Assembly: GCA_037138755.1 (NCBI GenBank)
Contig: JBAXHT010000001.1
Span: 31,805 to 95,804 of the forward strand
Direction of reading: 5' to 3'
Origin: Armatimonadota bacterium
GTDB taxonomy: Bacteria > Armatimonadota > Fimbriimonadia > Fimbriimonadales > Fimbriimonadaceae
Length of the DNA stretch: 64,000 bases
Shown here piece after piece: positions 1 through 64,000 of the stretch. Below the pieces are notes generated by a model, which had not been told where the DNA came from, made no database searches, and saw only the letters and a list, made by a program, of their open reading frames with translations. Both the position numbers and the translations under genes were made by a program. The first letter of the stretch is position 1, and each line of letters begins with the position of its first letter.

Positions 1-147
1 ACTATCGGTGGTGACCCAGAACTGGTGGCGAGTAGACGGAGCTGCTTTCATCTCCCGAAAGACTTGACGACGCACCTGCCGAGCTCAAAAAAACACTGAA
101 CTCCTGTCTAAACTTTGCGTTTCGACGGGTTAGCGGAGTTTTTTGAA

Positions 148-888
148 ATGAAAATTGCTCGACACCTACTCGTTTTTTCTCTCGTTGTTGTCACCTCGTT
201 GGCACTCGCCCAAGGCGGAGGCGGCCAAGGCCGTGGCCAGGGACGCGGCGGCTTCGGCCAGGGCCGAGGCGGACAGATGTCCCAGCTCTCGCTCTTGATG
301 ATGCCCGCCGTCCGCAAGGACCTCGACCTCTCAGAAGAGCAAATTACCAAGGTTGAAGCTCTCCAGCCTAAGCGCGGGCAGGGCGGCGCGGGCGGCGGTC
401 AACGCGGCCAAGGCGGAGCGGGGCAGGGACAAGGTGGCGGACAGCGACAGGGTGGAGGCGGTCAGGGCGGACAGCTCACCGATGAGCAACGCGCGGCCAT
501 GCAAGAAGCAGCGAAGAAGAGAGCCGAAGAGCAGAAAGCTGCCATAGCGGCAATCCTGAGCCCAGCCCAGGTCACCCGACTCAGCGAGATCGGCTACCAA
601 ATCCAAGGCAACATGGCAATCCTCTCAGCCGATACTCAAAAGGCACTTGGACTTGACGAAAAGCAAATCGCGTCGATCAAAGAGTTGCAAACAAAACAAC
701 AAGAAGCGATGCAGGCTTTGATGGAGAAAGCCCGCAACCAGGAGCTGACCATGGAAGAGCTTCAGGAAAAGCGGACCAAAAATACCGACATCATGAAGGC
801 TGAACTTGGCAAGATTCTCAAAGCCGACCAAGCCGCTAAGCTGAAGGCCATGGGCGGCACCAAGCCGTTCGTCGCTGATCCAGCCTAA
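148..888 (+). CDS. Secreted Spy/CpxP-like (LTxxQ-type) helical protein with Gly/Gln/Arg low-complexity linkers
   Basis: ATG 148 gives the signal peptide MKIARHLLVFSLVVVTSLALA. LSEEQ/LTDEQ/LSPAQ/LDEKQ/LKADQ helical repeats and GGQGRG-rich tracts follow. The ORF-track start at 115 looks over-extended. Confidence 0.6.
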   Translation: MKIARHLLVFSLVVVTSLALAQGGGGQGRGQGRGGFGQGRGGQMSQLSLLMMPAVRKDLDLSEEQITKVEALQPKRGQGGAGGGQRGQGGAGQGQGGGQRQGGGGQGGQLTDEQRAAMQEAAKKRAEEQKAAIAAILSPAQVTRLSEIGYQIQGNMAILSADTQKALGLDEKQIASIKELQTKQQEAMQALMEKARNQELTMEELQEKRTKNTDIMKAELGKILKADQAAKLKAMGGTKPFVADPA

Positions 889-903
889 GCGAGGTCAACA
901 AAA

Positions 904-945
904 GAAAGGAGCTGGAGATTCAAGTTCTCCAGCTCCTTTCTCTTT
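904..945. terminator. Bidirectional intrinsic terminator
   Basis: Perfect 15-bp stem GAAAGGAGCTGGAGA (904-918) / TCTCCAGCTCCTTTC (926-940) with a 7-nt loop and A/T-rich flanks, between convergent genes. Confidence 0.85.
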
Positions 946-959
946 CCGGGTCGCACCTG

Positions 960-2051
960 CTAAACGTTGAAAAGGAATTCCATCACGTCGCCTTCCTGAA
1001 CGACGTAAGCCTTCCCTTCCGCCCGTAGCACGCCCTTGTCTCGGGCGACTGACTTCGAACCACACTCGACCATGTCGCCGTAAGCAATCGTCTCGGCCCT
1101 GATGAACCCTCGCTCAAAATCAGAGTGGATCACACCCGCCGCTTGAGGAGCAGTCATGCCTTTGGTGATCGTCCAAGCCCGAGTTTCCTTCGGGCCGCAG
1201 GTGAAGTAGGTTTGAAGACCAAGCAGATCGTAGGTGGTGCGAATCAAGCTCTGAAGTCCGCCTTCCTTAACTCCAAGGCTCTCCAAGAATTCTTGGCGAT
1301 CCTCCTCGGGAAGCTCGATGAGCTCCGACTCAACCTGAGCTGAGATCACGATGACTTCGGCACCTTCCTTCTTCGCGATCTCGCGAACGGAGGTGACGTA
1401 GGAGTTGCCCGCTGCAAGGTCGTCCTCATTAACGTTTGCCGCGAAGATGATCGGCTTGCGAGAAAGCAGTCCAAGTGGCTTGATAGAGGCGGCTTCGTCT
1501 TCCGTCAAAGCAACACTTCGAGCAGGCTGGCCGTCCTGAAGCGCCGGCACAATCTTCTCCAAGGCATCGACCTCGATCTGAGCTTCTTTCTTGGTTCGGA
1601 CGTCCTTACGAGCGCGCTCCAGCCTGCGCTCGGCTTGAGCCATGTCGGCCAGAATCAGCTCCATATTGATAATCTCGATATCTCTCACCGGGTCGATTGA
1701 GCCTGCGACATGGATGATGTCGTCGTTATCAAAACACCTAACAACGTGGATGATCGCATCGACTTCGCGGATGTTGGCCAGGAACTGGTTCCCCAGCCCT
1801 TCGCCTTGGGACGCGCCCTTTACGAGCCCCGCAATGTCAACAATTTCCAGCCGCGCCGGAATTACGTTTTCCGATCCCGCAAGTTTAGCGAGAACCTCCA
1901 GCCGAGCATCGGGAACGCTCACCAATCCGGTATTGGGTTCTATCGTGCAGAACGGAAAGTTCGCGGCTTGCGCCTTACTGTTGGCAACAACCGCATTAAA
2001 AAGCGTCGACTTTCCGACGTTTGGCAACCCTACATTTCCGGCTCTGAGCAT
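960..2051 (-). CDS. ychF: Redox-regulated ATPase YchF (Obg family)
   Basis: GLPNVGKSTLFNA, NFPFCTIEPN, DIAGLVKGAS.GEGLGN.FL, and C-terminal TGS-like RAWTI...APQAAGVIHSDFERGFIRAE. Start set at ATG 2051. Confidence 0.97.
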   Translation of the reverse strand: MLRAGNVGLPNVGKSTLFNAVVANSKAQAANFPFCTIEPNTGLVSVPDARLEVLAKLAGSENVIPARLEIVDIAGLVKGASQGEGLGNQFLANIREVDAIIHVVRCFDNDDIIHVAGSIDPVRDIEIINMELILADMAQAERRLERARKDVRTKKEAQIEVDALEKIVPALQDGQPARSVALTEDEAASIKPLGLLSRKPIIFAANVNEDDLAAGNSYVTSVREIAKKEGAEVIVISAQVESELIELPEEDRQEFLESLGVKEGGLQSLIRTTYDLLGLQTYFTCGPKETRAWTITKGMTAPQAAGVIHSDFERGFIRAETIAYGDMVECGSKSVARDKGVLRAEGKAYVVQEGDVMEFLFNV

Positions 2052-2208
2052 ATTGGACACACGGCAAGACCTGAAGAGAGATCAAGCGAACCTACAGTTT
2101 ACCGCCCGATAACCCATGAAAGAAGATCACCGCGTTTTGCCAGAGTTTCGGCACTTGCACCCTACCCAGCGAACGGAAACCCGCCACAATGGAGTACAGG
2201 TAATTGCG

Positions 2209-2790
2209 ATGGGAATTCCTTACGTCATCGAACAAACAGCACGCGGCGAGCGAAGTTACGACATCTGGTCGAGGCTTCTCAAAGACCGAATCATCTTCTT
2301 GGGAACCGAGGTTGACGACTACATCGCCAATCTCCTGGTCGCCCAGCTCCTATTTCTTGAAAAGGAAGATCCGGACAAGGATATTGATTTCTACATCAAC
2401 TCACCAGGCGGATCGGTAACTGCCGGTCTTGCAATATACGACTGCATGCAGCACATCAAATGCGATGTAGCAACGATTTGTGTCGGCTCCGCAGCTTCAA
2501 TGGGAGCAGTTTTGCTCGCAGGTGGCGCGGCTGGCAAGCGTTATGCATTGAAGCATTCACGCATCATGATCCACCAGGTTTCGGCGGGCTTCCGAGGAAC
2601 TGCAGCAGACATCAATGTCCAAGCAGCGGAAATCAACCGGATGATGGACTCCCTCATGGGAATCCTGAGCCACCATACTGGTAAATCTGAGGAAGAGGTG
2701 CGGAAGGATTGTGACCGAGACTACTTTATGTCGAGTCCTGCGGCCGTTGAATACGGTCTCATCGACAAGGTCTTGGAACGCGCTCCATAA
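2209..2790 (+). CDS. clpP: ATP-dependent Clp protease proteolytic subunit
   Basis: [32 protein letters not shown], catalytic Ser in AASMG, His in IMIHQ, DRDYFMS. Start revised to ATG 2209. Confidence 0.97.
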
Positions 2791-2817
2791 ACCGATATAG
2801 TTAAAGTAGGCACCTGA

Positions 2818-4137
2818 ATGGCGAAGATTCCCGAACGAAGAGATCAATGTTGCCTCTGCGGCAAGCAGAAAGAGCAAGTACGAAAACTAATCGTCGGACT
2901 GCATGGCGCAGTCTGCATCGATTGTATTGACCTTTGCAACGACATCCTTCATACGGATACTGAACCTCGCGCTTCTGGTGCCAGAGCCGCCGCCGCGGCT
3001 GCAGCTGCTCCGGTGGCTCAGCCAATGGCCCCCGTCCGCTCGCATTCGGGCGTACCCAAGCCCCGCGAAATCGTTAACTACTTGGACTCCTATGTCGTCG
3101 GCCAAAGTCACGCCAAAAGAGCACTGTCCGTTGCGGTCTATAACCACTTTAAGCGCGTGAGCGAAAAGGGCAAGGGGAACAGCGATGTCGAGCTCCAGAA
3201 GAGCAACATCCTCATGGTCGGTCCTACCGGCTCAGGCAAGACTCTACTGGCTCAGACTTTGGCAAAAATGCTCAACGTCCCGTTTGCAATCGCAGACGCA
3301 ACGGCTCTAACCGAAGCTGGCTATGTCGGCGAGGACGTTGAGAATATTCTTCTTAAGCTCTGGCAAGCCGCAGATGCAATGGATCCTAACAACACGAAGG
3401 AGCTTTGTGAGCGGGGCATCATTTACGTCGATGAAATCGATAAGATCGGGCGCAAGAGCGATAACCCGTCGATCACACGTGACGTCTCCGGCGAAGGCGT
3501 TCAGCAAGCACTCCTGAAAATCCTTGAAGGCACGACTGCAAATGTCCCCCCCGGAGGAGGCCGAAAGCACCCTCAGCAGGAGTACATGCAGATCGATACG
3601 TCGAACATCCTGTTCATCTGCGCCGGAGCTTTTGAAGGCATTGAAGACCTGATTCGTCGCCGAATGAAGGACAACACGATGGGCTTCCGCTCGAACCCGA
3701 GCGGTAAGAAGGAAGAAGTTGTCGACGTTTTGCAGGGACTGCTGCCAGAGGACTTGCTCAAGTTCGGCTTGATTCCAGAGTTCATCGGTCGACTCCCGGT
3801 CATCGCAACGCTCGACGTTCTGGACGAAGATGCCCTCATCAAGATTCTCAGCGAACCTCGCAATGCGATTCTCAAGCAGTACACCCGCTTCTTTGAACTC
3901 GATGGAGTCGATCTCGTGGTCGAGCCAGCCGCTCTTCGCGAAGTCGCCCGAGAGGCGATGAAGCGAAAGACGGGTGCCCGTGCGCTAAGAGCGATCATTG
4001 AAGGCGTCATGATGGACGTGATGTACGAAGTCCCTTCGAACGAGGACATCAAGCGAGTCATCCTCCCCGCTGGAATCATTGATCACAACGCTCACCCAAT
4101 CCTGCTCAGTGAGTCAGATCTACTAAAGGCAAGCTAG
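2818..4137 (+). CDS. clpX: ATP-dependent Clp protease ATP-binding subunit ClpX
   Basis: N-terminal C4 zinc finger, Walker [51 protein letters not shown] loop; directly follows clpP. Confidence 0.97.
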
Positions 4138-4147
4138 GAGGATACGT

Positions 4148-5392
4148 CTGAGCTCGGAAGGACTAGCCACCACCGAAAGACCGGGTAGATCAACGAAGTT
4201 CTGCCCACAGCTAACGTCAGCTCGGTTCTTTGCCGCAGCTGTCGTTGTGCTTTATCACTACCACAAAGAGCTTTCGCCTCTGATGCCAGATGGTTCAGCG
4301 ACGGTGTTCCGGAACCTTATTGATCGTGGCTTTGTGGGAGTCACGTTTTTCTTTGTACTGAGTGGCTACATTCTTTCGCTCAACTACCTCGATAAGTTCA
4401 AGTCCAAAGCTGTCAGCCTGTCGTCATTTTTCGTTGCGCGTTTTGCTAGGATCTATCCGCTGTACATCGCTTCGGTCATCTTCTGCATCCCATACGTTTT
4501 CACAAATCCCGCCCTTTCCCCTCACGGGCAGGATATTATCAACCTCCGTGCACACCCGTTTTCTGCTTCCCTGATGTATTTATTGGGAGCTGAGTCTCAC
4601 TGGCCCGCCGAGGTCGGACGATTAACAGTTCTTCCATCGTGGTCAATCAGCACCGAGTTTTTTTTCTATCTACTCTTCCCTGCTTTTGCTTGGCTTGTGG
4701 CCCGGTTAACGCGTCGTCACGCTCAGGTTGGCCTTGTCCTCGTCGCTCTTTGGTCTCTGGCGATAGCTGTCGTTTTTCAGTTCGCTGCGCTTTCAAAAGT
4801 TCTCTTCTTCATCCCTCCCGAACGGGTCGCGGTGATCAACGATTTTGTGTTCCAAAAAATGTCCTCGGGAATCCATTCCAACTGGCCTCTATTTGCGATT
4901 GGGATGCTGACTTACAAAGGCTTTGAAGGGGAGCTGTCTCCTGTAATGCGAAAGTGGTTGCCCCGACTTCTACTTTTCTTCTGGATCACGACGCCGGTTT
5001 GGTACGCCTTACAGCCAAGGTTTATCTTCAGCGATATGTTCTTTATGACAAAGCTGTTTGATTCACTTCCTCTCTGCGTGCTCACGATCATGTGGTTGCA
5101 TAAAGGTAGCGGAAGTTTGCACTCTTGGCTCGGGAACAAGACCCTCGTCCTGCTGGGAGAAATCAGTTTTGCCCTGTACTTAGTTCATTCGCCGGTACGG
5201 CTTGCGGGGAGGTTTTTCGTAGCCCAACGACTGGGGATTCAGGAGGCCTCTCCATTGTTTTACGTTCCCATGTGGGCCATCTCACTTCTGCTATCTTGGG
5301 TCGCCTGGAAGTACATCGAAGTACCTGCCCGCAGCGCGATCCTCGGGGCGTGGAAGCGAAAGCAAGCCGAGAGACAGCCCTCGACGGTATAA
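4148..5392 (+). CDS. Acyltransferase family 3 (OafA/YrhL-like) membrane O-acyltransferase
   Basis: Family motifs GVTFFFVLSGYIL, ARFARIYPLY, WSISTEFFFYLLFP, LGEISFALYLVH, IEVPAR. The frame is open upstream of GTG 4247 and encodes PQLTSARFFAAAVVVLYH. Proposed start is CTG 4148, 6 nt after AGGAGG; the start is uncertain. Confidence 0.85.
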   Translation: MSSEGLATTERPGRSTKFCPQLTSARFFAAAVVVLYHYHKELSPLMPDGSATVFRNLIDRGFVGVTFFFVLSGYILSLNYLDKFKSKAVSLSSFFVARFARIYPLYIASVIFCIPYVFTNPALSPHGQDIINLRAHPFSASLMYLLGAESHWPAEVGRLTVLPSWSISTEFFFYLLFPAFAWLVARLTRRHAQVGLVLVALWSLAIAVVFQFAALSKVLFFIPPERVAVINDFVFQKMSSGIHSNWPLFAIGMLTYKGFEGELSPVMRKWLPRLLLFFWITTPVWYALQPRFIFSDMFFMTKLFDSLPLCVLTIMWLHKGSGSLHSWLGNKTLVLLGEISFALYLVHSPVRLAGRFFVAQRLGIQEASPLFYVPMWAISLLLSWVAWKYIEVPARSAILGAWKRKQAERQPSTV

Positions 5393-5393
5393 T
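5388..5393 (+). promoter_or_regulatory. Putative -10 box for tRNA-Gln
   Basis: TATAAT overlapping the acyltransferase stop codon, 12 nt upstream of the tRNA. Confidence 0.5.
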
Positions 5394-5405
5394 CGTAGTC
5401 TGCGT

Positions 5406-5479
5406 TGCCCATTCGTCTAATGGCAGGACGACGGTTTCTGGTACCGTTAATCGTGGTTCGAATCCACGATGGGCAGCCA
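5406..5479 (+). tRNA. tRNA-Gln (anticodon CTG)
   Basis: Acceptor stem TGCCCAT/ATGGGCA, anticodon arm ACGGT-TTCTGGT-ACCGT, T arm CGTGG-TTCGAAT-CCACG, encoded CCA. Confidence 0.95.
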
Positions 5480-5526
5480 CTCTTTTTAGTTAGCAGATCG
5501 CATTTGTGAACAACCTGCTACGAAGT

Positions 5527-6012
5527 TCAGAACCAGTTATTCTTCCCATCGCCGCCCAACCCCTGAACCACGTTGAGCTGACCGTTGTGATAGTTGGTGT
5601 GGATCGCTACAAACTGGGCGACCCAATATGCTGGCTTCGGGCCAAAGAATGATTCTCGTGTCGAGAGCATGTCTTCCTCCGACATTCCTTCGACAACACT
5701 GCGAACTTCGGAGACGGATGACTTAAAGGCTTCCAAGGCATCGGCGTGAGTGAGCGACGCTGGTGCGACGATAAACTTGTTCTCGTCGTGATCCTGCGCA
5801 CCAAAAAGCGCATTTGGGTCCTCGCCGCGAAGCTGACAAGCAATTCCTCGGTTCACAATCGTCACCTCGTGAACATAGTCAATCGGACGTCGAGCAGCTC
5901 CGCCCGGAGAGGTCATCACCTGCTGCTCCGAAAGCAATTCCAAATCCCGGGCGAAAAAGCCACCCATGGAGTCGAGAAGGTCTAAAGTGCACTGTTTGAT
6001 CGATGCGGACAT
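5527..6012 (-). CDS. DinB superfamily protein
   Basis: 161-aa four-helix pattern with the His motifs DYVHE and HTNYHNGQL. Confidence 0.8.
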   Translation of the reverse strand: MSASIKQCTLDLLDSMGGFFARDLELLSEQQVMTSPGGAARRPIDYVHEVTIVNRGIACQLRGEDPNALFGAQDHDENKFIVAPASLTHADALEAFKSSVSEVRSVVEGMSEEDMLSTRESFFGPKPAYWVAQFVAIHTNYHNGQLNVVQGLGGDGKNNWF

Positions 6013-6046
6013 GCTGGGAAGGGTATCACATTCGTAGAGTCAATCA

Positions 6047-7561
6047 ATGAAGATTAAGAAGCTGCTTGTCGCTAACCGGGGAGAAATCGCAGTTCGAGTG
6101 TTTCGAACTGCAAAAGCGATGGGAATTCCAACCGTCGCGGTGTACTCCGATGCCGACAAAGACGGCATTCATGTCAGCCTCGCCGACGAAGCCATCCACA
6201 TCGGTGGCTCAGCACCTTCCGAAAGCTATCTTCGGATCGACGCGATTCTTGACGCATGTGCTCAAACCGGCGCCGACGCAGTTCACCCTGGCTACGGATT
6301 CCTCTCTGAGCGTGACGAATTCAGCGAGGCCTGCGAACGAGCCGGGATCAAGTTCTTAGGACCACCCGCCGAGGCAATGCGGCGGTTAGGCGGGAAAATC
6401 GAAGCAAAAACTCTTGCCGTCGAAAGTGAAGTGCCAATCACTCCCGGTTTCTTCGAACCAGGTGCAACCGACACCGCCCTACAAGCCGCCGCAGACAAGA
6501 TTGGCTACCCCGTTATGCTAAAGGCGTCGGCCGGTGGCGGAGGGCGTGGGATGCGAATCGTTCGGACTCCCGCTGAGTTCTCAGACGCGCTCGCTCTTGC
6601 CAAAGACGAAGCCGCCAAAGGCTTCGGCGACGATGCGATGATGGTCGAAAAACTCGTCGTCGATCCTCGGCATATCGAAGTTCAGTTCGTGGCCGATTCC
6701 CACGGTCAAGTAGCCTGCTTGTTCGAGCGAGAATGCTCGATCCAACGGCGGCACCAAAAGCTTGTCGAAGAGGCCCCCTCGGCACTTCCGCTCAATCCGC
6801 CGAAGAGTTTCGACTGGGATGCGATGCAGCAATCTGTACGGCGGCTGGCTCTCGCGGCTGGGTACGTTGGAGCGGGAACCGCGGAATTCATGGTGGACCG
6901 AGAGACCGGCGAGTTCTACTTCCTTGAAGTCAATGCCCGCCTCCAAGTCGAGCACCCAGTTACCGAAGCCATCACCGGTCTGGATCTCGTTGAACTTCAA
7001 ATCAGAGTCGCACAAGGCGAGAAGCTGGATATCGATCCGCGACTTATCAACGGTGACCGAGCCGCATTGAATGGACACTCGATCGAAGTCCGCATCGTCG
7101 CCGAGGACCCCGCGGCTGGATTCATGCCGTCCATCGGCAAAATTATCGGCTGGGCTGAGCCGCGCCACCCAGGGATTCGGTTCGACACTGGCTTTGCCGC
7201 TGGAAAGGAAGTCTCTCGATTCTATGACTCGATGATCGCAAAGGTGATCGCCCACGGTCCAACCCGCGAAGCCGCTCGAAAGCGACTCATTGCCGCATTG
7301 CACGATTTCCATGTCCTCGGAGTCAAAACCAACGTCGGCTACCTCATCGACGTGCTGGAGCATCCGGGATTTTTAGCCGGCACAATCGACACCGGTTTCC
7401 TTGCCCGCGAGTTCGCTGACTGGACTCCCCCTGCCCCACCCTCCGAACTCGCCCTCATCGCCGAGAAAGCCACTGGGCAGGCTCAAACGAAAATTGAAGG
7501 AAATAGCGCCAAAGGCGCATGGGCTCAGGCGGACGGTTGGCGAGTTTTCGCGCTAAAGTAG
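6047..7561 (+). CDS. Biotin carboxylase subunit of an acyl-CoA carboxylase (no fused biotinyl domain)
   Basis: KLLVANRGEIAVR, HPGYGFLSE, KASAGGGGRGMR, ERECSIQRRHQKLVEEAPS, EVNARLQVEHPVTE, YDSMIAKVI. Confidence 0.92.
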   Translation: MKIKKLLVANRGEIAVRVFRTAKAMGIPTVAVYSDADKDGIHVSLADEAIHIGGSAPSESYLRIDAILDACAQTGADAVHPGYGFLSERDEFSEACERAGIKFLGPPAEAMRRLGGKIEAKTLAVESEVPITPGFFEPGATDTALQAAADKIGYPVMLKASAGGGGRGMRIVRTPAEFSDALALAKDEAAKGFGDDAMMVEKLVVDPRHIEVQFVADSHGQVACLFERECSIQRRHQKLVEEAPSALPLNPPKSFDWDAMQQSVRRLALAAGYVGAGTAEFMVDRETGEFYFLEVNARLQVEHPVTEAITGLDLVELQIRVAQGEKLDIDPRLINGDRAALNGHSIEVRIVAEDPAAGFMPSIGKIIGWAEPRHPGIRFDTGFAAGKEVSRFYDSMIAKVIAHGPTREAARKRLIAALHDFHVLGVKTNVGYLIDVLEHPGFLAGTIDTGFLAREFADWTPPAPPSELALIAEKATGQAQTKIEGNSAKGAWAQADGWRVFALK

Positions 7562-7565
7562 AAGG

Positions 7566-10481
7566 ATGCGGGTCATTGGTTGGGGACTTGGATGTGCTGT
7601 TCTGAGTGCCGGGCTGTGTCTTCCTCTGAGTGCTCAGACCACTAATCAAAAGCCATCTTCAAATTACACGGTTGACGTAGCTCCCATTATGAAGGCGAAC
7701 TGCCTAAGCTGCCACACCGGAAAAGACTCGAGCGCGAACCTCGATCTCTCAAAGCCAGAGGTGGTGAAGGCCAAAGTCAATGTTATTCTTCAGCGCATGC
7801 GCGGTGAAGGCGGCAAGCCGCTAATGCCCTTGGGTTTCAAGGCAGTACCGAAGGAGAAAATCGCCAAAATAGAAGAGTGGGCCAATTTCGGCGCACCAAT
7901 CGGAGGACCGAAGAAGCTGCATTGGGCATACGTACAACCGGTTCGCCCCACCTCCAAACTCAAGTCAAATTGGATCGCAAACCCGATTGACGCATTCGTT
8001 CTCGAACAGCTTAACGTTGCGAAGTTAACGCCTTCCAAGCCAGCTCCCAAGGAAACCCTTCTCCGGCGGGTCTACCTCGACCTAATTGGGATTCCGCCAA
8101 CCGTAAAGCAGCTCGACGCTTTCCTCGGCGATACCCGCCCCGACGCTTACGAGCGAGTGGTAGATCAACTGCTGAAAAGCCCTCACTACGGCGAACGACA
8201 AGCCCGATTCTGGCTCGATTACGCCCGGTACGCCGACTCAAATGGTTATGAGAAGGACCTAACACGTCAAGCATTCCCGTTCCGAGATTGGGTGATCAAT
8301 GCGTACAACCAAAATATGCCGTTCGATCAGTTCACCATCGAACAACTGGCGGGAGACATGCTCCCCAATCCCACCTTGCAGGAACGCATCGCAACAGGCT
8401 TTCATCGAAATTCGATGTTTAACGAAGAAGGTGGCGTCGACCCTGCCGAGTCACAATTCAACACAATCATTGACCGGGTTTCAACTACTGGCACCGTATG
8501 GCTGGGAACCACAATTGGGTGCGCGCGATGCCACGACCACAAGTACGATCCATTTAGCCAACGTGACTTCTACAAGTCGTATGCCATATTCGGAAACACG
8601 GATTACCGTGTAGAAGGCGATTATAAGAAGACCTTCTCCGAGCTTTGGCGAGAGCCAAACATCAAAGTCGTCACCCCGGAGGTGGAGAGTCAAAGGGCGA
8701 AACTTGAGGCGAACGTTCGATCTGCGGAGGCTGACCTGAAAGCTGCGATCAACGCCAATTCCACTCAGTTTGATCGGTGGAAAAAGGAGCTGGCAACTCC
8801 AAGCCTTGCCGAATTCCCACTTCAACGCTCGGTCACCGCTGCAAACGGCACCACTCTAAATGGACTCCCAAATGGCTTTGTCGTCGCTTCCGGCACAAAC
8901 CCAAATCAGGAGAAATATGTTCTAGACTTTGGTGAGGTCCCAGCTGGCACGACCGCAATCCAGCTCGAGGTTGCTCCGATAAATGGGAAGGGAGTCGGTC
9001 GCTCCGGTAGCGACAACTTTGTTCTCACGGGAATTGAAGCTGAAGTGAGCGGATTAAAACAGAATTTTGACACTGCTCGCGCCGACTTCGTACAAGAGGG
9101 GCACAGCGCAGAAAGCACTGTCAACGGCAAAGGCTCGCCCGGATGGGCTGTCTATCCTCAGGGGAAAAAGGCCCATACCCTCGTCGCAAAATTTTCCAAA
9201 CCACTGCCTCCGGGGGACCTAACTATCAGGCTAAAAATGGAGAGCGTTTATGCTGGCCACAACCTCAGCTCTTTCCGAATCGGGCTGATCAAATCGGCGT
9301 TTCCATTTGTTGGCCTAGCAAGCGAGGATTCGCTCACAAATCCCGAAGTCGCCCTGCGAGAGTTCGCAGCTGGATCGGCTGAAATGCAGGCACCGTACCA
9401 AAAACTGCAAACTGCAAAGCGAGCCATCTCAGACTTTGAATCGACGATCCCAAATGCGATGGTCATTGCGGAGAAGCCGGGGGTCAAGGAGCTTAAAGCA
9501 CCTGTTCATCATCGCGGGGAGTATCTAAGCCCCGGCGAGATGGTCACAGCTGGTACGCCAACGATTCTTCCTCAACCCGCTCCCGGGACAAAACTGAACC
9601 GTTTGAACTATGCCAAGTGGCTCGTTTCATCTTCCAACCCCTTAACCGCAAGGGTTCAGATGAACCGAATCTGGGCGCAGTACTTCGGCAGGGGCATCGT
9701 TGCTACGGACGAAGACTTCGGGCTTCAAGGCTCGCTCCCGACTCACCCTCGACTGTTGGACTGGTTGGCGACGGAATTCATGGCAAAGAAGTGGGATATG
9801 AAGGCAATGCACCGCCTCATCGTCACGAGTTCCACCTATCGCCAATCCTCGGCCTCAAGTAAGCGGTTGCAGGAAAGGGATCCCGAGAACGTCTTGTTCG
9901 CTCGTGGCCCGAGGGTGCGAATGGACGCCGAAATGATCCGTGACAACGCTCTTGCCGCTAGCGGGATTCTCAACCCCAAAGTCGGTGGACCCAGTGTCAT
10001 GCCATACCAACCCGAAGGAATCTGGGGGATGGTTTACACGAACGAAAACTGGCGAGTGGCTCAAAACGATGACCGAAATCGGCGAGGTTTGTACGTCTTC
10101 ATTAAGCGTACTTCGCCCTATCCAAGTTTTATGGCGTTCGATGCCACTCCTCGGGAAGTGTGCGCAACCCGGCGTTCGAGGACAAATACCCCATTACAAG
10201 CGCTAACGTTGTTGAACGATCGCGCCTATCTCGAACCGGCTAGCGCACTCGGCGTGCGCATGGCGACAAACGGTGTGGCCTACGGATTCCGTTCTGCCAC
10301 TGGTCGCAAGCCCTCCGCGGGTGAGTTGAATGTCCTCAACCGAGCCCTCAGCCGTTTCAAAACCAAGTATGGTTCGAAACCGGAGCTTGCCAAGGCGCTG
10401 GGTGGAAACCCGACCACGGCGGCGTACACGATGCTGGGAAACGTCATCCTGAACCTCGACGAGACGATCACAAAGGAGTAA
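7566..10481 (+). CDS. PSD1/planctomycete cytochrome c protein (DUF1549 + DUF1553)
   Basis: Signal peptide, CLSCH heme motif, [53 protein letters not shown]...[17 protein letters not shown]. Confidence 0.92.
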
Positions 10482-10483
10482 AC

Positions 10484-11941
10484 ATGGACCAACGCGAATT
10501 CCTCGAAACCATCACCCGGCGCACCTTTTTCAAAAAGGTTGGCTATGGGCTGGGAAATGTCGCCTTGGCGACCATGCTTGCCGATCCTGCCTTCGCCGCC
10601 TTTGCCGATCAGCAAAAGGGGCGAAAAGATCCAATGTCGCCCAAACGACCCCATTTCAAGCCAAAAGCGAAGTCGATCATCTACCTGTTTATGGCCGGCG
10701 CACCATCTCAGCTTGATCTCTTTGACTACAAACCGGTCCTAAACAAATTCGACGGCGACTTCTGTCCTGACGAGTACATCAAGGGCGAGCGGTTCCCGTT
10801 CATCCGCGAGAAGCCACGGCTTCTTGGCTCACCTCACTCGTTTGCCCAGCACGGAAAGTCGGGACAGATGATGTCCACGATGCTCCCCCATCTTGCCGAA
10901 ATAGCGGATGACATCAGCGTTATACGCACGATGCACACAGATCAGTTCAACCACGCTCCTGCGCAGTTGCTGATGAACACAGGTTTCCAAGTACCGGGAA
11001 GGCCCTCAATTGGATCCTGGCTGACGTATGGCCTCGGCTCGGAAAATGCGGACTTGCCTGGATTTGTCGTCCTTCTGAGCGGAATCAACAATCCCGACGG
11101 AGGAAAGTCGTGCTACGGCAGCGGATTCTTGCCTTCCGTCTATCAAGGTGTTGAGTTCCGTTCCTCAGGCGAACCAGTCCTCTTCGTGGACAATCCCGAA
11201 GGGGTCTCGTCGGAGATTCGCCGTGACTCGCTCGATGCAATTCGTGACCTCAATAGCTTGCGCTCCAAGGAGGTTCTGGATCCCGAGATTGAGACTCGAA
11301 TTGCCCAGTACGAGCTTGCCTACCGAATGCAGACCAGCGTTCCTGATCTCATGGACATCAGCAAAGAGCCGAAGGCGATTCAGGAAGAGTATGGCGTCGA
11401 ACCAGGCAAGCGATCCTTTGCCAACAACTGTCTGCTCGCCCGCAGAATGGTTGAGCGTGGTGTTCGTTGTATTCAGCTCTACCACCGAGGCTGGGATCAC
11501 CACGGAGACAGCGAAGGTAACGACCTGAAGCACGGTCTTCCGGACATGTGCCGCCAGATCGATAAGGCTGCGGCGACCCTGATAAAAGATCTTAAGCGGC
11601 GCGGATTACTTGATGAAACCATCGTCGTCTGGGGTGGCGAATTTGGGCGAACACCGATGATCGAAGCTCGCGGCGGAGTCAAGTTCCCTGGGCGAGACCA
11701 CCATCCGAAGGCGTACAGTATGTTTGTTGCCGGTGGCGGCTTCAAGTCTGGAGTGTCTTACGGCAAAACCGACGAACTTGGCTATAACCCCGTCGAGGAC
11801 CCCGTTCACGTCCACGATCTAAACGCAACCCTTCTCCACCTCATGGGCCTAGAGCACACGCAGTTGACCTACAAGTACCAGGGCAGAAACTTCAGGCTCA
11901 CGGATGTCAGTGGGGATGTTTTGACGAAACTAATCCGGTAG
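10484..11941 (+). CDS. DUF1501 family protein (putative Tat substrate)
   Basis: TRRTFF twin-Arg motif, [56 protein letters not shown]; starts 2 nt after the PSD1 gene. Confidence 0.92.
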
Positions 11942-11973
11942 GGTCGCTCACGACCTTCGGACTTGATCTAAAG

Positions 11974-13110
11974 ATGGAAGTTAAGTTTCGTTGGTGGCGG
12001 TGGAGCACCTTGCGGAGTCCATACATTTGGATATCATTTGCTCTCTATCTGGCATTTTCAACCTGGATTCTCCGTAGCCCTGAGATCAAGCAGTATTGGC
12101 TGTTTTCGGTGATCTTCCTCACTCCACTGATCGTCTTCGGTTTGCTGATCGTTCCGTTAGCCCTTCTCTTCATCAGTTTTGGGTTGCACTTCCTTGCTCA
12201 GGCAATCGTCGGCAGGTCGTGCAGTTTTGAATTAGTTCGGGTTGAAGTTCTCAGAGTGCCTGTCGCCGGAAGCCACCGAAGCTGGAGCAAGCTTGTGCCG
12301 AGTGGAGTCGGCGGTTTCCTTGGATACATTTCAATGTTGCCTAGGAGTTCGACTTCATACCAAATCAAGTATTGTTTGATTCAGGGGGCTGGCGTTTTAG
12401 CCACCTTGGGCCTGTTCGCGGTCGTTTACTGGGCCTCAGCTAGCGTCGAAGATAAAAACATCGTTAGCTGGCTAGCTATCTTTGCCCTTGCTCCCTTCTT
12501 GCGAGCATTGTTGCCTTACTCTGCGACTCATAGCAGTTCGAATTCTGCCTCCTATCGAATTGCGAGGCAAATGGTCGACGCTTGGTGTTCTGGCTATGAC
12601 ATTTCCAAGTGTCCCGACTGGATGTACGAGATTGCGCTTGAGCCGCAGGCAGGCGAGGCTAACCGAGTGTGGCTCGCACCTTGTTTTGCGAGCATTCTCT
12701 GTCGTCGGGAGCAATACGCAGAGGCAAGTAAGATCGCAAAAAATTTCGCGGACTCCGAATTGCAGTTTGATAAAGAACTACTGGCATTTCTTGACTTCAT
12801 CCAAGGCGGATCGGAAACCGGCCTTCGACTCGCGACGGAGGACCACAACTCCGAATCAAGCCTCTATGGTCTGGTCAACAGAGCATTTCTTTCATTTCTT
12901 TCAGGCGATCGCACCGAAGCGCACTACCGACTTCGTGAACTGCAGAACGGCTACATCCGCTATCAGCTCGACTCGCTTGGGACTTTCGAGTGGGAGCTCG
13001 CGGTACTACAACGAGCACGGACGATCATGGATCTTCCAGCCCACAACGTCCATGCTCGGAACGGCGTGCTAGCTAGCAGAGAGGATGCTGGCCCCAAGGC
13101 GGATGCCTAG
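11974..13110 (+). CDS. Membrane protein with a degenerate M50 (site-2 protease)-like N-terminus and helical/TPR-like C-terminus
   Basis: Multiple TM segments. The M50-like layout is recognisable but the catalytic motifs are replaced (HFLAQ, GAGVLATL, ALLP...SNS). Confidence 0.45.
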   Translation: MEVKFRWWRWSTLRSPYIWISFALYLAFSTWILRSPEIKQYWLFSVIFLTPLIVFGLLIVPLALLFISFGLHFLAQAIVGRSCSFELVRVEVLRVPVAGSHRSWSKLVPSGVGGFLGYISMLPRSSTSYQIKYCLIQGAGVLATLGLFAVVYWASASVEDKNIVSWLAIFALAPFLRALLPYSATHSSSNSASYRIARQMVDAWCSGYDISKCPDWMYEIALEPQAGEANRVWLAPCFASILCRREQYAEASKIAKNFADSELQFDKELLAFLDFIQGGSETGLRLATEDHNSESSLYGLVNRAFLSFLSGDRTEAHYRLRELQNGYIRYQLDSLGTFEWELAVLQRARTIMDLPAHNVHARNGVLASREDAGPKADA

Positions 13111-13938
13111 CTTCTCGCCGGCCTCCGTCCCGTTGAAGTTCTCATCTTCCAACTCAATACTCACCGCGCCTTGGTAACCCGACTTCTCCAAAGTGCTAAA
13201 GATCAGCGGCCAGTTGGACTCTCCGTAGCCAGGAATCGTGTAGCGCCACACCGCCGAGCCGAAGTCGTGGCTCTTTGCGCTGGTCGCCGGCTGCTCCCAG
13301 CCGTATTCCTGAAGAGCCTCGCGGTCAATGAAGCAGTCCTTCCCATGAACGTGATACACCCGATCGGCAAACTCAGCGAGGAATCGGTGGGGGTCAATTC
13401 CCATCCGAATCATGTGGCTCGGGTCGAAGTTGACTCCAATGCACTGCGGCGTTGCCGAGAGCACCTGGCGGTAACTCTCCGGAGTACAGCAAAGCGCCCC
13501 TGGCCCCGGCCATCCCTCAATCACGAGCTTTCCACCGTGCTCATCGAGAATCTTTCCGAGCGAGTTTAGTGCCGGGATCAGAAGCTCCAGATTCTCTTGC
13601 CGGGGCTTACCCGGGTCAGCGGGCAACATGACGGCAAAAAAATTCTTAGCCCCATGCCTGCAGCACTCGGCGATGTACTCGGCATTGGTGTCCAAAGTCT
13701 TTTGCAGATCGGCTGGCGTAGTTGCCATCAATCCTTGCCAAGCCTGAAGATCGATGGACCCGATTCGGAATCCCTCCCCAATTACCTGCGATAGGTGCGG
13801 CCGTGCATCACCACCAAGATCCACAACTGCTAGATTCTCACTCTTCGCAAAGGCAAGCATCCCCGAGAGATCTTTGAACCACTCAGTCCAGCCTTGTCGA
13901 AAGCCGATAGGAAATCCGCCGGTGCGCGTAGTGAGCAT
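13069..13938 (-). CDS. Sugar phosphate isomerase/epimerase (xylose-isomerase-like TIM barrel)
   Basis: Metal-binding motifs LVIEGWP, NFDPSH, HVHGKD, WRYTIPGYG, SIELED. Confidence 0.88.
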   Translation of the reverse strand: MLTTRTGGFPIGFRQGWTEWFKDLSGMLAFAKSENLAVVDLGGDARPHLSQVIGEGFRIGSIDLQAWQGLMATTPADLQKTLDTNAEYIAECCRHGAKNFFAVMLPADPGKPRQENLELLIPALNSLGKILDEHGGKLVIEGWPGPGALCCTPESYRQVLSATPQCIGVNFDPSHMIRMGIDPHRFLAEFADRVYHVHGKDCFIDREALQEYGWEQPATSAKSHDFGSAVWRYTIPGYGESNWPLIFSTLEKSGYQGAVSIELEDENFNGTEAGEKLGIRLGASILSAS

Positions 13939-13953
13939 AAGCGGATAATTTAC

Positions 13954-14847
13954 CTACTTTGGCTCCACAAAACGAGCGTTCTTAATGATTGGCGGCTTCA
14001 CCGGGCGATCATCTTTCGGCCCGATTTCAACCGCTGCGATCTTCTTCAAAACGTCTTGCCCTCGGACCGTCTCCGCAAATGTCGTGTAGCGACCGTCTAG
14101 GTGCGCCGTGTTCTCACGCGTGAGCGCGAAGTAGAACTGAGCACTGCCAGTGTTCGGGTCGGTCGAGCGAGCCATTCCCACAACTCCAAAATCGTGCTTC
14201 AGGGAAGATTTCTCCAACGGAATGCTGTAACCAGGAGAACCCATTCCCGTTCCCGTCGGGTCGCCACCTTGGGCAACGAACATTCCGCCATTACGACCCT
14301 TCTGGACGATTCGATGGAAGATCACATCTCGATAGAAGCCGCCGCCAACCAATCCGACGAAGTTGAAAACCGTGTTTGGCGCCACGTCTGGGCGCATCTT
14401 CATCTCGATCTCACCTTCGGTGGTGTCCAGCACAACGTTTTGGTTCGACCAAGCGCGAACTCCCGCGTAAATATCGTCCTCATCCGGATCCCACTTCGGG
14501 TTCTTCGTCGCAGGATCGAGTGTTGCCACTGGCGGATTTGTCATCGGTTGCAGCACCAGCGGACTTCCCTTCGGCTTGCCGTCCGCCGTCAGCTGAGCGA
14601 AGAGCACCTTACGTCGCTTATCCTTAAACAAGCTCGGCAACACCTTACCGAGATCATTTTTTCCTCGCTTAGCTGCCCCTTCTTCAAGCACCTTGTTATC
14701 GGCGGGATCAAGAAGCTGAATCGTCAACTTTCCTTTTGCATCCGCGTTCACCGGGAACGGACGGTCGATTCCGTTATAGACAAACTCCGCGACCAGAGCT
14801 GGACGAGCGGCGAGAGCTACTGCGGTAGCAAGAATGGCAAGGCTCAT
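13954..14847 (-). CDS. Exported cyclophilin-type peptidyl-prolyl isomerase
   Basis: APNTVFNF, FHRIV, AQGGDPTGTG.G.PGY, GMARSTDPNTGSAQFY, LDGRYT.F. Hydrophobic N-terminus from ATG 14847. Confidence 0.9.
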   Translation of the reverse strand: MSLAILATAVALAARPALVAEFVYNGIDRPFPVNADAKGKLTIQLLDPADNKVLEEGAAKRGKNDLGKVLPSLFKDKRRKVLFAQLTADGKPKGSPLVLQPMTNPPVATLDPATKNPKWDPDEDDIYAGVRAWSNQNVVLDTTEGEIEMKMRPDVAPNTVFNFVGLVGGGFYRDVIFHRIVQKGRNGGMFVAQGGDPTGTGMGSPGYSIPLEKSSLKHDFGVVGMARSTDPNTGSAQFYFALTRENTAHLDGRYTTFAETVRGQDVLKKIAAVEIGPKDDRPVKPPIIKNARFVEPK

Positions 14848-14903
14848 AGAAAAATACGTTACCCGGCAACCGCCGGGCAACGTATTCGCACCCCGCTACA
14901 AGA

Positions 14904-17411
14904 TCAGTCCAGCTCTTGCCAGCTATCCTTCACGGTGTCCTTCGCACGGCGGCGCACCTGCCCGTACGAACGACCACCCTCGGAGACGTTTGCTTGAGCA
15001 CGCGGCACCGACTGAGGTGCGTGATTGAACTGCGCCGAGCGAGCCATCTCTGCCCGGGCAAGGCCAACCAAGCCAGCTTTATCGCCCTTCTTTTCGACAA
15101 TCGACTTATCCCACAGATACAGAATCGGCGAGGCGTTGTAGATGGAAGAGTAGGTTCCCGAGACTATTCCGATGAGCATCGTCACAACGAAGAATTTGAG
15201 GTCCGGCGTTGGAGTTCCGAAGAGCACCAAGATCAAGAGCGTCACGATAACCGTTCCCGAAGTGTTGATCGAACGCGAGAACGTCTGGGTGATCGAACGG
15301 TTCATCAGGTGAGCGATGTCCTCGCCCGCCTCTTGGTGCCGCAGATTCTCACGGATTCGGTCGAACACGATGATCGTGTCGTGAACCGAGAATCCGATGA
15401 TCGTCAGCATCGCCGTAAGGAACAGCGACGAGATATCCCACTTGAAGAAGTAGCCGAACAGAGCCGCCATGAAGACCACAACCAGAATGTCGTGGAACAG
15501 CGCGCCGATGGCCGAAAGACCAAACTTGAGACCTTCCTTAAATCCGCCAACCGAGAAGCCGAAGCGCAGCGCAAGGTAAGCAATGATGAGCAGAATCGAA
15601 ATTCCTACACCGGTTGCCGCGCCGACTTGAACTTCCTTCTGAAGTGTTGGTCCAACCGTCGTGCTTCCTGCATCTGTCGCGTTCTGGAGGCCAGAAGCGG
15701 CAAGAACCGCCTGGGTTCGCTTGCCTGGATCCTTTTCGCCCTTAAAGGCGTCGTCAGGCACCGAGATGATCGCGAGCTTGTTGCCGTCTTTGGCTTCGCC
15801 AAACTTGACGGTTGATCCCTTAAAGCCAGCTTTCTCGAGTCCTTCGCTGATCGAAGCCGTCGTGTTGTCACCCTTGAAGAGGAACTGCGCCTCGGTTCCA
15901 CCTTGGAGCTCAACATTAAATTTGAACCCGCCAAGCGGTACGAACACAAGGCCAATCACGACCGTCGCCGCAGAGATTGCAAACCACTTCTTCCACTTCT
16001 GGAGAATCGGCAGAATCTCGTGACCAAGCGTGTACTTCTTGAACCAGTCCCGCTCGATTGCGTACCACTTCAGATCCTTTCCGATTCCCGAACCAACCAG
16101 GAAGATGAGCAAGGAGCGCGTAACGGTAACCGCGGTGAACAGCGAGATCGCGACACCAATGATCAGCGTCGTTGCGAAGCCTTTGACGGGTCCGGTTCCA
16201 ATGTTGGCGAGAACCAACGAAGTCAGGATCGTACAAGCGTTCGAATCAATGATCGCCGGCAGAGCGCGCTTGAAGCCAATCTCCATCGCCGACATCAACG
16301 GTCGGCCGTTTCGCATTTCTTCTTTGAAACGCTCAAAGACAAGAATGTTGGCGTCGACCGCCATACCGACTGAGAGGATAAATCCTGCAATCGCGGCAAG
16401 CGAGAAGGTAGCCCCGATGAACTTCAGCGCCGTGAGTGTGAAGAGCGTGTAGAGACACAACGCACACAGGGCTACCACGCCAGGAAAGGCGTAGTAGCCG
16501 ATTAAGTAAATACTGATGACCGCAAAGGCGATGGCACCTGCGGTGACCATCTTGCCGTAGGCGGCGTCGCCAATTGTCGGGCTAACTGCCGAGGAACTGA
16601 GCTCTTCAAGCTCCGCCGGAAGCGATCCGCCGTTCAGCAAGGCAACGAGCGAGGTGACGTACTTCGTCGAAAACTCGCCGCTGATGAAGGCGTTGTTGCT
16701 AATCCGAGCATCCTTCATAACCGGCGAAACGCTGAGGACTCGGCCGTCCATAACGAAGGCGATCGGCTCTTCTTTGCCGAAGTAGCGGTCCATCCATTGC
16801 GACATCTTTCGGGTGCCGTCGTTATTGAACTCCATTGCTGGTTGGTAGGAGTTTTGCCCGGCAGGCTGGGCCGTAGCTGCAGCGAGGTCTGTTCCAGCGA
16901 GGATGAGGAACCAGCCATCAATGACCTGTTTGTACTCAGGAGTTCCTGGCTCAATCCGCTTTCCGTCAGACCGCCGAAGAAACTTAACGACCGGGGTGTT
17001 AGGGTCCTCCGATCGGACCTCATCATAGATTCGACTTTGGTTCTGAGCCGAGTTGAGGTTCCTTGCATGATACAGCTCAATCCGCGCACTGGAGCCGATA
17101 ACTCGACGAGCCTCGTTAATGTCGCTAATTCCTGGGAGTTCGACGACGACTTGGTCGTCGCCTTTCGCAGCAACCACCGGTTCAGCCGCCATTCCGCTTG
17201 CGCGGTTCAGCAGAACCGAGATGATCTGCGAGCGGGCCTTCGGCATGGCAATCTTGCCTTGTTGATCTTTCCGGAGCTTGACTTGGTAGGTAAGGCGCGT
17301 TCCTCCCTTGATGTCGAGGCCGTAAATGGTCTTAAACTTGGTGAATCCCACGGCGGCCAATGCGCCCATGGCAATCACGAAAAGAAGGAAATAATAGCTA
17401 CGTCGCTGCAA
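14904..17411 (-). CDS. secD: Fused protein translocase subunit SecDF
   Basis: GLDIKGG, VSPTIG, GMAVDANILVFERFKEE, IIDSN, ELQGGT, GFSVHDTIIVFDRIREN, RSINTS, GTYSSIY. Likely TTG start at 17411 with GGAGG upstream. Confidence 0.93.
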   Translation of the reverse strand: MQRRSYYFLLFVIAMGALAAVGFTKFKTIYGLDIKGGTRLTYQVKLRKDQQGKIAMPKARSQIISVLLNRASGMAAEPVVAAKGDDQVVVELPGISDINEARRVIGSSARIELYHARNLNSAQNQSRIYDEVRSEDPNTPVVKFLRRSDGKRIEPGTPEYKQVIDGWFLILAGTDLAAATAQPAGQNSYQPAMEFNNDGTRKMSQWMDRYFGKEEPIAFVMDGRVLSVSPVMKDARISNNAFISGEFSTKYVTSLVALLNGGSLPAELEELSSSAVSPTIGDAAYGKMVTAGAIAFAVISIYLIGYYAFPGVVALCALCLYTLFTLTALKFIGATFSLAAIAGFILSVGMAVDANILVFERFKEEMRNGRPLMSAMEIGFKRALPAIIDSNACTILTSLVLANIGTGPVKGFATTLIIGVAISLFTAVTVTRSLLIFLVGSGIGKDLKWYAIERDWFKKYTLGHEILPILQKWKKWFAISAATVVIGLVFVPLGGFKFNVELQGGTEAQFLFKGDNTTASISEGLEKAGFKGSTVKFGEAKDGNKLAIISVPDDAFKGEKDPGKRTQAVLAASGLQNATDAGSTTVGPTLQKEVQVGAATGVGISILLIIAYLALRFGFSVGGFKEGLKFGLSAIGALFHDILVVVFMAALFGYFFKWDISSLFLTAMLTIIGFSVHDTIIVFDRIRENLRHQEAGEDIAHLMNRSITQTFSRSINTSGTVIVTLLILVLFGTPTPDLKFFVVTMLIGIVSGTYSSIYNASPILYLWDKSIVEKKGDKAGLVGLARAEMARSAQFNHAPQSVPRAQANVSEGGRSYGQVRRRAKDTVKDSWQELD

Positions 17412-17504
17412 AACTAGGGTCGCCTCCAGGCGGTTTTGAACTTGAGAGTCTACCCCGGATGCCTGGCAGGGTGTCGGAGAAGCCGCCACCCTGCGGTTGC
17501 GAAA

Positions 17505-18608
17505 CTACCGGACTTCTAGCACCGGAGCCCCGAGGACGTCCATCTTCGGCTCGATTCCAAGCCCCGGAGCCGTCGAAGCCCGCATCTTTCCGTTATCCCG
17601 TTGTGGAGCACCATTGGCTGTACTCACGGTGACGTAGCTGTTGAAATCTGTCGAAGTGAACCGGCTCTCATGCGGGCAACTATGCGCCAGATGCGCGATC
17701 GCTGCGGTGACAATATCGCCGCCCCAGCTATCTTCGATTGTGAGCGCGATGCCAAGGGTGACGCACATATCTCGCACTTGGCGCGCCTTCGTGATTCCGC
17801 CGAGCTTACTGATCTTGATGTTCACAACGTCCATCGCCAGGTCGCGCTGGGCATGAAGCAGCATTTCAAGCGAGTTGATGTTCTCGTCCAGAACGAACGG
17901 ATGGTTCGTATGCCGCCGTACTGATAGACACTCTTCATACGAGCGGCAAGGCTGCTCGATGTAGACATCAACATCCTTAACCGCAAGAACCACGCGCATG
18001 GCCTCATGCTGAGTCCAGCCGGTATTAGCATCAGCCACCAAACGGTCGCCCGGTAGAAGTTCCGCCGCGACGGCTTTGATCCGGGCAATGTCGACGTCGG
18101 GATCACCGCCGACTTTAAGCTGGAACCGGCGATAGCCTTCGGCCCGATACTTGGCCACTTTAGATGCCATTTCCTCTGGAGACTCCTGCGAAATCGCTCG
18201 GTAGAGGGTGATGTCATCACCCGATCGGCCACCGAGCAGGGTGCAAACCGGAAGACCTGCCGTCTTACCAAGGATGTCCCAGCAAGCCATGTCGATTCCA
18301 GACTTCACGTAAGGGTGACCCTGGAGTGCCGCGTCCATTCGGTCATTCAGAACCCCAATCTCGCAAGCGTCGTATCCGATAAGGTGTGGTCCAAGCTCCT
18401 TGATGCCCGCCCGAACTCCAGCCGCGTAGGCCGGAAGATAAAATGGCCCTAGCGGACAAACCTCGCCCCACCCGGTGACGCCTTCATCCGTCTCGACTTC
18501 GACGATTGTGCTGTCGAAGACGGAGACCGACTTTCCGCCTGACCATTTATAAGTCCCTTCAAACAGCGGAAGATCTACTTGATAACCCCGAATCGCCTTG
18601 ATTCCCAT
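17505..18608 (-). CDS. Enolase-superfamily enzyme, cis-3-hydroxy-L-proline dehydratase-like
   Basis: [42 protein letters not shown]. The N-terminus QVDLPL.EG.Y.WS.G...VFDST matches the characterised c3LHyp dehydratase as I recall it. Confidence 0.75.
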
Positions 18609-18763
18609 AGTTGGCGTAGTTTAGCCGATGGTTGGGAACAGCGACCCCGATTGACTCCCCTTTTCCAGATGAGTCGCTACGGAACGATCTGGGAAACTTC
18701 ATAGCGTTGGATGCTTCGGGAGCAAAAGGGAGCTTTGGCCATTTTGAATTACAATGGTTGGAG

Positions 18764-19354
18764 ATGAATGTACCGCCGAGTTATCAGATGCCTCCGCCGA
18801 GCGATGCTCCGGCTCCGCCGCAGAAGAGCGGGGTGCCGGGGTGGGCTAAGTGGGCGATTGGATGCGGAGCGATGGTGATGTGCTGTTGCCCGGTTGGGGG
18901 CGGGATTCTGTTTCCGGTGTTTGCCCAGGCGAAAGTTGCCGCGCAGACGACAACATCGCTGGCTCATCTCCGCGATCTGAGTTCGGCGATGCACGAGTAT
19001 GCGACGGATAACGATGATCGAACCTGCCCGATTGAGGGTTGGAACGCGAATGTTTCGGGATACGGTGATGCTTTCTCGTTGGCTGATCCTCTTGTGAAAG
19101 ACCAGCTCGGCTACGGCCTGAATCCGGGGGTTTGTTCGATCAGTGAATCGGCGATTGAGGATATGTCGAAGGTGATCCAGTTTGGAACTAGCACCCAGGA
19201 AGGTCCCGATACAGTTCTCACACCAGAGACTCTTCGTAAGGTCAGCCGACCGCCCTTCCGGACGCTATGGGTGACGGTTGATGGACAGGCGAAGAAAGCG
19301 TTGATCGACGAGGCCCAGAGGTTGCAGTGGAAGCCGGTTCAAAAGAAAAAGTAA
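18764..19354 (+). CDS. Pilin-like/DUF1559-related membrane-anchored protein lacking a prepilin leader (copy 1)
   Basis: [22 protein letters not shown]...YATDNDD matches the prepilin protein at 59479. Pro-rich N-terminus plus a Cys-containing TM segment. Start revised to ATG 18764. Confidence 0.7.
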   Translation: MNVPPSYQMPPPSDAPAPPQKSGVPGWAKWAIGCGAMVMCCCPVGGGILFPVFAQAKVAAQTTTSLAHLRDLSSAMHEYATDNDDRTCPIEGWNANVSGYGDAFSLADPLVKDQLGYGLNPGVCSISESAIEDMSKVIQFGTSTQEGPDTVLTPETLRKVSRPPFRTLWVTVDGQAKKALIDEAQRLQWKPVQKKK

Positions 19355-19902
19355 AGCCCACGAATCCCGTTTGGGAGTTCGTCAAAGGTGGCGTGAAAGG
19401 GTTCGTGATTATGTTTGTCGTAGTTTTTCCATTCTCCTGTGCGTATGGTTTTTGGCAAGCATCCGGAAGGCAAAAATACATCAATCAGACCGCAGCTCAC
19501 GCAAATTTGCTTGCTCAGTCGTGGTTGCTTTATGCAGCTGATTCCGATCAGCGGACGTGCTTAAGCGAAAACTGGAATGCCGCACTCGCTGGCTATTACA
19601 AAGACGCCAGGGTTCTAGAGGACGCGAACATCGAAACCGGAGAGCGGCGCGGAATCGGTCTTAACCCCGGTTTTGCAGGGAAAAGCATGAGTACCCTCCC
19701 AGAAACGCGACGGAGTTTGGTCTTTGCGCTTACTACGAATCTTGGCAAAGATGCCCTGGTTAGTAAGAGTACGTTGCGAAGCTATTCTGACGTGATTGAC
19801 GTCATCGTCGTTGCAACTGGGGACGGAAAGTCTTACAAGATCCGATTTTCGAAGTTGCAGAGTCTGTTCTGGGAAGTTCCGGCAAGTAGCCCGGGTCACT
19901 GA
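19327..19902 (+). CDS. Pilin-like/DUF1559-related membrane-anchored protein (copy 2, diverged)
   Basis: TM segment, then YAADSDQRTC...WNAAL and GIGLNP motifs shared with its neighbours. Confidence 0.6.
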   Translation: MEAGSKEKVKPTNPVWEFVKGGVKGFVIMFVVVFPFSCAYGFWQASGRQKYINQTAAHANLLAQSWLLYAADSDQRTCLSENWNAALAGYYKDARVLEDANIETGERRGIGLNPGFAGKSMSTLPETRRSLVFALTTNLGKDALVSKSTLRSYSDVIDVIVVATGDGKSYKIRFSKLQSLFWEVPASSPGH

Positions 19903-19964
19903 CGCGCCCGGTGCCGGACGGGGTCCGGCTTTCAGGAGGGTGCTGGACGGTAGTCTTTGGAACG

Positions 19965-20102
19965 ATGGAGTTCGAGTTCTCACCTTGCCAACGGGAGGAA
20001 TTTCCTCGGCTGACGGAAATGTTTGATGAAGTGGCGGCTTTTCAGGAGCGGATTTCGGAGCTGCAATCGATAAGCAGTGAGCCGGTTTTAGCGAGGACGT
20101 GA
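19965..20102 (+). CDS. 45-aa ORF, possibly a GNAT N-terminal remnant
   Basis: MEFEFSPCQREEFPRLTEMFDEVAAFQ. TAGTCT lies 8 nt upstream and the stop overlaps the next start (GTGA). Confidence 0.3.
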   Translation: MEFEFSPCQREEFPRLTEMFDEVAAFQERISELQSISSEPVLART

Positions 20103-20665
20103 TGGAGCCAGAGATTGAGATGATGCCGAAGAGACGGGTACCTTGGGTGGCGCTACTAGTCGTTGGTGTCCTGTTTTTTATGGCGGTCTCGATTCTCGGA
20201 CCGCTCTTTGCTTCGGCTCGGGTTGCGGCGACGCGCGTGCACGCGATCTCGAATTTGAAGACTCTTGCCACCGGGTGGCACGTGTACGCCTCGGATTATG
20301 ATGATCGAGGTTGTCCCACTACCGGTTGGAATACTCTCCTCATCACCCATCGCAAATCAGGAGTCCAGGAGGAGCATCTGATCGATCCAATGTTCGAGTG
20401 CCTTCCGACATATGACTGCACCGACAACCGAGCATTGGGCTTGAACAAGTCAGTAGGTGGGGTGGACGTGACTACCGTAGCAGATGCTGATAGATTAGTT
20501 ATGTTCGCACAATCTAAAGTCGGCGGGCCAAACTTACTGGTTTCCGCAGAAACCGCGAGAGAAGGATTTATGGGTTTTGCGTTCGTCGACGGTCACGCTA
20601 AGATGAGAGGCAACTGGGGCGAGGTTCAAATAAGTTGGGAGCCTCGGGCAGAACCTAGTCGTTGA
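20099..20665 (+). CDS. Pilin-like/DUF1559-related membrane-anchored protein (copy 3)
   Basis: [23 protein letters not shown]...YASDYDD, ALGLNK, C-terminal AFVDGHAK motif. Confidence 0.72.
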
Positions 20666-20720
20666 CGGCGCGGGGGCGTCCGGATTCCAGGGGAGTTGCG
20701 GCATCTGCCACAATCTACGG

Positions 20721-22220
20721 GTGAGCAGCAACTACGGGATTACCCCTCAGGGAGAGAATTTTAGCGAGTGGTACAACGAGCTTGTCGTCAAGGCAGAGCT
20801 CGCGGATCACTCCGCCGTGCGCGGTTGTATGGTCATCAAGCCTCATGGATATGCCATTTGGGAGCTGATGCAGCGCGCGCTCGACGACATGTTCAAGGAG
20901 ACTGGACACGTCAACGCCTACTTCCCGCTGCTCATCCCGAAGTCGTTTTTTGAGAAGGAGGCCGACCATGTGGACGGCTTTGCGAAAGAGTGCGCGGTTG
21001 TGACTCACCACCGGCTGAAGGCGAATCCGGACGGGAAGGGATTGATTCCGGACCCGGACGCGAAGTTGACGGAGGAGTACATTATTCGTCCGACTAGCGA
21101 GACGATTATTTGGAACACCTATAAGAACTGGATTCAGTCGTACCGCGATTTGCCGTTGCTGATTAACCAGTGGGCGAACGTGATGCGCTGGGAGATGCGG
21201 ACGCGGATGTTCTTGCGCACGGCTGAGTTCCTTTGGCAGGAAGGTCACACGGCTCATGCGACATACGACGAGGCCGAACAGGAGGCTTTGACGATTTTGC
21301 ACGAGTGCTACGCGAAGTTTGCTGAAGAGTGGATGGCGGTTCCGGTGGTGAAGGGGATTAAGAGCGAGGGCGAGAAGTTCGCGGGGGCGGATCACACCTA
21401 TACGATTGAGGCGATGACGCAGGATCTCCGGGCGATTCAGGCGGGGACTTCGCACCACCTTGGCCAGTCATTTGCTAAGGCATTTGATGTGACTTTTCAG
21501 TCGGCGGAGGGCAAGTTGGAGCACGTTTACGCGACGTCGTGGGGGGTTTCGACGCGGTTGATCGGGACGCTGATCATGGCTCACTCGGACGATAAGGGGC
21601 TGGTTTGCCCGCCAAAGCTCGCACCGGTTCAGGTCGTTTTTATTCCGATGGGCCGAGGCGAGGTTTGGGATGTGACGGTTGCGAAGGCTAAAGCGCTGGC
21701 GGCTGAGCTGAAGGCACGGGGAGTTCGGGTTAAGGTTGACGACCGGACGAAGGAAGGTCCAGGCTTTAAGGCGAAGGATTGGGACCTGAAGGGGGCTTGC
21801 GTTCGAGTTGAAGTTGGTGGACGCGAGCTTGAGGCTGGGGAGTTGGGCGTTGCTCGGCGGGACTCGGAGGAGAAGCTGCTGGTTCCGGTTGACCAGATTG
21901 TTGATCGGTGCGTGAGCTTGCTGGACGAGATTCAGGCGAATCTGTACGCCAAGGCGCTGGCGTTCCGCGAGGCGAATACGGTTCGGGTGGATACCTGGGA
22001 CGATTTCTTGGCGCGGTTTGAAGGCGAAGGGGGCGGTGGGTTTGTGCTGGCTCACTGGGACGGAACTCAGGAGACTGAGGACAAGATTAGTGAGGCGACA
22101 AAGGCGACGATTCGGTGTATTCCGCTCGTGCCGCTTGCGCCGGGTGACGATCAGCCGGGGGTTTGCGTGATGACGGGCAAGCCGAGTAAGCAGCGGGTTG
22201 TGTTTGCTAAAGCTTATTGA
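20721..22220 (+). CDS. proS: Proline--tRNA ligase (archaeal/eukaryote-type)
   Basis: [69 protein letters not shown]-terminal FAKAY. Confidence 0.97.
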
Positions 22221-22305
22221 GCTGTCTGCTGTCTGCCTTTAGCCTTCAGCGGAAGTGTGGAATCGCCATAATCTTGCTGAGGGCTAACGGCTGACGGCCG
22301 AAAGC
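22221..22305. repeat. Imperfect 30-bp inverted repeat built from 7-nt units
   Basis: 22221-22250 (GCTGTCT GCTGTCT GCCTTTA GCCTTCA GC) matches the reverse complement of 22276-22305 (GCTGAGG GCTAACG GCTGACG GCCGAAA GC) at 24/30. Confidence 0.75.
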
Positions 22306-22314
22306 TTCCGGCCC

Positions 22315-23190
22315 ATGGATGAATCCCAAAAGACCCGAGATGACGCGAATATCTGGCTAGCGCGGTTGTCTCCGTTGCTTTCGCCTAAGCCGGGGTTGAG
22401 TCAGGATGAGGTGGAGAAGAATATCAACACCTTGCGGTCGTTGCAAGGTGAGGCTTCGGATTTGCAGTATCGGCTCGGGTCTCTTTGGGAGCCGGGGGAT
22501 GTGGAGTTGGCGAACACGTTTGGTAACGCTGTGACTCAGTTGCCTTCGATTGAATCGGATTTTCGGAGTCGGTTGGCTTCGCAGCGGTTTCCGGGGCCGA
22601 GGGTGGATTTGGAATCCATTCAGGAGCGGCTGGCGGAGCGCGAGGCTCAGCAGGAGCTGGGGATTCCGACTTCGGTCCACAATGCGCTCTCGTTGAGTAT
22701 TCAAACTTCGCCACGGAACATCGCCGCGGCACTTGGACTGGGGGTCTTTGCCCTTGGATGGAATGCATTTACTTTGATGCACTGCATTCTGATGGTAGGA
22801 GGAATGTGGAGGGCCATGGGGCCAGTTGCACTTTTCATGCTGCTGTTCTACTCCATCTTCTTTGGGGTCGGATTTGCGATGATATGGGGAGTGATCGAGG
22901 CGCTTTCTGTTGAGGAGATTGAGCTGACGGGGCGGTCTTTGCTGATCAAGAAGTCGATCGGTAAGTGGGTTCGGACGAAGATGATCGATCTTGATCCGGA
23001 GTCTCGAGCCGTTGTAGGGATCGCGCAGGCGGGGGTTCGGATGAACAATGGTAACAACCGAGTTCCTCAGCGGGCCGTTTTGATGACAGACTCGAAGGGG
23101 AAGGAAGTTGTTTTTGCCGCTGGAGCAACCGAAGAACTCAGGACGCGGATTGCTCGTCAGGTGAACGAGTATTTAGGGGCGCGGGTTTAG
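22315..23190 (+). CDS. Hypothetical membrane protein (helical N-terminus, two TMs, beta-rich C-terminus)
   Basis: 291-aa ORF with two clear hydrophobic segments; no family recognised. Confidence 0.6.
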   Translation: MDESQKTRDDANIWLARLSPLLSPKPGLSQDEVEKNINTLRSLQGEASDLQYRLGSLWEPGDVELANTFGNAVTQLPSIESDFRSRLASQRFPGPRVDLESIQERLAEREAQQELGIPTSVHNALSLSIQTSPRNIAAALGLGVFALGWNAFTLMHCILMVGGMWRAMGPVALFMLLFYSIFFGVGFAMIWGVIEALSVEEIELTGRSLLIKKSIGKWVRTKMIDLDPESRAVVGIAQAGVRMNNGNNRVPQRAVLMTDSKGKEVVFAAGATEELRTRIARQVNEYLGARV

Positions 23191-23261
23191 GCGGAAAGTT
23201 GGAAGCAAGAAGTCGGAAGACTGGATTGGATGCAACCCGCTTGCGCTCTGCCCTTTTCCGC

Positions 23262-23291
23262 TTGACAACCCCATGACCAACGTCCTAGACT
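23262..23291 (+). promoter_or_regulatory. Sigma70-type promoter, probably leaderless
   Basis: TTGACA (23262-23267), N18, TAGACT (23286-23291), N6, ATG 23298. Confidence 0.7.
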
Positions 23292-23297
23292 TGGGTC

Positions 23298-24107
23298 ATG
23301 TTCAGGAAGTTGACTGCGGAGCAGTCGGAGGCTGTTGCGATCTTCCTGAGCTGGATCATTGCGGGGATGGCGTTTGCGATCCTGAGTGAAGGGATTAAGG
23401 CGCGATTATTCGACTTGCCGTTCGGCCTGAGTTGGGTTCCACCTGGTGTGGCTTTCGTCTGGACGTGGGTTCAATCGATGAGATCGAAACTCCGAGAAGA
23501 CATGCTTTTCATGGTTGTCGTTGGAGCCATTTCTGGAACTTTCGGCAGTAAAGGGATTCTAGGTCTCGTCGCTTCGGTGATTGTGTTTCGGCAGCAAGTT
23601 TTCTTTATGTCCTTGACCATGGTGACGATGCTCATCGTAGGCTGTCTCATCGTCAAAAACTATGTGAAGGCCACTCCAGAATTTCTTCTAAGAAAGAAAG
23701 AGGCGGATGCACTAGCAAACAAATCCATCGAAGATTACGAGGCTGAGTACGCTGGTCTCTCAGAGCTAGAAACTCTTGATCTCAGAGAAAGGCGCATACT
23801 TCAGCCCCCCATAGCAGTTCGCTCGCCAGCCGAGTTAATGCTCCCCATTTTCAAGCAGTTCGCCTACGCATTTCTTTCCTTAGGGGCAGTTTTAGGGTGC
23901 ATAACTACTTCGGCAGTTACCGAGAAGTTCAAACTTTGCGTGGTAGCCGCATTCGGCATCGCCATGATCGAGTGGCTACACAGATTTGGGATGCCAATGC
24001 TATCGAAGCGAATCCTCGACAGCACGATCGATTGGCAAAGGTTTGAGACAGAAACGCTGGAGGCGATACGCGAGCGGCGCGCTGAGCTTCTTCGGAAAGA
24101 TACCTAA
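23298..24107 (+). CDS. Hypothetical multi-pass membrane protein
   Basis: 269-aa ORF with about six hydrophobic segments. Confidence 0.6.
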   Translation: MFRKLTAEQSEAVAIFLSWIIAGMAFAILSEGIKARLFDLPFGLSWVPPGVAFVWTWVQSMRSKLREDMLFMVVVGAISGTFGSKGILGLVASVIVFRQQVFFMSLTMVTMLIVGCLIVKNYVKATPEFLLRKKEADALANKSIEDYEAEYAGLSELETLDLRERRILQPPIAVRSPAELMLPIFKQFAYAFLSLGAVLGCITTSAVTEKFKLCVVAAFGIAMIEWLHRFGMPMLSKRILDSTIDWQRFETETLEAIRERRAELLRKDT

Positions 24108-24131
24108 GCAGAAGCGGCTGGAAGTCAGCGT

Positions 24132-25088
24132 TTAGATTCGCGCAATGACTACGTCCTCGACTAGCCCGGCTGGTTGGGTTTGCCAGTCTTCGGTGGGGGT
24201 TAGGAACCTGGCAATCTCCACTCCTTGGGTGCTGGCGTTGCGGAGGGTTTTTAGTTGGAGTTGGGCGAGGGCGGGGCCGCCTCCGGAGAGCATGGCGAGG
24301 CGATCTTGGGTTTGGAGGAAGGCTTGGGCGGCGACGACTTGGGCGTCTTGCTCTAGCCAGGCTACAAACGCATCACCTTCTTCGGCGAGCATTTCGAGTT
24401 GAGTGGCGAAAGCGGGTGAGAGGTCGGGGACGAAGCGTCGGAGCATTGCGACGGCGTCGCCGAGTTCATCGTACGCCGAGTGCTTGAGGGACGCATTCGC
24501 AAAGGTTTGAGCCCAAGCGGCGGCTTTCGGAGAGAGGAATTGCTCGATCGGTTCGGAAAGCACGAGCGCGGATCCGGTTGGACGGACTTTGCGGAGCATT
24601 TTGGTTGCCGCATAGTCGGTCACGTAGGCTCCAGCTGAGAGGTGAGTTGCCGGACGGCGAAGAATCATCGCCTCGAAGCGGCTCTCGGCGAGGTAGTCGC
24701 GAAGCTCGAGTTCAACAGCGGCCCAGGTTGTCTGTGGCTCGGACGCGATGACCGAGATCCCAAACTCGGTGGTGTCGAATCCTAGCATCTTGATGCTTTT
24801 CTTGCCCTTAAATAGCTTTCGCTTAGGTTCCATTAGCGGGACGACGGCGCAGAGTTCGCCGCCTGAGAATCCGGTGACGATTACAGGCACAAAATCGCGA
24901 CGATGCCGCTCGAATTCGAGCTGGACCAGCGGCCAAACTGACTGAGGGTCACTGCCTCGAGTCTTCTCGAACAGTCTTCGCCAATGGGGTTCTGTCGCAG
25001 CGTAGCCATCCCAACCTCGAACGATTCGGGTAGTGATCTTCTGAACCTGGGTTTCAGAACCTGGCTGGCGCGGAGTGATTACAGACAT
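24132..25088 (-). CDS. GNAT-like protein (CelD/BcsL acetyltransferase type), diverged
   Basis: Layout resembles CelD/BcsL GNATs (W..LF...GSDP...W, ELCAVVPLM, LEQDAQVVAAQ). Start ATG 25088. Confidence 0.5.
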   Translation of the reverse strand: MSVITPRQPGSETQVQKITTRIVRGWDGYAATEPHWRRLFEKTRGSDPQSVWPLVQLEFERHRRDFVPVIVTGFSGGELCAVVPLMEPKRKLFKGKKSIKMLGFDTTEFGISVIASEPQTTWAAVELELRDYLAESRFEAMILRRPATHLSAGAYVTDYAATKMLRKVRPTGSALVLSEPIEQFLSPKAAAWAQTFANASLKHSAYDELGDAVAMLRRFVPDLSPAFATQLEMLAEEGDAFVAWLEQDAQVVAAQAFLQTQDRLAMLSGGGPALAQLQLKTLRNASTQGVEIARFLTPTEDWQTQPAGLVEDVVIARI

Positions 25089-25133
25089 TGACTTGCGGAG
25101 CCTAGGTTGCAAAAGCCGTGCCAGGAAGGGCGG

Positions 25134-25162
25134 TTGACGCCGGAATTTTCGTGAGGTATTAT
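25134..25162 (+). promoter_or_regulatory. Sigma70 promoter of tRNA-Ile
   Basis: TTGACG, N17, TATTAT, 11 nt upstream of the tRNA. Confidence 0.75.
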
Positions 25163-25173
25163 CTATGGGTTCC

Positions 25174-25250
25174 GGGCTAATAGCTCAGTTGGTTAGAGCA
25201 CACCCCTGATAAGGGTGAGGTCGCAGGTTCGAGTCCCGCTTGGCCCACCA
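25174..25250 (+). tRNA. tRNA-Ile (anticodon GAT)
   Basis: GGGCTAA/TTGGCCC acceptor stem, D arm TAGCTCAGTTGGTTAGAGC, CACCC-CTGATAA-GGGTG anticodon arm, GGTTCGAGTCC, encoded CCA. Confidence 0.95.
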
Positions 25251-25335
25251 TTCCACCTCCCGGAACTTCTTTCCTTGGAAGTCAAACGATTGAGGATCTT
25301 TGCGCCCGTAGACTCACGGTAACATTCTGCGCAAG

Positions 25336-26700
25336 ATGCACGAGATGCCTAGACGAGATTTTCTTGCCGCCGCTGGAGCCGCCGGAATTGCCGCAACCGG
25401 TCTTGCCACCCAGTCAACCCCGCGCCGTAAACCAGGTTCGAAGTCGGTTGCCAACCTCGCCGTAAAGCTTGATCGAGTTCGCGCTGCATTTATCGGAGTC
25501 GGAGCTCGGGGCTCTGGCCATCTCAGTCAGATGTGTCTGATCGACGGCGTCGATATCATTGCCGTCTGCGATAACCACTTGCCGACTTTGGAGCGGGCGA
25601 TTAACAATGTGGTGAACCGCCACAAGCGACCAGCACCCGCGGCTTATGGTCGAGGTGATGATGATTACAAGCGAATGCTTGAGCGCAAGGATATTGATAT
25701 TGTCATCATCGCTACTCCCTGGGATCTCCACGCGCCGATGGCACTGGCCGCGATGGAAGCAGGGAAACACGCCTTTGTCGAGGTTCCGGTGGCCGTGACG
25801 CTGGAGGACATGTGGAAGCTTGTGGACACCTCCGAGCGGACTCAAAAGATCTGTATGATGATGGAGAACGTTTGCTACGGACGCGAGGAGCTTCTTGTTT
25901 TGAACATGGCGCGTCACGGCGTTTTTGGTGACTTGTTGCATGGCGAGGCGTCGTACATTCACGACCTCCGAGGACAGATGTTTGAGGTGGAGCACGGGAC
26001 GGGTTCTTGGCGAACCTACGAGTACGCGCAGCATAACGGGAACCTCTATCCCACCCACGGTTTAGGGCCGGTGGCGCAGTATATGGACGTTAACCGGGGC
26101 GATGCTTTCGACTATATGGTCTCGATCAGCTCGCCGGCGAAGATGCGAAACAACTACGCGAAAGAGAAGTTTCCGCCGGACCACAAGTGGAACAAGATGA
26201 ACTTCGTTTGTGGCGATATCAATACGTCGATCATTAAGACGAAGCTTGGTAGAACGATCATGTTGCAATGGGACGAACAGTTGCCTCGGCCTTATTCGCG
26301 ACACAACTTCTTGCAGGGCACTCTTGGTGCTTGGGGCGGATTTCCAGATCGGATGTCTCACGAAACCAACGAAGGTGGCCCAGACGAGTGGAAGTCCGGA
26401 AAGGACTTGGAGAAGTGGTACGAAAAGTACGAGCACCCTCTGTTCAAGCGCATGGGTGAGGAGTCGAAGAAGAATGGCGGCCACGGCGGAATGGACTTTA
26501 TGATGCTGTGGCGCATCGTTTACTGTTTGCGAAACGGGATTCCGGTTGACCAGGATGTTTACGACGCGGTTGCTTGGTCGGCGCCGTTCCCATTGAGCGA
26601 GATGTCGGTGGCGAACCGCGGAAAGTCGATGGACTTCCCCGACTTCACTCGTGGAGAGTGGAAGACGAGGAAGCCCCTCGATAACATGTCGAACGCTTAG
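25336..26700 (+). CDS. Tat-exported Gfo/Idh/MocA-fold GH109 (alpha-N-acetylgalactosaminidase-like)
   Basis: PRRDFL twin-Arg motif, GVGARG Rossmann motif, ATPW..HAPM, EVP, MMENVCY, GNLYPTHGLGP, GGHGGMD. Confidence 0.88.
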   Translation: MHEMPRRDFLAAAGAAGIAATGLATQSTPRRKPGSKSVANLAVKLDRVRAAFIGVGARGSGHLSQMCLIDGVDIIAVCDNHLPTLERAINNVVNRHKRPAPAAYGRGDDDYKRMLERKDIDIVIIATPWDLHAPMALAAMEAGKHAFVEVPVAVTLEDMWKLVDTSERTQKICMMMENVCYGREELLVLNMARHGVFGDLLHGEASYIHDLRGQMFEVEHGTGSWRTYEYAQHNGNLYPTHGLGPVAQYMDVNRGDAFDYMVSISSPAKMRNNYAKEKFPPDHKWNKMNFVCGDINTSIIKTKLGRTIMLQWDEQLPRPYSRHNFLQGTLGAWGGFPDRMSHETNEGGPDEWKSGKDLEKWYEKYEHPLFKRMGEESKKNGGHGGMDFMMLWRIVYCLRNGIPVDQDVYDAVAWSAPFPLSEMSVANRGKSMDFPDFTRGEWKTRKPLDNMSNA

Positions 26701-27218
26701 TTCTTGGTGAAGACGATTGACACCGAAGGGGTCTTCATCCCTTTCGGTGCTCCGCTCTTCGATGCCTGCTCTTGAGCTTGCTTTGATACGTCAAACGTGA
26801 TGGTTTTTCCGTTCGAGCTCAGCGTTCCAACGAGAGTTTTTGGTCCCTTACTCGACTTGCTTCCCGTCATCGTCACTTGGTTACCTTTCATCGTCCAAGT
26901 GCCTTCTTCAGTCTGTGGCTTCTGAGCTCCGGGACCTCCGGTGGTCGTCATGGTGTACTTTCCACCCTTCATAAGGACCGCGTTCATCCGAATTCCGGAG
27001 ACCATGCTCATGCCCATTGCCATCTGCTGATCCATCATCTTGACCTGTTCTGGAGTCATCTTCTTTCCTCCCGCTTCGGCAGCCTTTATTGCTGCAGCCT
27101 TGGCTTCCTTCATGTCCATGTTGATCTTGCCGGTCCATTTTCCGGTGATATCGGCGGCATATGCGCTAAGGGTGAGCGCGAGCGCGCTGACGGCGAGGAC
27201 GGTTCGAGTGAATTTCAT
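26697..27218 (-). CDS. Secreted hypothetical protein (lipocalin-like beta-barrel pattern)
   Basis: Signal peptide, then ADITGKWTG and EEGTWTMKGNQVTM; paralog of 28026-28496. Confidence 0.55.
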   Translation of the reverse strand: MKFTRTVLAVSALALTLSAYAADITGKWTGKINMDMKEAKAAAIKAAEAGGKKMTPEQVKMMDQQMAMGMSMVSGIRMNAVLMKGGKYTMTTTGGPGAQKPQTEEGTWTMKGNQVTMTGSKSSKGPKTLVGTLSSNGKTITFDVSKQAQEQASKSGAPKGMKTPSVSIVFTKN

Positions 27219-27277
27219 ATCTTCCTGTGTTCCTTACGGCAAGAACTACGAGTATTGTGAACGATAGGTTACGATTG

Positions 27278-28045
27278 ATGGTTCCCATACGCTCAAATCC
27301 GCTTTATGATCGACTGGTGGAGCAGCGGGATAGGCCAACGAAAGACCCAGTGATGCGTCAGGCCTGGGAGCACCTGCTTTTCGCTCACGCTCGATGCGAT
27401 GCGGAGGCTCTTGCCCGTGACCTGCCACACGGACTGGAACTTCAGACCTTTGATGGCGACGCCTGGCTGGGATTCGTGCCGTTTGCGATGCGTTCGTTGC
27501 GTTCTTTCCAGCTCACATGGCCCGACTTCTTAGAGACGAATCTACGAACCTACGTAAACCACCCTGTTCATGGCCCTGGAGTGTGGTTCTATTCACTGGA
27601 TGCAAGTGCCTACCTCCCTTGCTTCGGGGCTCGGGCTAATTTCAAGTTGCCTTATTGCTACGCCGGACTCGACTTCGTCGAGAACGCTGACTGCGTGGCC
27701 TACTACGGAACGCGAGTTGACCGCCAGAGACTACCGTGGGTTTACGAGCGGCCTTCACCAGACTTCCGTTACACCGCCGAGGTTCGGGTCAGTGCGGAAC
27801 AGCATCCAGCAGAAGTCGAGTCATTCGACTTCTGGCTTCTCGAACGGTACCGGCTCTATGCCGCGGATCGTAAGGGACGATTGTTGACTGGTCGGGTTTG
27901 GCATGAGCCTTATACAGTTTCCGAACCAGACGTTTTGCGGCTAAGTGTAGAGTCTGGTGACCCCAAGTTTGGAGAACTTCACTTTGAGCACTTCCGATAC
28001 TGTCGGGGAGTCAGAGTGGAGTGTTTCAAACCCGAGTGGGTTTAG
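27278..28045 (+). CDS. DUF2071/YqjF family protein
   Basis: MRQAWEHLLFAH, FDGDAWLG.VPF, FLETNLRTYV, GVWFYSLDA, WLLERYRLY, HEPY. Start likely ATG 27278. Confidence 0.88.
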   Translation: MVPIRSNPLYDRLVEQRDRPTKDPVMRQAWEHLLFAHARCDAEALARDLPHGLELQTFDGDAWLGFVPFAMRSLRSFQLTWPDFLETNLRTYVNHPVHGPGVWFYSLDASAYLPCFGARANFKLPYCYAGLDFVENADCVAYYGTRVDRQRLPWVYERPSPDFRYTAEVRVSAEQHPAEVESFDFWLLERYRLYAADRKGRLLTGRVWHEPYTVSEPDVLRLSVESGDPKFGELHFEHFRYCRGVRVECFKPEWV

Positions 28046-28496
28046 TGGGTTCAGCCTTTTTGACAGGTGCCGGAATTCGGGCGAATACTAGCTTCGTGAC
28101 TGGAAGTCCGGGCTTACTCGAAATCACTACGAGCCACCTCTTTCCGGTTGCATCAAGTTTCGCCGTCATCGAGCGGGATACCTTGGCTCCATTTTCGTTG
28201 GTCGTTATGAGAGTGAGGACTCCCATTTTCTCCTTCCAAATGCCAAAGCTCTTTCGGCGCTCAATGTCGGCTCCGTTCACGGTGGCGACGAATGTTCCGT
28301 CGGCTTTGAGTTCGATTTCGTAGCGAAGGCTTTTGAGGAACGCCTTGCTCATTTGAAGTTTGAGAAGTGCATCGGAGTCCATGCTCTGCGCGATTTTGCT
28401 CGGCCCGAGCATCGCGATCCCAATCCACTTACCGGACACATCTGCCCAGCCCGCCGAGGCGGTGAGAAGCGCGAGCAGAACGAGCAGTTGGCGCAT
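28026..28496 (-). CDS. Secreted hypothetical protein, paralog of 26697-27218
   Basis: Signal peptide, then ADVSGKWIG and FGIWKEKMGVLTL. Confidence 0.55.
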   Translation of the reverse strand: MRQLLVLLALLTASAGWADVSGKWIGIAMLGPSKIAQSMDSDALLKLQMSKAFLKSLRYEIELKADGTFVATVNGADIERRKSFGIWKEKMGVLTLITTNENGAKVSRSMTAKLDATGKRWLVVISSKPGLPVTKLVFARIPAPVKKAEPTKPTRV

Positions 28497-28537
28497 AAAC
28501 CGTCATTATTATGAGGCAAACCGCTAAACTAGTGACC

Positions 28538-30127
28538 GTGAAAGCGCAGTTGCTTTTGGTGGTCGCCCTGGTTTTAGTAGGGTGTGGTAGCGATTCTTCG
28601 GGCGGGGGCGGTTTCTCGTCACGCAAGAATGAGGGGTCTGCAACGACATTCCGCTATGCCCTTTCAAACAACCCGACCACTCTTGATCCGGCCAAAGTTC
28701 AGGACGTGGATACGATGGATCTGCTCGGAAACATCTTCGAGCCGCTTGTTCGGTATGGCGAGGATAACAAAGTCGAAGGCATTCTTGCTGAATCCTGGAC
28801 GGTCTCCAGTGACGGGCTTGTTTATACGTTTAAGTTGCGCAATGCGAAGTTTCACGATGGCTCGCCGGTCACGGCTACCGATGTTAAAGCGTCCTTGGAG
28901 CGTGCGCTCAGTAAAGACATGGCATCTCCGACAGCGGAAACCTATTTGGGGGACATCATCGGAGCGAAAGAGCTCTTGGCGGGTTCTTCGAAGAAACTGA
29001 GCGGGGTTAAAGTTGTTGACCCTAAGACTGTTCAGATCTCGATTGACAAGGCTCGACCGTACTTTCTCGGCAAGCTGAGTTATGCTTGCGGATCGGTGAT
29101 TCCGGCGAAGCAGGGGGTTGAAGAGATTCGTGAGATCAGGACCGCGGTGGGCACAGGTCCATTTGCACTGGAGACGTTTTCACCTGAGCAGCAGGTGACC
29201 CTGAAGGCCTTCTCTGATTATCACGGTGAGAAGCCTGCTATTACTTCGATCCAGAGGCGGATTATCAAGGACGCATCGACGCGGCTTGCGCTCTTCAAAA
29301 GCGGAGAAACCGACATGACGACCTTGGAGAAGCAGGACTGGGCGGCGGTGAAGAACGATGCCAAGCTGAAAGATGAACTCAAGTTAATCAACCGTCCGGC
29401 GGTTTTTTACTTGCTGCTTTCAGCTAAGGCACAGCCTGCGTTTAAGGATGTTCACTTGCGCCGAGCAATGATGATGGCGATTGATCGGGACCGAATCACT
29501 CAGCAGATTCTGGCAGGGGTTCCCACGGCAAATCGTTGGCTGCCTGAAGGGATCAACTCCAAAGCTCCGTCGGTAACTGCTTTTGGATTTGATCCAGCGA
29601 AGGCAAAAGCCGAGCTTTCACTGTCTGAGTTTAAGTCGGGAGACAAGGTTCCGCCGATCGAGATCACGTTTCGGGCTGAGAACTCAGATGCCAAAGCAGT
29701 CGTTGAGGCGGTCGCCGGAGACTTAAGACGTAATCTTGGCGTGACCGTTCAGCCGCGGTCTCTCGAATGGGGGGCAATCCTAAAAGCTCGAAACCGAGGA
29801 GAGCTGCCTTGCGCGTTCCTCAGTTGGTATGGCGACTACATCGACCCGCAGAACTTCCTCTCCATGCTCTTGACCACCGATGCTTCGGCGAACTTTGACA
29901 AGTGGTCGAACCGGGAGTTTGATACTCTGTGCGCCACTGCGGATGTTGAGCCAGACGCTGAACGACGGGCTGAACTTTACGCCAAGGCAGAAGCAATTAT
30001 TCTGACCGATGTTCCAAGGATTCCGCTTTATCATCAGATTGACGGCGTGCTTGTGAACCCTCGGGTTCAGGGGCTTCGATACAATCTATTGGGCTCTTTG
30101 CCTCACAACAAGGTGACCCTCAAGTGA
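28538..30127 (+). CDS. Peptide/nickel ABC transporter substrate-binding lipoprotein (family 5, OppA-like)
   Basis: Lipobox LVGC from GTG 28538, NPTTLDPA, AESWTVSSDGLVYTFKLR, FHDGSPVTA.DV, GTGPF, WYGDYIDP. No permease genes are adjacent. Confidence 0.9.
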   Translation: MKAQLLLVVALVLVGCGSDSSGGGGFSSRKNEGSATTFRYALSNNPTTLDPAKVQDVDTMDLLGNIFEPLVRYGEDNKVEGILAESWTVSSDGLVYTFKLRNAKFHDGSPVTATDVKASLERALSKDMASPTAETYLGDIIGAKELLAGSSKKLSGVKVVDPKTVQISIDKARPYFLGKLSYACGSVIPAKQGVEEIREIRTAVGTGPFALETFSPEQQVTLKAFSDYHGEKPAITSIQRRIIKDASTRLALFKSGETDMTTLEKQDWAAVKNDAKLKDELKLINRPAVFYLLLSAKAQPAFKDVHLRRAMMMAIDRDRITQQILAGVPTANRWLPEGINSKAPSVTAFGFDPAKAKAELSLSEFKSGDKVPPIEITFRAENSDAKAVVEAVAGDLRRNLGVTVQPRSLEWGAILKARNRGELPCAFLSWYGDYIDPQNFLSMLLTTDASANFDKWSNREFDTLCATADVEPDAERRAELYAKAEAIILTDVPRIPLYHQIDGVLVNPRVQGLRYNLLGSLPHNKVTLK

Positions 30128-30618
30128 GGGTCGTCGCGGTCTATCCAGGTACGTTTGACCCGCCGACGAAGGGTCACGCTGACATCATTGAGCGGGCATC
30201 GAAACTCTTTGACAATGTGATTGTGGCAATTGGCAAAAACTCGCACAAGGTGCCGTTGCTTACCGTGGACGAGCGTTTGGAGGCACTCACTGCTATCTCT
30301 CAGCCCTATAAAAATGTCTCCGTTGAGTCGTTCGATGGTTTGCTCGTCGAGTTTGCCAAGGCTAAGGGAGCGAAGTCGATTGTTCGCGGGCTGAGGGCAG
30401 TCGCTGACTTTGACTATGAGTTTCAGATTGCGATGGTGAACCGGAAGCTGGAGCCAGAAGTTGATAGCGTGTTCTTGATGACTCGCTGGGAATATAGCTT
30501 CCTAAGCTCTTCCGTGGTTCGCGAAGTTGCTCTGCTAAAGGGTGATGTGAGCACCATGGTTCCGGACCCGGTGCTCACGATTTTGAGTCAAGCCGTCGAG
30601 CGACGGCTTAAGGGTTAA
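30124..30618 (+). CDS. coaD: Pantetheine-phosphate adenylyltransferase
   Basis: YPGTFDPPTKGH.DII.RA, RGLRAV.DFDYE, ISS-like LSSSVVREVA. Confidence 0.96.
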   Translation: MRVVAVYPGTFDPPTKGHADIIERASKLFDNVIVAIGKNSHKVPLLTVDERLEALTAISQPYKNVSVESFDGLLVEFAKAKGAKSIVRGLRAVADFDYEFQIAMVNRKLEPEVDSVFLMTRWEYSFLSSSVVREVALLKGDVSTMVPDPVLTILSQAVERRLKG

Positions 30619-33265
30619 CGAACTCGGGCTTCGGCAGATCAAGCCCCTTGATCTGCTCGAGGATTGCTTTCTTGTCGCCAACGAGGACGATCAGAGAATT
30701 CGAGCGATTGTACATTCGCTTCCCGATTGCGTTCAGTTGGGCCGCGGTGAGCTTGGAGACAGCAACTAGTTTTGCATCCTGTTTGGTTTGAGTTGTTCCC
30801 ATTGCCTCGAGGCCGAGAGCCGTTCCCACGATTTCGTTCAAGGAGCCGTATCCCGTGACAATGTTGGTTCGGATCAGCTTGCCCGCCTTGCCAGCTTCTG
30901 TTTCGGTGACATCCATGGACTGAATCCGGTCAAGTTCCTTGATGAACTCCTTGAGCGAAGCCCCTGTCACGTCGGTACGAACCGACGAGCTCAGTCGGAG
31001 GTACCCGAAGCTGGCATTTGCGGTCATTGACGCTCCAGCTCCGTAGGTGTAGCCTTTGTCTTCCCTCAAGTTCTGGTTTAGCCGGCTGGTGAACGAACCT
31101 CCGAGGATGGTTGTCACGGCATCTAGAGGAGTAGCCTCGGCATCGCTCTCTTTGAGGCCGGGGAAGTAGAGGCCAATAACGGTTTGAACCGCATTCGGCC
31201 GATCCACGATCACGAGGCGGGATTTGCTGACGCTGGGTGCGGCGAAGCTCTGATAGCTTGCCGACTTAGCACCTTTCAGCTTTGCAAGCTTCGTTGCGAG
31301 CAGAGATTTTGCCTGCGTGATCGACATGCCTCCGGCGGCGAGGATCGAGTTTCCGCTTGCTCGTACCTGGGTGACAACCGCCTTAACATCCTTCAGGGTG
31401 ATTGCTTTCAGGCTAGCTTCAGTTCCGCTTGCCGGACGGGCGTAGGGGTGGGTTGCGCCAAAGAACTCGCGCATTGCGACCTTTCGGGCGACGGAATTAG
31501 GGTTATCATTCTCCTGCTTCACCTGGGCCATCACTTCGTCTTTGAGGTCCTTGAAATCGGAATCTGCCAGCGTTGGCGAGAGGATTGAGTCGACCATGAG
31601 GTCGATGGCCGCGGACGCATTGGAGAGAGGGGCGGTCAGGCTGAAGGTCGTTCCCGAAGTTCCAGTCGTGACGTTCAGGTTTGCTCCGAGGGCGTCAAGG
31701 AGTGCAGAGGTGTCGCTGGCCGACTTTCCCTTTGCACCGCGAACCATCATCTCAGTTGCCAGGTTGACGAGCCCTTCTTTACCTTTGGGATCGGCAAATG
31801 TGCCTTGGGAATACTGGACGCTTACAGTCACCTGAGGGACACCAGCGCGGCTCCAATAGCGGATGCCACCGATGTCGGTTGGCTTTGGAGAAGTAAACGT
31901 TCCTGCTTCATCAATCGACGGCTGGGTGTCGCGGGGATTCTGCTCGGCGGAGGTCGATTCTGGCACGACGCGCAGAGTTAAGCGAGGTTTGCCAACTAGC
32001 GAGTTCGCCACTGCCTGCTTCACTGCCGCTGGAGTCAGGGCCTTATAAGCGTCGATCTCCTTCTGGAAGTAGTCAGGCGTTCCGTAGTAGAATTCGTACT
32101 CGTTCATCTTGTCCGCCTTCTGATCGAGGCTTTGGAGCGTGCGCGCCGTTGCGCTTTCTCGGCTGGCGACGACGCGCTTGAGTTCGTCGGCGGTTGGTCC
32201 ACTTTTGGCTAGTCCGGCGACGACACGGTCGATTGCGCGTTCCATTTCGACTTGAGACTTACCCTCAGCAACCGTTGCATCAATGTAGAACACCGAGCCG
32301 AGGTAGCTGGAGTCTTGGTAAGCAGAGACGTCTGAGGCGAGTCCTAGCTTGCTGACGACTTCCTGTTGCAATCGGCTGGCGAGTCCGCCAGCGAGAATTG
32401 TCCCCGTGGCTTTCAAGGCGAGATCACCCACTTTGCCGTATGCTGGCGTATGGTAGCAGAGGAAGGATTTGGGCGCGGAAACAGCGTCCACCATCGTAAC
32501 GGTGCGGCTTTCAAACTTGAACGGCTGGACCAGTTTGCGTCCGATATCGTTCTTGCGAGGCAACGTGCCAAACAATTTCGCAATTACAGGTTTGATCTTT
32601 GCGGGATCAAAGTCGCCAGCGACGATCAGAGATGCGTTGTTCGGGACGTAAAACTGGTTAAAGAAGTCTTTAACATCCTGCACCGATGCCGCAGTCAAGT
32701 CCTCGTGGGAACCAATCACCGATGTGCTGTAGGGGTGACCCTTGGGATAGAGCAGGCCAGGCATGGCCTCCTGGGCTTTGCCGTAGGGTTCGTTCTCAAC
32801 ATTCTGCCGTCGCTCGTTCTTCACGACATCGCGCTGGAGATCGACCTTCTTCTCGGTCATGTTTTCGGCGAGAGCTTCAAGCCGATCTGCATCCAGCCAG
32901 AGCAGAGTGGGAAGAATGTTCGAGGGACCGAAGGAGAAATAGTTCGTTCGATCCGTAGAGGTTGAGGCGTTGTTGTATCCTCCAGCCTTCTCCATGATCT
33001 GGTCGAATTCGCCGTTCGGAACCCGCTTGGTTCCCATGAACATGAGGTGCTCGAAGAGGTGGGCAAAGCCGCTTCTTCGCTCGGGCTCGTCTTTGCTGGC
33101 GACGTAAAACCATGTGTTGATCGTCGCTACGGGCAGCGTCTTATCAACGTGAAGAATTACCTTCATTCCGTTCGGGAGGGTGTACTTCTCGAAGGGGACC
33201 TTGATTCCGCCGCTGGCTTGGCCAGCGAGAACCGTAGTGAGTGCGAATGTAGCGAGAATCGGCAT
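30608..33265 (-). CDS. Exported M16 family zinc protease (pitrilysin/PqqL-like)
   Basis: HxxEH motif in SGFAHLFEHLMF, NASTSTDRTNY, ERRQ..EN.PYG, second inactive M16 half with SRLNQNLREDKGYTYG. Confidence 0.92.
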   Translation of the reverse strand: MPILATFALTTVLAGQASGGIKVPFEKYTLPNGMKVILHVDKTLPVATINTWFYVASKDEPERRSGFAHLFEHLMFMGTKRVPNGEFDQIMEKAGGYNNASTSTDRTNYFSFGPSNILPTLLWLDADRLEALAENMTEKKVDLQRDVVKNERRQNVENEPYGKAQEAMPGLLYPKGHPYSTSVIGSHEDLTAASVQDVKDFFNQFYVPNNASLIVAGDFDPAKIKPVIAKLFGTLPRKNDIGRKLVQPFKFESRTVTMVDAVSAPKSFLCYHTPAYGKVGDLALKATGTILAGGLASRLQQEVVSKLGLASDVSAYQDSSYLGSVFYIDATVAEGKSQVEMERAIDRVVAGLAKSGPTADELKRVVASRESATARTLQSLDQKADKMNEYEFYYGTPDYFQKEIDAYKALTPAAVKQAVANSLVGKPRLTLRVVPESTSAEQNPRDTQPSIDEAGTFTSPKPTDIGGIRYWSRAGVPQVTVSVQYSQGTFADPKGKEGLVNLATEMMVRGAKGKSASDTSALLDALGANLNVTTGTSGTTFSLTAPLSNASAAIDLMVDSILSPTLADSDFKDLKDEVMAQVKQENDNPNSVARKVAMREFFGATHPYARPASGTEASLKAITLKDVKAVVTQVRASGNSILAAGGMSITQAKSLLATKLAKLKGAKSASYQSFAAPSVSKSRLVIVDRPNAVQTVIGLYFPGLKESDAEATPLDAVTTILGGSFTSRLNQNLREDKGYTYGAGASMTANASFGYLRLSSSVRTDVTGASLKEFIKELDRIQSMDVTETEAGKAGKLIRTNIVTGYGSLNEIVGTALGLEAMGTTQTKQDAKLVAVSKLTAAQLNAIGKRMYNRSNSLIVLVGDKKAILEQIKGLDLPKPEFVNP

Positions 33266-33323
33266 ACGGCATAGTCTATCGCCTTTGCGAGCACGATGGT
33301 TCCGGCTAAACTATGCGGACGCT

Positions 33324-33920
33324 ATGATCCTGGTTATCGATAACTACGACTCCTTCACCTACAACCTGGTCCAGTATCTGGGACAGTGCGGTGCCGAAGT
33401 CGTGGTCTACCGAAACGACCAAATCACCCTTGAAGAAATCGTCGCTCTGAAGCCCTCCGGGATTCTCTTGAGCCCAGGGCCTTGCACCCCCAACGAATCT
33501 GGGATCTGTGTCGATATTCTTCGCCAAGCTCTTGCCGGGGCTCCGGGATTCGACGTTCCGGTGTTTGGTGTCTGCCTTGGTCACCAGGCGATCGGGTTCG
33601 TCACCGGTGCCACCGTTAATCGAGCGAACAAGACGATGCACGGAAAGGCGTCGATGGTTTCACACGACGGCATTGGACTGTTTGAGGGAATGCCAAATCC
33701 GTTTTCGGCGATCCGCTACCACTCGCTTGTAGTGGATCGCTCGACCGTTCCGGAGGGGTTTGTTGTGACCTCCCGATCGAACGATGACGACGAGATCATG
33801 GGGCTTCGTCACGAGTCGCTGCCGATTGAAGGGGTTCAGTTCCACCCCGAGTCGGTTCTCACCGAACAAGGGTTTAAGATGGTCGAGAACTTTGCCAAGC
33901 GCGTGGCTCAGCGGAGTTGA
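33324..33920 (+). CDS. trpG: Anthranilate/aminodeoxychorismate synthase component II (glutamine amidotransferase)
   Basis: MILVIDNYDSFTYNLVQY, SPGP, GVCLGHQ, RYHSL, VQFHPES. TrpG and PabA cannot be distinguished from sequence alone. Confidence 0.9.
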   Translation: MILVIDNYDSFTYNLVQYLGQCGAEVVVYRNDQITLEEIVALKPSGILLSPGPCTPNESGICVDILRQALAGAPGFDVPVFGVCLGHQAIGFVTGATVNRANKTMHGKASMVSHDGIGLFEGMPNPFSAIRYHSLVVDRSTVPEGFVVTSRSNDDDEIMGLRHESLPIEGVQFHPESVLTEQGFKMVENFAKRVAQRS

Positions 33921-34363
33921 TTGAGCAGTTCCTGCCGGACACGTTTGCGCTGGATGTGTCTTGGCTCCGATGTGACGCTGAGAAGTTTCGGCTGCTCATT
34001 TTCGTTGCTCACCCGAATGATGTAGGTCCCCTCGCCTTTCTCGAATTGGCAGTAAGCGTAGTAGCTGAACTCGTTCTTGCCGCTGGTCATATCGCCCATG
34101 TCGGCCATTCCCATGATGTTGGTGATCTCTTGAAACTTGCCCAGTGACTTCTCGAGCTTTTGAGAATGCAGTTGTATCTCAGGTGATCCTTTTCGGTCCT
34201 GATGAGCGGCTATCAACTCGGTTCGGATGAAGTCTTTATCCCGGCCAACAATCGCCATGAAGCCTCGGCCATAGGTGGCACCGACAATGGCGAGGAGGAA
34301 GAGGACAAGACCAAAAATGGCCAGAATCGTGGTGAGAACTTTTCGTTTGGGTTGCTTCGCCAT
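33908..34363 (-). CDS. Membrane-anchored DUF4019/DUF3887-like protein
   Basis: N-terminal TM, SLGKFQEI, FEKGEGTYIIRV...PKLLSV; paralog of 34386-34928. Confidence 0.55.
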   Translation of the reverse strand: MAKQPKRKVLTTILAIFGLVLFLLAIVGATYGRGFMAIVGRDKDFIRTELIAAHQDRKGSPEIQLHSQKLEKSLGKFQEITNIMGMADMGDMTSGKNEFSYYAYCQFEKGEGTYIIRVSNENEQPKLLSVTSEPRHIQRKRVRQELLNQLR

Positions 34364-34385
34364 CGGCGATTTTCAACCCTTCCGA

Positions 34386-34928
34386 TTACTTCTTAGTTCC
34401 CTCAGTAGTCTTCTTCAGTCGCTCTTTGGCTTGATCGAGACCGGAATCTGTCATTTCCATCAGCTCGTTTGAGTTAAGCGCAATCGAGTAGATTTTCGGT
34501 TTGGGACCGTCGTTGCGAACCGTTACCTTGAACTTCCCTTTCCCCTTTTCAAACTCACCATCGACGGTGAACGAGAGGTAGAAGCCACGATCTTTCTCGC
34601 CGGACTTGGTGACTAGGCTTTGAGGAACGTCTTCGACCTTTCCAAGCGTCTTGAGCTTGCCGAGTTTTTGGTTGAAGATCGCGAACCGCTTCTTCGTACC
34701 GTCCCGACCCTCGGGAGTGAGGAACTCTTTGTCGGCGAATTCGGCAAACACTGCCTCATCCCAGCTCTTTCCTGTTTTCTCAAGAGAAGTCGCGACGAAG
34801 GAACGGTTAGAGGCGATGGTCTCTTTCACGCGCTCCAACGTGGTTCGAGTGAGATAGAACACGCCTCCACAACACAGCACCAGCACCCCGATGAGGGAGG
34901 CGAGGAGGATGCCGGTCTTTTTGTTCAT
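34386..34928 (-). CDS. Membrane-anchored DUF4019/DUF3887-like protein
   Basis: N-terminal TM with LCCGG, KLGKLKTL, FEKGKGKFKVTV...PKIYSI. Confidence 0.55.
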   Translation of the reverse strand: MNKKTGILLASLIGVLVLCCGGVFYLTRTTLERVKETIASNRSFVATSLEKTGKSWDEAVFAEFADKEFLTPEGRDGTKKRFAIFNQKLGKLKTLGKVEDVPQSLVTKSGEKDRGFYLSFTVDGEFEKGKGKFKVTVRNDGPKPKIYSIALNSNELMEMTDSGLDQAKERLKKTTEGTKK

Positions 34929-34937
34929 GCCGTTATC

Positions 34938-36644
34938 TTACTGGTTTGCAGCCTTGGCTTCTTCGATGTCGATATCCGTCGGAATTCGGAACATAAAGTC
35001 CGACCCGACGCCGACTTCAGATTCGCACCAGATTTTGCCCATGTGAACCTGCTCGACTAAGTGCTTAACCAAGAATAGGCCCAGGCCCGTTCCATAAATC
35101 TTTCGGTTGTCGTCATTGTTGACTCGATGGAACTTCTCGAAGACTTTGCCGAGATGATCCTTTGGAATTCCAAGTCCCTGATCCTTGACACCAATCAACA
35201 AGGTCTTGCCTTCGTTTCGGGCATGGATAATCACGTCGCCACCGTTTGGCGAGTATTTGATGGCGTTGTTCATCAGGTTCGTGAGAATCTGATCCATCTT
35301 GTCTTGATCGCCTACGATCAGCTTTGGAAGCGGATTTTCGATTTCCACCTTTATGGTGTGTTTGCTGGTTGCTTGCTTTTGAACCATCGCGACCTTATGA
35401 ATAAGGTCTGTGACGTCGACGTGGCCATAATTCGGGCTGAGCGATTCGCCCGCCTCGATTCGGCTTGTGTTGAGCAGGTCATCAATCAGGCGGCGAAGTC
35501 GGTCGCACTCGCCAACAACGATGCCAAGGAACTCTCGCTGATCGTCCTTGGTATACATGTCCTCGTCGATGCCTTCGAGTAGAGTCGATGAAAAGCCTTT
35601 GATCGCGGTAAGCGGGGTTCGCAGCTCGTGCGAAGCCATGGCAACGAACGAGGACTTCATGCGGTCGATGTTTCGGATCTCGGTCACGTCGGCAAGGATT
35701 GCGACGACGCCGATTCCCTTACCGTCTTGCCCGGTCACGCTTGCAAACTGGGACTCATAGATCCGCTCGCTGTTGCCGAGCACCACGTAGGTCTCAACTT
35801 TGCCGGGATCGGTGCCGTCGATGAGCTTCTGGATGGCATCCACAACCGCCGAGTCCTTGATGACCTCGTTCATGTGCTTGCCGAGAGCATCCTGTGGAGC
35901 TTGGAACACCGCACGGGCGGTGGCGTTGACCTGGCTGAGCCGACCTTCGGTTGAAACCAGAACCAGTCCGGAGGTCAGAGACTCGAAGGTCTGAGCAAGC
36001 TCTTCCTTCTCTTCGACCACCTCGCGGTACATCTGGAGATTGGCGATGATCGAGCCAACGTTTCGCGCCATGCGCTCTAGGAGCCGAACGTCCTCGTCGT
36101 TGAAGTCTTCACCGTGTCGCTTGTTGAATGCGTGAAGTACGCCGATGGTCGACTTCTCAATGACTCGGTTCTCTTCGTCGCGCTTCTCGATGATGAGCGG
36201 TACGCAGACGCCATTGGAAACGTGAAGCAATCCGTACGACTCCTCGCGTGACTCTTCGTGGGACTCGATGTCGTGATAAATTAGAGCTTCGCCTTCGCGG
36301 AAGACCTTGCCGGAGATGCCGTGAGTTGCTCTAACTTTGAACGCAGCCAAGTGAGCTTCGTCGAGACCAAAAGCTGGCGGGATGCCTTTCAGCTCGCCGA
36401 TTTCTCGGTCGTGGAACATGATGACGATCTTTTCCGCCTGGAGGATCATCGCGATGCGCTGGACGAGCCGGCGAAGAGTGATGTCGGCCTGGTCGATTGG
36501 GGTGACATCGACGGACTGCTCGGATCGCTGCGAAACGGGCAGATTCTTATCGGTCTCTAGCTCGCTAATTCGGCGATTGAGACGATCTACTTCCGCTTGC
36601 AGCTCGTTTATCCGCAGTTGACTGTTTGACAGTTCTTCAGGCAT
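34938..36644 (-). CDS. Cytoplasmic sensor histidine kinase (coiled coil-GAF-PAS-HisKA-HATPase)
   Basis: H-box ASHELRTPLTAI, N-box NLMNNAIKYSP, G1 VKDQGLGIP, G2 GTGLGL, GAF motif IGVL.AFNK...FNDED. No TM segments. Confidence 0.92.
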   Translation of the reverse strand: MPEELSNSQLRINELQAEVDRLNRRISELETDKNLPVSQRSEQSVDVTPIDQADITLRRLVQRIAMILQAEKIVIMFHDREIGELKGIPPAFGLDEAHLAAFKVRATHGISGKVFREGEALIYHDIESHEESREESYGLLHVSNGVCVPLIIEKRDEENRVIEKSTIGVLHAFNKRHGEDFNDEDVRLLERMARNVGSIIANLQMYREVVEEKEELAQTFESLTSGLVLVSTEGRLSQVNATARAVFQAPQDALGKHMNEVIKDSAVVDAIQKLIDGTDPGKVETYVVLGNSERIYESQFASVTGQDGKGIGVVAILADVTEIRNIDRMKSSFVAMASHELRTPLTAIKGFSSTLLEGIDEDMYTKDDQREFLGIVVGECDRLRRLIDDLLNTSRIEAGESLSPNYGHVDVTDLIHKVAMVQKQATSKHTIKVEIENPLPKLIVGDQDKMDQILTNLMNNAIKYSPNGGDVIIHARNEGKTLLIGVKDQGLGIPKDHLGKVFEKFHRVNNDDNRKIYGTGLGLFLVKHLVEQVHMGKIWCESEVGVGSDFMFRIPTDIDIEEAKAANQ

Positions 36645-36741
36645 CTTGCAAAAAATCCTTTGTGATGACGACCAAAAACCGCCGCCACCTAAAATGACAC
36701 GTCTAGTATGACCGTTTGTAGCGTATAAAAGACAGTAAGAA

Positions 36742-37407
36742 ATGAGCGAAGAACACCCGGAAATTCCGATCTTTCCGCTGCACGCAGTGCTGTTCCCTCA
36801 TTCACGCCTACAACTTCACATTTTTGAGACCAGGTACCGCCAAATGGTGTCGCATTGCATCGCTTCTGGTGGGTATTTCGGCGTAGCTCTGATCCGCATC
36901 GGCGAAGAAAGCGGGGAGCCCGCTGAGCCGTATCTCGTTGGGACCCTCGTGCGGATCGTTGACGTTCACACCTATACCGATGGACGGTTCGATATCAATG
37001 TTTTGGGACTAAGCAGGTTTCGTATTCGCCATCTGGATGAGACGATGCCTTATCTCACCGCTCAGGTTGAACCACTCATAGAATCGACCGTCTCGAACGA
37101 AGATGAGTTAGATGTTTTGGCAAAGGAGTGTCGCCAGTTGTGCGAGAACCTGATTCGCCACCAGTTAAGGGTGGCCGAGATGGACATCGACGTTCGCTTC
37201 CCGGACGGGCCGGAAGGGCTGTCGTACTCGATAGCTAACCTATTGGACTTCACCCTGCTGCAGAAGCAGTCATTCTTGGAGATGACGGACACAGTTTCTC
37301 GGCTTGAGGCGATGCACGCTTACTTGGCTGACCTAAACATCCCGAGTGAGACGGAGCCGAAGCGACTTCGAGCGATTGATTTGAGAGACTGGGTTTCTGT
37401 TAATTAG
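36742..37407 (+). CDS. Stand-alone LON peptidase substrate-binding (LON-N/PUA) domain protein
   Basis: PIFPLHAVLFP, LHIFE.RY.QMV, YTDGRF.I...G..RFRI, LLQKQSFLE. Confidence 0.88.
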   Translation: MSEEHPEIPIFPLHAVLFPHSRLQLHIFETRYRQMVSHCIASGGYFGVALIRIGEESGEPAEPYLVGTLVRIVDVHTYTDGRFDINVLGLSRFRIRHLDETMPYLTAQVEPLIESTVSNEDELDVLAKECRQLCENLIRHQLRVAEMDIDVRFPDGPEGLSYSIANLLDFTLLQKQSFLEMTDTVSRLEAMHAYLADLNIPSETEPKRLRAIDLRDWVSVN

Positions 37408-37490
37408 TCAAATCACTGAATTTCAAACTCTTTATTAGTTTCCCTTAAGGTTTAACGAATCATTCTGAGTCAAAGTGGAATAATTGACTT

Positions 37491-38696
37491 ATGATCGAAA
37501 ACTCAGTTGATCCCGGAACACGGTTGAATGCTGACCGGATGCAACACCCCTCGGGTCACGTCAATACCCCGATCTCTGACTCGGCGATGTTTGCATTTGG
37601 AACGGGGGCCGAGATGACCGAGATGTTTGAAGTCGGAATCCCCGGGCGGTTCCTCTATTCTCGTCACGCCAATCCGAGCTGCGCGGCACTTGCGGTTAAG
37701 CTCGCCGCATTGGAAGGGACCGAATCCGCCTTGGTGACGGCCTCGGGGATGTCCGCAATTGCGTGCGCGATTCTTCAAACCTGCTCTGTTGGCGACCACA
37801 TCATCGCCAGCCGAACTGTGTACGGTGGCACGTATGCACTTCTCGACAACTTCCTTCCACGTTTTGGAATCACCACCTCTTTCATCGACATCAACGATGG
37901 CGCGTCCCTTGCTTCGGCTTTGACGCCGAACACCAAAATGGTCTTCGCCGAGACGATGAGTAATCCTCTGCTGGCGGTGTGCGATATTCCTAGCCTAGCT
38001 ACTTTTGCGCAGCAGAACGGGTTGACGCTCATGATTGACAACACGTTTGCGCCGCTCATTTGCAGCCCCGCTGAGCACGGTGCAGATATCGTCATTCACA
38101 GCCTCACGAAGTACATCAATGGCATGGGTGACCACCTTGGGGGCGTCATTTGTGGCGGTGAATCTCTTATTCAATCCTTAATGGATGTCAACACCGGAGC
38201 GACGATGCTGCTGGGGCCCTCGATGGATGCTGGCGTCGCTGCGGATGTCCGAAAGAACCTCCAATCTCTGCCCGTGAGAGTGCGTCAGCATTCGGCCAAT
38301 GCGCTCAAAGTTGCGGGCAGGATCCAGGAGTCAGGTTTTCGAGTTGTGTATCCGGGTCTGGTTTCGCATCCTGACTTCGAGCGACTTGGCTCTTTGGCGA
38401 ATACAGGCTATGGAGCGGGGGCAGTTATGACCCTCGACTGCGGAAGCCGCGACCGGGCCGACGTGCTGATGCAGCGCCTGAAAGAAGCCGGGGTCGGCTT
38501 CTTGGCAGTCTCGTTGGGTTACGTTCACACGTTGTTCTCGATGCCCGCCTGCTCAACCTCTAGCGAAATCCCCGCCTCGGAAAGGGAGCGAATGGGACTG
38601 AGCGAGGGATTTGTGCGGTTTTCAATTGGGATCGATGCGGACGGCGATTGGCTTGCCTCGCAGATTGTCGACATCACTAAATCGGTTCTCTCGTAG
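37491..38696 (+). CDS. PLP-dependent Cys/Met metabolism enzyme, methionine gamma-lyase-like
   Basis: YSRHANP, TASGMSAI, VYGGTYALL, ETMSNP, DNTFAP, PLP lysine in HSLTKY, AVSLGY, VRFSIG. Confidence 0.88.
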   Translation: MIENSVDPGTRLNADRMQHPSGHVNTPISDSAMFAFGTGAEMTEMFEVGIPGRFLYSRHANPSCAALAVKLAALEGTESALVTASGMSAIACAILQTCSVGDHIIASRTVYGGTYALLDNFLPRFGITTSFIDINDGASLASALTPNTKMVFAETMSNPLLAVCDIPSLATFAQQNGLTLMIDNTFAPLICSPAEHGADIVIHSLTKYINGMGDHLGGVICGGESLIQSLMDVNTGATMLLGPSMDAGVAADVRKNLQSLPVRVRQHSANALKVAGRIQESGFRVVYPGLVSHPDFERLGSLANTGYGAGAVMTLDCGSRDRADVLMQRLKEAGVGFLAVSLGYVHTLFSMPACSTSSEIPASERERMGLSEGFVRFSIGIDADGDWLASQIVDITKSVLS

Positions 38697-38705
38697 AATA
38701 GCAAC

Positions 38706-39746
38706 GTGATTTTCGCTGCACTCGCTCTCGCTCCGACTTACTACAGAGGGGTCGATGCCTCATTCATCCCAGAATATCGGGATCTGAAGGCGGAGTTCTT
38801 TGTGGGTGCAAAGAAGACTGAACCTTTGACCGCGTTCGCCGGGGCCGGTGTCAATATTCTGAGGCTGCGGGTTTGGGTGAACCCGCCCAAGGGGTACTGT
38901 GACCTGGCTCATACGCTCCAGATGGCGAAGGAGGCCAAAGGGGTCGGGATGGAGACCCTGATTGACTTCCACTATTCCGACGACTGGGCCGATCCTCAGC
39001 ACCAGATCACGCCTTTGGCGTGGCAGAAGATGAACCTAAAAGAGCTCTGCGAGGCGACTCGGGCTCATACCAAACAGGTTTTGGATGCATTGATCAAACA
39101 AGGCACTCCTCCGAAACTGGTCGCAATCGGGAACGAGATACGTAATGGGATGATGTGGCCGCTCGGCAAGCTTCCTGAAGGCGGCTACGACAATCTGGCG
39201 GCGTTGCTTAAAGCCGGTTTGCAAGGCGCGGCACAAGCCGAAGGTAAGCGAGATCGCTGGCAGACTCAAATCCACCACGATTCGGGCGGTGACGCCAAGG
39301 CCTGCCGAGTATTTTTTGACAACTTGAAGTCCTGCGGGGTGAAGTACGACACGATCGGTCTGAGCTACTACCCCTGGTGGCACGGCACGTTTGACCAACT
39401 GCGCGAAAACCTAGCGACGCTTGCAGAGCGGTACCGCAAGCCGGTGATGGTTGCCGAAACGGCTTACCCGTTCAGCTTCAAATGGGCGGACGACACCGGA
39501 AACTTCGTGTGGGAGAAGACGGATATGAAGTGTGCGATTCCTGCTACACCGGAAGGTCAGGCACTGTTTCTGCGCGAGCTTCACAAAGTCGTTCGAGCGA
39601 CTCCGCGTGGACTAGGTGCAGGAGTGATTTACTGGGCTCCGGAGTACGTCGCGCATCCGGGTATGAAGACACCATACGAAAACCTGGCGCTCTTCGACTT
39701 TGAACATCGCCTTTTGCCGGGGGCTGCCGCACTCGCCGGACGTTAG
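38706..39746 (+). CDS. GH53 arabinogalactan endo-1,4-beta-galactanase
   Basis: RLRVWVNP, IDFHYSDDWADP, acid/base IGNE, GLSYYPWWHG, nucleophile VAETAYP, YWAPE, ENLALFDF. Confidence 0.93.
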   Translation: MIFAALALAPTYYRGVDASFIPEYRDLKAEFFVGAKKTEPLTAFAGAGVNILRLRVWVNPPKGYCDLAHTLQMAKEAKGVGMETLIDFHYSDDWADPQHQITPLAWQKMNLKELCEATRAHTKQVLDALIKQGTPPKLVAIGNEIRNGMMWPLGKLPEGGYDNLAALLKAGLQGAAQAEGKRDRWQTQIHHDSGGDAKACRVFFDNLKSCGVKYDTIGLSYYPWWHGTFDQLRENLATLAERYRKPVMVAETAYPFSFKWADDTGNFVWEKTDMKCAIPATPEGQALFLRELHKVVRATPRGLGAGVIYWAPEYVAHPGMKTPYENLALFDFEHRLLPGAAALAGR

Positions 39747-40216
39747 GATTTCGCATCCAAGCGTTTCAAAATTTGCTCCATCATTTCTTGATGCTTTTCG
39801 AGCCTCAGTAGAATCTCGGTGATTTCGTGCTCGGCTCGCACGTTGACTTCAAAATCACTTTCCGCCCGAAGCTCGCTGTGACGGGACTGCAGATTCTGGC
39901 CGACCATGATGAGCGGCATGAGCAGAATCTGAATCACGTTTGAGATGAGGAGATAGGCGACAAAGGCAGGGAACGGATCGAACGCTTCGAGCCCAAAATG
40001 TGGGGCGAACGCATTGTAGGAAACCCAACACACTGTCCAGGTGAAGATCAAGAGGAAGAAGGACGGCGAGCCGACCTTGTCGGTGATCTTCAACGCGAGA
40101 ATTTCTAGCGGACTCAGCTTGTCGCAGTGCTCGCGGTTTGGGTTGAGAACCGGCTTCGGCTCCGCCAGAACTTGATCTTTGGTTCGGTGTTGATGCCTGC
40201 GTTTGTAGATGCCCAT
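39743..40216 (-). CDS. DUF1003 domain membrane protein
   Basis: ITDKVGS..FF, FDPFP, MVGQNLQS...ELRAE.DFEVN..AE.EI. Confidence 0.88.
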   Translation of the reverse strand: MGIYKRRHQHRTKDQVLAEPKPVLNPNREHCDKLSPLEILALKITDKVGSPSFFLLIFTWTVCWVSYNAFAPHFGLEAFDPFPAFVAYLLISNVIQILLMPLIMVGQNLQSRHSELRAESDFEVNVRAEHEITEILLRLEKHQEMMEQILKRLDAKS

Positions 40217-40225
40217 TCACTAAGC

Positions 40226-42097
40226 TTAGTCCGGGTTTGCTAGCCTGAGTGCTGCAATACGATTTTTGAGGGACGGGTGTGTCGACAAAACCTCATCAAA
40301 CTTAACTAGCTCATGAGGAGCCTCGTTGAGGGTGTGAATGGCGACCAAAGCCCTCTCCACCGTTTCACGACTACCAATTGTCTCCATCGCAAAGCGATCA
40401 GCTTCTCGCTCCGCTTTGCGCTTCTGCCAACTGACGACAGGAAGGATGATAAAGGAAATCAGCATGTTTGCGAAAATGCCAAGCCCGAAGAGGCTGATCT
40501 TATAGTTACGGTCGAGCCACTCGGCAAACGAGTAGTAGCCGAAGAAGAGCGGAACCTGCAACGCCAAAGAGAGCAGGATCCCTTTTGGCACGTGTTGGAA
40601 TCGGATATGTCCAACTTCGTGAGCGATGATCGCTTTCACTTCCTCTTCAGGTAGTTTTTCAAGTAGTCCCTCGTTGATGGTGACAATGCGCCACAAACTG
40701 GCAGATGCATTGATCACCTCCGTCTTCTGGATTCTTACCCCGCGAATCTTTGCGTTCGCCCGCTGGGCGTAATCCATCGTGACGTCGTACCACTGATCGC
40801 CAGGACTAAGTTCGATGTGTGTTTCGTTCCTCTTCTTCCGGCTGATCAGCGCCATGGCTGCAAAGGTGATGACCATCGGAGCAAAAATGATGACTCGGAT
40901 CAGGGTGGGGTTGACCCCGCGCAAGTACGGTTTCAAAAAGGGCATTCCAACCAGAAACGCCATCATGAAGATCAGAGGAATCATTATTAGCTTGAGAAAC
41001 CACATTGACTTCTCGGCCTCAATCTGCTCCTTGGTCTTTGGGACTTTATCAATTCCCCGTCGCCTGAGTTTTAGTTTCAACCAGATTCGTGACCCCACGA
41101 AGCTTGTCCCCGCCAGAAGAACCATTGCAGGCAACAAAAAGTTTGTTGGTATTCGATTCAAAACCTCTGGTGTTGGTGCTCGATCCATTGCGCCCCGGCC
41201 CAAAACCATGGGAAGGACGATGAGCATTGGGAGTACGCCCGGCAGGGATTTCAGTATTGCCATCGGACGATTTTTGACCGACTCAAGATAGGCCGCTTGT
41301 ACCTCTTCGGGCGATTTTGGGGGCTTTGATTCTTCGCCCGGAGTCCCGACGGCTGCTTGCTTGGCAAATTCGTCAGCGTTGCGAAGAGAAACGACAGCGG
41401 GCCACCACATTAGAATCGGCATCGCGAGCACCAGAACCAACATGAAGCCGATCATCAACCAGGCGACCGACTTTCCGAGCAAGGTCACAGTCTCATGGTA
41501 GACGAGCTTTGAGGCTGGTTTGACTTCCTTCGCGGAGAAGAAACTGGAGGTAGTTAGGTCGCGAGAGTCGACCTTTCCATCTACATTTAGCTTTATAAAT
41601 TTTGCGTCTGACTTTCGGACGTAGTAGTAGATCGGCTTCGGTAAGACTTTGCTTTTCTCGAACGCTTCGACGAGCTTGGAAAAATTCCACTCAAAGTGAC
41701 TGGTGTCTCCCGCTCTTCTAATGTAATCGTTTGCTTCGAGATCGACCATTCTCGTCTTCGTCCCTTCGGCTTCAATGAAGTCAATTTTTGGAAGATCCAC
41801 CTCGTTCGCAATTCTCTTGGAGTCCTCAAGAAGTGCTTTTCGATTGACATCGAAAGGAACCATCACAAGTAGGTCGACATTATCGACCTTAAAGAGAATA
41901 TGAACCTGCGTGCCCCTATCGCCTCCTATCAGGTCGACCCAGTTTGTGCCTTGATTCTCGCTCTCTCTGAGTGCGCCGCGCATTGCACTCGAATAACTCT
42001 CGGTCTGAAATCTAACGTCCTGGCCCGATGCAAACTGGGCCGATGCAAGGCTAGTCAAGAGCGCAACAAACAAGAGAACTGCGCGGACGTAAGTCAC
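40226..42097 (-). CDS. M48 family membrane metalloprotease with a large N-terminal extracytoplasmic domain
   Basis: Signal peptide, multiple TMs, INASA, IVTINEGLL, AHEVGH, EREADRFA, STHPSLKNRI. Confidence 0.85.
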   Translation of the reverse strand: MTYVRAVLLFVALLTSLASAQFASGQDVRFQTESYSSAMRGALRESENQGTNWVDLIGGDRGTQVHILFKVDNVDLLVMVPFDVNRKALLEDSKRIANEVDLPKIDFIEAEGTKTRMVDLEANDYIRRAGDTSHFEWNFSKLVEAFEKSKVLPKPIYYYVRKSDAKFIKLNVDGKVDSRDLTTSSFFSAKEVKPASKLVYHETVTLLGKSVAWLMIGFMLVLVLAMPILMWWPAVVSLRNADEFAKQAAVGTPGEESKPPKSPEEVQAAYLESVKNRPMAILKSLPGVLPMLIVLPMVLGRGAMDRAPTPEVLNRIPTNFLLPAMVLLAGTSFVGSRIWLKLKLRRRGIDKVPKTKEQIEAEKSMWFLKLIMIPLIFMMAFLVGMPFLKPYLRGVNPTLIRVIIFAPMVITFAAMALISRKKRNETHIELSPGDQWYDVTMDYAQRANAKIRGVRIQKTEVINASASLWRIVTINEGLLEKLPEEEVKAIIAHEVGHIRFQHVPKGILLSLALQVPLFFGYYSFAEWLDRNYKISLFGLGIFANMLISFIILPVVSWQKRKAEREADRFAMETIGSRETVERALVAIHTLNEAPHELVKFDEVLSTHPSLKNRIAALRLANPD

Positions 42098-42125
42098 GTC
42101 TGCATTGTATCAAAACTGACCGTCT

Positions 42126-42392
42126 CTAAATGTAAAGATTCCAGCCTTTTGTCTCGCTAGGAGAATTCGTTGTCTCGTGGGTGATGTACCTGATCTGGTG
42201 AGCGGGGACAAAGAAGTTCATCCCGTCGACGGCGTGGATTTCGATGAAATCGCCGTAGACCTTGACGGTTGCGGTGTAACCCATGTCGGGTACTCCTTCG
42301 CCGATGAGCTTGAATTCAACCGTATGGTGCTGCTCATGCTCGCGGCGGATGATTCGGGCGATATAGTCGGACGTCGGGTGCATTGTTGACAT
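42126..42392 (-). CDS. Small hypothetical protein, possible Sm/Hfq-like fold
   Basis: 88 aa, one helix followed by a beta-strand pattern. TAGGAT lies 6 nt upstream of the ATG. Confidence 0.55.
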   Translation of the reverse strand: MSTMHPTSDYIARIIRREHEQHHTVEFKLIGEGVPDMGYTATVKVYGDFIEIHAVDGMNFFVPAHQIRYITHETTNSPSETKGWNLYI

Positions 42393-42514
42393 GGCGTAAT
42401 CCTATCACGATTGATTTGGGTTGCCAAGTTCCATATCATCACCGACGCGTATAAAGCGGATAAAACCGAGGACTCTTCCTCCGCCCCGCAAGAACCCGCT
42501 ATAATCCCTCACCC

Positions 42515-42793
42515 ATGGATGACGCACAGAAGCGTGAACTGACTCATCGGCTGATCAAGCGGCAACTGAACCTGAGCCTTCGCATTGCAGCGATATTTGT
42601 GCTGATCCTGGTCGGGCTTCCGCTGGTGAATCTGTTTTTGCCCGATCTGGCGGCGACAAACATAGGTGGGTTTAGCGCGACTTGGCTCGTTCTCGGCCTC
42701 CTCTTTTATCCCCTAACATGGGTGCTCAGTAGTTGGTTTGTCAGTGGCTCCGAGAAGCTGGAAGCCGAAATTGTAGCAGAGGAGTCGAAGTGA
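42515..42793 (+). CDS. DUF485-like small membrane partner of an SSS transporter
   Basis: Two TMs, LIKRQLNLSL, WLVLGLLFYP; overlaps the start of the symporter gene. Confidence 0.7.
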   Translation: MDDAQKRELTHRLIKRQLNLSLRIAAIFVLILVGLPLVNLFLPDLAATNIGGFSATWLVLGLLFYPLTWVLSSWFVSGSEKLEAEIVAEESK

Positions 42794-44757
42794 AGGCGGC
42801 TGAGTTGATTCCGCTGGCTTGGGTCGTTTTGGTGACCGTTGCGACCATTATGCTCGGCGTTTGGGCGACCAAAAAGTCGTCTTCGGCGAGTGATTTCTTT
42901 GTGGCCGGTCGTTCGGTTAATGTTTTTTGGAACGCTTCTGCGATTTCGGGCGAGTATCTGTCGGCCGCTTCATTTATGGGAGTGGCCGGGCTGGTGATGA
43001 AGAACGGGTACGACGCTCTTTGGTATCCGGTGGGTTATGCGGCGGGGTATCTGTTTTTGTTGCTGTTTATTGCGGGTCCGTTGCGGCGTTTTGGGGCCTA
43101 TACGATTCCAGATTTTGCCGAGGGACGCTTTCACTCGCCAGCCTTCCGTAAGGTCGCGGTTTCGTTTGTGCTGTTCATCGGGTTCTTTTACACTCTGCCG
43201 CAGATGAAAGGCGCTGGGGTGACGATGCAAGGCATCATGGGCTGGCCCTACTGGGTCGGAATCTTGGTCGTTGGCTCGGTTATCACTTTCAACGTTGCGG
43301 TGGGCGGGATGAAGGGGATCACGCTGGTTCAGGCGGCGCAGTACTGGATGAAGGTTTTTGCGATTTCACTGCCGCTGTTTGTGGTGATGTCGGTTGTTGG
43401 TTTTTACAACAAGCCTTTAGAGACGGCTCGGGCGGACGCTAAGGGGATTCCTTCGATTCCAGGTGACGTGATCAAAATGAAAGGCCAGGCTGCGGCTCCC
43501 AATAATGCGCTGGCCCTATCCTCGGCTCGAACAAGTTTGGTCAAGTTTGAAACGGACGCAAAGTTGGTTGCAGTCTCGGTGAATCCAAAACCCAAGCCTG
43601 GGGATATCTTCGACGCGAGCCAAGCAATCACAGCGATCGGTTCTACCCTTGCTATCGACTCGAAGAGTAAGGATGTGACAGTTCCAAAGGACACTCTTAT
43701 TCAAGTCACACCCTTTGAAGTGACTTCGGCCGAGGGGAAGGCCAGCAAGGCATCGCTCAAGCTTGAGTTTGCGGAGAAGTCTGAAATTCGGGTGACCGCG
43801 CCTGAAGGCCAGCCGGCTCTGGCTCCGAACGCTCCGGCGAACGGTAAGTGGCTCAACCCCTTTGGCCCGCTCACCAGCAAGCACGGATATCCGCTTCTCT
43901 ACACCTACTCGCTCATCATCGCTTTGGTATGCGGAACGGCGGGTTTGCCGCATATTCTTGTTCGGTTCTATACCAATCCCGACGGAAAGTCTGCGAAGCG
44001 GACGACCCTTTGGGTGATGGTGATGCTGGGCGCGTTTTACGTGTTCACGCCGATTTGGGGCTCGCTGGGACGATTGGCGATGCCGATTCTTTATGCCTCC
44101 AACAGCACGGACTCGGCGGTGATCAAGCTGCCGATGATGGTCGATGGCGGCGGGGTTTGGGGCGCAATGCTCAGCGGAATTACCTCAGCGGGGGCCTTTG
44201 CGGCGTTTATGTCGACGTTCTCGGGATTGCTCGTCTCGATGTCGGGAGCGTTTGCCCACGACATCTATGGGAAGATATTGAAGCCTTCCGCTGCACCACA
44301 AGACAAGTTGAAGATGTTCAAGTTTGCCGCAATCGGCATCGGTGTAGTATCGATGCTCCTCGGCTTGCTGGTGGAGAGCTTTGATATCGCGATGATGGTC
44401 GGCTGGGCGTTCGCAATTGGTGCGGCCTCGTACTTCCCTTTGTTGCTTCTGGGTGCCTGGTGGCGGGGGCTTACTGCTAAGGGGGCGGCAAGCGGGATGC
44501 TCGTTGGCGGGTTGGCTTCATTGGCGGCGATTGTTACAACGATGCTTGTGGATAAGAAGGTCCTCACTTTGGATCTGTCGCCGCTGGTGAAGTCGTTGAT
44601 GGAGCAACCTGCCATCTGGGCGGTTCCTTTGTCGTTGCTGCTGATGATTTTCGTGAGTAAGGCCACTGCCGGCGAAGTTCCGGCGGATGCAGATACGATC
44701 ATGCTGAGGCTGCATGCTCCGGAGGAGCTGGGGCACTCGAAGGATTACATCAGCTAG
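42790..44757 (+). CDS. Cation/acetate symporter (ActP-like, SSS family) with a large loop insertion
   Basis: SDFFVAGR, NASAISGEYLSAASFMG, GTAGLPHILVRFYTNPDG, AGAFAAFMST.SGLL, WAFAI.AAS.FP. GTG 42790 is coupled to the upstream stop. Confidence 0.88.
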   Translation: MKAAELIPLAWVVLVTVATIMLGVWATKKSSSASDFFVAGRSVNVFWNASAISGEYLSAASFMGVAGLVMKNGYDALWYPVGYAAGYLFLLLFIAGPLRRFGAYTIPDFAEGRFHSPAFRKVAVSFVLFIGFFYTLPQMKGAGVTMQGIMGWPYWVGILVVGSVITFNVAVGGMKGITLVQAAQYWMKVFAISLPLFVVMSVVGFYNKPLETARADAKGIPSIPGDVIKMKGQAAAPNNALALSSARTSLVKFETDAKLVAVSVNPKPKPGDIFDASQAITAIGSTLAIDSKSKDVTVPKDTLIQVTPFEVTSAEGKASKASLKLEFAEKSEIRVTAPEGQPALAPNAPANGKWLNPFGPLTSKHGYPLLYTYSLIIALVCGTAGLPHILVRFYTNPDGKSAKRTTLWVMVMLGAFYVFTPIWGSLGRLAMPILYASNSTDSAVIKLPMMVDGGGVWGAMLSGITSAGAFAAFMSTFSGLLVSMSGAFAHDIYGKILKPSAAPQDKLKMFKFAAIGIGVVSMLLGLLVESFDIAMMVGWAFAIGAASYFPLLLLGAWWRGLTAKGAASGMLVGGLASLAAIVTTMLVDKKVLTLDLSPLVKSLMEQPAIWAVPLSLLLMIFVSKATAGEVPADADTIMLRLHAPEELGHSKDYIS

Positions 44758-44855
44758 TCGTTAGTTTCGGATTCAAAGGGCCAGTTACTGGATGGTCGGT
44801 GATACCCTCGGGAGCCTTGCCCGCCCAGGGAGCGAGTTAGCGGCCAACACAGAAT

Positions 44856-44916
44856 ATGCATCCAAAACATTGCATAACTGCGATCAACGCCGTATAATGC
44901 ATCCGTAAGGCTGCAC
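44856..44916. promoter_or_regulatory. Two copies of a palindromic operator, likely for the ArsR regulator
   Basis: ATGCATCC-AAAA-CATTGCAT (44856-44875) and ATGCATCC-GTAA-GGCTGCAC (44897-44916). The second overlaps TATAAT (44893-44898). Confidence 0.6.
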
Positions 44917-44918
44917 AT

Positions 44919-45395
44919 ATGGAAATCACTCGTACCTCTGATGCTCTCAGTAGCGAATTCGTCGTCAAAGCTCCGCTTGAAAAGGCGTGGGCAGCTCTCA
45001 CCACTAAGGACGGGTGGGAGGCTTGGTTTAGCGACCGGGTGAACAGCGACTTTCAGGTGGGGAGTCCGCTGGTGATGTACTTTGACGGGTATGGCGAGCA
45101 AACGGGGACGGTCGTTGAGCGGGACGAGCACAGGTCGTTTGCGTATCAATGGCACCCGGGCGAGGGCGACTGGAGTGAGCGTCCAGATGCGGAAAAAACC
45201 ACCGTTCGCTTTACGATTGAGCCAGTTGACTCTGGAACGAAGATCACCATGGTCGAATCTGGGTTCAGCAGGGTGCTTGAAGCGCGGCGTCCGAAGGCGT
45301 TTGAGGACAACACGGGCGGCTGGAGCTACATGATGAAGCAGATCGTGCGTTGGTTGGAAGACGACGTTCGCCAGTCCGGCTCGATCAAGGAGTAA
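44919..45395 (+). CDS. SRPBCC/AHSA1 domain protein
   Basis: APLEKAWAALT, AWF, FAYQW, TTVRFTIEP..SGTKIT..ESGF, NTGGW. Confidence 0.9.
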   Translation: MEITRTSDALSSEFVVKAPLEKAWAALTTKDGWEAWFSDRVNSDFQVGSPLVMYFDGYGEQTGTVVERDEHRSFAYQWHPGEGDWSERPDAEKTTVRFTIEPVDSGTKITMVESGFSRVLEARRPKAFEDNTGGWSYMMKQIVRWLEDDVRQSGSIKE

Positions 45396-45396
45396 G

Positions 45397-45705
45397 ATGG
45401 CTTGCCACAAGATTTTCGAGGCCCTCGGCGATCCCACTCGGTTGGCGATCGTCGAGAGGCTGTCGGCGAATGGGCCGACGCCGACGGTTGAGTTGGTCAG
45501 TGATTTTGGAATGACCCGCCAGGCGGCGACCAAGCATCTGCTCATCCTTGAGAACGCGGGCATTGTTCGGAGCGAGACGAAAGGCCGGGTGATCCTGCGG
45601 ATGGTTGAGCCCGCAGCAATGCATGAGGCGAAGGACTGGATGGATCGGCACGCGCAGCGATGGAGCCGGCGGCTGGATGCATTGGCGAGTTATCTGGATG
45701 GTTAG
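45397..45705 (+). CDS. ArsR/SmtB family transcriptional regulator
   Basis: FEALGDPTRLAIV, MTRQAATKHLLILENAGIV, GRV, W..RLDAL. Confidence 0.92.
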   Translation: MACHKIFEALGDPTRLAIVERLSANGPTPTVELVSDFGMTRQAATKHLLILENAGIVRSETKGRVILRMVEPAAMHEAKDWMDRHAQRWSRRLDALASYLDG

Positions 45706-45710
45706 AAGAA

Positions 45711-46382
45711 TTAGACGGGAAATCTGGGTGGGACCGCCACGGCTTTTAGCTGATCGTTCACCTTTCTGCTGAGCAGGTAGCCGAGCCAATAGCAAGCGAT
45801 GTGACTAACCATATCGACCAAATTGAAGCCGATAGATGCGGTATTGATCAAGATCCGCAACGTTGGTATTAGCTCGAAAGACAGAGTGCAGAAGTGGGTG
45901 ACGAGCGCATAGCAGAATACGGTGGCCAGTGGTTCGGTAGAGCCAACCGAGAGCGCGTTCATAGTTCGCTCGTCTTTTGACCGAGATCTGACAACAAGAA
46001 AATCCAACACATAGATTAGGCTGATCAAATTGACAACTGGCATCACGCTGAGCCAAGCCGCACCTTTGGAACTCACTCTGGGTTGAAGCCCACGAAGGCC
46101 AACGACGGTCTGCCACGCGAGTCCAACCCACTGGAAGACGATGACTCCGAATGCGATTGCGAACACCAAGTAGCCAAGTGCAAGAGGGGCAAAAAGGAGG
46201 AGCTTTCCCGAATCATCGAGATACTTGGGACCCCACACCAATTCGAACGTGCTCAGAACAGTGCTTGAACCAACCCACAGTCCGCCCCAAATCAGTCCGA
46301 ACTGAACCAGTCGTTGGAGTTGCTGGGTAGGAACGAGGTAATCGGTTACATCTCCAGGACGGGGGTACTGAGAGAAGGACAT
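45711..46382 (-). CDS. Hypothetical membrane protein (DUF4328-like)
   Basis: Several TMs with an AW...PVVNL motif. TATAAT lies 8 nt upstream of the ATG. Confidence 0.5.
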   Translation of the reverse strand: MSFSQYPRPGDVTDYLVPTQQLQRLVQFGLIWGGLWVGSSTVLSTFELVWGPKYLDDSGKLLLFAPLALGYLVFAIAFGVIVFQWVGLAWQTVVGLRGLQPRVSSKGAAWLSVMPVVNLISLIYVLDFLVVRSRSKDERTMNALSVGSTEPLATVFCYALVTHFCTLSFELIPTLRILINTASIGFNLVDMVSHIACYWLGYLLSRKVNDQLKAVAVPPRFPV

Positions 46383-46460
46383 TAAGGCAAATTATACGCT
46401 TTAGGTTCTTGAACCCGATTTTCAAACGGTTTCCAAATAGCTTTGCTTTAGAATGAGTGC

Positions 46461-47141
46461 ATGAAACCTGCTGGATTCGTGACCATTGGAGCTTTGCTCG
46501 CTACTTTGACCATCGCACACCAACAACGGCCCGCGCAGAATCCGATTAAACCTGCGATGACGGACACGACGAGGGCGAACATCTACGCCGACAACTGGTT
46601 CATGCTCTACATCAATGGGAAGCCAGTCGCTGTTGATCCAATTGACTTTCTGCCGCATAACGTGGTGACACTCGACTTGTTACCTGAGTATCCGATGACA
46701 ATTGCGGTGTTGGCGAAGGATAATGCAGACCCCAAAACCGGATGCGAATACGGCGACCATATTGGCGATGCCGGATTCATTCTGAAGTTCGCCGATGGAA
46801 CGACAACCAACGCAAGCTGGAAGGCGAAGAGCTTTTTCACCGGTCCTTTGAACCGAGATACTCAGAATCCCAAAGTTAGTCGACTCGCGCTTCCAACAAA
46901 CTGGTTTGCCAAGGACTTCGACGACTCCACGTGGAAGAACGCCAAGGAGTATTCCGAGCAGGAAGTTGGGCCCAAAAAGACCTTTTATGACTTCGATTTT
47001 AGCGGAGCGAAGTTCATTTGGTCGGACGATATTGCACTTGATAACACGGTGATTTTCCGGACAAAGATCGACAAGCTGGGCTGGAGAGCGCGTTGGACTA
47101 CGAAACCGGATCTGGATGTATCCAAGTCACCAAGCGAGTGA
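46461..47141 (+). CDS. Secreted hypothetical beta-sandwich protein
   Basis: Signal peptide, IYADNWFMLYING, GDAGFILKF, WFAKDFDDSTW, AKFIWSDD..LDN.V.FR. Confidence 0.6.
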   Translation: MKPAGFVTIGALLATLTIAHQQRPAQNPIKPAMTDTTRANIYADNWFMLYINGKPVAVDPIDFLPHNVVTLDLLPEYPMTIAVLAKDNADPKTGCEYGDHIGDAGFILKFADGTTTNASWKAKSFFTGPLNRDTQNPKVSRLALPTNWFAKDFDDSTWKNAKEYSEQEVGPKKTFYDFDFSGAKFIWSDDIALDNTVIFRTKIDKLGWRARWTTKPDLDVSKSPSE

Positions 47142-47188
47142 TTGGTTGAAATGCGATAGGCTACGCGTTGGGGCGTAGGAATCTGATC

Positions 47189-48232
47189 ATGGAAACTGGG
47201 ATTGACAGCTTTGCGGCGGTTCACAAGGACCCTTTGGACGGCTCGATATCGTCGGCGGTGGACCGATTGGAGATGCTGCTTGAGGAAATTCAGACCGCGG
47301 ATGAAGTCGGGCTGGACGTTTTTGGAGTTGGCGAGCATCATCGGGCGGAGTTTTTGGACTCGGCTCCGGTGGTGATTCTTGCGGCGGCGGCGGCTCGGAC
47401 GTCGAAGATCAAGCTTACAAGTGCGGTAACTGTGCTCAGTGCTGCCGACCCAGTTCGGGTGTTTCAGGAGTTTGCGACGCTCGACTTGATCTCAAAGGGC
47501 CGCGCTGAGATCGTGGTCGGAAGGGGGTCTTTTGGGGAGGCGTTTCCGCTTTTTGGACTACAGGCCGAGGATTATGATGACCTGTTTACCGAAAAGCTCG
47601 ACCTACTTTTGACTTTGCAAGAAGACGTGAATGTGCATTGGAACGGACGCCACCGTCCAGCGCTGACGGGGCAAGGAGTGTACCCACGGCCATATCAGAA
47701 AGAGATTCCAATCTGGTTGGGAGTTGGCGGGACTCCACAGTCGTTTGTTCGCGCCGGTCTGCTCGGATTGCCGCTGATGGTGGCGATTATTGGCGGCGAA
47801 TTCCGGCGGTTCCGTCCGCTGGTGGATCTGTACCGTCAGGCGTTTCGGGAGTCTGGGCATCCCGAAGAAGGGATGAAAGTCGGAGTGCATGCGTTCGGGT
47901 TTGTGGGTGAGACAACCGAGTTGGCGAAGGACACGTTTTTCCCGGGCTGGTTCCAGATGTTCACAGAGATCGGTCGTGAGCGCGGTTGGCCGCCTCCTTC
48001 GCGTGCGCAGTTTGAGGCGCTTTGCGGCGATAGCGGGGCCTACTTGATCGGCGATCCAGCGAGGGTTGCGGAAAAGGCGTTGGCAGCGAGCGAGGCGTTG
48101 GGCGGGATTCAGCGACTAACGTTCCAAAAGAGCTCTGCTTTGGTTCGACATGAGCAGATGAAGGAGTCGATTCGGCTTTTGGGGAACGAGGTCGCGCCCC
48201 TGGTAAGGGCGAAGTCCGGGCAGGTAGCCTAG
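47189..48232 (+). CDS. LLM-class (luciferase-like) flavin-dependent oxidoreductase
   Basis: GVGEHHR, LTSAVTVLSAADPVRV, GRGSF.E.FPLFG, GVGGTPQS. Start likely ATG 47189. Confidence 0.92.
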   Translation: METGIDSFAAVHKDPLDGSISSAVDRLEMLLEEIQTADEVGLDVFGVGEHHRAEFLDSAPVVILAAAAARTSKIKLTSAVTVLSAADPVRVFQEFATLDLISKGRAEIVVGRGSFGEAFPLFGLQAEDYDDLFTEKLDLLLTLQEDVNVHWNGRHRPALTGQGVYPRPYQKEIPIWLGVGGTPQSFVRAGLLGLPLMVAIIGGEFRRFRPLVDLYRQAFRESGHPEEGMKVGVHAFGFVGETTELAKDTFFPGWFQMFTEIGRERGWPPPSRAQFEALCGDSGAYLIGDPARVAEKALAASEALGGIQRLTFQKSSALVRHEQMKESIRLLGNEVAPLVRAKSGQVA

Positions 48233-48237
48233 GCGCA

Positions 48238-49389
48238 ATGGACCTTCTCACAATTCGGCACGATCTGCACGCTCACCCCCAGATTCGCTTTGAGGAGACC
48301 TATGCGAGCGAGCTGATTCAGCGGGAGCTGTCGGCTCTGGGAATTGAATTCAAAGCTGGATTGGCTAAGGGCACCGGAGTTTTGGGCTATTTGCCCGCGA
48401 CTTCTGATCCAGCGAGCGCCCCGACGATTGCTTTACGTGCCGACATCGACGCACTCCCGATTCACGAGGAGACGGGCAAGCCCTATGCAAGCACGATTCC
48501 GGGCCGGATGCATGCTTGTGGACATGATGGGCACACGACAATCTTGTTGGGGGTTGCTTCCGCTTTGGCAAATCAGGCGGTTCGACCGAATAACGTCTTG
48601 ATGGTTTTTCAGCCCGCCGAGGAAGGTGGGGCCGGGGGAGATTTGATGGTCAAGGACGGTTGCTTGAACGGTTCGCTCCTGGGCAAGAAAGCAGACATGA
48701 TGTTCGGGTTACACGGCTGGACGACCGTGAAGATTGGTCATGTGGCGACGAAAGTTGGGCCGATGATGGCTTCGACAGATGAGTTTTACGTCGAGATGGT
48801 CGGGCAAGGCGGACACGCGGCGGCTCCGGAGAGCACTCGCGATCCGATTGTGGCGATTGCGTCGTTCATCACGACGGTTCAGCAGATTGCTTCGCGGAAC
48901 ACCGAACCGTTCGACAACATCGTCGTGACAGTTGGGCAAGTTCATGGCGGAACCGCGAACAATATTATTCCGATGTCCGCGATGGTTCACGGGACGATTC
49001 GGACGATGAACGCGGAGACTCGGGTGATGGCGAAGAAGCGGCTGGAGCAGGTGGCCCACGGCGTCGCTGCGGCACACGATGTCGAGGCAAAGGTGACCAT
49101 TAATGAAGGGTATCCGGTCGTGGTGAACCACGAAGACGCAGTTGCGCGGTTCGTGACAGTAGCGCGTGGCGTGCTGGGCGAAGACAAAGTCAGCGACAAA
49201 GCCGAGCCGACAATGGGAGGCGAGGATTTCGCTTATTACTCGTCGGAGTGCCCTTGTTGCTTCTACCAGTTGGGTCTGATTCCCGAAGGTGTCGAAGAGA
49301 TTCCAAGCGTGCACACGCCGCACTTTGACTTCAATGATGATGCTCTAGAGATCGGGGTTCGCGTGATGACTGCGTTGGCGTTGTCGTAG
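48238..49389 (+). CDS. M20D family amidohydrolase
   Basis: HAHPQI.FEE, ALRADIDALPI, MHACGHDGH, FQPAEEG, GGHAA.P, MGGEDF, HTPHFDF. Confidence 0.93.
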   Translation: MDLLTIRHDLHAHPQIRFEETYASELIQRELSALGIEFKAGLAKGTGVLGYLPATSDPASAPTIALRADIDALPIHEETGKPYASTIPGRMHACGHDGHTTILLGVASALANQAVRPNNVLMVFQPAEEGGAGGDLMVKDGCLNGSLLGKKADMMFGLHGWTTVKIGHVATKVGPMMASTDEFYVEMVGQGGHAAAPESTRDPIVAIASFITTVQQIASRNTEPFDNIVVTVGQVHGGTANNIIPMSAMVHGTIRTMNAETRVMAKKRLEQVAHGVAAAHDVEAKVTINEGYPVVVNHEDAVARFVTVARGVLGEDKVSDKAEPTMGGEDFAYYSSECPCCFYQLGLIPEGVEEIPSVHTPHFDFNDDALEIGVRVMTALALS

Positions 49390-49419
49390 CCCCGGCGTCC
49401 ACGCCAGGATCCGGAACCC
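49322..49419 (+). repeat. Direct repeat copy 1 (attL-like): amidohydrolase 3' end plus REP-like hairpin
   Basis: 96/98 identical to 51492-51589. The two mismatches are synonymous (AAT/AAC, CGC/CGG). Confidence 0.95.
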
Positions 49420-49656
49420 GGCAGGGACGCGCCAGAGTGTGCAGACTCGAAGCTTCGACAGAGATTATTACGCGGTGAGTAGCGAGCAGATGCTCAACCT
49501 GGAGCCGTCATGTAGAACCTCGAACAGAAAAATCAGATATCAACTACAAATTATTTTGAAGTCTTTTCCAATTTGGTCAGTACTTGGGTTATAATTCACA
49601 ATAGCGACAGCACTATTGAGGAAGCAATATTTGTAACTTGCTTAGAGAATGCACTA

Positions 49657-49899
49657 ATGGATATCCCTCCCAAGTCTGGTTCGATCATTAATCCCAATCC
49701 AATTTTCAAGGTTTTTTTGAGGGCGGTTGGATTATGCGTACTGCTTTTGCTCGGGTTTATCACAGAGAAACGGTTGAACGTTGTTACTGAGTGGAGGTAT
49801 CAGAATCGTGTTAAGTCTGCCGCTTGTGTTGACGATTCGAAGCCTACCGAGAAGGATTTCATGGAGGCACTCCAAAGTAGTGTAAGGAGGCAAAATTGA
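49657..49899 (+). CDS. Possible 80-aa single-TM protein
   Basis: ATG 49657, hydrophobic VFLRAVGLCVLLLLGFI, stop overlaps the next start. It may be spurious. Confidence 0.3.
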   Translation: MDIPPKSGSIINPNPIFKVFLRAVGLCVLLLLGFITEKRLNVVTEWRYQNRVKSAACVDDSKPTEKDFMEALQSSVRRQN

Positions 49900-50483
49900 G
49901 GCGCACTACTGGACTCACTCTGATCGAACTCATCACGGTGATCGCTATCCTCTGCGCTCTTGCGGGACTAGCTTTCTCTTTGACATCCCCAGCCCGCGAA
50001 TCGGCCAAGCAAAGAGCATGTGTAAAGCAGCTGGAACAGATTTTTGTCGGACTTTCACTCTACGCCGCCGACTACGATGCAGAAAGTCTCTATCCAGAAC
50101 TTCACGGCCTATCATACATTGGTATAACTGGCAATACGTTCGCGCCATACGTGAGCAAAGAGCTTTGGTTCTGTCCCGAGGTTCCGCAGCATTTACGCTC
50201 GGGCAGAATTTCAACTTACAGCTCTAGTATTCTAGTAGCTCCCGTAGACAGTAGCGGCAACATTTCGAGTTTTCGCAAAGCTGCCATCAGCATGGAGAAA
50301 CAGCTAGGTACCGATATGTTTGTAGTGGAATGTACCGCTCACGACGAATTATATTACGCCCCGTCAGAACGTTCAGTTGACTTATCGTTAGCCACTCCCC
50401 ATAAGTGCTTGCTCCGCGTAAATGGCTCCGTTTTCTGCGGAAGATACAAACCACCACGAGACTTCATTTTGACCACTCCGTAG
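49896..50483 (+). CDS. Prepilin-type N-terminal cleavage/methylation domain protein
   Basis: G|LTLIELITVIAILCALAGL class III signal with E5, ARESAKQRACVKQL, YAADYD. TAAGGAGG lies 5 nt before the TTG start. Confidence 0.88.
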   Translation: MRRTTGLTLIELITVIAILCALAGLAFSLTSPARESAKQRACVKQLEQIFVGLSLYAADYDAESLYPELHGLSYIGITGNTFAPYVSKELWFCPEVPQHLRSGRISTYSSSILVAPVDSSGNISSFRKAAISMEKQLGTDMFVVECTAHDELYYAPSERSVDLSLATPHKCLLRVNGSVFCGRYKPPRDFILTTP

Positions 50484-50492
50484 GTTAGAACC

Positions 50493-50792
50493 ATGCAAAA
50501 ACTAAAATCACTCTCCCCTATCGCTGCTCTCGCTTTGGGAATCCTGATCGCAGGCTTCAGCACAGCATTGCCGCCAGTTCCATGCAACAAGAGCATGATT
50601 TTCCAGTGCGCTGAAGGATGTGTCCGAACAGAAGGCGGCCAATACAACTGCTGTAGCACGGCAGGCGGCGGATGCTGTGCACGACTATGTCGCCCCATTT
50701 TTTGTAACGGTCAAGGTTGCACCAACGGAAACAATGCTGCTGCGGGGAGCGTTATTCCAGATTCAGTCTGTGCAGACCCAGCCTGTGAATAA
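50493..50792 (+). CDS. Secreted cysteine-rich peptide (12 Cys in about 74 mature residues)
   Basis: Sec signal MQKLKSLSPIAALALGILIAGFSTA. Cys spacing C-x7-C-x3-C-x9-CC-x6-CC-x3-C-x4-C-x4-C-x16-C-x4-C. Confidence 0.75.
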   Translation: MQKLKSLSPIAALALGILIAGFSTALPPVPCNKSMIFQCAEGCVRTEGGQYNCCSTAGGGCCARLCRPIFCNGQGCTNGNNAAAGSVIPDSVCADPACE

Positions 50793-51396
50793 TCGACTTT
50801 CTAAGAGAGCACAGTTTTTAACCCTGGTAAGCATCGTTTTGCTTGCAACACTGGTTACAGTGTTCTTGCGGTGGGGAGATGTTCGTACCCGGAGGCGAAA
50901 CGATGTCACTCGATTTGTTGAATTCGTGAATGCTGGTCGATACACGGAGGCATTTTCACTCACCGATGAATCTTGCCCAGAAGGGATGCTTCGGCTTTCA
51001 CGTCAATCAGCTACGAGAATTTTCGAGTCATATGTACGATCCGCAAAGCAACCACCGCAGTTGCGTGTCGTTAGTATCCTGGAAGGTGAAGGAAACAGTA
51101 GTGATAGGTTCACTGTAAGTGATCCGCATAAACCCACGTCGATGGAGTTGTACATTCGGCGAGATGCATCTGGAAACTGGAATTTTAGCTCCACTGAAAC
51201 GATGTTCCTTCTAGTGTTCTACTGCGGTGAGGATCGCATAGATAGGTTCACAAGACTCCTCGCTGCCCTGGAGCAGAATCAGGAGGGTTGCTTTCCTATG
51301 GTGCAGGGTAGGGTCACAACCCCAGATCGTATCCGAAGATTCCTTTCCGGAGAACTCCCCTCCAACCAAGTCTTCACATACGACTCGTGTCCCTAG
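50785..51396 (+). CDS. Membrane-anchored protein with an NTF2-like/DUF4878-type helix motif
   Basis: GTG 50785 overlaps the peptide stop. N-terminal TM, then FVEFVNAGRYTEAFSL, beta strands and a GNW motif. Confidence 0.6.
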   Translation: MNNRLSKRAQFLTLVSIVLLATLVTVFLRWGDVRTRRRNDVTRFVEFVNAGRYTEAFSLTDESCPEGMLRLSRQSATRIFESYVRSAKQPPQLRVVSILEGEGNSSDRFTVSDPHKPTSMELYIRRDASGNWNFSSTETMFLLVFYCGEDRIDRFTRLLAALEQNQEGCFPMVQGRVTTPDRIRRFLSGELPSNQVFTYDSCP

Positions 51397-51439
51397 TTGT
51401 CACTCTATCGCTCCACAGGGCATGCATTCCTGCTCGATA

Positions 51440-51559
51440 GGCTGTCTGCCTCTTGAGGACGTGGAACCAAGGTCAAGCTTGCATACGCCAGACTTTGACT
51501 TCAACGATGATGCTCTAGAGATCGGGGTTCGGGTGATGACTGCGTTGGCGTTGTCGTAG
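51440..51559 (+). pseudogene. Orphan duplicate of the amidohydrolase C-terminus
   Basis: Reads [39 protein letters not shown], aligning without gaps to [39 protein letters not shown]. Confidence 0.85.
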
Positions 51560-51589
51560 CCCCGGCGTCCACGCCAGGATCCGGAACCC
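51492..51589 (+). repeat. Direct repeat copy 2 (attR-like)
   Basis: 96/98 identical to 49322-49419. Confidence 0.95.
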
Positions 51590-51609
51590 CACGGGGACGC
51601 CGGGGGTAC
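51556..51609. repeat. REPIN-like doublet of inverted REP hairpins
   Basis: GTAGCCCCGGCGTCC (51556-51570) matches the reverse complement of GGACGCCGGGGGTAC (51595-51609) at 14/15. GTAG foot plus the internal palindrome GGCGT-CC-ACGCC. Confidence 0.65.
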
Positions 51610-51623
51610 AATCAGGTTCCCGC

Positions 51624-53420
51624 ATGGATCAATCGCGCATCCGCAATTTCTGCATCATCGCGCATATCGACCACGGCAAGTCCACCCTTGCCGACCGCCT
51701 CATCGAACGATGTGGCGCGATTCGAGGCACCGCTCAGGAGCAGATGCTGGACTCGATGGACATCGAGAGGGAGCGCGGGATTACGATCAAGATGGCGGCA
51801 GTTCGGCTGCTTTACATCGCTAAAGATGGGCTTGAGTACGAGCTGAATCTGATCGACACTCCGGGGCACGTTGACTTCACTTATGAGGTTTCGCGGGCAC
51901 TTGCAGCTTGTGAGGGAGCTTTGTTGGTTGTCGATGCAAGCCAAGGAGTTGAGGCACAGACCATCGCAAACGCAAACATGGCGATGAACCAGAACTTGGA
52001 GATTGTTCCGGTGATCAACAAGATTGACCTTCCTCACGCGGACGTTGAAAGGGCGCGGGAAGAGATTGAGATGGCGGTTGCAGTGGATGCGACCGACGCG
52101 ATTCCGTGCTCGGCTAAGGCAGGAATTGGAATTGATGAGATTTTGGAGGCGATTGTCGCCCGGATTCCGCCGCCAGATGGTCGGGACGACAAGCCGCTTC
52201 GGGCCTTGATTTACGATTCCCACTTCGACGCCTACCAGGGCGCGGTGGCCTACGTTCGGGTTCGCGACGGAGCGGTCAAGAAGGGCGATGTCATCAAGAT
52301 GATGAACACCGGATCGACGTTCGTGGTCGATTCAACCGGCCACTTCGGGCCGGGTTTGCAGGTCAATGACGGGATTTTCACTGGAGAAGTTGGTTACATT
52401 ACCGCAGCGATGAAGTCGATTGGCGACGCCCAGGTGGGCGACACGGTCACAACTCGCGATGAAGGTGCTTCGGAACCTCTGCCGGGTTACCGGAAAGCTC
52501 TGTCAATGGTCTTCTGCGGCCTTTACCCGTCGGACGGGGATCAGTACGAAGACCTCCGGGATGCGATTGCGAAGCTCCAACTGAACGACGCCTCGCTGCA
52601 ATTTGAACCCGAAACATCGGCCGCGCTCGGGTTCGGGTTCCGCTGCGGATTCCTTGGCTTGCTGCACATGGACATCGCTCGCGAGCGGCTAGAGCGCGAG
52701 TTCAATCTCGACCTCATTCTCACCGCGCCAAGCGTGGACTACATCGTTCATAAGAAGAACGGCGACGTTGAGCACATCTCGAACCCCAGCGAATTTCCGG
52801 ACGCGAACGAGATTTTGGCGATCGAGGAGCCGACGGTTAAGGCGACGATCATGGTGCCCAACGAGTACGTTGGCGCGGTGATGACGCTTTGCCAAGAAAG
52901 GCGCGGGATCTATACTAAGACGGAGTACCCGACTCCCCAACGCGTGATCTTGTACTACACGCTTCCGATGGGCGAGATCTTGCTCGACTTCTTCGATAAG
53001 CTGAAGTCGAACACTCGCGGCTACGCCTCTTTCGACTATGATCCAGACGAGTACACGGCTTCGGAGTTGGTGAAGCTTGATATCCTTTTGAACGGCGATA
53101 TTGTCGACGCTCTTTCGTTCATTGTTCATAAGTCCTTCTCGTACAACCGGGGACGCGCGGTGGTCGAACAGCTTCGAAAAGTCGTTCCTCGCCAGCAGTT
53201 CGAAGTCCGAGTTCAGGCGGCGATCGGGGCGAAAGTGATTGCAGCGGACACCATTAAGCCGTTCCGAAAGAACGTCATTGCCAAGTGCTACGGCGGCGAC
53301 ATTTCGCGTAAGCGCAAGCTTCTCGAGAAGCAGAAAGAAGGTAAGAAACGCATGAAGCAAATCGGCTCGGTTGAGCTTCCTCAGGAAGCGTTCCTTAGCG
53401 TTCTGAAGGTTGCAGAGTAG
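51624..53420 (+). CDS. lepA: Translation elongation factor 4 (LepA)
   Basis: [81 protein letters not shown]. Confidence 0.98.
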
Positions 53421-53547
53421 TTTGGAGTGCGGACGCTTGCGCCCGTTTTGAGTTCCAGCGACTTGTCGCGGCTGGTGCGGCAGATTGCGAGATAGAGCCG
53501 AGCAAGCTCGGCACATTCAAAGCGGGCGCGAGCGACCGCACTCCAAA
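53421..53547. repeat. REPIN-like element (GGAGTGCGG family) between convergent genes
   Basis: 31-bp arms 53421-53451 and 53517-53547 match at 28/31 as inverted repeats. Internal hairpin GCCGAGC-AA-GCTCGGC. Confidence 0.8.
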
Positions 53548-54486
53548 TTAGAGTTCAAAGCGTTTGCGAGTGACTTCCCAGCTCGTCACACCGCTGACTG
53601 CATCCGCCGCCTCGCAGCAACAGGCTCCCACCGCGCAGCCGATTCTCATGCTTTCTTCGATGGAGTAGCCGTTGGTCATTCCGAAGATGAAGCCAGCGAT
53701 GGTGGCGTCGCCGCTGCCGGTGGTTCCGACGACTTCGACGGGGAAGATGGGTTGGCGGTGGCCTTTTTTGCCGTCCCACCAGAACAGGCCATCTCCGCCG
53801 CACTTGAGGATGAGCTGGTTTGCGCCGAGCTTGAAGGCCGCTTCGAGGGGGTTGTTGGAGTCCGTGACGGCGTGGGCTTCTCCCTCGCTGGGCATGAAGA
53901 AGTCGACGTGGGGGAGCACTTTTTTGAGAATGCTGGGCCAGTGGGCTTTGCCGGATTCGCCTTTCCAGTCGGGCTGGCTCATGTCGAGGGAAGTTCTTAG
54001 CCCCGCCGCTTTGGCGCGGCGGAAGATGTCGGCGAGTTCATCGCCGCCGTCGGCGTACATTCGGCGCATGAGTGGCGGGTAGCCGAAGTGTAACCAGTCA
54101 GCTTTCGGGAGGTTTGTGAAGTCAAGATCGCCCGATCCGAAAAGGTGGTTGGTTCCGGCGTGGTGGAGGAAGGTGCGGTCTCGGCCAGGCTGGCTGATGA
54201 CGATCGAGTGGGAAGTTTGGCCGTGGGGGGTTCGGATCAGGTACTGATCGAGGCCTTGCATTCTTTCTCGAATTGCGTTTCCGAAGGCGTCTTCTCCAAT
54301 TCGCGCGACCAGCGTGACCTCGGCTCCGAGTTTATGGAGCGCGAGGCCGACGTTAGAGACGGCTCCGCCGGTGGAGAGAATTGATTCGCCGGTGTCGACA
54401 AGCTGACCCGGTTCGGCGGGGTTGTCGGTGAGGAAGGTGGGGATGATGTCTAGGCAGAGGTGACCAGCGACGATGACACGACTCAT
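53548..54486 (-). CDS. PfkB-family carbohydrate kinase
   Basis: GHLCLD, TGGAVSNVG, G.D.FG, DFFMPS, VGTTGSGDATIAGF. ATG 54486 overlaps the upstream TGA. Confidence 0.9.
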   Translation of the reverse strand: MSRVIVAGHLCLDIIPTFLTDNPAEPGQLVDTGESILSTGGAVSNVGLALHKLGAEVTLVARIGEDAFGNAIRERMQGLDQYLIRTPHGQTSHSIVISQPGRDRTFLHHAGTNHLFGSGDLDFTNLPKADWLHFGYPPLMRRMYADGGDELADIFRRAKAAGLRTSLDMSQPDWKGESGKAHWPSILKKVLPHVDFFMPSEGEAHAVTDSNNPLEAAFKLGANQLILKCGGDGLFWWDGKKGHRQPIFPVEVVGTTGSGDATIAGFIFGMTNGYSIEESMRIGCAVGACCCEAADAVSGVTSWEVTRKRFEL

Positions 54487-55604
54487 TTGAGGGTCACCGT
54501 TTGACCGGTGCGCTGAGATTCGAGCGCGGCGGTGAAGAGGTGGTGACTCGCGAGGGCTTCGTCGGGGGTAGCGCATTGGAATTTGGGCTTGTTTCCGGCG
54601 AGCTCGTCGATGAACGCCGCCCACATTTGAAGGATCGCACCGGGGAATCCGAATTCGAAAATAGGTCCGGTAATAGTGGGGTAGGCGGACGAGTAGCCGA
54701 GGTCTTCTTCCTGCCAGGCTTGTTTTCCGCCGGGTTGGTAGGGCATTGTTCGCAGGGTTTTTGGGTGCTTGGTGTTGAACTCCGCACTGTTTTTGGTTCC
54801 CAGAATCTTGATGTACCAGGAGTCGGTGTCGCCGGGGGAGACCCGCTTAGTTTCGAGAATCATCGGGAAGCCTTGGTGGGTCTCGCAGGCCAGGATGGCG
54901 TTGTCCCAGGTGTCGCAAGGTTCTTGATTCCCTGCGCCGTTTGGGCGGGTTGGGAAGATGTTGGTGAGCAGAGCGCGGACGTTTTTCGCCTGGAATCCGA
55001 AGCGCAGGGGCAGATGGAGGACGTGGAGTCCGAGGTCTCCCATGCAGCCGTATTCGCCATTGGTTTCGGCCTTGCGCTTCCAGTTGATTGGCTTGTTCGG
55101 ATCGAGATCGCTGCTATGGCAGAAGCCGGCTCGGAGTTCCATAATTTGGCCGAAGGCGTTCAGTTCGACCATTTGGACTATACGTTGGGCGGCGGGAAAG
55201 AAGGGGAACTCGCTGGAGCAGCGCACGATCGTTTGCGGGCTTTTTTTGATGGCCTGGATGATTTTCTCGGCGGCAGATAAGTCAATTCCGAAAGGCTTCT
55301 CGGCGAACAGATGCTTCCCTGCTCGGATGCAGTCGATGTAGATCTGCTCGTGCATGTTGTGCGGGACAGCGCAGTAAATGGCTTCGATGGCTGGGTCCGC
55401 AAGCAGATCGTGGTAGTTTGTCGTTGTTTTGATTCCGGGATGGTGAGCGGCGAACCACTCCATCGCAGTTGGGTTGACGTCGGAGACGGCGACGATGACT
55501 GGCTTCGCTGGCATCGCCAGCAGATGCATCCAGCGTGCTGCTGCACTCGCGAACTCGCGCCCCATGAGCCCGCACCCGATCACTCCGAACTTGATCTCTC
55601 TCAT
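54483..55604 (-). CDS. Gfo/Idh/MocA family oxidoreductase
   Basis: GVIGCGLMG, AVPHNMH, AEKPFG, GDLGLH. ATG 55604 overlaps the aldolase TGA. Confidence 0.9.
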   Translation of the reverse strand: MREIKFGVIGCGLMGREFASAAARWMHLLAMPAKPVIVAVSDVNPTAMEWFAAHHPGIKTTTNYHDLLADPAIEAIYCAVPHNMHEQIYIDCIRAGKHLFAEKPFGIDLSAAEKIIQAIKKSPQTIVRCSSEFPFFPAAQRIVQMVELNAFGQIMELRAGFCHSSDLDPNKPINWKRKAETNGEYGCMGDLGLHVLHLPLRFGFQAKNVRALLTNIFPTRPNGAGNQEPCDTWDNAILACETHQGFPMILETKRVSPGDTDSWYIKILGTKNSAEFNTKHPKTLRTMPYQPGGKQAWQEEDLGYSSAYPTITGPIFEFGFPGAILQMWAAFIDELAGNKPKFQCATPDEALASHHLFTAALESQRTGQTVTLK

Positions 55605-56428
55605 TGTTTCAGCTCTTCGGCGGCTCGCTGGGGAGTCCAATCTTGGTGAACGATTCCCATCAATGCTCGTGTCATTCCGGCGGGGTTAGGGTGTTGGATC
55701 ACGTTGCGACCGTAAACGATTCCCTTCGCACCTTGGTCCATCAGATCCTTCGTTCGCTGCAGGATTTCCTCGTCGCTCGCACGGCCGCCGCCTCGGACAA
55801 GGACGGGGATGCCGGAGGCAACTTCAATGACTTTGTGATAATCACTGACATCCTCCGTCGGGTCGGCTTTGATGATGTCGGCACCTAGCTCGACGGCTTG
55901 GCGGACGAGCGGGCGGATTTTGTTGATGTCTCCGTCGACCATGTAGCCGCCTGCTTTTTCGTTCGACTGCATGACGAGCGGCTCAACCATCAAGGGCATT
56001 CCCGCCCGGTCGGCTTGGGATTTGAGCTGGTTGACATTTCGGACGCAATCTCGGTGGAGCTCGGGTTGATCCGGAAGGAGCAAAAGATTGACGACAACGC
56101 AAGCGGCATCGAGGCGGACGGCTTGGTCAACCGCGTCGGCGACAAGCTCGCTCATCAGCGTTCTTGGTAGCGCGTTTCCATAGACATTCGCGACGTCGGT
56201 TCGGAGAACGAGGGCAGGCTTCTGGCCCTTCATATTCTGCAAGATCGGAGCGGTGCCCGGTGGAAGCTGCACGGCGTCCGGGGCCGCGGCGACCACCGTT
56301 TCTATGGCCTTGCAAATATCTTCTATCCCACTAAGGAAGGAAAGCTCGTTGAAGAAACCGTGGTCGATGGCGACGTCGAAGCACTTACCATCGGCGGCGA
56401 AGAGTCGATTCAGGCGGGGCTTGTGCAC
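55601..56428 (-). CDS. Class I aldolase (DhnA/FbaB/LsrF type)
   Basis: AIDHG, PLMVEP, Schiff-base Lys in GADIIKAD, VRGGG, GIVYGRNVIQH. Confidence 0.88.
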   Translation of the reverse strand: MHKPRLNRLFAADGKCFDVAIDHGFFNELSFLSGIEDICKAIETVVAAAPDAVQLPPGTAPILQNMKGQKPALVLRTDVANVYGNALPRTLMSELVADAVDQAVRLDAACVVVNLLLLPDQPELHRDCVRNVNQLKSQADRAGMPLMVEPLVMQSNEKAGGYMVDGDINKIRPLVRQAVELGADIIKADPTEDVSDYHKVIEVASGIPVLVRGGGRASDEEILQRTKDLMDQGAKGIVYGRNVIQHPNPAGMTRALMGIVHQDWTPQRAAEELKQ

Positions 56429-56473
56429 GATGCTACGATCTTACTCTGAAGCACCTTACTTCGCCAGTATCAA

Positions 56474-57439
56474 TCATGTCGGCTTGCGCTTTTGGATGAT
56501 CGCGTCGAGTTGGTGCTGATCAATATCCACGTTCACTTGGATCCAAAGAGGCAGGTGGTCCGACATCTGGTAGGTGTAGTCCTCCTTGCTCATGCCTCCT
56601 GCGAACAGCACCGGAATGGTTGATTCATCTTGGAAGAAGTCGAGGATTCCGCCCTTTTTCGTGAAGTTCTCCGAGTATATGGGATGGTGAAGAATCTGGT
56701 CATAACGCTTGTCCTTCTTGAGGTTCGTGCCGAACTCTTCTTGTTGGAGGGCAGTAGGGATTCGAAGGCCCCACTTGGTGATTGCCTTGAACAGCTTTCC
56801 AGTATTGTCATCGATGTTGAAGTCGCCCATCACAATGAGGTCTTTATCCTCCTTTGATTTTTCAAGCCTTTTCGCTTCGATCCAGTCCGCTAGACGCCCA
56901 AGCTCGTCAGCGCGGGCGTCAATGCTGTCTCCCCAGCGGATGTGGGAGATCAGGACAACGAAGTCGAAGTTTCCAGACTGAAAGGAGGCCATGTACGGAG
57001 CTCGCCAGAACGACTTTTCTGAAACATACTCAAAACCTTTTTTCTGCCTAGGGGGGCTGACTTCGGCAGCGAGTCCGGTGAATTGAACCGCGCGTTCGTC
57101 GTAGACGAACGCAAGACGTTCGCGATTTCCTCCGGCGTCGGGAATCATGTCAGAGTAAACACACTTCCAGTAGGGACCGAGAATCTCTAAAACCCGCGCA
57201 AGGTCCGAAAGGTTATCTCTAAGCTCGATCACGCTGACTAGATCGAACTGACCGATTATCTCCGCGATATAGTGGATCGAGGCTTGTTTGCGCTTTTGCT
57301 TGCCAAATTCACGAATGTTCCAGGTGGCGATGTTAATCGACTCATCCAGTTTCGAAGGCGGAATTTTTGCGGCTGCGATCAGTTCTCGGACTTTTGTTAG
57401 TCCGATCGCGATATCCGAAGAGACGTTACCGTGAAACAT
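56474..57439 (-). CDS. Endonuclease/exonuclease/phosphatase (EEP) family protein
   Basis: IATWNIREF, IELRD, ERLAFVYD, RAPY, SHIRWG, MGDFN, YDQI, SDHLP. Start likely ATG 57439. Confidence 0.88.
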   Translation of the reverse strand: MFHGNVSSDIAIGLTKVRELIAAAKIPPSKLDESINIATWNIREFGKQKRKQASIHYIAEIIGQFDLVSVIELRDNLSDLARVLEILGPYWKCVYSDMIPDAGGNRERLAFVYDERAVQFTGLAAEVSPPRQKKGFEYVSEKSFWRAPYMASFQSGNFDFVVLISHIRWGDSIDARADELGRLADWIEAKRLEKSKEDKDLIVMGDFNIDDNTGKLFKAITKWGLRIPTALQQEEFGTNLKKDKRYDQILHHPIYSENFTKKGGILDFFQDESTIPVLFAGGMSKEDYTYQMSDHLPLWIQVNVDIDQHQLDAIIQKRKPT

Positions 57440-57608
57440 AAGACCACTGTACAACTTTAGAAACTAATTGACAAGTCGGTGTTGACTATGTCTTAATACT
57501 CTCGCGATGCTTGTAATCCGCCGAAGCCTGTCCTTCTCGTAAGAGAACCTCCTTGAGCGCAAACGCTCAACCGCTTCGACGTAAACCAAAGACTACAAAA
57601 CAAGCAAT

Positions 57609-58796
57609 ATGCGACTTCCCAAAGACCTTTTTTCGGAGGCATTGACCCTCCCTGACTTGGCGATGGTGTACGAACTCGGCGAACGAGTGAGCACCGCCGC
57701 CCACGACCTTGCGATCCTCAAAACCGAGGATTATGCATTCAATCCAGCTGAATATGCCGCTTCCGGCGGATGCGAACTTCACGTCCGTAACGATGTGACG
57801 GGCCTCTGGCTCGCGCAGTGGAGCGACAACCACGTCCGTTTGCGACCGAAGCATGCGGCGTTCGACGTTGCCTGGCGAGGCGAAAAGCTGAGCCTGGTGT
57901 GTATTGAGCCCGACTGCGAACCTCGCTTCTGGATCGTTGCCGGAACTTCACTCGCCTTGTGCGAGCGGTTTTTCGCGACCGTCAGCGCGTGGTACTCGGC
58001 TTCCAGCGATGCCATTTCTGTTTTTGATCATGGACACTTCATGCGCGATGAGGAACTGCGAGAGGATATTTCCAATCGTTCACTTGAGTCGCTTTGCCTG
58101 ACTGACCAGATTCGATCTGAGATCCAGCGCGGGGTGATCGAGTTCTTCGGAGCAAAGGATGTTTATTCACGACACAACATTCCTTGGAAGCGAGGAGTGA
58201 TTCTGCATGGACCCCCTGGAAACGGAAAAACGCAGACCATTCAGGCGATCGTGAACCAACTGAAGCTGCCGACAATCTACGTCCGATCGCTGCATGCTAG
58301 GTGGGATTCTCCCGAGGATTGCATTCGGCTGATCTACGAACGGGCCCGGCTCGCAAGTCCGGCGATTGTCGTTCTAGAGGACATGGATGCCCTAATCACC
58401 CAAGGAAACCGATCGTACTTCCTCAACGAACTCGACGGATTCCGAAAGCTTCACGGCGTGATGACGATCGCCACGACGAACCACTTGGACAAGCTCGATG
58501 TCGCCATTCGAGATCGACCAAGTCGGTTCGATGAAAAGATCTTCTTCGACAATCCAGATCTGGAGAGTCGGACCAAGTATCTTTCCGAGGTCATTGCCAA
58601 GTGGCAACTGACCGTTCCGTCTGACAGAGTTCAAAAACTCGGCGAACAGACGAACGGATACTCGTTTGCAGGGCTACAAGAGCTGACAAGATCGGCTCTC
58701 ATGAATTCTTTGAAGAATTCAGAGGATCCTTTTGAAGGTTTGATTCCCGAAACCGTTAAGAAGAAATCCAAGGCCAAAAAGAAGAAGAGCTCCTAG
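57609..58796 (+). CDS. AAA+ ATPase (classic clade, BCS1/FtsH-like ATPase module, no protease domain)
   Basis: PWKRGVILHGPPGNGKT, Walker B VVLEDMD, NELDG, TTNHLDKLD.AI.DRPSRFD; Lys-rich tail. Confidence 0.9.
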   Translation: MRLPKDLFSEALTLPDLAMVYELGERVSTAAHDLAILKTEDYAFNPAEYAASGGCELHVRNDVTGLWLAQWSDNHVRLRPKHAAFDVAWRGEKLSLVCIEPDCEPRFWIVAGTSLALCERFFATVSAWYSASSDAISVFDHGHFMRDEELREDISNRSLESLCLTDQIRSEIQRGVIEFFGAKDVYSRHNIPWKRGVILHGPPGNGKTQTIQAIVNQLKLPTIYVRSLHARWDSPEDCIRLIYERARLASPAIVVLEDMDALITQGNRSYFLNELDGFRKLHGVMTIATTNHLDKLDVAIRDRPSRFDEKIFFDNPDLESRTKYLSEVIAKWQLTVPSDRVQKLGEQTNGYSFAGLQELTRSALMNSLKNSEDPFEGLIPETVKKKSKAKKKKSS

Positions 58797-58807
58797 CGGA
58801 GCTCTTC
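58784..58807. terminator. Hairpin/terminator between convergent genes
   Basis: GAAGAGCTCC-TAGC-GGAGCTCTTC, a perfect 10-bp stem whose loop contains the ATPase stop codon. Confidence 0.7.
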
Positions 58808-58814
58808 AATAATC

Positions 58815-59120
58815 TTAGTGGTGATCGTGGTGACCGCTTTGTGGGCCGTACCATTCGTGCTCGATATCGCGAGCGACCGTTTTGCTATAAACGAACCAGA
58901 TGTACAGGTTGATGACCGTTGCGATGATGAGGCCGATACCCATTCCACGCAGACCGCCGTCGACCGAGTAGAGGGCTAGGTCACCTTTAAGCGTCTTTGT
59001 AAAAATGGTTCCGCAGGCAAATCCGAAGACGGAGAACACGAGGAAGAGCACTCTTCCGAGGGTGCGAGCGATCTGAGCATCTTGCTCAAGCGCAGGTCGT
59101 GTTTCGTGGTTGTCAGCCAT
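58815..59120 (-). CDS. Two-TM membrane protein with a His-rich C-terminus
   Basis: Two hydrophobic helices, ends in HEWYGPQSGHHDHH, starts 16 nt downstream of the csoR stop. Confidence 0.7.
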   Translation of the reverse strand: MADNHETRPALEQDAQIARTLGRVLFLVFSVFGFACGTIFTKTLKGDLALYSVDGGLRGMGIGLIIATVINLYIWFVYSKTVARDIEHEWYGPQSGHHDHH

Positions 59121-59136
59121 ATCTATTAGATTATAT

Positions 59137-59409
59137 CTACTTGAGGAAGCGGTTGAGGGTGGTTCGCACCTCTTGTGCCTTTTCTTCAGGACTCAGTTGA
59201 TGCTCAGGACCCTCGCCGAAGACACAGTCTTCGATGTGGTGAGTGAGAAGCAGCAGCCCGAGTTGGTCGAGCGCGGCACGCAAAGCCGACACCTGAGTGA
59301 GGACGTCGACGCAGTAACGCTCCTCGTCAATCATCTTCTGGATTCCGCCGACTTGACCGGAAATGCGGGCGAGACGCTTTTTGGCGTCGGCGTAGATGTC
59401 GTTGCTCAC
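59137..59409 (-). CDS. csoR: Metal-sensing repressor, CsoR/RcnR family with CsoR Cu(I) ligands
   Basis: RLARISGQVGGIQKMIDEERYCVDVLTQVSA...HHIEDCV, with the Cys...His-x3-Cys fingerprint. Confidence 0.88.
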   Translation of the reverse strand: MSNDIYADAKKRLARISGQVGGIQKMIDEERYCVDVLTQVSALRAALDQLGLLLLTHHIEDCVFGEGPEHQLSPEEKAQEVRTTLNRFLK

Positions 59410-59451
59410 TCAACAATTATCACAAAAATGTTCGCCTAAAGAAACTTACAC

Positions 59452-59466
59452 TACCCCCCTATGGTA
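59452..59466. promoter_or_regulatory. CsoR operator
   Basis: The minus strand reads TACCATAGGGGGGTA, fitting TACC-N4-GGGGG-TA (B. subtilis copZA box TACCCTACGGGGGTA). It abuts the -10 TATATT (59467-59472). Confidence 0.8.
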
Positions 59467-59478
59467 TATATTACTGAT

Positions 59479-60192
59479 ATGAGACGAGCTTTTACCCTCA
59501 TCGAGCTTCTGGTTGTGATTGCCATTATCGCCATTCTCGCGGCGATTCTTTTCCCGGTTTTTGCCCAGGCGAAGGCCGCAGCCAAGAAGACGGCGGACCT
59601 CAGCAACATGAACCAGATTGGCAAGTCGATCTACATGTATGCCGGAGATAACGACGATCACACGATGTACGTTGACCACGAGGCAGATTTTGAGTGGTTC
59701 GTGCCGCTTTACCCTTACGTCAAAAGTAAGGACGTATTCCGCACACCGGCTTACAAAGCGAAGCCGGTGATTGACCCCGATGGGGCAACCGGACTCATCA
59801 CCCCGGACTCCGACTACTCGCTGAACGGACTGTTCTCGCACGGCGAGTCGATGACAATCAGTTCTAGTCCAGCCCAGCAGATCTCCGTGGCAGTCAGGAA
59901 CATCGAGAATTTCCATCCCGACTACCATCCCTGGCCGGGCACCGCTTGGGCGGATAGAACGACGCCTGACTGGGACGACCTTACTAAGTACGTGGGTAGC
60001 GACCACTCGGATGAGCCGGTGGAAGACTGGTTCACCGGAAGACTCTTCAGAACGCCGTGGAATAACAAGGGCTCCAACTTCAGCTTCCTAGATGGACATG
60101 CAAAGTATTACCCTTGGGAGCAGACCCTTCGGGTGAACGATCGACTACCAGGTATGCACAACGTGGACCGGATTGTGGAGAAGACGCTCTAG
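59479..60192 (+). CDS. Prepilin-type N-terminal cleavage/methylation protein with DUF1559/H-X9-DG-like C-terminus
   Basis: MRRA|[45 protein letters not shown]. Start revised to ATG 59479. Confidence 0.93.
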
Positions 60193-60635
60193 CCGCTCTT
60201 TTTGCCGGAACCAGGCTTTGGGGCGGTCTTCTTGGCCGCCTTTTTCTTTGCTTCGGCCAGGAATTCCTTCATCATCGGCTGGTCGAGACCGCCGACGGTC
60301 ATGAGGACGACCTTGCCAGCTGAGTTAATGACGACTAGAGTCGGGTAGGCACTGACTTTGTACTTTTGCGATGACTTGGTGCCCTCTTTCTCGCAGTCTT
60401 GTTTCACGACGATGAAGTCTTTGAAAATCGCCTTAGCTTCCGGAGCTTGGAAGACTTCCTTGTCCATTTGCTTGCACGGCCCACACCAAGTCGTGTAGAA
60501 ATCAACAAGAATCAACTTGCTGGTCTTTGCGGCTTCCTTCTTCGCCTTCTCAAGATCGTGACTGTACTCTGTCTTGGCAAGGCATAGAGAAGACAAAAGG
60601 ATGCCAGAGAGCAGAACGATAGTGGATCGTTTCAT
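60189..60635 (-). CDS. Exported thioredoxin-family protein
   Basis: Signal peptide, [11 protein letters not shown], cis-Pro in AYPT. Confidence 0.9.
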
Positions 60636-60673
60636 ACCTCTTATGATGCACCAAGTAAACTGTCGTTTCCCTT

Positions 60674-62143
60674 ATGAGTGAGAAGCAATTTCGCCTTTAC
60701 GATTCGCTCTCGCGTTCGGTCAAGCCGTTGACGACGCTGGAGCCAGGCCATCTACGCTTCTATTCCTGTGGACCGACGGTTTACTCCTACGCTCATATCG
60801 GTAACTTCCGGTCGTTTATCACGGCGGATTTGGTGGTCCGAACCGCGCTCTCGTTAGGTTGGAAGGTCACCTGGGTTTCAAACATCACGGACGTGGGGCA
60901 CCTCACCGAAGATGACGTTGCCGACGCCCAAGGCGAAGATAAGATGGAAAAAGCCCTGCGCTCGAAGGAAGGCGAGCAGTTCCATAACGTTTGGGAGCTC
61001 GCCGAGTTTTATGAAGACGCCTACCGGGACGACTGGAAGCAGCTCAACCTGTTGGAGCCAGATGTTCGACCTAAGGCAACTCAGCACGTTCGGGAACAGA
61101 TTCTTGCGGCAGAAGAGCTGATTGCCAAGGGCTACGCCTATGAAACCGACAGCGGGATTTACTTCTCTGTTGAGAAGTTCGCTGAATATGGGAAGCTGAG
61201 CGGGAACACGCAAGAGAACCTGCGAAAGGCGGTTCGAGACGTCGTTCTGGACGAAGAGAAGAAAGACCAGAGCGATTTCGCGATCTGGAAGAAGGACGAC
61301 AAACATCTGATGCAGTGGTTCTCGCCGTATGGATGGGGCTTTCCGGGTTGGCACATCGAGTGTTCGGTGATGGCTCGGGCATACCTCGGGGACACTATTG
61401 ACCTGCATAGCGGCGGCGAGGATAACAAGTTTCCGCACCACGAGTGCGAAATCGCGCAGAGCGAGGCTCTCACTGGAAAGCCGTTCAGCAACCACTGGAC
61501 TCATACGGCGTTTCTTCAGGTGAATGGCCAGAAGATGGCGAAGAGCGCGGGGAATTTTTACACCGTTCGCGGCCTCGTTGCCGATGGAGCCGATCCTTTG
61601 GCGATTCGATTTGCGCTAATTGGCGGGGTGTACCGGAAGCCATTCAATTTCACCGACCAGGGTCTCAGCGATGCGGCAACAAATCTGGAGCGATTCCGAC
61701 GGGCGATTGACGCGGCCTTGGCAGCGTCGGGCGAGGGCGCCGACACCCTTGGCGAAGAACTAAGCGGGCTATTTGACGACGCATTAGAAGCAATGTGCTC
61801 GGACTTGAACACGCCGGTAGCGATTGCCAAGGCGTTAGAGGGGGCCCGGCTGATTACCCGGGAAGGGTCACTGAACGCGGCGAGTGGCGCGTCTGCGAAG
61901 TCGTTCCTAGAAAAAGTCGAGCTGCTGCTAGGGATTATTGGACCACTCCAGGTTGCTCCCGAACCCACCCAGTCGCTCCCAGCTGTTGACGAAGCTAGGA
62001 TTCTGGCTCAGATCGAAGCAAGGAGGGCCGCGAAAGCCGCGAAGAATTGGGCCGAAGCCGATGCGATTCGGAATGCGCTTCTCGAAGAAGGGATCGTCCT
62101 CACGGATAATCCCGACGGGACTGTCGGCTGGTCCCGTGCATAA
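60674..62143 (+). CDS. cysS: Cysteine--tRNA ligase
   Basis: YSCGPTVYSYAHIGN, NITDVGH, GFPGWHIECS, HSGGEDNKFPHHECEIAQS, KMAKS. Confidence 0.97.
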   Translation: MSEKQFRLYDSLSRSVKPLTTLEPGHLRFYSCGPTVYSYAHIGNFRSFITADLVVRTALSLGWKVTWVSNITDVGHLTEDDVADAQGEDKMEKALRSKEGEQFHNVWELAEFYEDAYRDDWKQLNLLEPDVRPKATQHVREQILAAEELIAKGYAYETDSGIYFSVEKFAEYGKLSGNTQENLRKAVRDVVLDEEKKDQSDFAIWKKDDKHLMQWFSPYGWGFPGWHIECSVMARAYLGDTIDLHSGGEDNKFPHHECEIAQSEALTGKPFSNHWTHTAFLQVNGQKMAKSAGNFYTVRGLVADGADPLAIRFALIGGVYRKPFNFTDQGLSDAATNLERFRRAIDAALAASGEGADTLGEELSGLFDDALEAMCSDLNTPVAIAKALEGARLITREGSLNAASGASAKSFLEKVELLLGIIGPLQVAPEPTQSLPAVDEARILAQIEARRAAKAAKNWAEADAIRNALLEEGIVLTDNPDGTVGWSRA

Positions 62144-62224
62144 CTAGGCACATATCTTGCATCATTTAGAGTAACTAAACCGTTCCGACAAAGCTGTCGG
62201 AACAAGTAGGAGTTTCACAACGCC

Positions 62225-63208
62225 GTGAGCATCAACCCGAAAAGCCCCCATCTCGATTTTTTGCGCGTCACCGAGCGCGCCGCTCTCCTCGCCGCCCGGT
62301 GGGTTGGCAAAGGCAAGAAACATGAAGCAGACGATGCCGCTTGCCAAGGCATGCGTTCTGCGCTTAACGAACTTAACATCGCCGGAACCATCGTCATTGG
62401 CGAGGGTGAGATGGACGAAGCTCCGATGCTCTACATCGGCGAAGCTGTGGGTACCGGCAATGGTCCTGAAGTTGAAATCGCTGTTGACCCTCTGGAAGGA
62501 ACCAACCTCTGCGCCAACGGAATGCCGAATGCGATCGCCGTTCTCGCTGGAACAATCAAAGGCGAAGGGCACCTGCTCCATGCGCCCGACTGCTACATGG
62601 ACAAGCTGGTCGTCGGCCCCGAGTGCAAAGGAATCGTCGACATCTCGGTTCCCGCGAAGGTGAACATTCGCTTGATGAGCAAAGCTCTGGGAAAGAGTGT
62701 TGAAGAAGTCACCATAGGGATTCTCGACCGAGACCGGCACCGCACGCTGATCGAAGAAATTCGCGAGACGGGAGCCCGCGTGCACCTCATTTCCGATGGA
62801 GATCTTTCGGTAGCCTTGGCCGCCCTTGACCCGGATTCCGGTGTGGATGCCTTGATGGGCTCAGGCGGCGCACCAGAGGGCGTCATTTCGGCTGCAGCGG
62901 CTCTCTGCTACGGCGGCGAGATGCAGGCGAAGTTCCTGTGGTCGTCTCCCGAGGAACGCGAGCGGGCGGTTGGCATGATCCAGGGCGATGTGGATCGGAT
63001 CATGACGACGACAGATTTGGCGAGTGGGCACGTCCAGTTTTGCGCCACCGGAATTACATCCGGAGACATGCTGAAAGGTGTCCGATACCGACGCGACTTC
63101 GCGCTAACGGAGAGCATCCTGATGCGGAGCAAAACTGGAACGATCCGACGCATCCAGACGATGCACCGAAACATCAAGCGTCGTGACGATATTCCTGGCG
63201 GATACTAG
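62225..63208 (+). CDS. glpX: Class II fructose-1,6-bisphosphatase
   Basis: RVTERAAL, IGEGEMDEAPML, IAVDPLEGT, ISDGD, GGAPEGVISAAA, ATGITSG. Confidence 0.95.
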   Translation: MSINPKSPHLDFLRVTERAALLAARWVGKGKKHEADDAACQGMRSALNELNIAGTIVIGEGEMDEAPMLYIGEAVGTGNGPEVEIAVDPLEGTNLCANGMPNAIAVLAGTIKGEGHLLHAPDCYMDKLVVGPECKGIVDISVPAKVNIRLMSKALGKSVEEVTIGILDRDRHRTLIEEIRETGARVHLISDGDLSVALAALDPDSGVDALMGSGGAPEGVISAAAALCYGGEMQAKFLWSSPEERERAVGMIQGDVDRIMTTTDLASGHVQFCATGITSGDMLKGVRYRRDFALTESILMRSKTGTIRRIQTMHRNIKRRDDIPGGY

Positions 63209-63837
63209 TCGATGTCGTAGCGGAAAATCGGCTCGATGTGACTGTTGCGATCATAATTGACAAGCTCTTTGAGAAGTCCGGTGCGCATATCGTAAACCCA
63301 GCCATGAACTTCGGGGAGTCCGATGGTTGCCCAGCTTTTCTGGATGATCGAGGTTTCGACCACGTGCTTAACCTGTTCAATCACGTTCAGCTCGACAAGC
63401 CGATCATATTTCCCAGTGCTAGTGATGAGACGGTCGAGTTCGTGTTGGTGGAGCCGATAGACATCTTTGATATGCCGGAGCCACTTGTTGATCAACCCAA
63501 GATCCTTATTCGACATCGCATTCATCACGCCGCCACACCCATAGTGACCACAGACGATAATGTGACGAACCTTCAGAACCTCAACCGCGTACTGCAATAC
63601 CGCGAGCATGTTGAAGTCGGTATGGATCACCAAGTTAGCCACGTTTCGGTGAACAAAAAGCTGGCCCGGGGAGGCTCCAGTGACTTCTTCGGCCGGAACC
63701 CGGCTATCCGAACAACCGATCCAGAGAAACTCCGGCTGCTGATCGTGCGAAAGGTCTTCGAAGAATTTGGGGGAGACGCTTAGCTTTTTCTGAACCCATT
63801 CGTGATTGGCGGCCAGGAGTTCGGAAGGGTTCTGCAT
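63205..63837 (-). CDS. can: Beta-class carbonic anhydrase
   Basis: WIGCSDSRVP, FVHRNVAN, LQYAV, CGHYGCGG, VELNV, VHGWVYD. Confidence 0.95.
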   Translation of the reverse strand: MQNPSELLAANHEWVQKKLSVSPKFFEDLSHDQQPEFLWIGCSDSRVPAEEVTGASPGQLFVHRNVANLVIHTDFNMLAVLQYAVEVLKVRHIIVCGHYGCGGVMNAMSNKDLGLINKWLRHIKDVYRLHQHELDRLITSTGKYDRLVELNVIEQVKHVVETSIIQKSWATIGLPEVHGWVYDMRTGLLKELVNYDRNSHIEPIFRYDID

Positions 63838-64000
63838 GTGTCCTCGAGGGTTTGCTCATGATACCGGACGAATTCCTTGAGCAAATTAAATGAATTGCGG
63901 TACAAGTGTGCAAGATTTAACTTTCAAAAGGCTAAGATAGTCCAGTGCCGAGAGAGATTGCGGAATGGAACGAGTCGACACAACGGATGGTTGGCGACCG

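Follow-up and report, generated by a model that had tools for sequence, protein, structure and literature searches.

An integrase-less four-gene islet flanked by a duplicated amidohydrolase gene end in a Fimbriimonadaceae bacterium

How does a small block of genes come to lie behind a housekeeping gene when it carries no enzyme for its own movement? In an uncultured freshwater Fimbriimonadaceae bacterium (Armatimonadota), such an islet occupies the space between the amidohydrolase gene ami and lepA. It holds four co-directional small genes, predicted to encode surface or secreted proteins, and is bordered on both sides by a direct repeat that includes the end of ami (Table 1). We analyzed the islet within a 64-kb stretch of DNA (the window) and against related genomes and metagenome contigs. 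The islet is a real, fairly ordinary recombination scar: a clean example from nature of a small cassette without a recombinase, gained behind a housekeeping gene, with the site empty in a sister species.

Table 1. Features of the ami-lepA region (positions in the window)
Feature	Position	Strand	Details
ami, M20/M25/M40 amidohydrolase gene	48238..49389	+	Intact, 383 aa; last 22 codons and stop lie in copy 1
Direct repeat copy 1 (attL-like)	49274..49430	+	Zones: 49274-49321, 62% identity; core 49322-49419, 98%; 49420-49430, 8/11
REP left arm and loop, deviant right arm	49386..49430	+	No stable hairpin
AT-rich islet leader	49431..49656	+	41-45% GC
o1, small predicted membrane protein	49657..49899	+	80 aa from ATG 49657; ORF open from TTG 49573
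Prepilin-type (N-terminal methylation motif) pseudopilin-like protein	49896..50483	+	195 aa; N_methyl / TIGR02532; start overlaps o1 stop
Cys-rich secreted protein	50493..50792	+	99 aa; 12 invariant cysteines in alignment
o4, membrane-anchored protein	50785..51396	+	203 aa; GTG start overlaps stop of Cys-rich gene
Direct repeat copy 2 (attR-like)	51444..51600	+	Core 51492-51589; ami fragment and REPIN left half
Displaced non-functional ami 3' fragment	51444-51559		Within copy 2; found by tblastn
Complete REPIN, two inverted REP arms	51556..51609	+	Arms 51556-51582 and 51583-51609; diverged family member
lepA (EF4 GTPase)	51624..53420	+	Protein 99% identical to G002 orthologue

The islet and its neighbors

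A first-pass annotation of this DNA had read the islet as an insertion, and the genome of the nearest species (G002) bears this out: there the gene order is lux-ami-lepA, and the 30-bp ami-lepA spacer contains neither the islet nor the palindrome found here. Nor do relatives all carry the same cargo, as the annotation had thought conceivable, given that the G002 site is empty. Within the genus, none of the 45 other genomes contains islet DNA; of the 227 other genomes in the order, 226 lack the o4 gene. The size of 2.17 kb first assigned to the islet holds for the repeat period (2170 nt); the unique insert is 2013 nt (49431-51443), and the duplication measures 157 nt rather than 98 nt.

The islet DNA is compositionally foreign-looking, which is the outcome of a GC and codon-usage profile proposed earlier as a check. 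The insert has a GC content of 48.3%, whereas 2-kb windows across the genome average 54.3 +/- 2.0%, which puts the islet in the lowest 1.1% of them, and GC3 is 46-50% in the islet versus 65-69% in the adjoining genes. We detected no consensus sigma-70 promoter in the islet leader, and Rfam, tRNA, and promoter/terminator scans of the islet region gave no match. Homologues of the pilin-like protein share 78%, 53%, 42%, and 40% identity with it. A conserved three-gene module is documented here, encoding the pilin-like, the 12-Cys secreted, and the membrane-anchored proteins. A fold search with the last of these, o4, returned weak NTF2-like matches only (best E = 6e-3; model pLDDT 71).

Searches of the four ORFs against Pfam, NCBIfam, and PHROGs identified no integrase or transfer gene, and no tyrosine or serine recombinase or Y1 transposase is encoded in the islet or in the whole 64-kb window, in line with the earlier statement that a recombinase gene is absent. 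The islet has no terminal inverted repeats. We considered an integron cassette or attC cluster without an integrase and rejected it on the lack of RYYYAAC ... GTTRRRY core boxes: the attC GTTRRRY box is absent from the cassette boundary, and the arms of the palindrome start with GTAGCCCC and finish with GGGGGTAC.

The ami protein contains Peptidase_M20 (3.8e-43) and M20_dimer domains, matches the TIGR01891 amidohydrolase family (1.6e-100), and aligns with its orthologues over the full length, including both ends. The TAG stop codon (49387-49389) lies inside the GTAG that forms the foot of the palindrome. The ami ORF is thus intact on one side of the insert, with the displaced fragment at the far side. 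A replaced gene end might be visible as a sharp drop in identity between this genome (G000) and G002 at the ami 3' end; none was seen, with 73-80% identity there versus 80% overall.

A direct repeat with unlike zones

We compared the two flanks of the islet in register, at an offset of 2170 nt. Over a core of 98 nt (49322-49419 versus 51492-51589), 96 bases are identical. Both mismatches are synonymous, T/C at 49336 (AAT/AAC, Asn) and C/G at 49355 (CGC/CGG, Arg), and translation of the coding part yields the same peptide from both copies. The core consists of the last 22 ami codons with their TAG stop, plus the palindrome's left arm and its loop. Its identity, its synonymous mismatches, and its composition of a gene end plus a GTAG-footed palindrome that supplies the stop codon were all described correctly in the first-pass annotation.

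With weaker similarity included, the direct duplication spans 157 nt (49274-49430 and 51444-51600) and takes in the last 22-38 codons of ami, with 66-114 nt of coding sequence upstream of the REP. In the diverged left zone (49274-49321 versus 51444-51491), 30 of 48 positions match, against a background of 12.2/48 and a maximum of 24/48 among 545 other offsets (P about 7e-8). The diverged ami coding sequence reported earlier upstream of copy 2 is therefore real, but it is short: a profile test upstream of 51444 gave matches at background level that were not significant, so the ami remnant amounts to only ~38 codons.

Differences between the two copies are unevenly placed: of 20 in 146 nt, 18 fall within the leftmost 48 nt (P = 1.8e-7), so the two zones have different histories. 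This distribution is expected if the incoming DNA had its own, older ami-like segment beside a core shared more recently, but not from a plain 157-nt target duplication, whose copies would start identical and decay evenly. The annotation had explained the diverged zone as an attP carrying a foreign allele of the gene end. We now treat this as one option only, because the 48 nt are closest to the ami of their own genome and none of the other relatives has an ami that matches better. We found no third copy of the core and no second islet in the genome beyond the two core copies, and an exact 29-nt search with the repeat core returned no match in genome_contigs or metagenome_contigs, two public collections.

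In their REP portions the copies also differ as first described, with a full doublet in copy 2 and a damaged one in copy 1. The REPIN of copy 2 folds at -21.5 kcal/mol (z = -4.4), versus -9.8 kcal/mol (z = +0.5) for the REP sequence of copy 1, which is no better than shuffles.

Related cassettes and the REPIN family

The islet belongs to a cassette family that includes a second occupant of the ami end in another lineage and a member at a different locus in another genus. On a metagenome contig (ENA ERZ27280194:k141_411889; L027), a homologous cassette lies directly behind the ami gene end, with amino acid identities of 77% (pilin-like), 53% (Cys-rich), 50% (o4), and 42% (o1) and ~70% nucleotide identity in the pilin-like gene. 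This cassette implies that donors joining such genes to ami sequence exist. Its left junction differs from that of the islet, lying two codons before the normal ami stop and having no REP. The proposal that the ami-lepA junction is an insertion hotspot is thus half sustained: a cassette behind the ami end in a second lineage fits a recurrent site, but common descent explains it equally well. In G082, from another genus, the homologous cassette sits between rpsI and a transporter gene, with no REPs at its junctions and no direct repeats at its borders, so specificity for the ami end is not family-wide. None of the related cassettes (L027, L028, G082, and L047) has an integrase beside it. Using the C-terminal half of o4 as a query for an L027-type right junction, we found no homologue; the fragment from the representative search is of the L028 type.

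The REP doublet flagged in the first-pass annotation, along with a possible RAYT partner, proved to be one of a family in this genome. Thirteen arms match CCCGGCGTCTCGCCGGG with at most one mismatch, at ~10 sites, a low count for a REPIN population. A RAYT gene (G000:C1:1833150-1833850) with REP arms of the same family on both sides scores 82.3 bits against NF047646 REP_Tyr_transpos (cut-off 80) and 43.4 bits against Y1_Tnp. G002 has no match to the arm pattern, and the other 24 relatives have at most single one-mismatch matches, equal to a control read backwards. Among the relatives searched, the REPIN family and its cognate RAYT are found only in this genome, so the duplication around the islet arose after this lineage had gained the REPIN.

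These data document a small REPIN-RAYT system in Fimbriimonadaceae. Like known systems, it has an inverted REP doublet (51556-51609), a family spread over ~10 sites, and one RAYT gene with REP arms; unlike them, the family is very small and the host is a member of the Armatimonadota. REPINs mobilize themselves alone (Bertels and Rainey, 2011, PMC3116915; PMC3337134). In this genome, too, there is no sign of carried cargo. When GC content was checked around each of the ten other REP sites, no low-GC islet came to light. In the history that we favor for the ami-lepA locus (below), the REPIN belongs to the duplicated target and does not drive the insertion.

Origin of the islet

We favor, at about even odds (a probability of roughly 0.5), a history in which a non-autonomous operon of four genes was acquired horizontally and inserted between ami and lepA by a single reciprocal (Campbell-type) crossover. 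On the chromosome, the crossover partner would have been the end of ami together with the REPIN's left half, recombining with a similar segment on incoming circular or circularized DNA. Such an exchange would leave the shared segment on both sides as a direct repeat, in the manner of attL and attR, keeping ami intact and shifting a dead ami end to the lepA side. Since the islet encodes no recombinase, the enzyme would have been either the host's own RecA, working on identity over about 100 bp, or a tyrosine or serine recombinase whose gene lies elsewhere; we rank RecA somewhat ahead. The genome does contain recombinases that could act in trans: 8 matches to tyrosine recombinases exceed the family cut-off, and there are 2 large serine recombinases. 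With a recombinase acting in trans, the islet would be CIME-like, its integrase lost and its att sites kept. Ordinary integrase-bearing islands in the same genome are bounded by direct repeats of 56-72 nt.

In favor of the crossover, the 157-nt direct repeat spans a gene end plus adjoining non-coding DNA, as attL and attR do at gene 3' ends. Against it, neither the genome itself nor the two collections searched with the 29-nt core yielded a parent element with an integrase and the same att sequence, related cassettes lack a neighboring integrase, and the G082 cassette lies at another site without repeats. It also takes an extra step to explain one donor allele with 62% identity on one side of a point and 98% on the other; an earlier stay in this lineage and gene conversion between the copies are candidates.

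Several known systems resemble the islet. Like CIMEs, it is small, lies at the 3' end of a housekeeping gene between attL/attR-like direct repeats that include the gene end, contains no integrase or transfer genes, and leaves its target intact. Unlike CIMEs, it has no identified autonomous relative or integrase with this att specificity, and its repeat, diverged at one flank, terminates within a REPIN. Phage 21 and the cryptic prophage e14 integrate in the 3' end of E. coli icd. As at our locus, the target gene there functions through a second copy of its end, with a displaced pseudo-fragment opposite. In those elements, however, an integrase adjoins att, whereas none does at the islet, and their divergence lies on the gene-distal side of the crossover, whereas here it is gene-proximal of the near-identical core. 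Integrase-less islets at core-gene hot spots spread by homologous recombination in their flanks. The islet shares with them strain- or species-specific, low-GC, fast-evolving cargo, conserved neighbors, and an empty site in a close relative; unlike it, they usually have no long duplication of the insertion site. Our analysis reveals no new mechanism, and adds one more data point on the origin of integrase-less islets with long flanking duplications.

The crossover competes with an unlikely older history, in which the cassette inserted behind ami in a common ancestor with the L027 lineage, the ami end was duplicated anciently, and the lepA-side copy decayed until, after the REPIN arrived, conversion or a second recombination re-homogenized the central 98 nt. 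The homologous, well-diverged cassette of L027 at the same gene end is consistent with such a history, as is the 48-nt zone, whose 38% divergence between copies is about that of the species split (27% between G000 and G002 over the same stretch). Identity also drops towards both repeat edges, as in repeats homogenized by conversion. Yet the left junctions of the two cassettes are unlike, a half REPIN is hard to bring into copy 1 by conversion without homology beyond it, and G002, which also has no REPIN, would have to have lost the islet cleanly. Moreover, a 98-nt direct repeat with copies 2 kb apart should delete often over such a time.

It is less likely again that the islet arose in a one-off event of double illegitimate recombination as DNA was taken up, with foreign DNA joined into a staggered break at the REP hairpin and fill-in duplicating about 100-157 nt. 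The repeat's right edge does fall inside the REPIN, and hairpins can stall replication forks and break; the lack of a recombinase and of terminal inverted repeats fits as well. However, a duplicated target should decay evenly, which the clustering of differences in the left third contradicts, and if only 98 nt had been duplicated, the ami-like 48 nt beside copy 2 would have to be a coincidence at the P value given above. A regular integrase-independent capture route, of which the duplication would be a trace, is doubtful to a similar, slightly greater degree: breaks or stalled forks at REP/REPIN hairpins beside gene ends might take up ~2 kb of foreign DNA with filling of a long stagger, or a trans-acting recombinase might recognize the ami-end/REP segment and serve recombinase-less pilin-like cassettes.

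The REP/RAYT-linked mobilization suggested in the first-pass annotation, in which a Y1 HUH transposase would have cut at two REPs and moved the unit between them, appears very improbable. REP sequence does lie at both islet ends in the same orientation, and the genome has a REP-flanked RAYT gene and a REPIN family of its own. IS200/IS605 TnpA and E. coli TnpA_REP act on hairpin ends and produce no target duplication. The islet does not fit this pattern: a 98-157-nt duplication that includes coding sequence upstream of the REP is not the product of such transposases, and copy 1 has no foldable hairpin. In addition, 0 of 10 other REP sites adjoin a low-GC islet, and the L027 and G082 junctions are free of REPs.

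Least probable of all is a mis-threaded assembly, in which the chromosome would carry an empty ami-REPIN-lepA site and a separate 2.17-kb circle would have been threaded through a shared 64-nt stretch. Logan short-read contigs break at the repeat and are as compatible with a chromosomal loop as with an empty site and a circle; in run X1, the islet is assembled on its own as a 2173-nt contig that overlaps the repeat at its ends, with a depth of 30.6 versus 25.8 and 23.3 for the flanks and 41 for the collapsed 57-nt repeat. However, the higher depth could reflect GC bias, the unit has no replication protein or recombinase gene, making a free circle at about 1.25 copies per chromosome unlikely, and the assembly has 20 contigs, of which one of 2.0 Mb contains the window.

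Foreign DNA at the ami-lepA junction

The DNA between the two repeat copies, behind the M20 amidohydrolase gene ami and ahead of lepA, is an insertion of foreign composition. The GC content of this islet (49431-51443) is 48.3%, which falls in the lowest 1.1% of the genome's 2-kb windows (54.3 ± 2.0%), and the GC3 of its four genes is 46-50% against 65-69% in their neighbours, a profile that marks it as foreign-looking. Its source, G000, is a 3.27-Mb metagenome-assembled genome in 20 contigs, of which the window is C1:31805-95804, and the public runs containing sequence of the window are freshwater metagenomes. An empty site, of the kind the first-pass annotation suggested looking for, is found in the nearest species genome (G002; Ami 92% and LepA 99% identical, nucleotides about 80%), where the gene order lux-ami-lepA is kept, with a spacer of 30 bp and neither islet nor palindrome. 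We did not find lepA within 1.5 kb of ami in more distant genus members, and detected no islet DNA in the other 45 genomes of the genus; among 227 other genomes of the order, only G082 encodes an o4 homologue.

A structure model of o4 has a pLDDT of 71 and returned only weak NTF2-like matches in a fold search. In sequencing run X4, a metatranscriptome contig of 196 nt matches 50640-50835 exactly, from the last part of the Cys-rich gene into the first part of o4, which hints that the islet cargo is transcribed in the lake.

Features of the locus, related modules and other elements (bare coordinates are window positions)
Feature	Position	Remarks
lux, luciferase-like monooxygenase	47168-48232	
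ami, M20 amidohydrolase	48238-49389	
o1	49573/49657-49899	first of four tightly packed co-directional ORFs
Prepilin-type pseudopilin-like protein	49896-50483	prepilin-type N-terminus
99-aa secreted protein	50493-50792	signal peptide, 12 conserved/invariant cysteines
o4, 203-aa protein	50785-51396	membrane-anchored
lepA	51624-53420	
Conserved module, window	49896-51396	
Conserved module, contig L032	5863-7379	
Conserved module, contig L027	441-1540	
Conserved module, contig L028	387-2077	
Conserved module, contig L047	5378-6612	
Likely integrated element, 40 kb	G000:C1:313572-313632 / 353558-353618	direct repeats; tyrosine integrase adjoining or inside
Likely integrated element, 15 kb	G000:C3:233236-233307 / 248327-248398	direct repeats; tyrosine integrase adjoining or inside
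Likely integrated element, 45 kb	G000:C1:1211507-1211562 / 1256176-1256231	direct repeats; tyrosine integrase adjoining or inside
Further REPIN family sites, G000	C3:227246, C2:50906, C2:6841, C1:1638897, C1:1751171, C1:535472, C1:1325774	

Related cassettes in other contexts

Homologues of the pilin-like protein were found at 99%, 78%, 53%, 42% and 40% identity, and a contig from a separate assembly (L029) is 99.8% identical to 49636-50534. The 1542-nt contig L027 (ENA ERZ27280194) encodes homologues of all four islet proteins (o1 42%, pilin-like 77%, Cys-rich 53% and o4 50% amino acid identity), and begins with 39 nt of an ami gene end. This ami ORF ends ...ALEIGVKVMTALATARI, leaving the usual ...ALALS two codons ahead of the stop (within L027 1-55, ...MTALATARI* compared with the genus-typical ...MTALALS*), and the cassette junction apparently falls within the final two ami codons. 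No REP follows the L027 ami end, and the contig stops before the cassette's right end, which further searches did not retrieve. A second lineage thus has a diverged version of the cassette behind ami, joined to it at another left junction.

In G082, an uncultured Fimbriimonadaceae bacterium that a genome search assigns to the family of G000, rpsI and an MFS transporter gene enclose a low-GC copy of the three-gene module, with no flanking repeats; in G079, of the same genus as G082, rplM, rpsI and the MFS gene are adjacent. Further members occur in other contexts (L028/L035, L046 and L047). The module consists of a prepilin-type protein, a 12-Cys secreted protein (absent from some copies) and a membrane-anchored protein of ~205 aa, and its GC is always low. 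No integrase was seen beside any copy. Judged from these sequences, the module is a sparse, sporadically placed family.

The flanking repeat and its palindrome

The first-pass annotation described a near-identical flanking repeat differing only synonymously, and both points hold: 49322-49419 and 51492-51589 match at 96/98 positions at an offset of 2170 nt, and the two copies encode the same 21 residues plus stop. Lower-level similarity continues on both sides of this core, at 30/48 positions on the left (49274-49321; background 12.2/48, P about 7e-8) and 8/11 on the right (49420-49430), and falls to background beyond, so the duplication spans 157 nt in three zones. The 23 differences between copies cluster outside the core, which has only 2 of them in its 98 nt (P = 1.2e-7); over 146 nt, 18 of 20 differences fall within the leftmost 48 nt (P = 1.8e-7). 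Such uneven divergence argues against a simple duplicated target. The diverged ami-like stretch upstream of copy 2 is real, as first described, but its reading as a foreign allele is not clearly supported: the closest match is G000's own ami (30/48), followed by G002 (28/48), and no relative is closer.

The palindromic doublet at the end of copy 2 (51556-51609) is complete and has a folding energy of -21.5 kcal/mol (z = -4.4). Copy 1 shares the left arm and loop, has a different right arm, which the first reading had called damaged, and folds no better than shuffled sequences. Because the duplication includes half of the doublet, the event that made the core near-identical postdates the doublet's arrival. 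Sequences near GGTAyCCCCGGCGTCTCGCCGGG-loop-CCCGGCGAGACGCCGGGGrTACC are present at about 10 sites in G000, as both full doublets and single arms. The arm pattern has 13 matches in G000, none in G002 and, among 24 other relatives, only stray one-mismatch hits (twice in G001, once in each of G025 and G029), a level close to that of a backwards-read control. By sequence, the palindrome is a REPIN confined to G000 among the relatives searched.

A search for the cognate Y1 HUH transposase (RAYT) gene located one at G000 C1:1833150-1833850, with REP arms on both sides and a score of 82.3 bits against the NCBIfam cut-off of 80 for REP-associated tyrosine transposases. The palindrome family and this gene agree with the published REPIN/RAYT picture (PMC3116915, PMC3337134), and would represent a REPIN-RAYT system of unusually low copy number in Fimbriimonadaceae (Armatimonadota). 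The release-factor methyltransferase gene prmC, upstream of the RAYT gene, shares its open reading frame across a REP arm, giving a 505-aa ORF (G000:C1:1832279-1833796; L021 265-1782) that may be either a true fusion or a mere missing stop.

Proposed origin of the islet

Three parts make up the islet structure: a long direct repeat of a gene end and adjacent spacer, an intact target gene, and a displaced, dead gene-end fragment. Integrative elements at gene 3' ends have the same structure, as do CIMEs, their decayed integrase-less remnants (PMC5704250), and the islet is a real insertion scar at a gene end, of a known general kind: integrase-less, with attL/attR-like repeats. One reciprocal crossover by a circular DNA bearing a chromosome-homologous segment would produce all three parts, and we put the probability of such a Campbell-type origin at about 0.5. 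RecA using some 100 bp of identity is slightly preferred to a recombinase in trans; in G000, 8 tyrosine recombinases and 2 large serine recombinases are encoded. The L027 sequence shows that DNA joining the module to ami exists. The uneven repeat divergence points to incoming DNA in which an older ami-like stretch adjoined a core recently shared with the G000 lineage. If one donor segment supplied the repeat, its identity would change from 62% to 98% at a single point, which requires the element to have stayed in the lineage earlier or the copies to have undergone gene conversion afterwards.

Conversion also figures in a clearly less probable history, in which an old resident cassette had its repeat copies made alike later. 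A one-off illegitimate insertion is less probable again, and the chance of a regular REP-associated capture route, which nothing in G000 beyond this one locus supports, is small. REP/RAYT-linked mobilisation, proposed in the first reading, is disfavoured and quite improbable. IS200/IS605 TnpA and TnpA_REP act on hairpin ends and, to our knowledge, leave no target duplication; at the islet, the duplication takes in 66-114 nt of coding sequence lying upstream of the REP, and copy 1 lacks a foldable hairpin. None of the other REP sites in G000 borders a low-GC segment, and the junctions of related cassettes elsewhere lack a REP.

In the best run (X1), the Logan contigs split at the repeat, one stopping at 49392 and the next beginning at 51560. 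A 2173-nt contig spans 49390-51562 at a depth of 30.6; the collapsed 57-nt repeat has a depth of 41, and the flanks 25.8 and 23.3. From this contig set, both SNP-marked repeat copies are present in the reads. The 31-mer graph is a loop that fits an integrated islet and an empty site plus circle alike. Integration is the probable reading, and mis-threading of an empty site plus circle the least probable account, as a circle lacking a replication gene is unlikely at 1.25 copies per chromosome and the window sits in a 2-Mb contig. The islet depth in X1, about 1.25 times that of its flanks, may come from GC bias, from additional copies or from another strain that carries the islet.

G000 also contains three likely integrated elements of the ordinary sort, with integrases adjoining 56-72-nt direct repeats. 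The 23,085-nt contig G000:C7 (50.6% GC), whose two ends share an identical 55-nt overlap and which carries a tyrosine recombinase gene, probably represents a circular phage or plasmid genome that was binned together with the metagenome-assembled genome.

Follow-up and report, generated by a model that had tools for sequence, protein, structure and literature searches.

Pairs of a pilin and a Sec-exported partner protein are known from V. cholerae (TcpB-TcpF) and ETEC (CofB-CofJ), where, on current views, the TcpF/CofJ-type protein binds the pilin and the filament machine displays or exports it (PMC9565799, PMC10120004, PMC6048534). The window, that is, the whole stretch of 64,000 nucleotides of DNA analysed here, comes from a genome of the Fimbriimonadaceae (Armatimonadota) and carries between positions 49657 and 51396 four translationally coupled genes in one orientation. 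These form a conserved operon that has not previously been described and whose function we infer. As in the two known pairs, a pilin-type gene stands beside the gene of a Sec-exported soluble protein within one operon. Unlike those pairs, however, to which it has no sequence or fold kinship, the cassette lies apart from assembly genes, its passenger measures approximately 70 residues with up to six putative disulfides as opposed to a protein of approximately 35 kDa, and two bitopic helpers are added. Since no assembly gene adjoins the cassette, its likeness to the type IVb minor-pilin pairs is one of function and not of membership.

Other systems resemble the locus in part. The cassette pilin and the DUF1559/SBP_bac_10 proteins (PF07596) of Planctomycetota, Verrucomicrobiota and Armatimonadota are members of one lineage-specific expansion, with a class III signal and the next 60 or so residues in common (Cys-x-SNLKQ, LYAxD), but the C-terminal domain of the cassette pilin is shorter, carries CxxHDExYY and GSVxxGR motifs of its own and lacks the H-X9-DG spacing. 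In type II secretion a pseudopilus drives periplasmic cargo with disulfide bonds out through a secretin, and the genome holds four secretins (PF00263 matches of 114-172 bits); such cargo genes, however, do not each come with a pseudopilin of their own, and the GspG model matches the cassette pilin in the N-terminal helix only (18.5 bits against a cut-off of 88.85). Sec-dependent class II bacteriocin/immunity pairs likewise comprise a small exported Cys peptide followed by a membrane protein gene in a mobile islet. The cassette differs from these in the linkage of its peptide to a pilin, in a partner of 200 aa with a globular ectodomain and in evolution under purifying selection.

The operon occupies an inserted islet of 2.2 kb. 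Its stop/start overlaps are kept in homologous cassettes, and all four products are either targeted to the inner membrane or exported across it, by a class III signal, a Sec signal and two N-terminal signal-anchors. An earlier note, made from the sequence alone, had described a tight, co-oriented cassette of a prepilin gene with a Shine-Dalgarno sequence, a 99-aa exported peptide with 12 Cys including two CC pairs (residues 54-55 and 61-62), and a single-TM protein whose start overlaps the peptide stop; every one of these features is present in the sequence. The span of that note began at the ATG (49657) of a fourth gene that it did not mention. Its remark that no named system has this architecture agrees with the searches, in which peptide and partner were without match in Pfam, NCBIfam, PADLOC, PHROGs and PDB sequences.

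The second gene (49896..50483, + strand) encodes a prepilin-type protein of 195 aa with a class III signal peptide, as judged by TIGR02532 and alignments. Direct reading places its Shine-Dalgarno sequence, TAAGGAGG (49883..49890, + strand), 5 nt before the TTG start at 49896. The N-terminus reads MRRTTG followed, after the cleavage point, by LTLIELITVIAIL with Glu at +5, so that the basic leader ending in Gly, the hydrophobic helix and the Glu at +5 by which type IV pilins and pseudopilins are recognised are all present. TIGR02532 scored 17.8 bits, above its cut-off of 16.3, and Pfam N_methyl 19.7 bits, slightly below its cut-off of 21.2; among five cassette homologues, N_methyl yielded 24.6-26.5 bits in three, 20.0 in a fourth and no match in the fifth. 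The prepilin motif is kept in 21 cassette pilins, with Asp replacing Glu in genomes G547 and G548. A single prepilin peptidase of the A24 family was found in the genome (one PF01478 match, 47.7 bits).

Beyond the signal, the pilins have in common the motifs RExxRQxxCxSNLxQIY, LYAAD, CP, CxxHDExYY and GSVxxGR as well as three conserved Cys, with a C-terminal consensus of CxxHDExYY ... PFxIxLxxxGSVxxGR. They constitute a distinct short subfamily whose kinship to DUF1559 is confined to the N-terminal third. PF07596 gave no match to the pilin of the window at E <= 1, and in five homologues it covered model positions 3-63 of 268 only, exceeding the cut-off in one of the five (25.5 against 23.3 bits). 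The H-X9-DG motif is absent from alignments of the cassette pilin family, where no His stands at a conserved distance before the Gly-Ser. Approximately 60 prepilin-like ORFs are present in the same genome and the cassette pilin is an outlier to them. A pilin HMM separated some 49 full-length places from generic DUF1559-type matches that span only positions 1 to approximately 110, and no other subfamily seen here shows such strict pairing with a Cys-rich ORF.

The third gene (50493..50792, + strand), delimited by six-frame HMM homologues, alignments and AlphaFold2, encodes the 99-aa precursor of a Sec-exported mini-protein. The precursor has a K-rich n-region, a hydrophobic core and an AxA-type cleavage site (STA/LPP), and all 12 Cys fall within the mature mini-protein of approximately residues 26-99, in the arrangement PC-x7/8-C-x3-C-x10-CC[SN]T-x4-CC-x-R-x-C-x4-C ... 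C-x4-C. Such composition is rare in the genome and exceeds chance expectation: 32 of 8772 six-frame ORFs of 70-160 aa have at least 10 Cys and only three of these 32 also carry a crude signal peptide. All 12 Cys were aligned with those of a homologue from another genus, and across 23 homologues six are invariant and four nearly so. AlphaFold2 predicted an all-beta mini-protein with pLDDT above 90 over residues 31-99. No Pfam match was obtained for any of eight members of the peptide family and no PDB sequence matched the peptide profile. Foldseek comparison of the model with PDB and BFVD returned nothing better than E > 0.3 and TM < 0.35, a method that is weak on small disulfide-rich domains. 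The knottin- or defensin-like character proposed in the earlier note was thus not borne out by a match to any solved fold, and the mini-protein is a candidate new disulfide-rich scaffold, predicted to hold up to six disulfides.

The only other record of this DNA is a 2173-nt Logan contig, which likely derives from the source metagenome of the window. Its public gene call omits the 99-aa peptide and reports instead a 258-aa frame starting from the GTG at 50620. A codon score trained on the host also preferred that frame over the 173-nt overlap (+11.5 against -6.5 for the peptide frame). This score is biased and was set aside: in the +1 frame every TGC and GGC of a Cys/Gly-rich frame turns into an Ala codon, and a codon model trained on average proteins penalises Cys. 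A search of the 258-aa frame with phmmer against 1.84 billion representatives yielded one spurious match of 35 bits only. A metatranscriptome contig matches positions 50640-50835 exactly, across the peptide/partner junction; it is a single contig of low depth, and its library may include DNA.

The fourth gene (50785..51396, + strand) encodes a bitopic protein of 203 aa that is anchored by an N-terminal TM segment; its GTG at 50785 overlaps the TAA of the peptide at 50790-50792 (GTGAATAA). The positive-inside pattern across the family indicates an N-in/C-out orientation and hence a periplasmic domain. In an NTF2-like cone, three helices pack against an antiparallel sheet that is curved; the AlphaFold2 model of the partner (pLDDT 83, pTM 0.71) has helices followed by four strands, a putative NTF2-like alpha+beta domain, and then C-terminal helices. 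This helical extension carries a conserved TTPERL..GE motif. The best Foldseek matches were MTB12 (8z9b, E 0.019, TM 0.61 by target), DUF3887, ketosteroid isomerases and MlaC, all of them weak (E >= 0.019, TM 0.3-0.6, none at E <= 0.001). The earlier assignment of the partner as NTF2-like has weak backing at the level of fold and none at the level of sequence family, no Pfam family of the NTF2 type being matched. By its model the partner would resemble the bitopic NTF2-like envelope proteins of the VirB8, MlaC and MTB12/DUF3887 types, in which an N-terminal anchor or export signal precedes an extracytoplasmic alpha+beta cone domain, but it departs from them in its weak fold matches, its lack of a sequence family and its extra C-terminal helices. 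It is the fastest-evolving component of the cassette.

The first gene (49657..49899, + strand), taken from the ORF list and also called on the Logan contig, encodes a small bitopic protein of 80 aa whose single TM segment is FLRAVGLCVLLLLGFI and which has a distal Cys in KSAAC; its stop overlaps the start of the pilin gene. In 13 or more homologous cassettes this position is taken by a single-TM ORF of 50-85 aa, most often with [ST]EPG behind the TM segment and a Gly/Ala-Cys at the C-terminus. The protein of the window has the single distal Cys and neither the EPG motif nor a CxxC. In G019, G030 and two places in G023, a bitopic thioredoxin-like CxxC protein takes the place of gene 1. Thioredoxin-like oxidoreductases are defined by a CxxC active site and, further on, a cis-Pro loop within a thioredoxin fold; in these four proteins the CxxC is invariant and a Pro-Arg lies downstream. 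Profile comparison with PDB chains gave sub-threshold matches only (2m72, E 0.25; 3hcz, E 0.57), and no Pfam match was found.

The cassette recurs in about 40 related genomes and is therefore real; it is a functional unit whose genes co-occur in dozens of genomes, so that the refuting outcome named in the earlier note, no co-occurrence elsewhere, did not arise. Whole-genome HMM searches located the peptide in the order, where 23 of 228 genomes have it, as well as in further families of Armatimonadota, whose gene arrangement is the same. In the order-wide search, a pilin of the one distinct subfamily lay directly upstream of the peptide in all 25 places, whereas the partner lay downstream in 19 and was absent from six, including intact operons in G019, G023 and G483. 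Twelve further places with a full-length partner had a pilin upstream in 11 and an intervening Cys-rich ORF in 10. Around the 49 or so full-length pilins, a Cys-rich ORF was adjacent in about 38 and the partner alone in about five. The combinations found were pilin with peptide, pilin with partner (without peptide in G530, G007 and G498:C74) and the full trio; peptide with partner but without pilin was never seen among the loci surveyed, and no orphan partner genes away from a pilin were found. The pilin is thus the hub of the cassette, and the invariant link is that between pilin and peptide, not between peptide and partner. Ratios of dN/dS between sister species were 0.03-0.17, indicating purifying selection; hypervariability among orthologues, which the earlier note had suggested looking for, was not found. 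No paralogues of peptide or partner exist in their own genome. A word-indexed search of 5.8 billion proteins with peptide and partner as single queries returned nothing beyond the window, and only three matches to the peptide family exist among the 5.8 billion sequences, the family being nearly missing from protein databases because gene callers overlook the peptide.

The islet is bounded by a direct repeat of approximately 127 nt. The left copy (49304..49430) comprises the 3' end of an M20 peptidase gene and the beginning of the hairpin downstream of it, and the right copy (51474..51600) a pseudo 3' end of the M20 gene and the full REP-like hairpin before lepA. Repeat search and pairwise alignment showed the copies to be near-identical over columns 55 to 181. 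The hairpin of the right copy corresponds to inverted repeat I2 (51556-51609), with kin at C3:227247 and C2:50907 of the same genome. A genome of the same genus, G002, has the empty site, with M20 followed by lepA and nothing between; this site is too divergent (81-87%) for the native copy to be picked. In the widest reading of the cassette, given below, target duplications of 127-137 nt at two independent insertion sites would point to an integrase-free, recombination-based movement of pilin/mini-protein cassettes. The GC content of the cassette is below that of its flanks in 17 of 19 loci, and its distribution across genomes is patchy. Consensus scans revealed no sigma-70 promoter or intrinsic terminator inside the islet, and Rfam searches and leader folding no riboswitch or structured RNA. 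Neighbouring genes vary by genus and none is conserved alongside the cassette across genera. No pilus or secretion machinery gene stands beside it at any locus examined, and neighbourhood comparison identified no linked transporter, binding-protein or metal-regulator gene.

The favoured, though tentative, account is that the cassette serves type IV filament machinery as an accessory module by which a disulfide-locked mini-protein is presented or exported; it takes up the part of the earlier note in which the pilin is the display or export partner. Prepilin peptidase would process the pilin-like protein, which may then join a resident type IV filament machine, pilus or pseudopilus, as a low-abundance subunit. 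In the periplasm, up to six disulfides would lock the folded mini-protein as a rigid domain. The mini-protein would then dock on its cognate pilin and either ride the filament tip or leave through a secretin, a docking and export step that would work like that of the TcpB-TcpF and CofB-CofJ pairs. The bitopic NTF2-like protein, tethered to the membrane, could hold the pilin, the passenger or both in the periplasm or assist their assembly there, and the product of gene 1, or of its thioredoxin-like CxxC replacement in some lineages, may help in thiol-disulfide chemistry. A mini-protein so displayed would more probably serve adhesion or the capture of a substrate than killing.

Counting for the filament module are the conserved Cys, the confident beta-rich model and the CxxC gene in three genomes, together with the recurrent gene order, the pilin hub, translational coupling, the presence of a prepilin peptidase and secretins, the periplasmic partner, the selection regime, the RNA contig and the existence of analogous pairs of a pilin and a Sec-exported protein. 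Counting against it are that the cassette is never linked to machinery genes, that the pilin belongs to a DUF1559-related expansion with some 60 paralogues in the genome, and that gene 1 of the window lacks both EPG and CxxC. We know of no member of the DUF1559-related expansion that forms a filament. The wider proposal, that Armatimonadota carry a mobile family of small cassettes which combine a dedicated pilin-like subunit, a mini-protein of new fold with up to six disulfides and private folding or holding factors into a new class of filament-delivered adhesin or effector, is possible but rather unlikely.

The pilin may instead stay in the inner membrane as a periplasmic binding or scaffold protein and form, with the mini-protein and the NTF2-like protein, an envelope-resident complex for capture, uptake or sensing. 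Proteins of the DUF1559/H-X9-DG kind are suspected of just such an inner-membrane-anchored periplasmic role; the N-terminal third of the pilin is common to these massively expanded proteins, for which a filament role is undemonstrated in a sparse literature whose titles and abstracts do not name the family. The separation from machinery genes is also in keeping with a resident complex, and MlaC exemplifies NTF2-like domains that carry ligands in the periplasm. Neither a transporter nor a binding-protein gene is conserved by the cassette, however, the searches for a riboswitch or structured leader came back empty, and the prepilin cleavage motif is kept, apart from the two substitutions of Asp for Glu at +5, as one would expect were filament assembly of importance. 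Such a complex is conceivable but on balance doubtful.

Bacteriocin/immunity pairs typically show obligate toxin-immunity linkage, frequent orphan immunity genes and diversifying evolution. The earlier note had suggested that the peptide could be an antagonistic effector or signal and the membrane protein its immunity protein or receptor. In a toxin/immunity reading, the disulfide-rich peptide would be a secreted bacteriocin-like effector, the bitopic partner would protect the producer and the pilin would aid export. A small mobile unit of lower GC than its flanks, its patchy occurrence and the rapid evolution of the partner relative to the other components are consistent with this, and polymorphic toxin systems do include NTF2-like immunity proteins. 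The reading is nevertheless disfavoured, and we regard it as improbable: the partner is missing from intact operons that retain the peptide, pilin and partner occur without peptide while partner without pilin does not, dN/dS is 0.03-0.17 and no hypervariability was seen, and there are no paralogue arrays, orphan immunity genes or PADLOC or PHROG matches. Still less probable is a periplasmic metal-binding peptide of the metallothionein or copper-storage kind with accessory proteins. Twelve Cys within about 70 residues would suit this, but their long spacing is interleaved with conserved aromatic and hydrophobic positions and includes no CxC or CxxC clusters, the confident model is globular and beta-rich, thioredoxin-like genes in the operons of some lineages point to disulfides, and no metal regulator or transporter is linked. 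The Logan gene call and the codon score would make the 258-aa frame starting at GTG 50620 the real gene and reduce the 99-aa frame to a chance ORF. This is scarcely credible, since the peptide with its aligned Cys is conserved in more than 35 genomes, by which it is taken as the real gene, and the partner homologues begin at the peptide stop, none having the 55-aa extension.

To our knowledge, DUF1559-type pilins rank with the largest gene expansions of Armatimonadota, Planctomycetota and Verrucomicrobiota, yet no function is known for any of them. The cassette pilin is a small, cleanly bounded subfamily locked to one exported partner, so that a direct test of interaction and localisation is feasible with three or four recombinant proteins. 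The omission of the peptide by gene callers implies that similar small exported proteins beside pilin-like genes may be systematically overlooked. If the wider proposal of filament-delivered adhesins or effectors is true, one branch of the enigmatic DUF1559-type pilin expansion would for the first time have a definite role.

The islet, 2.17 kb long with a GC content of 0.40-0.52 against 0.57-0.60 in its flanks, is filled by four co-oriented ORFs. Gene 1 (49657-49899) encodes 80 aa with one transmembrane (TM) segment. It is followed by a pilin of 195 aa (49896-50483), which has a TTG start 5 nt past TAAGGAGG and the N-terminus MRRTTG/LTLIELITVIAIL, a peptide of 99 aa with a signal peptide and 12 Cys (50493-50792), and a partner of 203 aa with one N-terminal TM segment (50785-51396), whose GTG start overlaps the peptide TAA. 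The cassette is confirmed as real; ORF listing and sequence reading agreed with its description in the earlier note, in which the start coordinate 49657 was that of the ATG of a fourth gene, gene 1, absent from the text. Searches of the islet for a riboswitch, a structured leader, a consensus promoter or a terminator were negative. A perfect TATAAT hexamer (49590-49595) lies in the AT-rich islet leader, approximately 60 nt before the ATG of gene 1, and is missing from the consensus-scan output because it has no recognisable -35.

The sole other record of the cassette DNA was a 2173-nt Logan contig, broken at the repeats that bound the islet and likely derived from the window's source metagenome. 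Its gene call omitted the peptide and extended the downstream gene to a GTG at 50620, yielding 258 aa. A codon model trained on long ORFs of the same genome also favoured the 258-aa frame in the 173-nt overlap. This score is biased, since it penalises Cys, and each TGC or GGC of the Cys/Gly-rich frame becomes GCN (Ala) when read in the +1 frame. When 400 genomes of the phylum were searched in six frames, with the peptide as sole query, two matches stood out, each a small ORF that has a signal peptide, repeats the Cys pattern and lies directly 3' of a prepilin-type gene; in one of these genomes (G139) 12 of 12 Cys align and a partner homologue comes next, with stop and start overlapping. Every partner homologue starts at the peptide stop and none carries the 55-residue extension. 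The 258-aa frame from GTG 50620 was ruled out as a gene by peptide conservation and these extension-free homologues, and it is conservation at the sequence level that settles the peptide as a real gene. Gene calling picked the 258-aa frame, which runs +1 to the peptide in the overlap (50620-50792), and dropped the peptide, and the family is therefore almost missing from protein databases: a profile search of 5.8 billion proteins returned three sequences, called 'hypothetical protein [Armatimonadetes bacterium]' where the source names them. Six-frame searching, by which members are detectable, was needed. Such ORFs are uncommon in the genome of the window: among its 8772 six-frame ORFs of 70-160 aa, three combined at least 10 Cys with a crude signal peptide. 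The other two lie at C1:1218886 (121 aa) and C1:1947974 (91 aa). One of them encodes a protein with 10 Cys and lies approximately 1.9 kb downstream of a gene of the DUF1559 type (PF07596, a prepilin-type family much expanded in Armatimonadota) and the other is Lys/Cys-rich and metallothionein-like (CCAKGNCCKDKKC...).

The recurrence that the earlier note had wanted checked was found in many genomes of the order and phylum. An HMM built from eight peptides detected family members in 23 of the 228 genomes searched from the order, representing 14 of 68 genera. When all ORFs at the 25 peptide places were scanned with HMMs of the three proteins, every place had a pilin gene directly upstream in the same orientation, and 19 had the partner directly downstream. 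Of 401 genomes sampled phylum-wide, a 23-sequence HMM found the peptide in 15, six other families included, again with the pilin upstream in 11 of 13 newly examined places; for the two exceptions no pilin was seen in the short stretch fetched. Searching with a 19-sequence partner HMM gave approximately 33 full-length places, of which 12 previously unseen ones were examined. The pilin was upstream in 11 and a Cys-rich ORF lay between in 10, several of these ORFs having diverged beyond the reach of the peptide HMM; a contig edge and a frameshifted copy made up the exceptions. Among GTDB genomes, a pattern scan placed the carriers in Fimbriimonadaceae / Armatimonadota MAGs.

Matches to a 15-sequence pilin HMM fell into two cleanly separate groups, approximately 49 full-length places (E <= 1e-32) and hundreds of generic DUF1559-type genes in which the match was limited to positions 1 to ~110. 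A Cys-rich ORF adjoins approximately 38 of the full-length places, about five have pilin and partner without the peptide (G530, G007, G498:C74, G422:C195 and G190), and one or two are a pilin alone or at a contig edge. In four peptide-less units, L134 (G007:C12), L135 (G498:C74), L030 (G530:C1) and L138 (G422:C195), the subfamily pilin is followed directly by the partner; the gap in G498:C74 and G530 leaves no room for a Cys-rich ORF, and in G007 the pilin and partner ORFs overlap. Peptide and partner without a pilin were found at none of the places examined. The pilin is the hub of the cassette. Its pairing with the peptide duplicates as one unit in G547, where the order is pilin-peptide-pilin-peptide-partner (L067, G547:C18, 5328-7964). 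Two partner paralogues occur in G491, and two places each in G139, G503, G422, G019, G023, G030, G483 and G498.

The pilin carries a class III signal with Glu+5, scoring above the cut-off for TIGR02532 and near it for N_methyl. Its family shares three conserved Cys and the motifs RExxRQxxCxSNLxQIY, LYAAD, CP, CxxHDExYY and GSVxxGR. Pfam DUF1559 matches are limited to the first 30-60 model positions and mostly below threshold, and the window pilin aligns with a resident DUF1559-type paralogue over residues 1-66 only. Among approximately 60 prepilin-like ORFs in the genome, nearly identical at their N-termini, the islet pilin is an outlier and the only one with a Cys-rich ORF directly after it. 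The genome encodes four secretins and one prepilin peptidase (A24); the peptidase gene (C1:25702-26022) lies approximately 6 kb before the window start and adjoins a 759-aa prepilin-type ORF (C1:20000-22342). The other three cassette proteins had no family match in the libraries searched, and beyond the pilin helix no defence-system or phage family was matched in the cassette.

AxA-type cleavage sites are common across the peptide family, in which six Cys are invariant and four near-invariant. AlphaFold2 with 23 sequences gave a model of five beta strands with pLDDT >90 for residues 31-99. Foldseek found nothing like it in the PDB (best E 3.7) or BFVD (best E 0.37), and the peptide had no Pfam match and no PDB sequence match. 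The positive-inside pattern among homologues puts the C-terminal domain of the partner, by prediction, in the periplasm. Its AlphaFold2 model (pLDDT 83, pTM 0.71) comprises the TM helix, more helices, four strands and three helices. The label NTF2-like, given earlier, held weakly and at the level of fold, the best Foldseek matches being MTB12, DUF3887, ketosteroid isomerases and MlaC at E 0.02-0.3. Over its first ~85 positions, covering the TM anchor and 'W..(I/L)Y' helices, the partner HMM also matches other bitopic proteins of 200-300 aa in most genomes of the order, sometimes clustered (e.g. G081:C2:2151038, 2155530 and 2156273), which makes the partner one branch of a broader, uncharacterised family of bitopic proteins.

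At least 13 cassettes have an ORF of 50-85 aa whose end lies no more than a few codons from the pilin start; its product has a single TM segment, usually followed at once by [ST]EPG, and Gly/Ala-Cys close to the C-terminus. Gene 1 is the local version, having the TM segment and KSAAC without EPG. In G019, G023 (two places) and G030 its position is taken by a bitopic protein of ~120-215 aa. This protein has an invariant CxxC with Pro-Arg further downstream, and its sole matches of note in a PDB profile search were sub-threshold, to thioredoxin-like chains. This supports, short of proof, an operon that provides its own thiol-disulfide helper, and argues for disulfide formation by the Cys of the mini-protein.

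Across genera conservation is confined to the cassette while the neighbours differ, and cassette GC is lower than flank GC in 17 of 19 loci. At syntenic loci of sister species the cassette proteins lie at the fast end of the divergence range of their neighbours, the partner fastest of all (54-56% identity against 66-94% for most neighbours). Cassettes inside one genus may be as low as 21-39% identical, which, with the genomes that have two places, fits old lineages moving between genomes. A 196-nt metatranscriptome contig matches 50640-50835 exactly, across the peptide/partner junction, and is weak evidence of their co-transcription; just two other short contigs of that library match the surrounding 20 kb.

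The islet is flanked by an M20 peptidase gene (48238-49389) on one side and by lepA (51624-53420) on the other. Near-identical direct repeats of ~127 nt (49304-49430 and 51474-51600) bound it, each with a copy of the M20 gene's 3' end. The site is empty in the closest genome of the same genus, and the islet is absent from all 30 relatives compared. In G497 direct repeats of ~135 nt (L062 4940-5077 and 7078-7214) flank the cassette and overlap thrS, the neighbouring gene, at its 3' end, mirroring the M20 duplication. Two independent insertions are thus each bracketed by a 127-137-nt duplication that includes a housekeeping-gene 3' end, with copies 85-94% identical, a spacing of 2170 and 2138 nt, and no integrase at either. 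These duplications would be compatible with Campbell-type single-crossover integration of circular DNA bearing a diverged gene-end copy. A perfect hairpin (51556-51609) lies between the M20 stop and lepA, and the left repeat copy has only its first half; copies ~83% identical occur at C3:227247-227298 and C2:50907-50958, and the hairpin is therefore a REP-like dispersed element.

The cassette is shown to be a conserved, translationally coupled operon of four envelope-targeted proteins around a pilin-type protein, under purifying selection. It is undescribed in the searched literature, in agreement with the earlier note, which recognised no named system of this architecture, and we infer its function. 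The pilin would join a resident type IV filament machine, and the mini-protein, locked by disulfides, may be the cognate passenger of the pilin, shown at the filament tip or expelled, with the NTF2-like partner and gene 1 (or the thioredoxin-like protein) as periplasmic helpers. The main rival is a complex that stays cell-bound in the periplasm, a reading that accords with DUF1559 proteins having no known role. The effector and immunity pair proposed in the earlier note is disfavoured because linkage tracks the pilin and not the partner, a quarter of loci do without the partner, and neither orphan immunity nor the hypervariability anticipated among orthologues was found (dN/dS 0.03-0.17 between sister species where dS was measurable). 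A metal-binding peptide fits poorly with the Cys spacing, the beta-rich model and the thioredoxin association. For a pilin that carries a mini-protein, TcpB-TcpF and CofB-CofJ (PMC9565799, PMC10120004, PMC6048534) come closest as working analogues. The cassette differs from them in having no homology and no linkage to assembly genes, and would therefore work like these systems rather than be a member of them.

Follow-up and report, generated by a model that had tools for sequence, protein, structure and literature searches.

What does a CsoR-family repressor control in a bacterium that has neither CopA nor CopZ nor a multicopper oxidase? This question is raised by a locus in the genome of a freshwater Fimbriimonas (phylum Armatimonadota), an uncultured organism represented by a 3.27-Mb MAG of 97% completeness. 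Within the window (the whole 64,000-nt stretch of DNA that was analysed), a csoR gene and a gene for a pilin-like protein diverge from a shared intergenic region of 69 bp. An initial annotation of this DNA proposed that a CsoR box in this region controls the pilin-like gene, which was labeled DUF1559, as well as a gene for a His-tailed membrane protein, in response to copper. Prepilin-type proteins resembling DUF1559/H-X9-DG are among the largest paralog families of the genome (48 genes) and have no annotated function; a metal-sensor operator in front of one single-copy clade would provide a first regulatory handle on them. In the literature on CsoR and pilins, DUF1559 and copper, and CsoR in Armatimonadetes, we found nothing on a CsoR-pilin link.

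Organization of the locus

The csoR-1 gene (59137–59409, minus strand) encodes a CsoR-family repressor of 90 residues (PF02583, E=9.8e-26; 90 bits, compared to a cut-off of 22.8). It is followed after 16 nt, in the same operon, by mem (58815–59120, minus strand), which encodes a 101-residue two-TM protein with two hydrophobic segments and a C-terminus reading SGHHDHH. An intrinsic terminator, consisting of the hairpin GAAGAGCTCC-GCTA-GGAGCTCTTC and a T-run (58784–58807, minus strand), ends the csoR-mem operon between mem and a convergent AAA-ATPase gene. The pilin-like gene (59479–60192, plus strand) encodes 237 residues, with 8 His and no Cys in the head of the protein. The initial annotation had placed all three genes exactly, and its description of the GHHDHH ending and its His and Cys counts are equally exact.

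The Mem protein has no match in Pfam or NCBIfam. Homologs share a conserved tail, EWYxPQ(S/A)GHH..HH; a word-based search gave five matches and a full HMM search of 1.8 billion proteins gave 19 cluster representatives, and these searches retrieved no family, name or function. Among 30 genus loci, 12 have mem behind csoR-1; in two of these 12, a COG0523 gene intervenes. The csoR-mem order is also found in a metagenome locus (L139), and one distant homolog (L140) is unlinked from csoR.

The putative operator and nearby promoters

The putative operator is the 15-mer TACCATAGGGGGGTA (59452–59466, minus strand), located 42 nt from the GTG start codon of csoR, just as the initial annotation had it. 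Its core, TAC-CATAGGGGG-GTA, includes a G6 tract and is an exact match to TAC-X9-GTA with a G-tract, the experimentally defined signature of CsoR operators (PMC3902906), and the whole site lies over a promoter. A consensus scan of 58700–60300 identified a sole sigma-70-like promoter, that of the pilin-like gene (59445–59472, plus strand), with the -35 element CTTACA (59445–59450), a 16-nt spacer, and the -10 element TATATT (59467–59472). The operator, lying within this promoter, thus occupies 15 of the spacer's 16 bases, with its edge directly against the -10, confirming the placement between the two elements that had first been proposed. The -10 ends only 6 nt before the ATG at 59479 and a Shine-Dalgarno sequence is absent, so the mRNA of the pilin-like gene is probably leaderless. 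An alternative ATG inside the box (59461) was rejected as the main start, since it is not conserved across the clade, whereas M(K/R)R(A/G)FTL is.

For csoR, the probable promoter as read from the sequence is an extended -10, TGTGATAAT (59416–59424, minus strand), which ends 6 nt before the GTG start (59409). The geometry of promoter and start is thus the same as for the pilin-like gene, and it is found again at the MerC-like gene described below (TATCAT, 6 nt, GTG). The operator is positioned at about -43 to -57 from the csoR start, upstream of this extended -10 and not over it.

The box in the window, taken alone, is not significant: 0.23 matches to TACC-N4-GGGGGTA with at most one mismatch are expected in a sequence of this length, and 22 of 100 window shuffles also yield at least one such match. 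In the whole 3.27-Mb genome, only two exact matches were found, both immediately 5′ of start codons. The second covers the promoter of a Cys-rich, MerC-like membrane protein (PF03203, E=3e-18) on contig C4, outside the window. A third, weaker site, CACCCTAGGGGGGTA at C1:216158, precedes an ORF for a 557-residue secreted protein that has no family match and, in a search of seven relatives, no ortholog; the site is regarded as a candidate operator only.

Distribution of the operator in the genus

As the initial annotation had suggested, the scan for exact TACC-N4-GGGGGTA sites was extended from the genome to its relatives, covering 41 genomes of the genus. This site-first census gave 47 sites, compared to 31 for a reversed-pattern control, a modest overall enrichment. 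Forty-two of the 47 sit within about 50 nt upstream of start codons that belong to a small set of recurring gene classes: 13 pilins of the GxHNxD clade, 4 other pilin-like proteins, 14 MerC-like proteins and 1 MerT-like protein (PF02411, in a single relative), 6–7 exbB-exbD-tonB clusters, 2 COG0523 genes, and 1 CsoR paralog. The remaining five have GC-rich centres and lie mostly within ORFs. CsoR-less families of the same order display no enrichment (11 sites, about half of them in ORFs, against 24 for the reversed control). The regulon is wider than was initially seen: this genome adds the MerC-like gene, and its relatives add exbBD-tonB, MerT-like and COG0523 genes. G024, a 5.2-Mb genome of the genus in a single contig, has boxes in front of both exbB and the MerC-like gene.

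In the gene-first census, a strong box was defined by a PWM score of at least 15 in the 120 nt upstream. The window's pilin has exactly one ortholog in 29 of the 41 genomes, and a strong box precedes 18 of the 27 orthologs that were parsed, counts that are not fully independent because closely related species inherit promoters by descent. Most of the nine without a strong box have a degenerate version of it at this offset. Upstream of the genome's other 47 prepilin-type genes, no score exceeds 3.5, i.e. they have no box. Two distant orthologs (L104 and L108) contain a different upstream repeat, GTTGCAA(Y), in place of the box; the idea that these repeats mark a Fur/Zur-type regulon was dropped, with no comparable sites found in this genome. 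The box is conserved in orthologous promoters, a point on which the initial annotation had staked its proposal.

One could argue that the box serves solely for autoregulation of the csoR-mem operon and that the pilin-like gene is a bystander sharing the intergenic region. The location of the box in a divergent region, close to the csoR start, would be compatible with this explanation, and CsoR and RicR systems commonly regulate themselves (PMC3944814; PMC3902906). However, the box is retained by pilin orthologs that are unlinked from csoR (L050, L052, L053, L058, L059, and L060), and across the genus it lies 5–23 nt from the pilin start compared to 6–140 nt from the csoR start. Among the genus species compared, csoR genes without an adjacent pilin have no box upstream; in csoR orthologs of this type, TGTTATAAT is found at the position of the extended -10. 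We conclude that the box serves the pilin gene. The position of the box in the window, upstream of the probable extended -10 of csoR, also argues against autoregulation as its sole function. The comparative data already contradict this explanation, which we find hardly credible. It is also doubtful that the box controls the His-tailed gene mem, as the initial annotation had claimed, since the box lies beyond the extended -10 of csoR and no box precedes csoR-mem in species where csoR has no pilin neighbor.

Alternatively, the 15-mer might be a promoter element peculiar to the lineage, or be bound by some other regulator, and only resemble a CsoR operator. The modest enrichment over the reversed control would be compatible with this, the end of the box regularly overlaps the TA of the -10, and similar TACCCCC...GGGTAT sequences occur in promoters of CsoR-less relatives (e.g. 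a tRNA promoter in L087/L088). However, the sites adjoin csoR-1 in many genomes with differing neighbors (pilin, exbB, or COG0523), they show no enrichment in the absence of CsoR, and CsoR-1 is the product of the genome's only CsoR-family gene. Moreover, the exact TAC-X9-GTA with its G-tract occurs in either orientation with respect to the gene, as a dyad protein site should. We consider a site unrelated to CsoR very improbable. On the strong evidence of the genus-wide comparison, the conserved box behaves like a genuine operator of the pilin-like gene, in agreement with this part of the initial proposal.

CsoR-1 and its likely effector

CsoR-1 contains the x-C-H-C ligand set in the form of C33 and H58-x3-C62, with Y32 and E80 as the second shell. 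Its DNA-binding features are R12-L-A-R15 and Q39 (in DVLTQVS), corresponding to the RLXR motif on helix 1 and the conserved Gln through which CsoR binds its operator (PMC3902906). Tyr32, Cys33, His58, Cys62, Glu80, the RLXR motif and Gln39 are all invariant in 29 aligned orthologs. In the PDB, the closest matches are Geobacillus CsoR (4M1P) and Streptomyces CsoR (4ADZ), whose ligands align with those of CsoR-1, while the third-best, the Ni sensor InrS, also has Cys/His/Cys ligands. The C-H-C ligand set suggests copper as the effector.

CsoR-1 does not control a copper-efflux operon (copZA or ctpV) in this genome. The absence of copA and copZ, which the initial annotation had noted for the window, extends to the entire 97%-complete genome, where no CopA, CopZ or multicopper oxidase was found, nor any HMA domain or CPC-type IB ATPase. 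A single IB ATPase is encoded, with SPC/HEGST motifs and a score that falls short of the Cu-subfamily cut-off. In about half of the genus, there is also a canonical csoR2-copZ-copA operon, separate from csoR-1 and provided with TAC-X8-GTA sites of its own, such that copZA in these relatives stands behind the other paralog, csoR2. Since the present genome has no CopA, CopZ or multicopper oxidase while relatives hold csoR2-copZ-copA separately, CsoR-1 would represent a second regulon, similar to that of RicR. The presence of csoR2-copZ-copA in half of the genus also means that CsoR-1 need not be the copper sensor; it may be a parallel sensor of copper, in the manner of RicR, or sense something else.

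The same architecture could therefore respond to a non-copper effector, such as Ni, Co, Zn, Cd, Hg, Ag or reactive sulfur species, in a regulon for metal trafficking/uptake or envelope stress and not for copper detoxification. Where csoR2-copZ-copA coexists with csoR-1, copper efflux is left to csoR2. Several regulon members in the genus are of the uptake type (MerC/MerT-family importers, ExbB-ExbD-TonB, COG0523 GTPases, and a ZIP-family neighbor), which fits poorly with derepression by metal excess. The match to InrS would also be in line with a different metal, and some CsoR-1 orthologs begin with MSH-, like RcnR. However, the W-position His of Ni/Co sensors is absent from CsoR-1 (MSND...) and is not conserved in its orthologs. 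A persulfide effector is disfavored by the invariant His58, as the persulfide sensor CstR is not known to have the ligand His. The invariant Y-C...H-x3-C...E combination with RLXR is characteristic of Cu(I) CsoRs, while the corresponding motif of RcnR is RASK (PMC3902906), and M. tuberculosis, with CsoR and RicR, provides a precedent for two copper-sensing paralogs in a single cell (PMC3944814). A non-copper effector thus seems rather unlikely, although it carries appreciable weight, and we regard Cu(I) as the most probable effector of CsoR-1.

The pilin-like protein

The pilin-like protein starts with a class-III prepilin signal, MRRA/FTLIELLVV, followed by a long N-terminal helix and a head of ∼180 residues. 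It matches the N-terminal methylation motif (PF07963, E=2e-7; TIGR02532, E=8e-8) and, with Glu5 and the long hydrophobic helix, has the N-terminus of a type IV pilin/pseudopilin. In the AF2 model (pLDDT 93.6), the helix spans residues 7–57. A Foldseek search of this model against the PDB revealed nothing significant beyond the pilin helix and no neighbor for the head; the best match, the FimA pilin, is non-significant. The head lacks a Met-rich Cu(I) motif.

The DUF1559 label of the initial annotation could not be upheld, as the protein matches neither PF07596 nor the NCBIfam H-X9-DG model at E≤0.01. A precomputed PF07596 match exists for only two of the 120 homologs listed, while a second box-linked pilin clade (L061) does match PF07596 (E=1e-6). 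Of the H-X9-DG motif, D205-G206 is present, but the position ten residues before D205 is occupied by Asn195. By these features the protein is a divergent relative of the DUF1559 family, and JGI annotations name its homologs "prepilin-type processing-associated H-X9-DG" proteins. The box-bearing pilins form one clade (support 100/99), of which the window's gene is the single member among the 48 prepilin-type genes of the genome. Residues invariant specifically in this clade are D112, H121, Q134, R140, D148-Y-H150, W152, and H227-N-x-D230, and the head may bind metal.

A prepilin peptidase is encoded elsewhere in the genome (Peptidase_A24 at C1:25702-26022; 47.7 bits, above the cut-off), and no assembly genes adjoin the pilin-like gene. 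RNA contigs from two metatranscriptomes cover 59794–60072, indicating that the gene is transcribed in situ, evidence that concerns transcription only and has no bearing on copper.

Proposed function

We propose that this locus forms the core of a second, RicR-like regulon, in which repression by CsoR-1, with Cu(I) as its most probable effector, governs an envelope copper response that replaces CopA, CopZ and multicopper oxidase; we hold this to be probable, with some reservation. In the absence of metal, CsoR-1 would bind the TAC-X9-GTA operator in the spacer, against the -10, and block RNA polymerase at the pilin-like promoter. Binding of the effector at Cys33/His58/Cys62 would release CsoR-1 and allow the pilin-like gene to be transcribed. 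The product is predicted to be processed by the prepilin peptidase and anchored in the envelope through its N-terminal helix, exposing a head with a fold that has no PDB counterpart and with the clade-invariant residues H121, H150, H227, D112, D148 and D230. The same operator would act on the MerC-like promoter on contig C4, whereas csoR and the His-tailed two-TM gene would be co-transcribed from their own promoter, probably outside the control of the box. Together, the pilin-like, MerC-like and His-tailed envelope proteins could constitute the copper response, standing in for the missing proteins.

We suggest, more tentatively, that one clade of the DUF1559/H-X9-DG-like superfamily is a metal-responsive envelope protein whose head would bind copper or another metal via the invariant His/Asp cluster. 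With the MerC-like and His-tailed proteins, it might possibly provide Armatimonadota with a copper defence or trafficking system that does not depend on CopA or CopZ, under a RicR-like CsoR paralog. A CsoR-family regulon made entirely of envelope proteins, in such a bacterium, would broaden the view of copper handling in little-studied phyla.

Comparison with known systems

The Ni/Co sensors RcnR and InrS share the fold of CsoR-1 and recognize G-tract operators with TA-rich dyad flanks. They differ in having an N-terminal His/amine ligand and RASK instead of RLXR, neither of which is found in CsoR-1. A similarity to mercury transport systems is evident in the box-linked MerC-family gene of this genome and the MerT-family gene of one relative. 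These genes are solitary behind a CsoR-type box, however, and we saw no mer operon there (merR and merA lay outside the search).

The DUF1559/H-X9-DG family is expanded not only in Armatimonadota but also in Planctomycetota and Verrucomicrobiota. The window's pilin shares with it the class-III prepilin N-terminus, the family-wide Y-x2-D-x-DD, the C-terminal D-G-H-x-K, and membership in a large family. It differs in falling below the Pfam and NCBIfam thresholds, in the replacement of the motif His by Asn195, in its shorter length, and in the clade-invariant His/Asp residues with a C-terminal GxHN(V/I)D(R/N).

The canonical CsoR-copZA systems of B. subtilis, Geobacillus (4M1P) and Streptomyces lividans (4ADZ) have in common with the present one the PF02583 fold, the x-C-H-C ligands, the Tyr/Glu shell, RLXR and Gln, and a TAC-X9-GTA operator with G-tracts over the core promoter (PMC3902906). 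In the present Fimbriimonas, however, copZ and copA are absent from the regulon and from the genome, and the target is a pilin-like envelope protein.

The closest parallel is the RicR regulon of M. tuberculosis, where a CsoR paralog controls ricR, lpqS, mymT, socAB, and Rv2963 (PMC3944814). In both cases, a second CsoR-family paralog exists beside a canonical CsoR efflux operon (here in relatives only), the regulated promoters are scattered and overlapped by a TACCC...GGGTA dyad, and the targets are envelope or metal-binding proteins and not an efflux ATPase. The dyad differs in spacing, with TAC-X9-GTA in Fimbriimonas compared to X8 in the ricR promoter example TACCCCGCTGGGTA, and the Fimbriimonas genome has neither the canonical CsoR paralog nor any CopA. 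The putative Fimbriimonas regulon, as read from sequence, belongs to a different phylum, Armatimonadota, and its targets are prepilin-type, MerC/MerT-like, exbBD-tonB and COG0523 genes; it would place the RicR-type two-paralog arrangement outside Actinobacteria.

Organization of the csoR locus and its promoters

The regulator gene of this locus, csoR-1 (59137-59409, minus strand), encodes a 90-residue CsoR protein (PF02583, E=1e-25). It is followed, after a gap of 16 nt, by the His-tailed gene (58815-59120, minus strand), whose 101-residue product contains two hydrophobic segments and a tail ending in EWYGPQSGHHDHH, and has no family match in Pfam or NCBIfam. An intrinsic terminator (58784-58807) ends this operon. 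The divergent prepilin-type gene (59479-60192, plus strand) encodes a protein of 237 residues with the N-terminus MRRA/FTLIELLVV. Gene positions, the histidine tail, the divergent prepilin gene and the site of the box are as described in the initial annotation, and the eight histidines and lack of cysteine that it gave for the pilin-like protein are borne out by the ORF.

A consensus scan of 58700-60300 found a single sigma-70-like promoter, that of the pilin-like gene, with CTTACA (59445-59450) and TATATT (59467-59472) separated by a 16-nt spacer. The operator 15-mer, TACCATAGGGGGGTA (59452-59466), thus takes up the spacer and lies directly against the -10 element. TATATT ends 6 nt before the ATG at 59479, with no Shine-Dalgarno sequence. 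The start of csoR has the same geometry (TGTGATAAT, 6 nt, GTG), as does that of a MerC-like gene on contig C4 (TATCAT, 6 nt, GTG); the three regions are 59467-59481, 59410-59424 and C4:103480-103495. Since these genes share exact 6-nt spacing without a Shine-Dalgarno sequence, their promoters likely give rise to leaderless mRNAs in Fimbriimonas, GTG starts included.

Upstream of the module are an EEP-family endonuclease/phosphatase gene (56474-57454, minus strand) and a gene for a 395-residue AAA+ ATPase (57609-58796, plus strand) with a sub-threshold match to the model of the anti-phage ATPase IteA (E=3e-16). These two genes have no relation to the copper module and may form a defence pair. 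In several species, csoR-1 has cysS and a gene for a secreted thioredoxin-like protein (CGPC) as neighbours (60189-62143 in the window; loci L015-L022 in relatives). Because the thioredoxin gene immediately precedes csoR at loci that lack a pilin gene, the pilin gene looks like an insertion into a conserved trx-csoR-mem/cysS block (mem being the His-tailed gene), or like a gene that has been lost from it.

Assignment of the operator to the pilin-like gene

Within the single window, the box is no more than expected by chance: 22 of 100 shuffles hold a TACC-N4-GGGGGTA match with at most one mismatch. The whole 3.27-Mb assembly (97% complete; the window is C1:31805-95804) has only two exact matches. 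The second, at C4:103465-103479, lies 14 nt 5' of the GTG of the MerC-family gene, which encodes a 119-residue membrane protein (PF03203, E=3e-18) with a CAVHC motif. A one-mismatch site, CACCCTAGGGGGGTA (C1:216158-216172; PWM score 18.4), is located between a tRNA gene and a 557-residue secreted ORF that has no family match and no ortholog among seven relatives searched; it is a possible third, strain-specific member of the regulon.

Prepilin-type N-termini, (G/A/S)FTLIELLVV, are found in 48 proteins of the genome, and the box is present only at the window's gene; upstream of the other 47, scores reach 3.5 at most. We built a maximum-likelihood tree of these paralogs and the pilins from retrieved loci, in which seven short prepilin-type ORFs (140-168 residues) form a separate clade and the rest a large DUF1559-like radiation. 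The window's protein belongs to a clade of 17 (support 100/99) that includes no other paralog of this genome, with a clear box in 15 members and a degenerate one in two. Exactly one pilin ortholog was detected in 29 of the 41 genus genomes (protein search, E<=1e-40). Conservation in orthologous promoters, which the initial annotation proposed as a check, was found: a box scoring at least 15 lies within 120 nt upstream of 18 of the 27 parsed orthologs, unlinked ones included, five others show a weaker box at this same offset, and for one the upstream region is truncated where the contig stops.

The identical 15-mer is kept by orthologs that are far from csoR and share 45-53% protein identity (genomes G006, G009, G015, G016, G018 and G027). 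In species where no pilin gene adjoins csoR (L015-L018, L022), the csoR promoter is TGTTATAAT and csoR is not preceded by a box. The box is 5-23 nt from the pilin start, versus 6-140 nt from that of csoR. The operator is therefore best assigned to the pilin-like gene, and we consider the link between the two very probably real. A box serving csoR autoregulation only, with the pilin gene as a bystander, is contradicted by the unlinked orthologs and is scarcely tenable.

Control of the His-tailed gene by the box had also been proposed; we found no evidence for it. In the window, the box is located 43-57 nt 5' of the csoR start codon, farther out than the extended -10 element. The His-tailed gene is tied to csoR by operon structure: it comes after csoR in 12 of 30 loci, and does so again in metagenome locus L139.

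Two distant pilin orthologs on metagenome or MAG contigs from other Fimbriimonadales (L104:2860-3000 and L108:2860-3000; 51-53% identity) retain GMHNVDR and lack a CsoR box. Between promoter and start codon they have repeats of GTTGCAA(Y)/ATTGCAAC instead, which suggests another regulator. On a third contig, L106, a perfect TACCC-N5-GGGTA is present.

Distribution of the operator in the genus

All 36 other genus genomes searched contain a csoR-1 ortholog (57-92% identity). The 47 exact boxes across 41 genus genomes were all retrieved and classed by the gene starting just downstream. Pilin-like genes account for 13 sites in the clade with a C-terminal GxHN(V/I)D motif and four outside it, MerC-like genes for 14, a MerT-like gene for one, exbB-exbD-tonB operons for six, COG0523 GTPases between csoR and the His-tailed gene for two, and a third CsoR-like paralog for one. 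One site is ambiguous (33 nt before a ZIP-family gene, 142 nt from exbB), and five outliers, with GC-rich centres and mostly within ORFs, fall into no such class.

Boxes were found in both orientations with respect to the gene, with the 3' TA usually opening the -10 hexamer; a dyad repressor site behaves in this way, and an RNA element does not. The pattern showed no enrichment in 24 genomes of sister families, of which all but two lack CsoR (11 sites, about half within ORFs, versus 24 for the reversed control). This lack of enrichment where CsoR is absent, the occurrence of both orientations and the presence of the box with csoR-1 beside varying neighbours make it very unlikely that the box is not a CsoR site at all.

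The COG0523 (CobW-type) gene lies between csoR and the His-tailed gene in three close relatives (L013, L014 and L068; G002, G025 and G063), with an exact box in the 28-nt csoR-COG0523 gap of L014 and L068. G002 and G025 have a second, DUF1559-positive pilin-like gene with its ATG inside a box (TACCCCCC-ATG-GGTA). At L049 (G035:C19:26100-27300), the third, short CsoR-like paralog (85 residues) is clustered with a ZIP-family gene and an exbB-exbD-tonB operon; one box is directly 5' of the paralog and another between ZIP and exbB. Read by eye, this paralog has PQECLEQ instead of RYCVD and may be without the first Cys ligand.

The pilin-like protein

The DUF1559 label of the initial annotation does not hold by curated models: only the N-methylation motif was matched, and neither the DUF1559 nor the H-X9-DG model (Pfam, NCBIfam) was reached. 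The histidine position of H-X9-DG is Asn195 here. Close homologs are nevertheless named 'prepilin-type processing-associated H-X9-DG protein' by JGI, and a few homologs touch PF07596; the protein thus appears to be a divergent relative of the DUF1559/H-X9-DG family, and no member by curated criteria.

The AlphaFold2 model, of high confidence (pLDDT 93.6), consists of a helix (residues 7-57) followed by a mixed head domain, for which Foldseek found no significant PDB neighbour. Y54-x2-D57-x-D59-D60 and D205-G-H207-x-K209 are conserved family-wide, whereas D112, H121, Q134, R140, D148-Y-H150-x-W152 and H227-N-x-D230 are invariants specific to the box-bearing clade. A metal site or a catalytic site could be formed by the three invariant histidines and three invariant aspartates found in this clade alone; metal binding by the head is put forward only tentatively. 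The genome encodes a prepilin peptidase (C1:25702-26022). In the last 20 kb of the window, genuine RNA matches were limited to contigs of two metatranscriptomes, both part of the study that produced this genome; they are 100% identical over 59794-60072 and show transcription of the pilin-like gene, nothing more.

Metal genes and a possible mechanism

The genome, of freshwater metagenome origin and assigned to Fimbriimonas/Fimbriimonadaceae (phylum Armatimonadota) by the names of its homologs, has one CsoR-family gene. The initial annotation had noted that copA and copZ are missing from the window; the absence extends genome-wide, since no HMA domain was found in the genome and hence neither CopZ nor a classical CopA. 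No multicopper oxidase was found in it either. Of its two P-type ATPases, one is MgtA-like and the other a 633-residue IB enzyme with SPC and HEGST motifs, which is accepted by the Cd/Zn-family model and falls below the Cu-subfamily cut-off.

We propose that apo CsoR-1 would cover the spacer and the edge of the -10 element in the promoter of the pilin-like gene, would do the same at the MerC-like promoter, and would be released by Cu(I) binding at C33/H58/C62. The pilin-like protein would then be produced and, once processed, would be anchored in the envelope so that the head with its His/Asp residues is exposed. In this organism, which has no CopA, CopZ or multicopper oxidase, its partners would be the MerC-like protein and the His-tailed protein, the latter co-expressed constitutively. 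In full-text literature searches, neither CsoR in Armatimonadota nor a connection between CsoR and pilin-like, DUF1559, MerC-like or TonB genes was encountered; what is new here is the regulon cargo of csoR-1 together with the absence of CopA.

CsoR-1 and its effector compared with known systems

Among solved structures, CsoR-1 best matches two Cu(I) sensors, 4M1P from Geobacillus and 4ADZ from Streptomyces lividans; Cys33, His58 and Cys62 align with their ligands. Y32, C33, H58, C62 and E80 are invariant in 29 aligned orthologs. CsoR-1 has the RLXR DNA-binding motif (R12-L-A-R15), in contrast to RASK in RcnR, and the conserved Gln (Q39). The window operator fits TAC-X9-GTA with G-tracts, the experimentally established CsoR operator rule (PMC3902906).

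A canonical csoR2-copZ-copA operon, whose regulator is a second paralog with 40-50% identity, occurs in about half of the genus (L096, L098, L099 and L101; e.g. G001:C38:23180-25900) and is missing from the window's genome. The dyads 5' of this operon, read in two loci, are TAC-X8-GTA (ATACCCCATAGGGTAT, ATACCCCCGGAGGTAT), whereas sites of the csoR-1 regulon, TAC-X9-GTA, are longer by one base; this spacing difference may keep the two paralogs from cross-talk.

Copper is the somewhat favoured effector of CsoR-1. Another effector, or a role in uptake or trafficking, would fit the coexistence of csoR2-copZA in relatives and the uptake-type regulon members (MerC/MerT, COG0523, ExbBD-TonB, ZIP); we regard it as rather unlikely, given the invariant Cu-type fingerprint and the precedent of RicR. 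In M. tuberculosis, CsoR controls an efflux operon, while its paralog RicR controls the scattered lpqS, mymT, socAB and a permease gene via a TACCC...GGGTA dyad (PMC3944814), an arrangement that is mirrored by csoR2 and csoR-1 in this genus.
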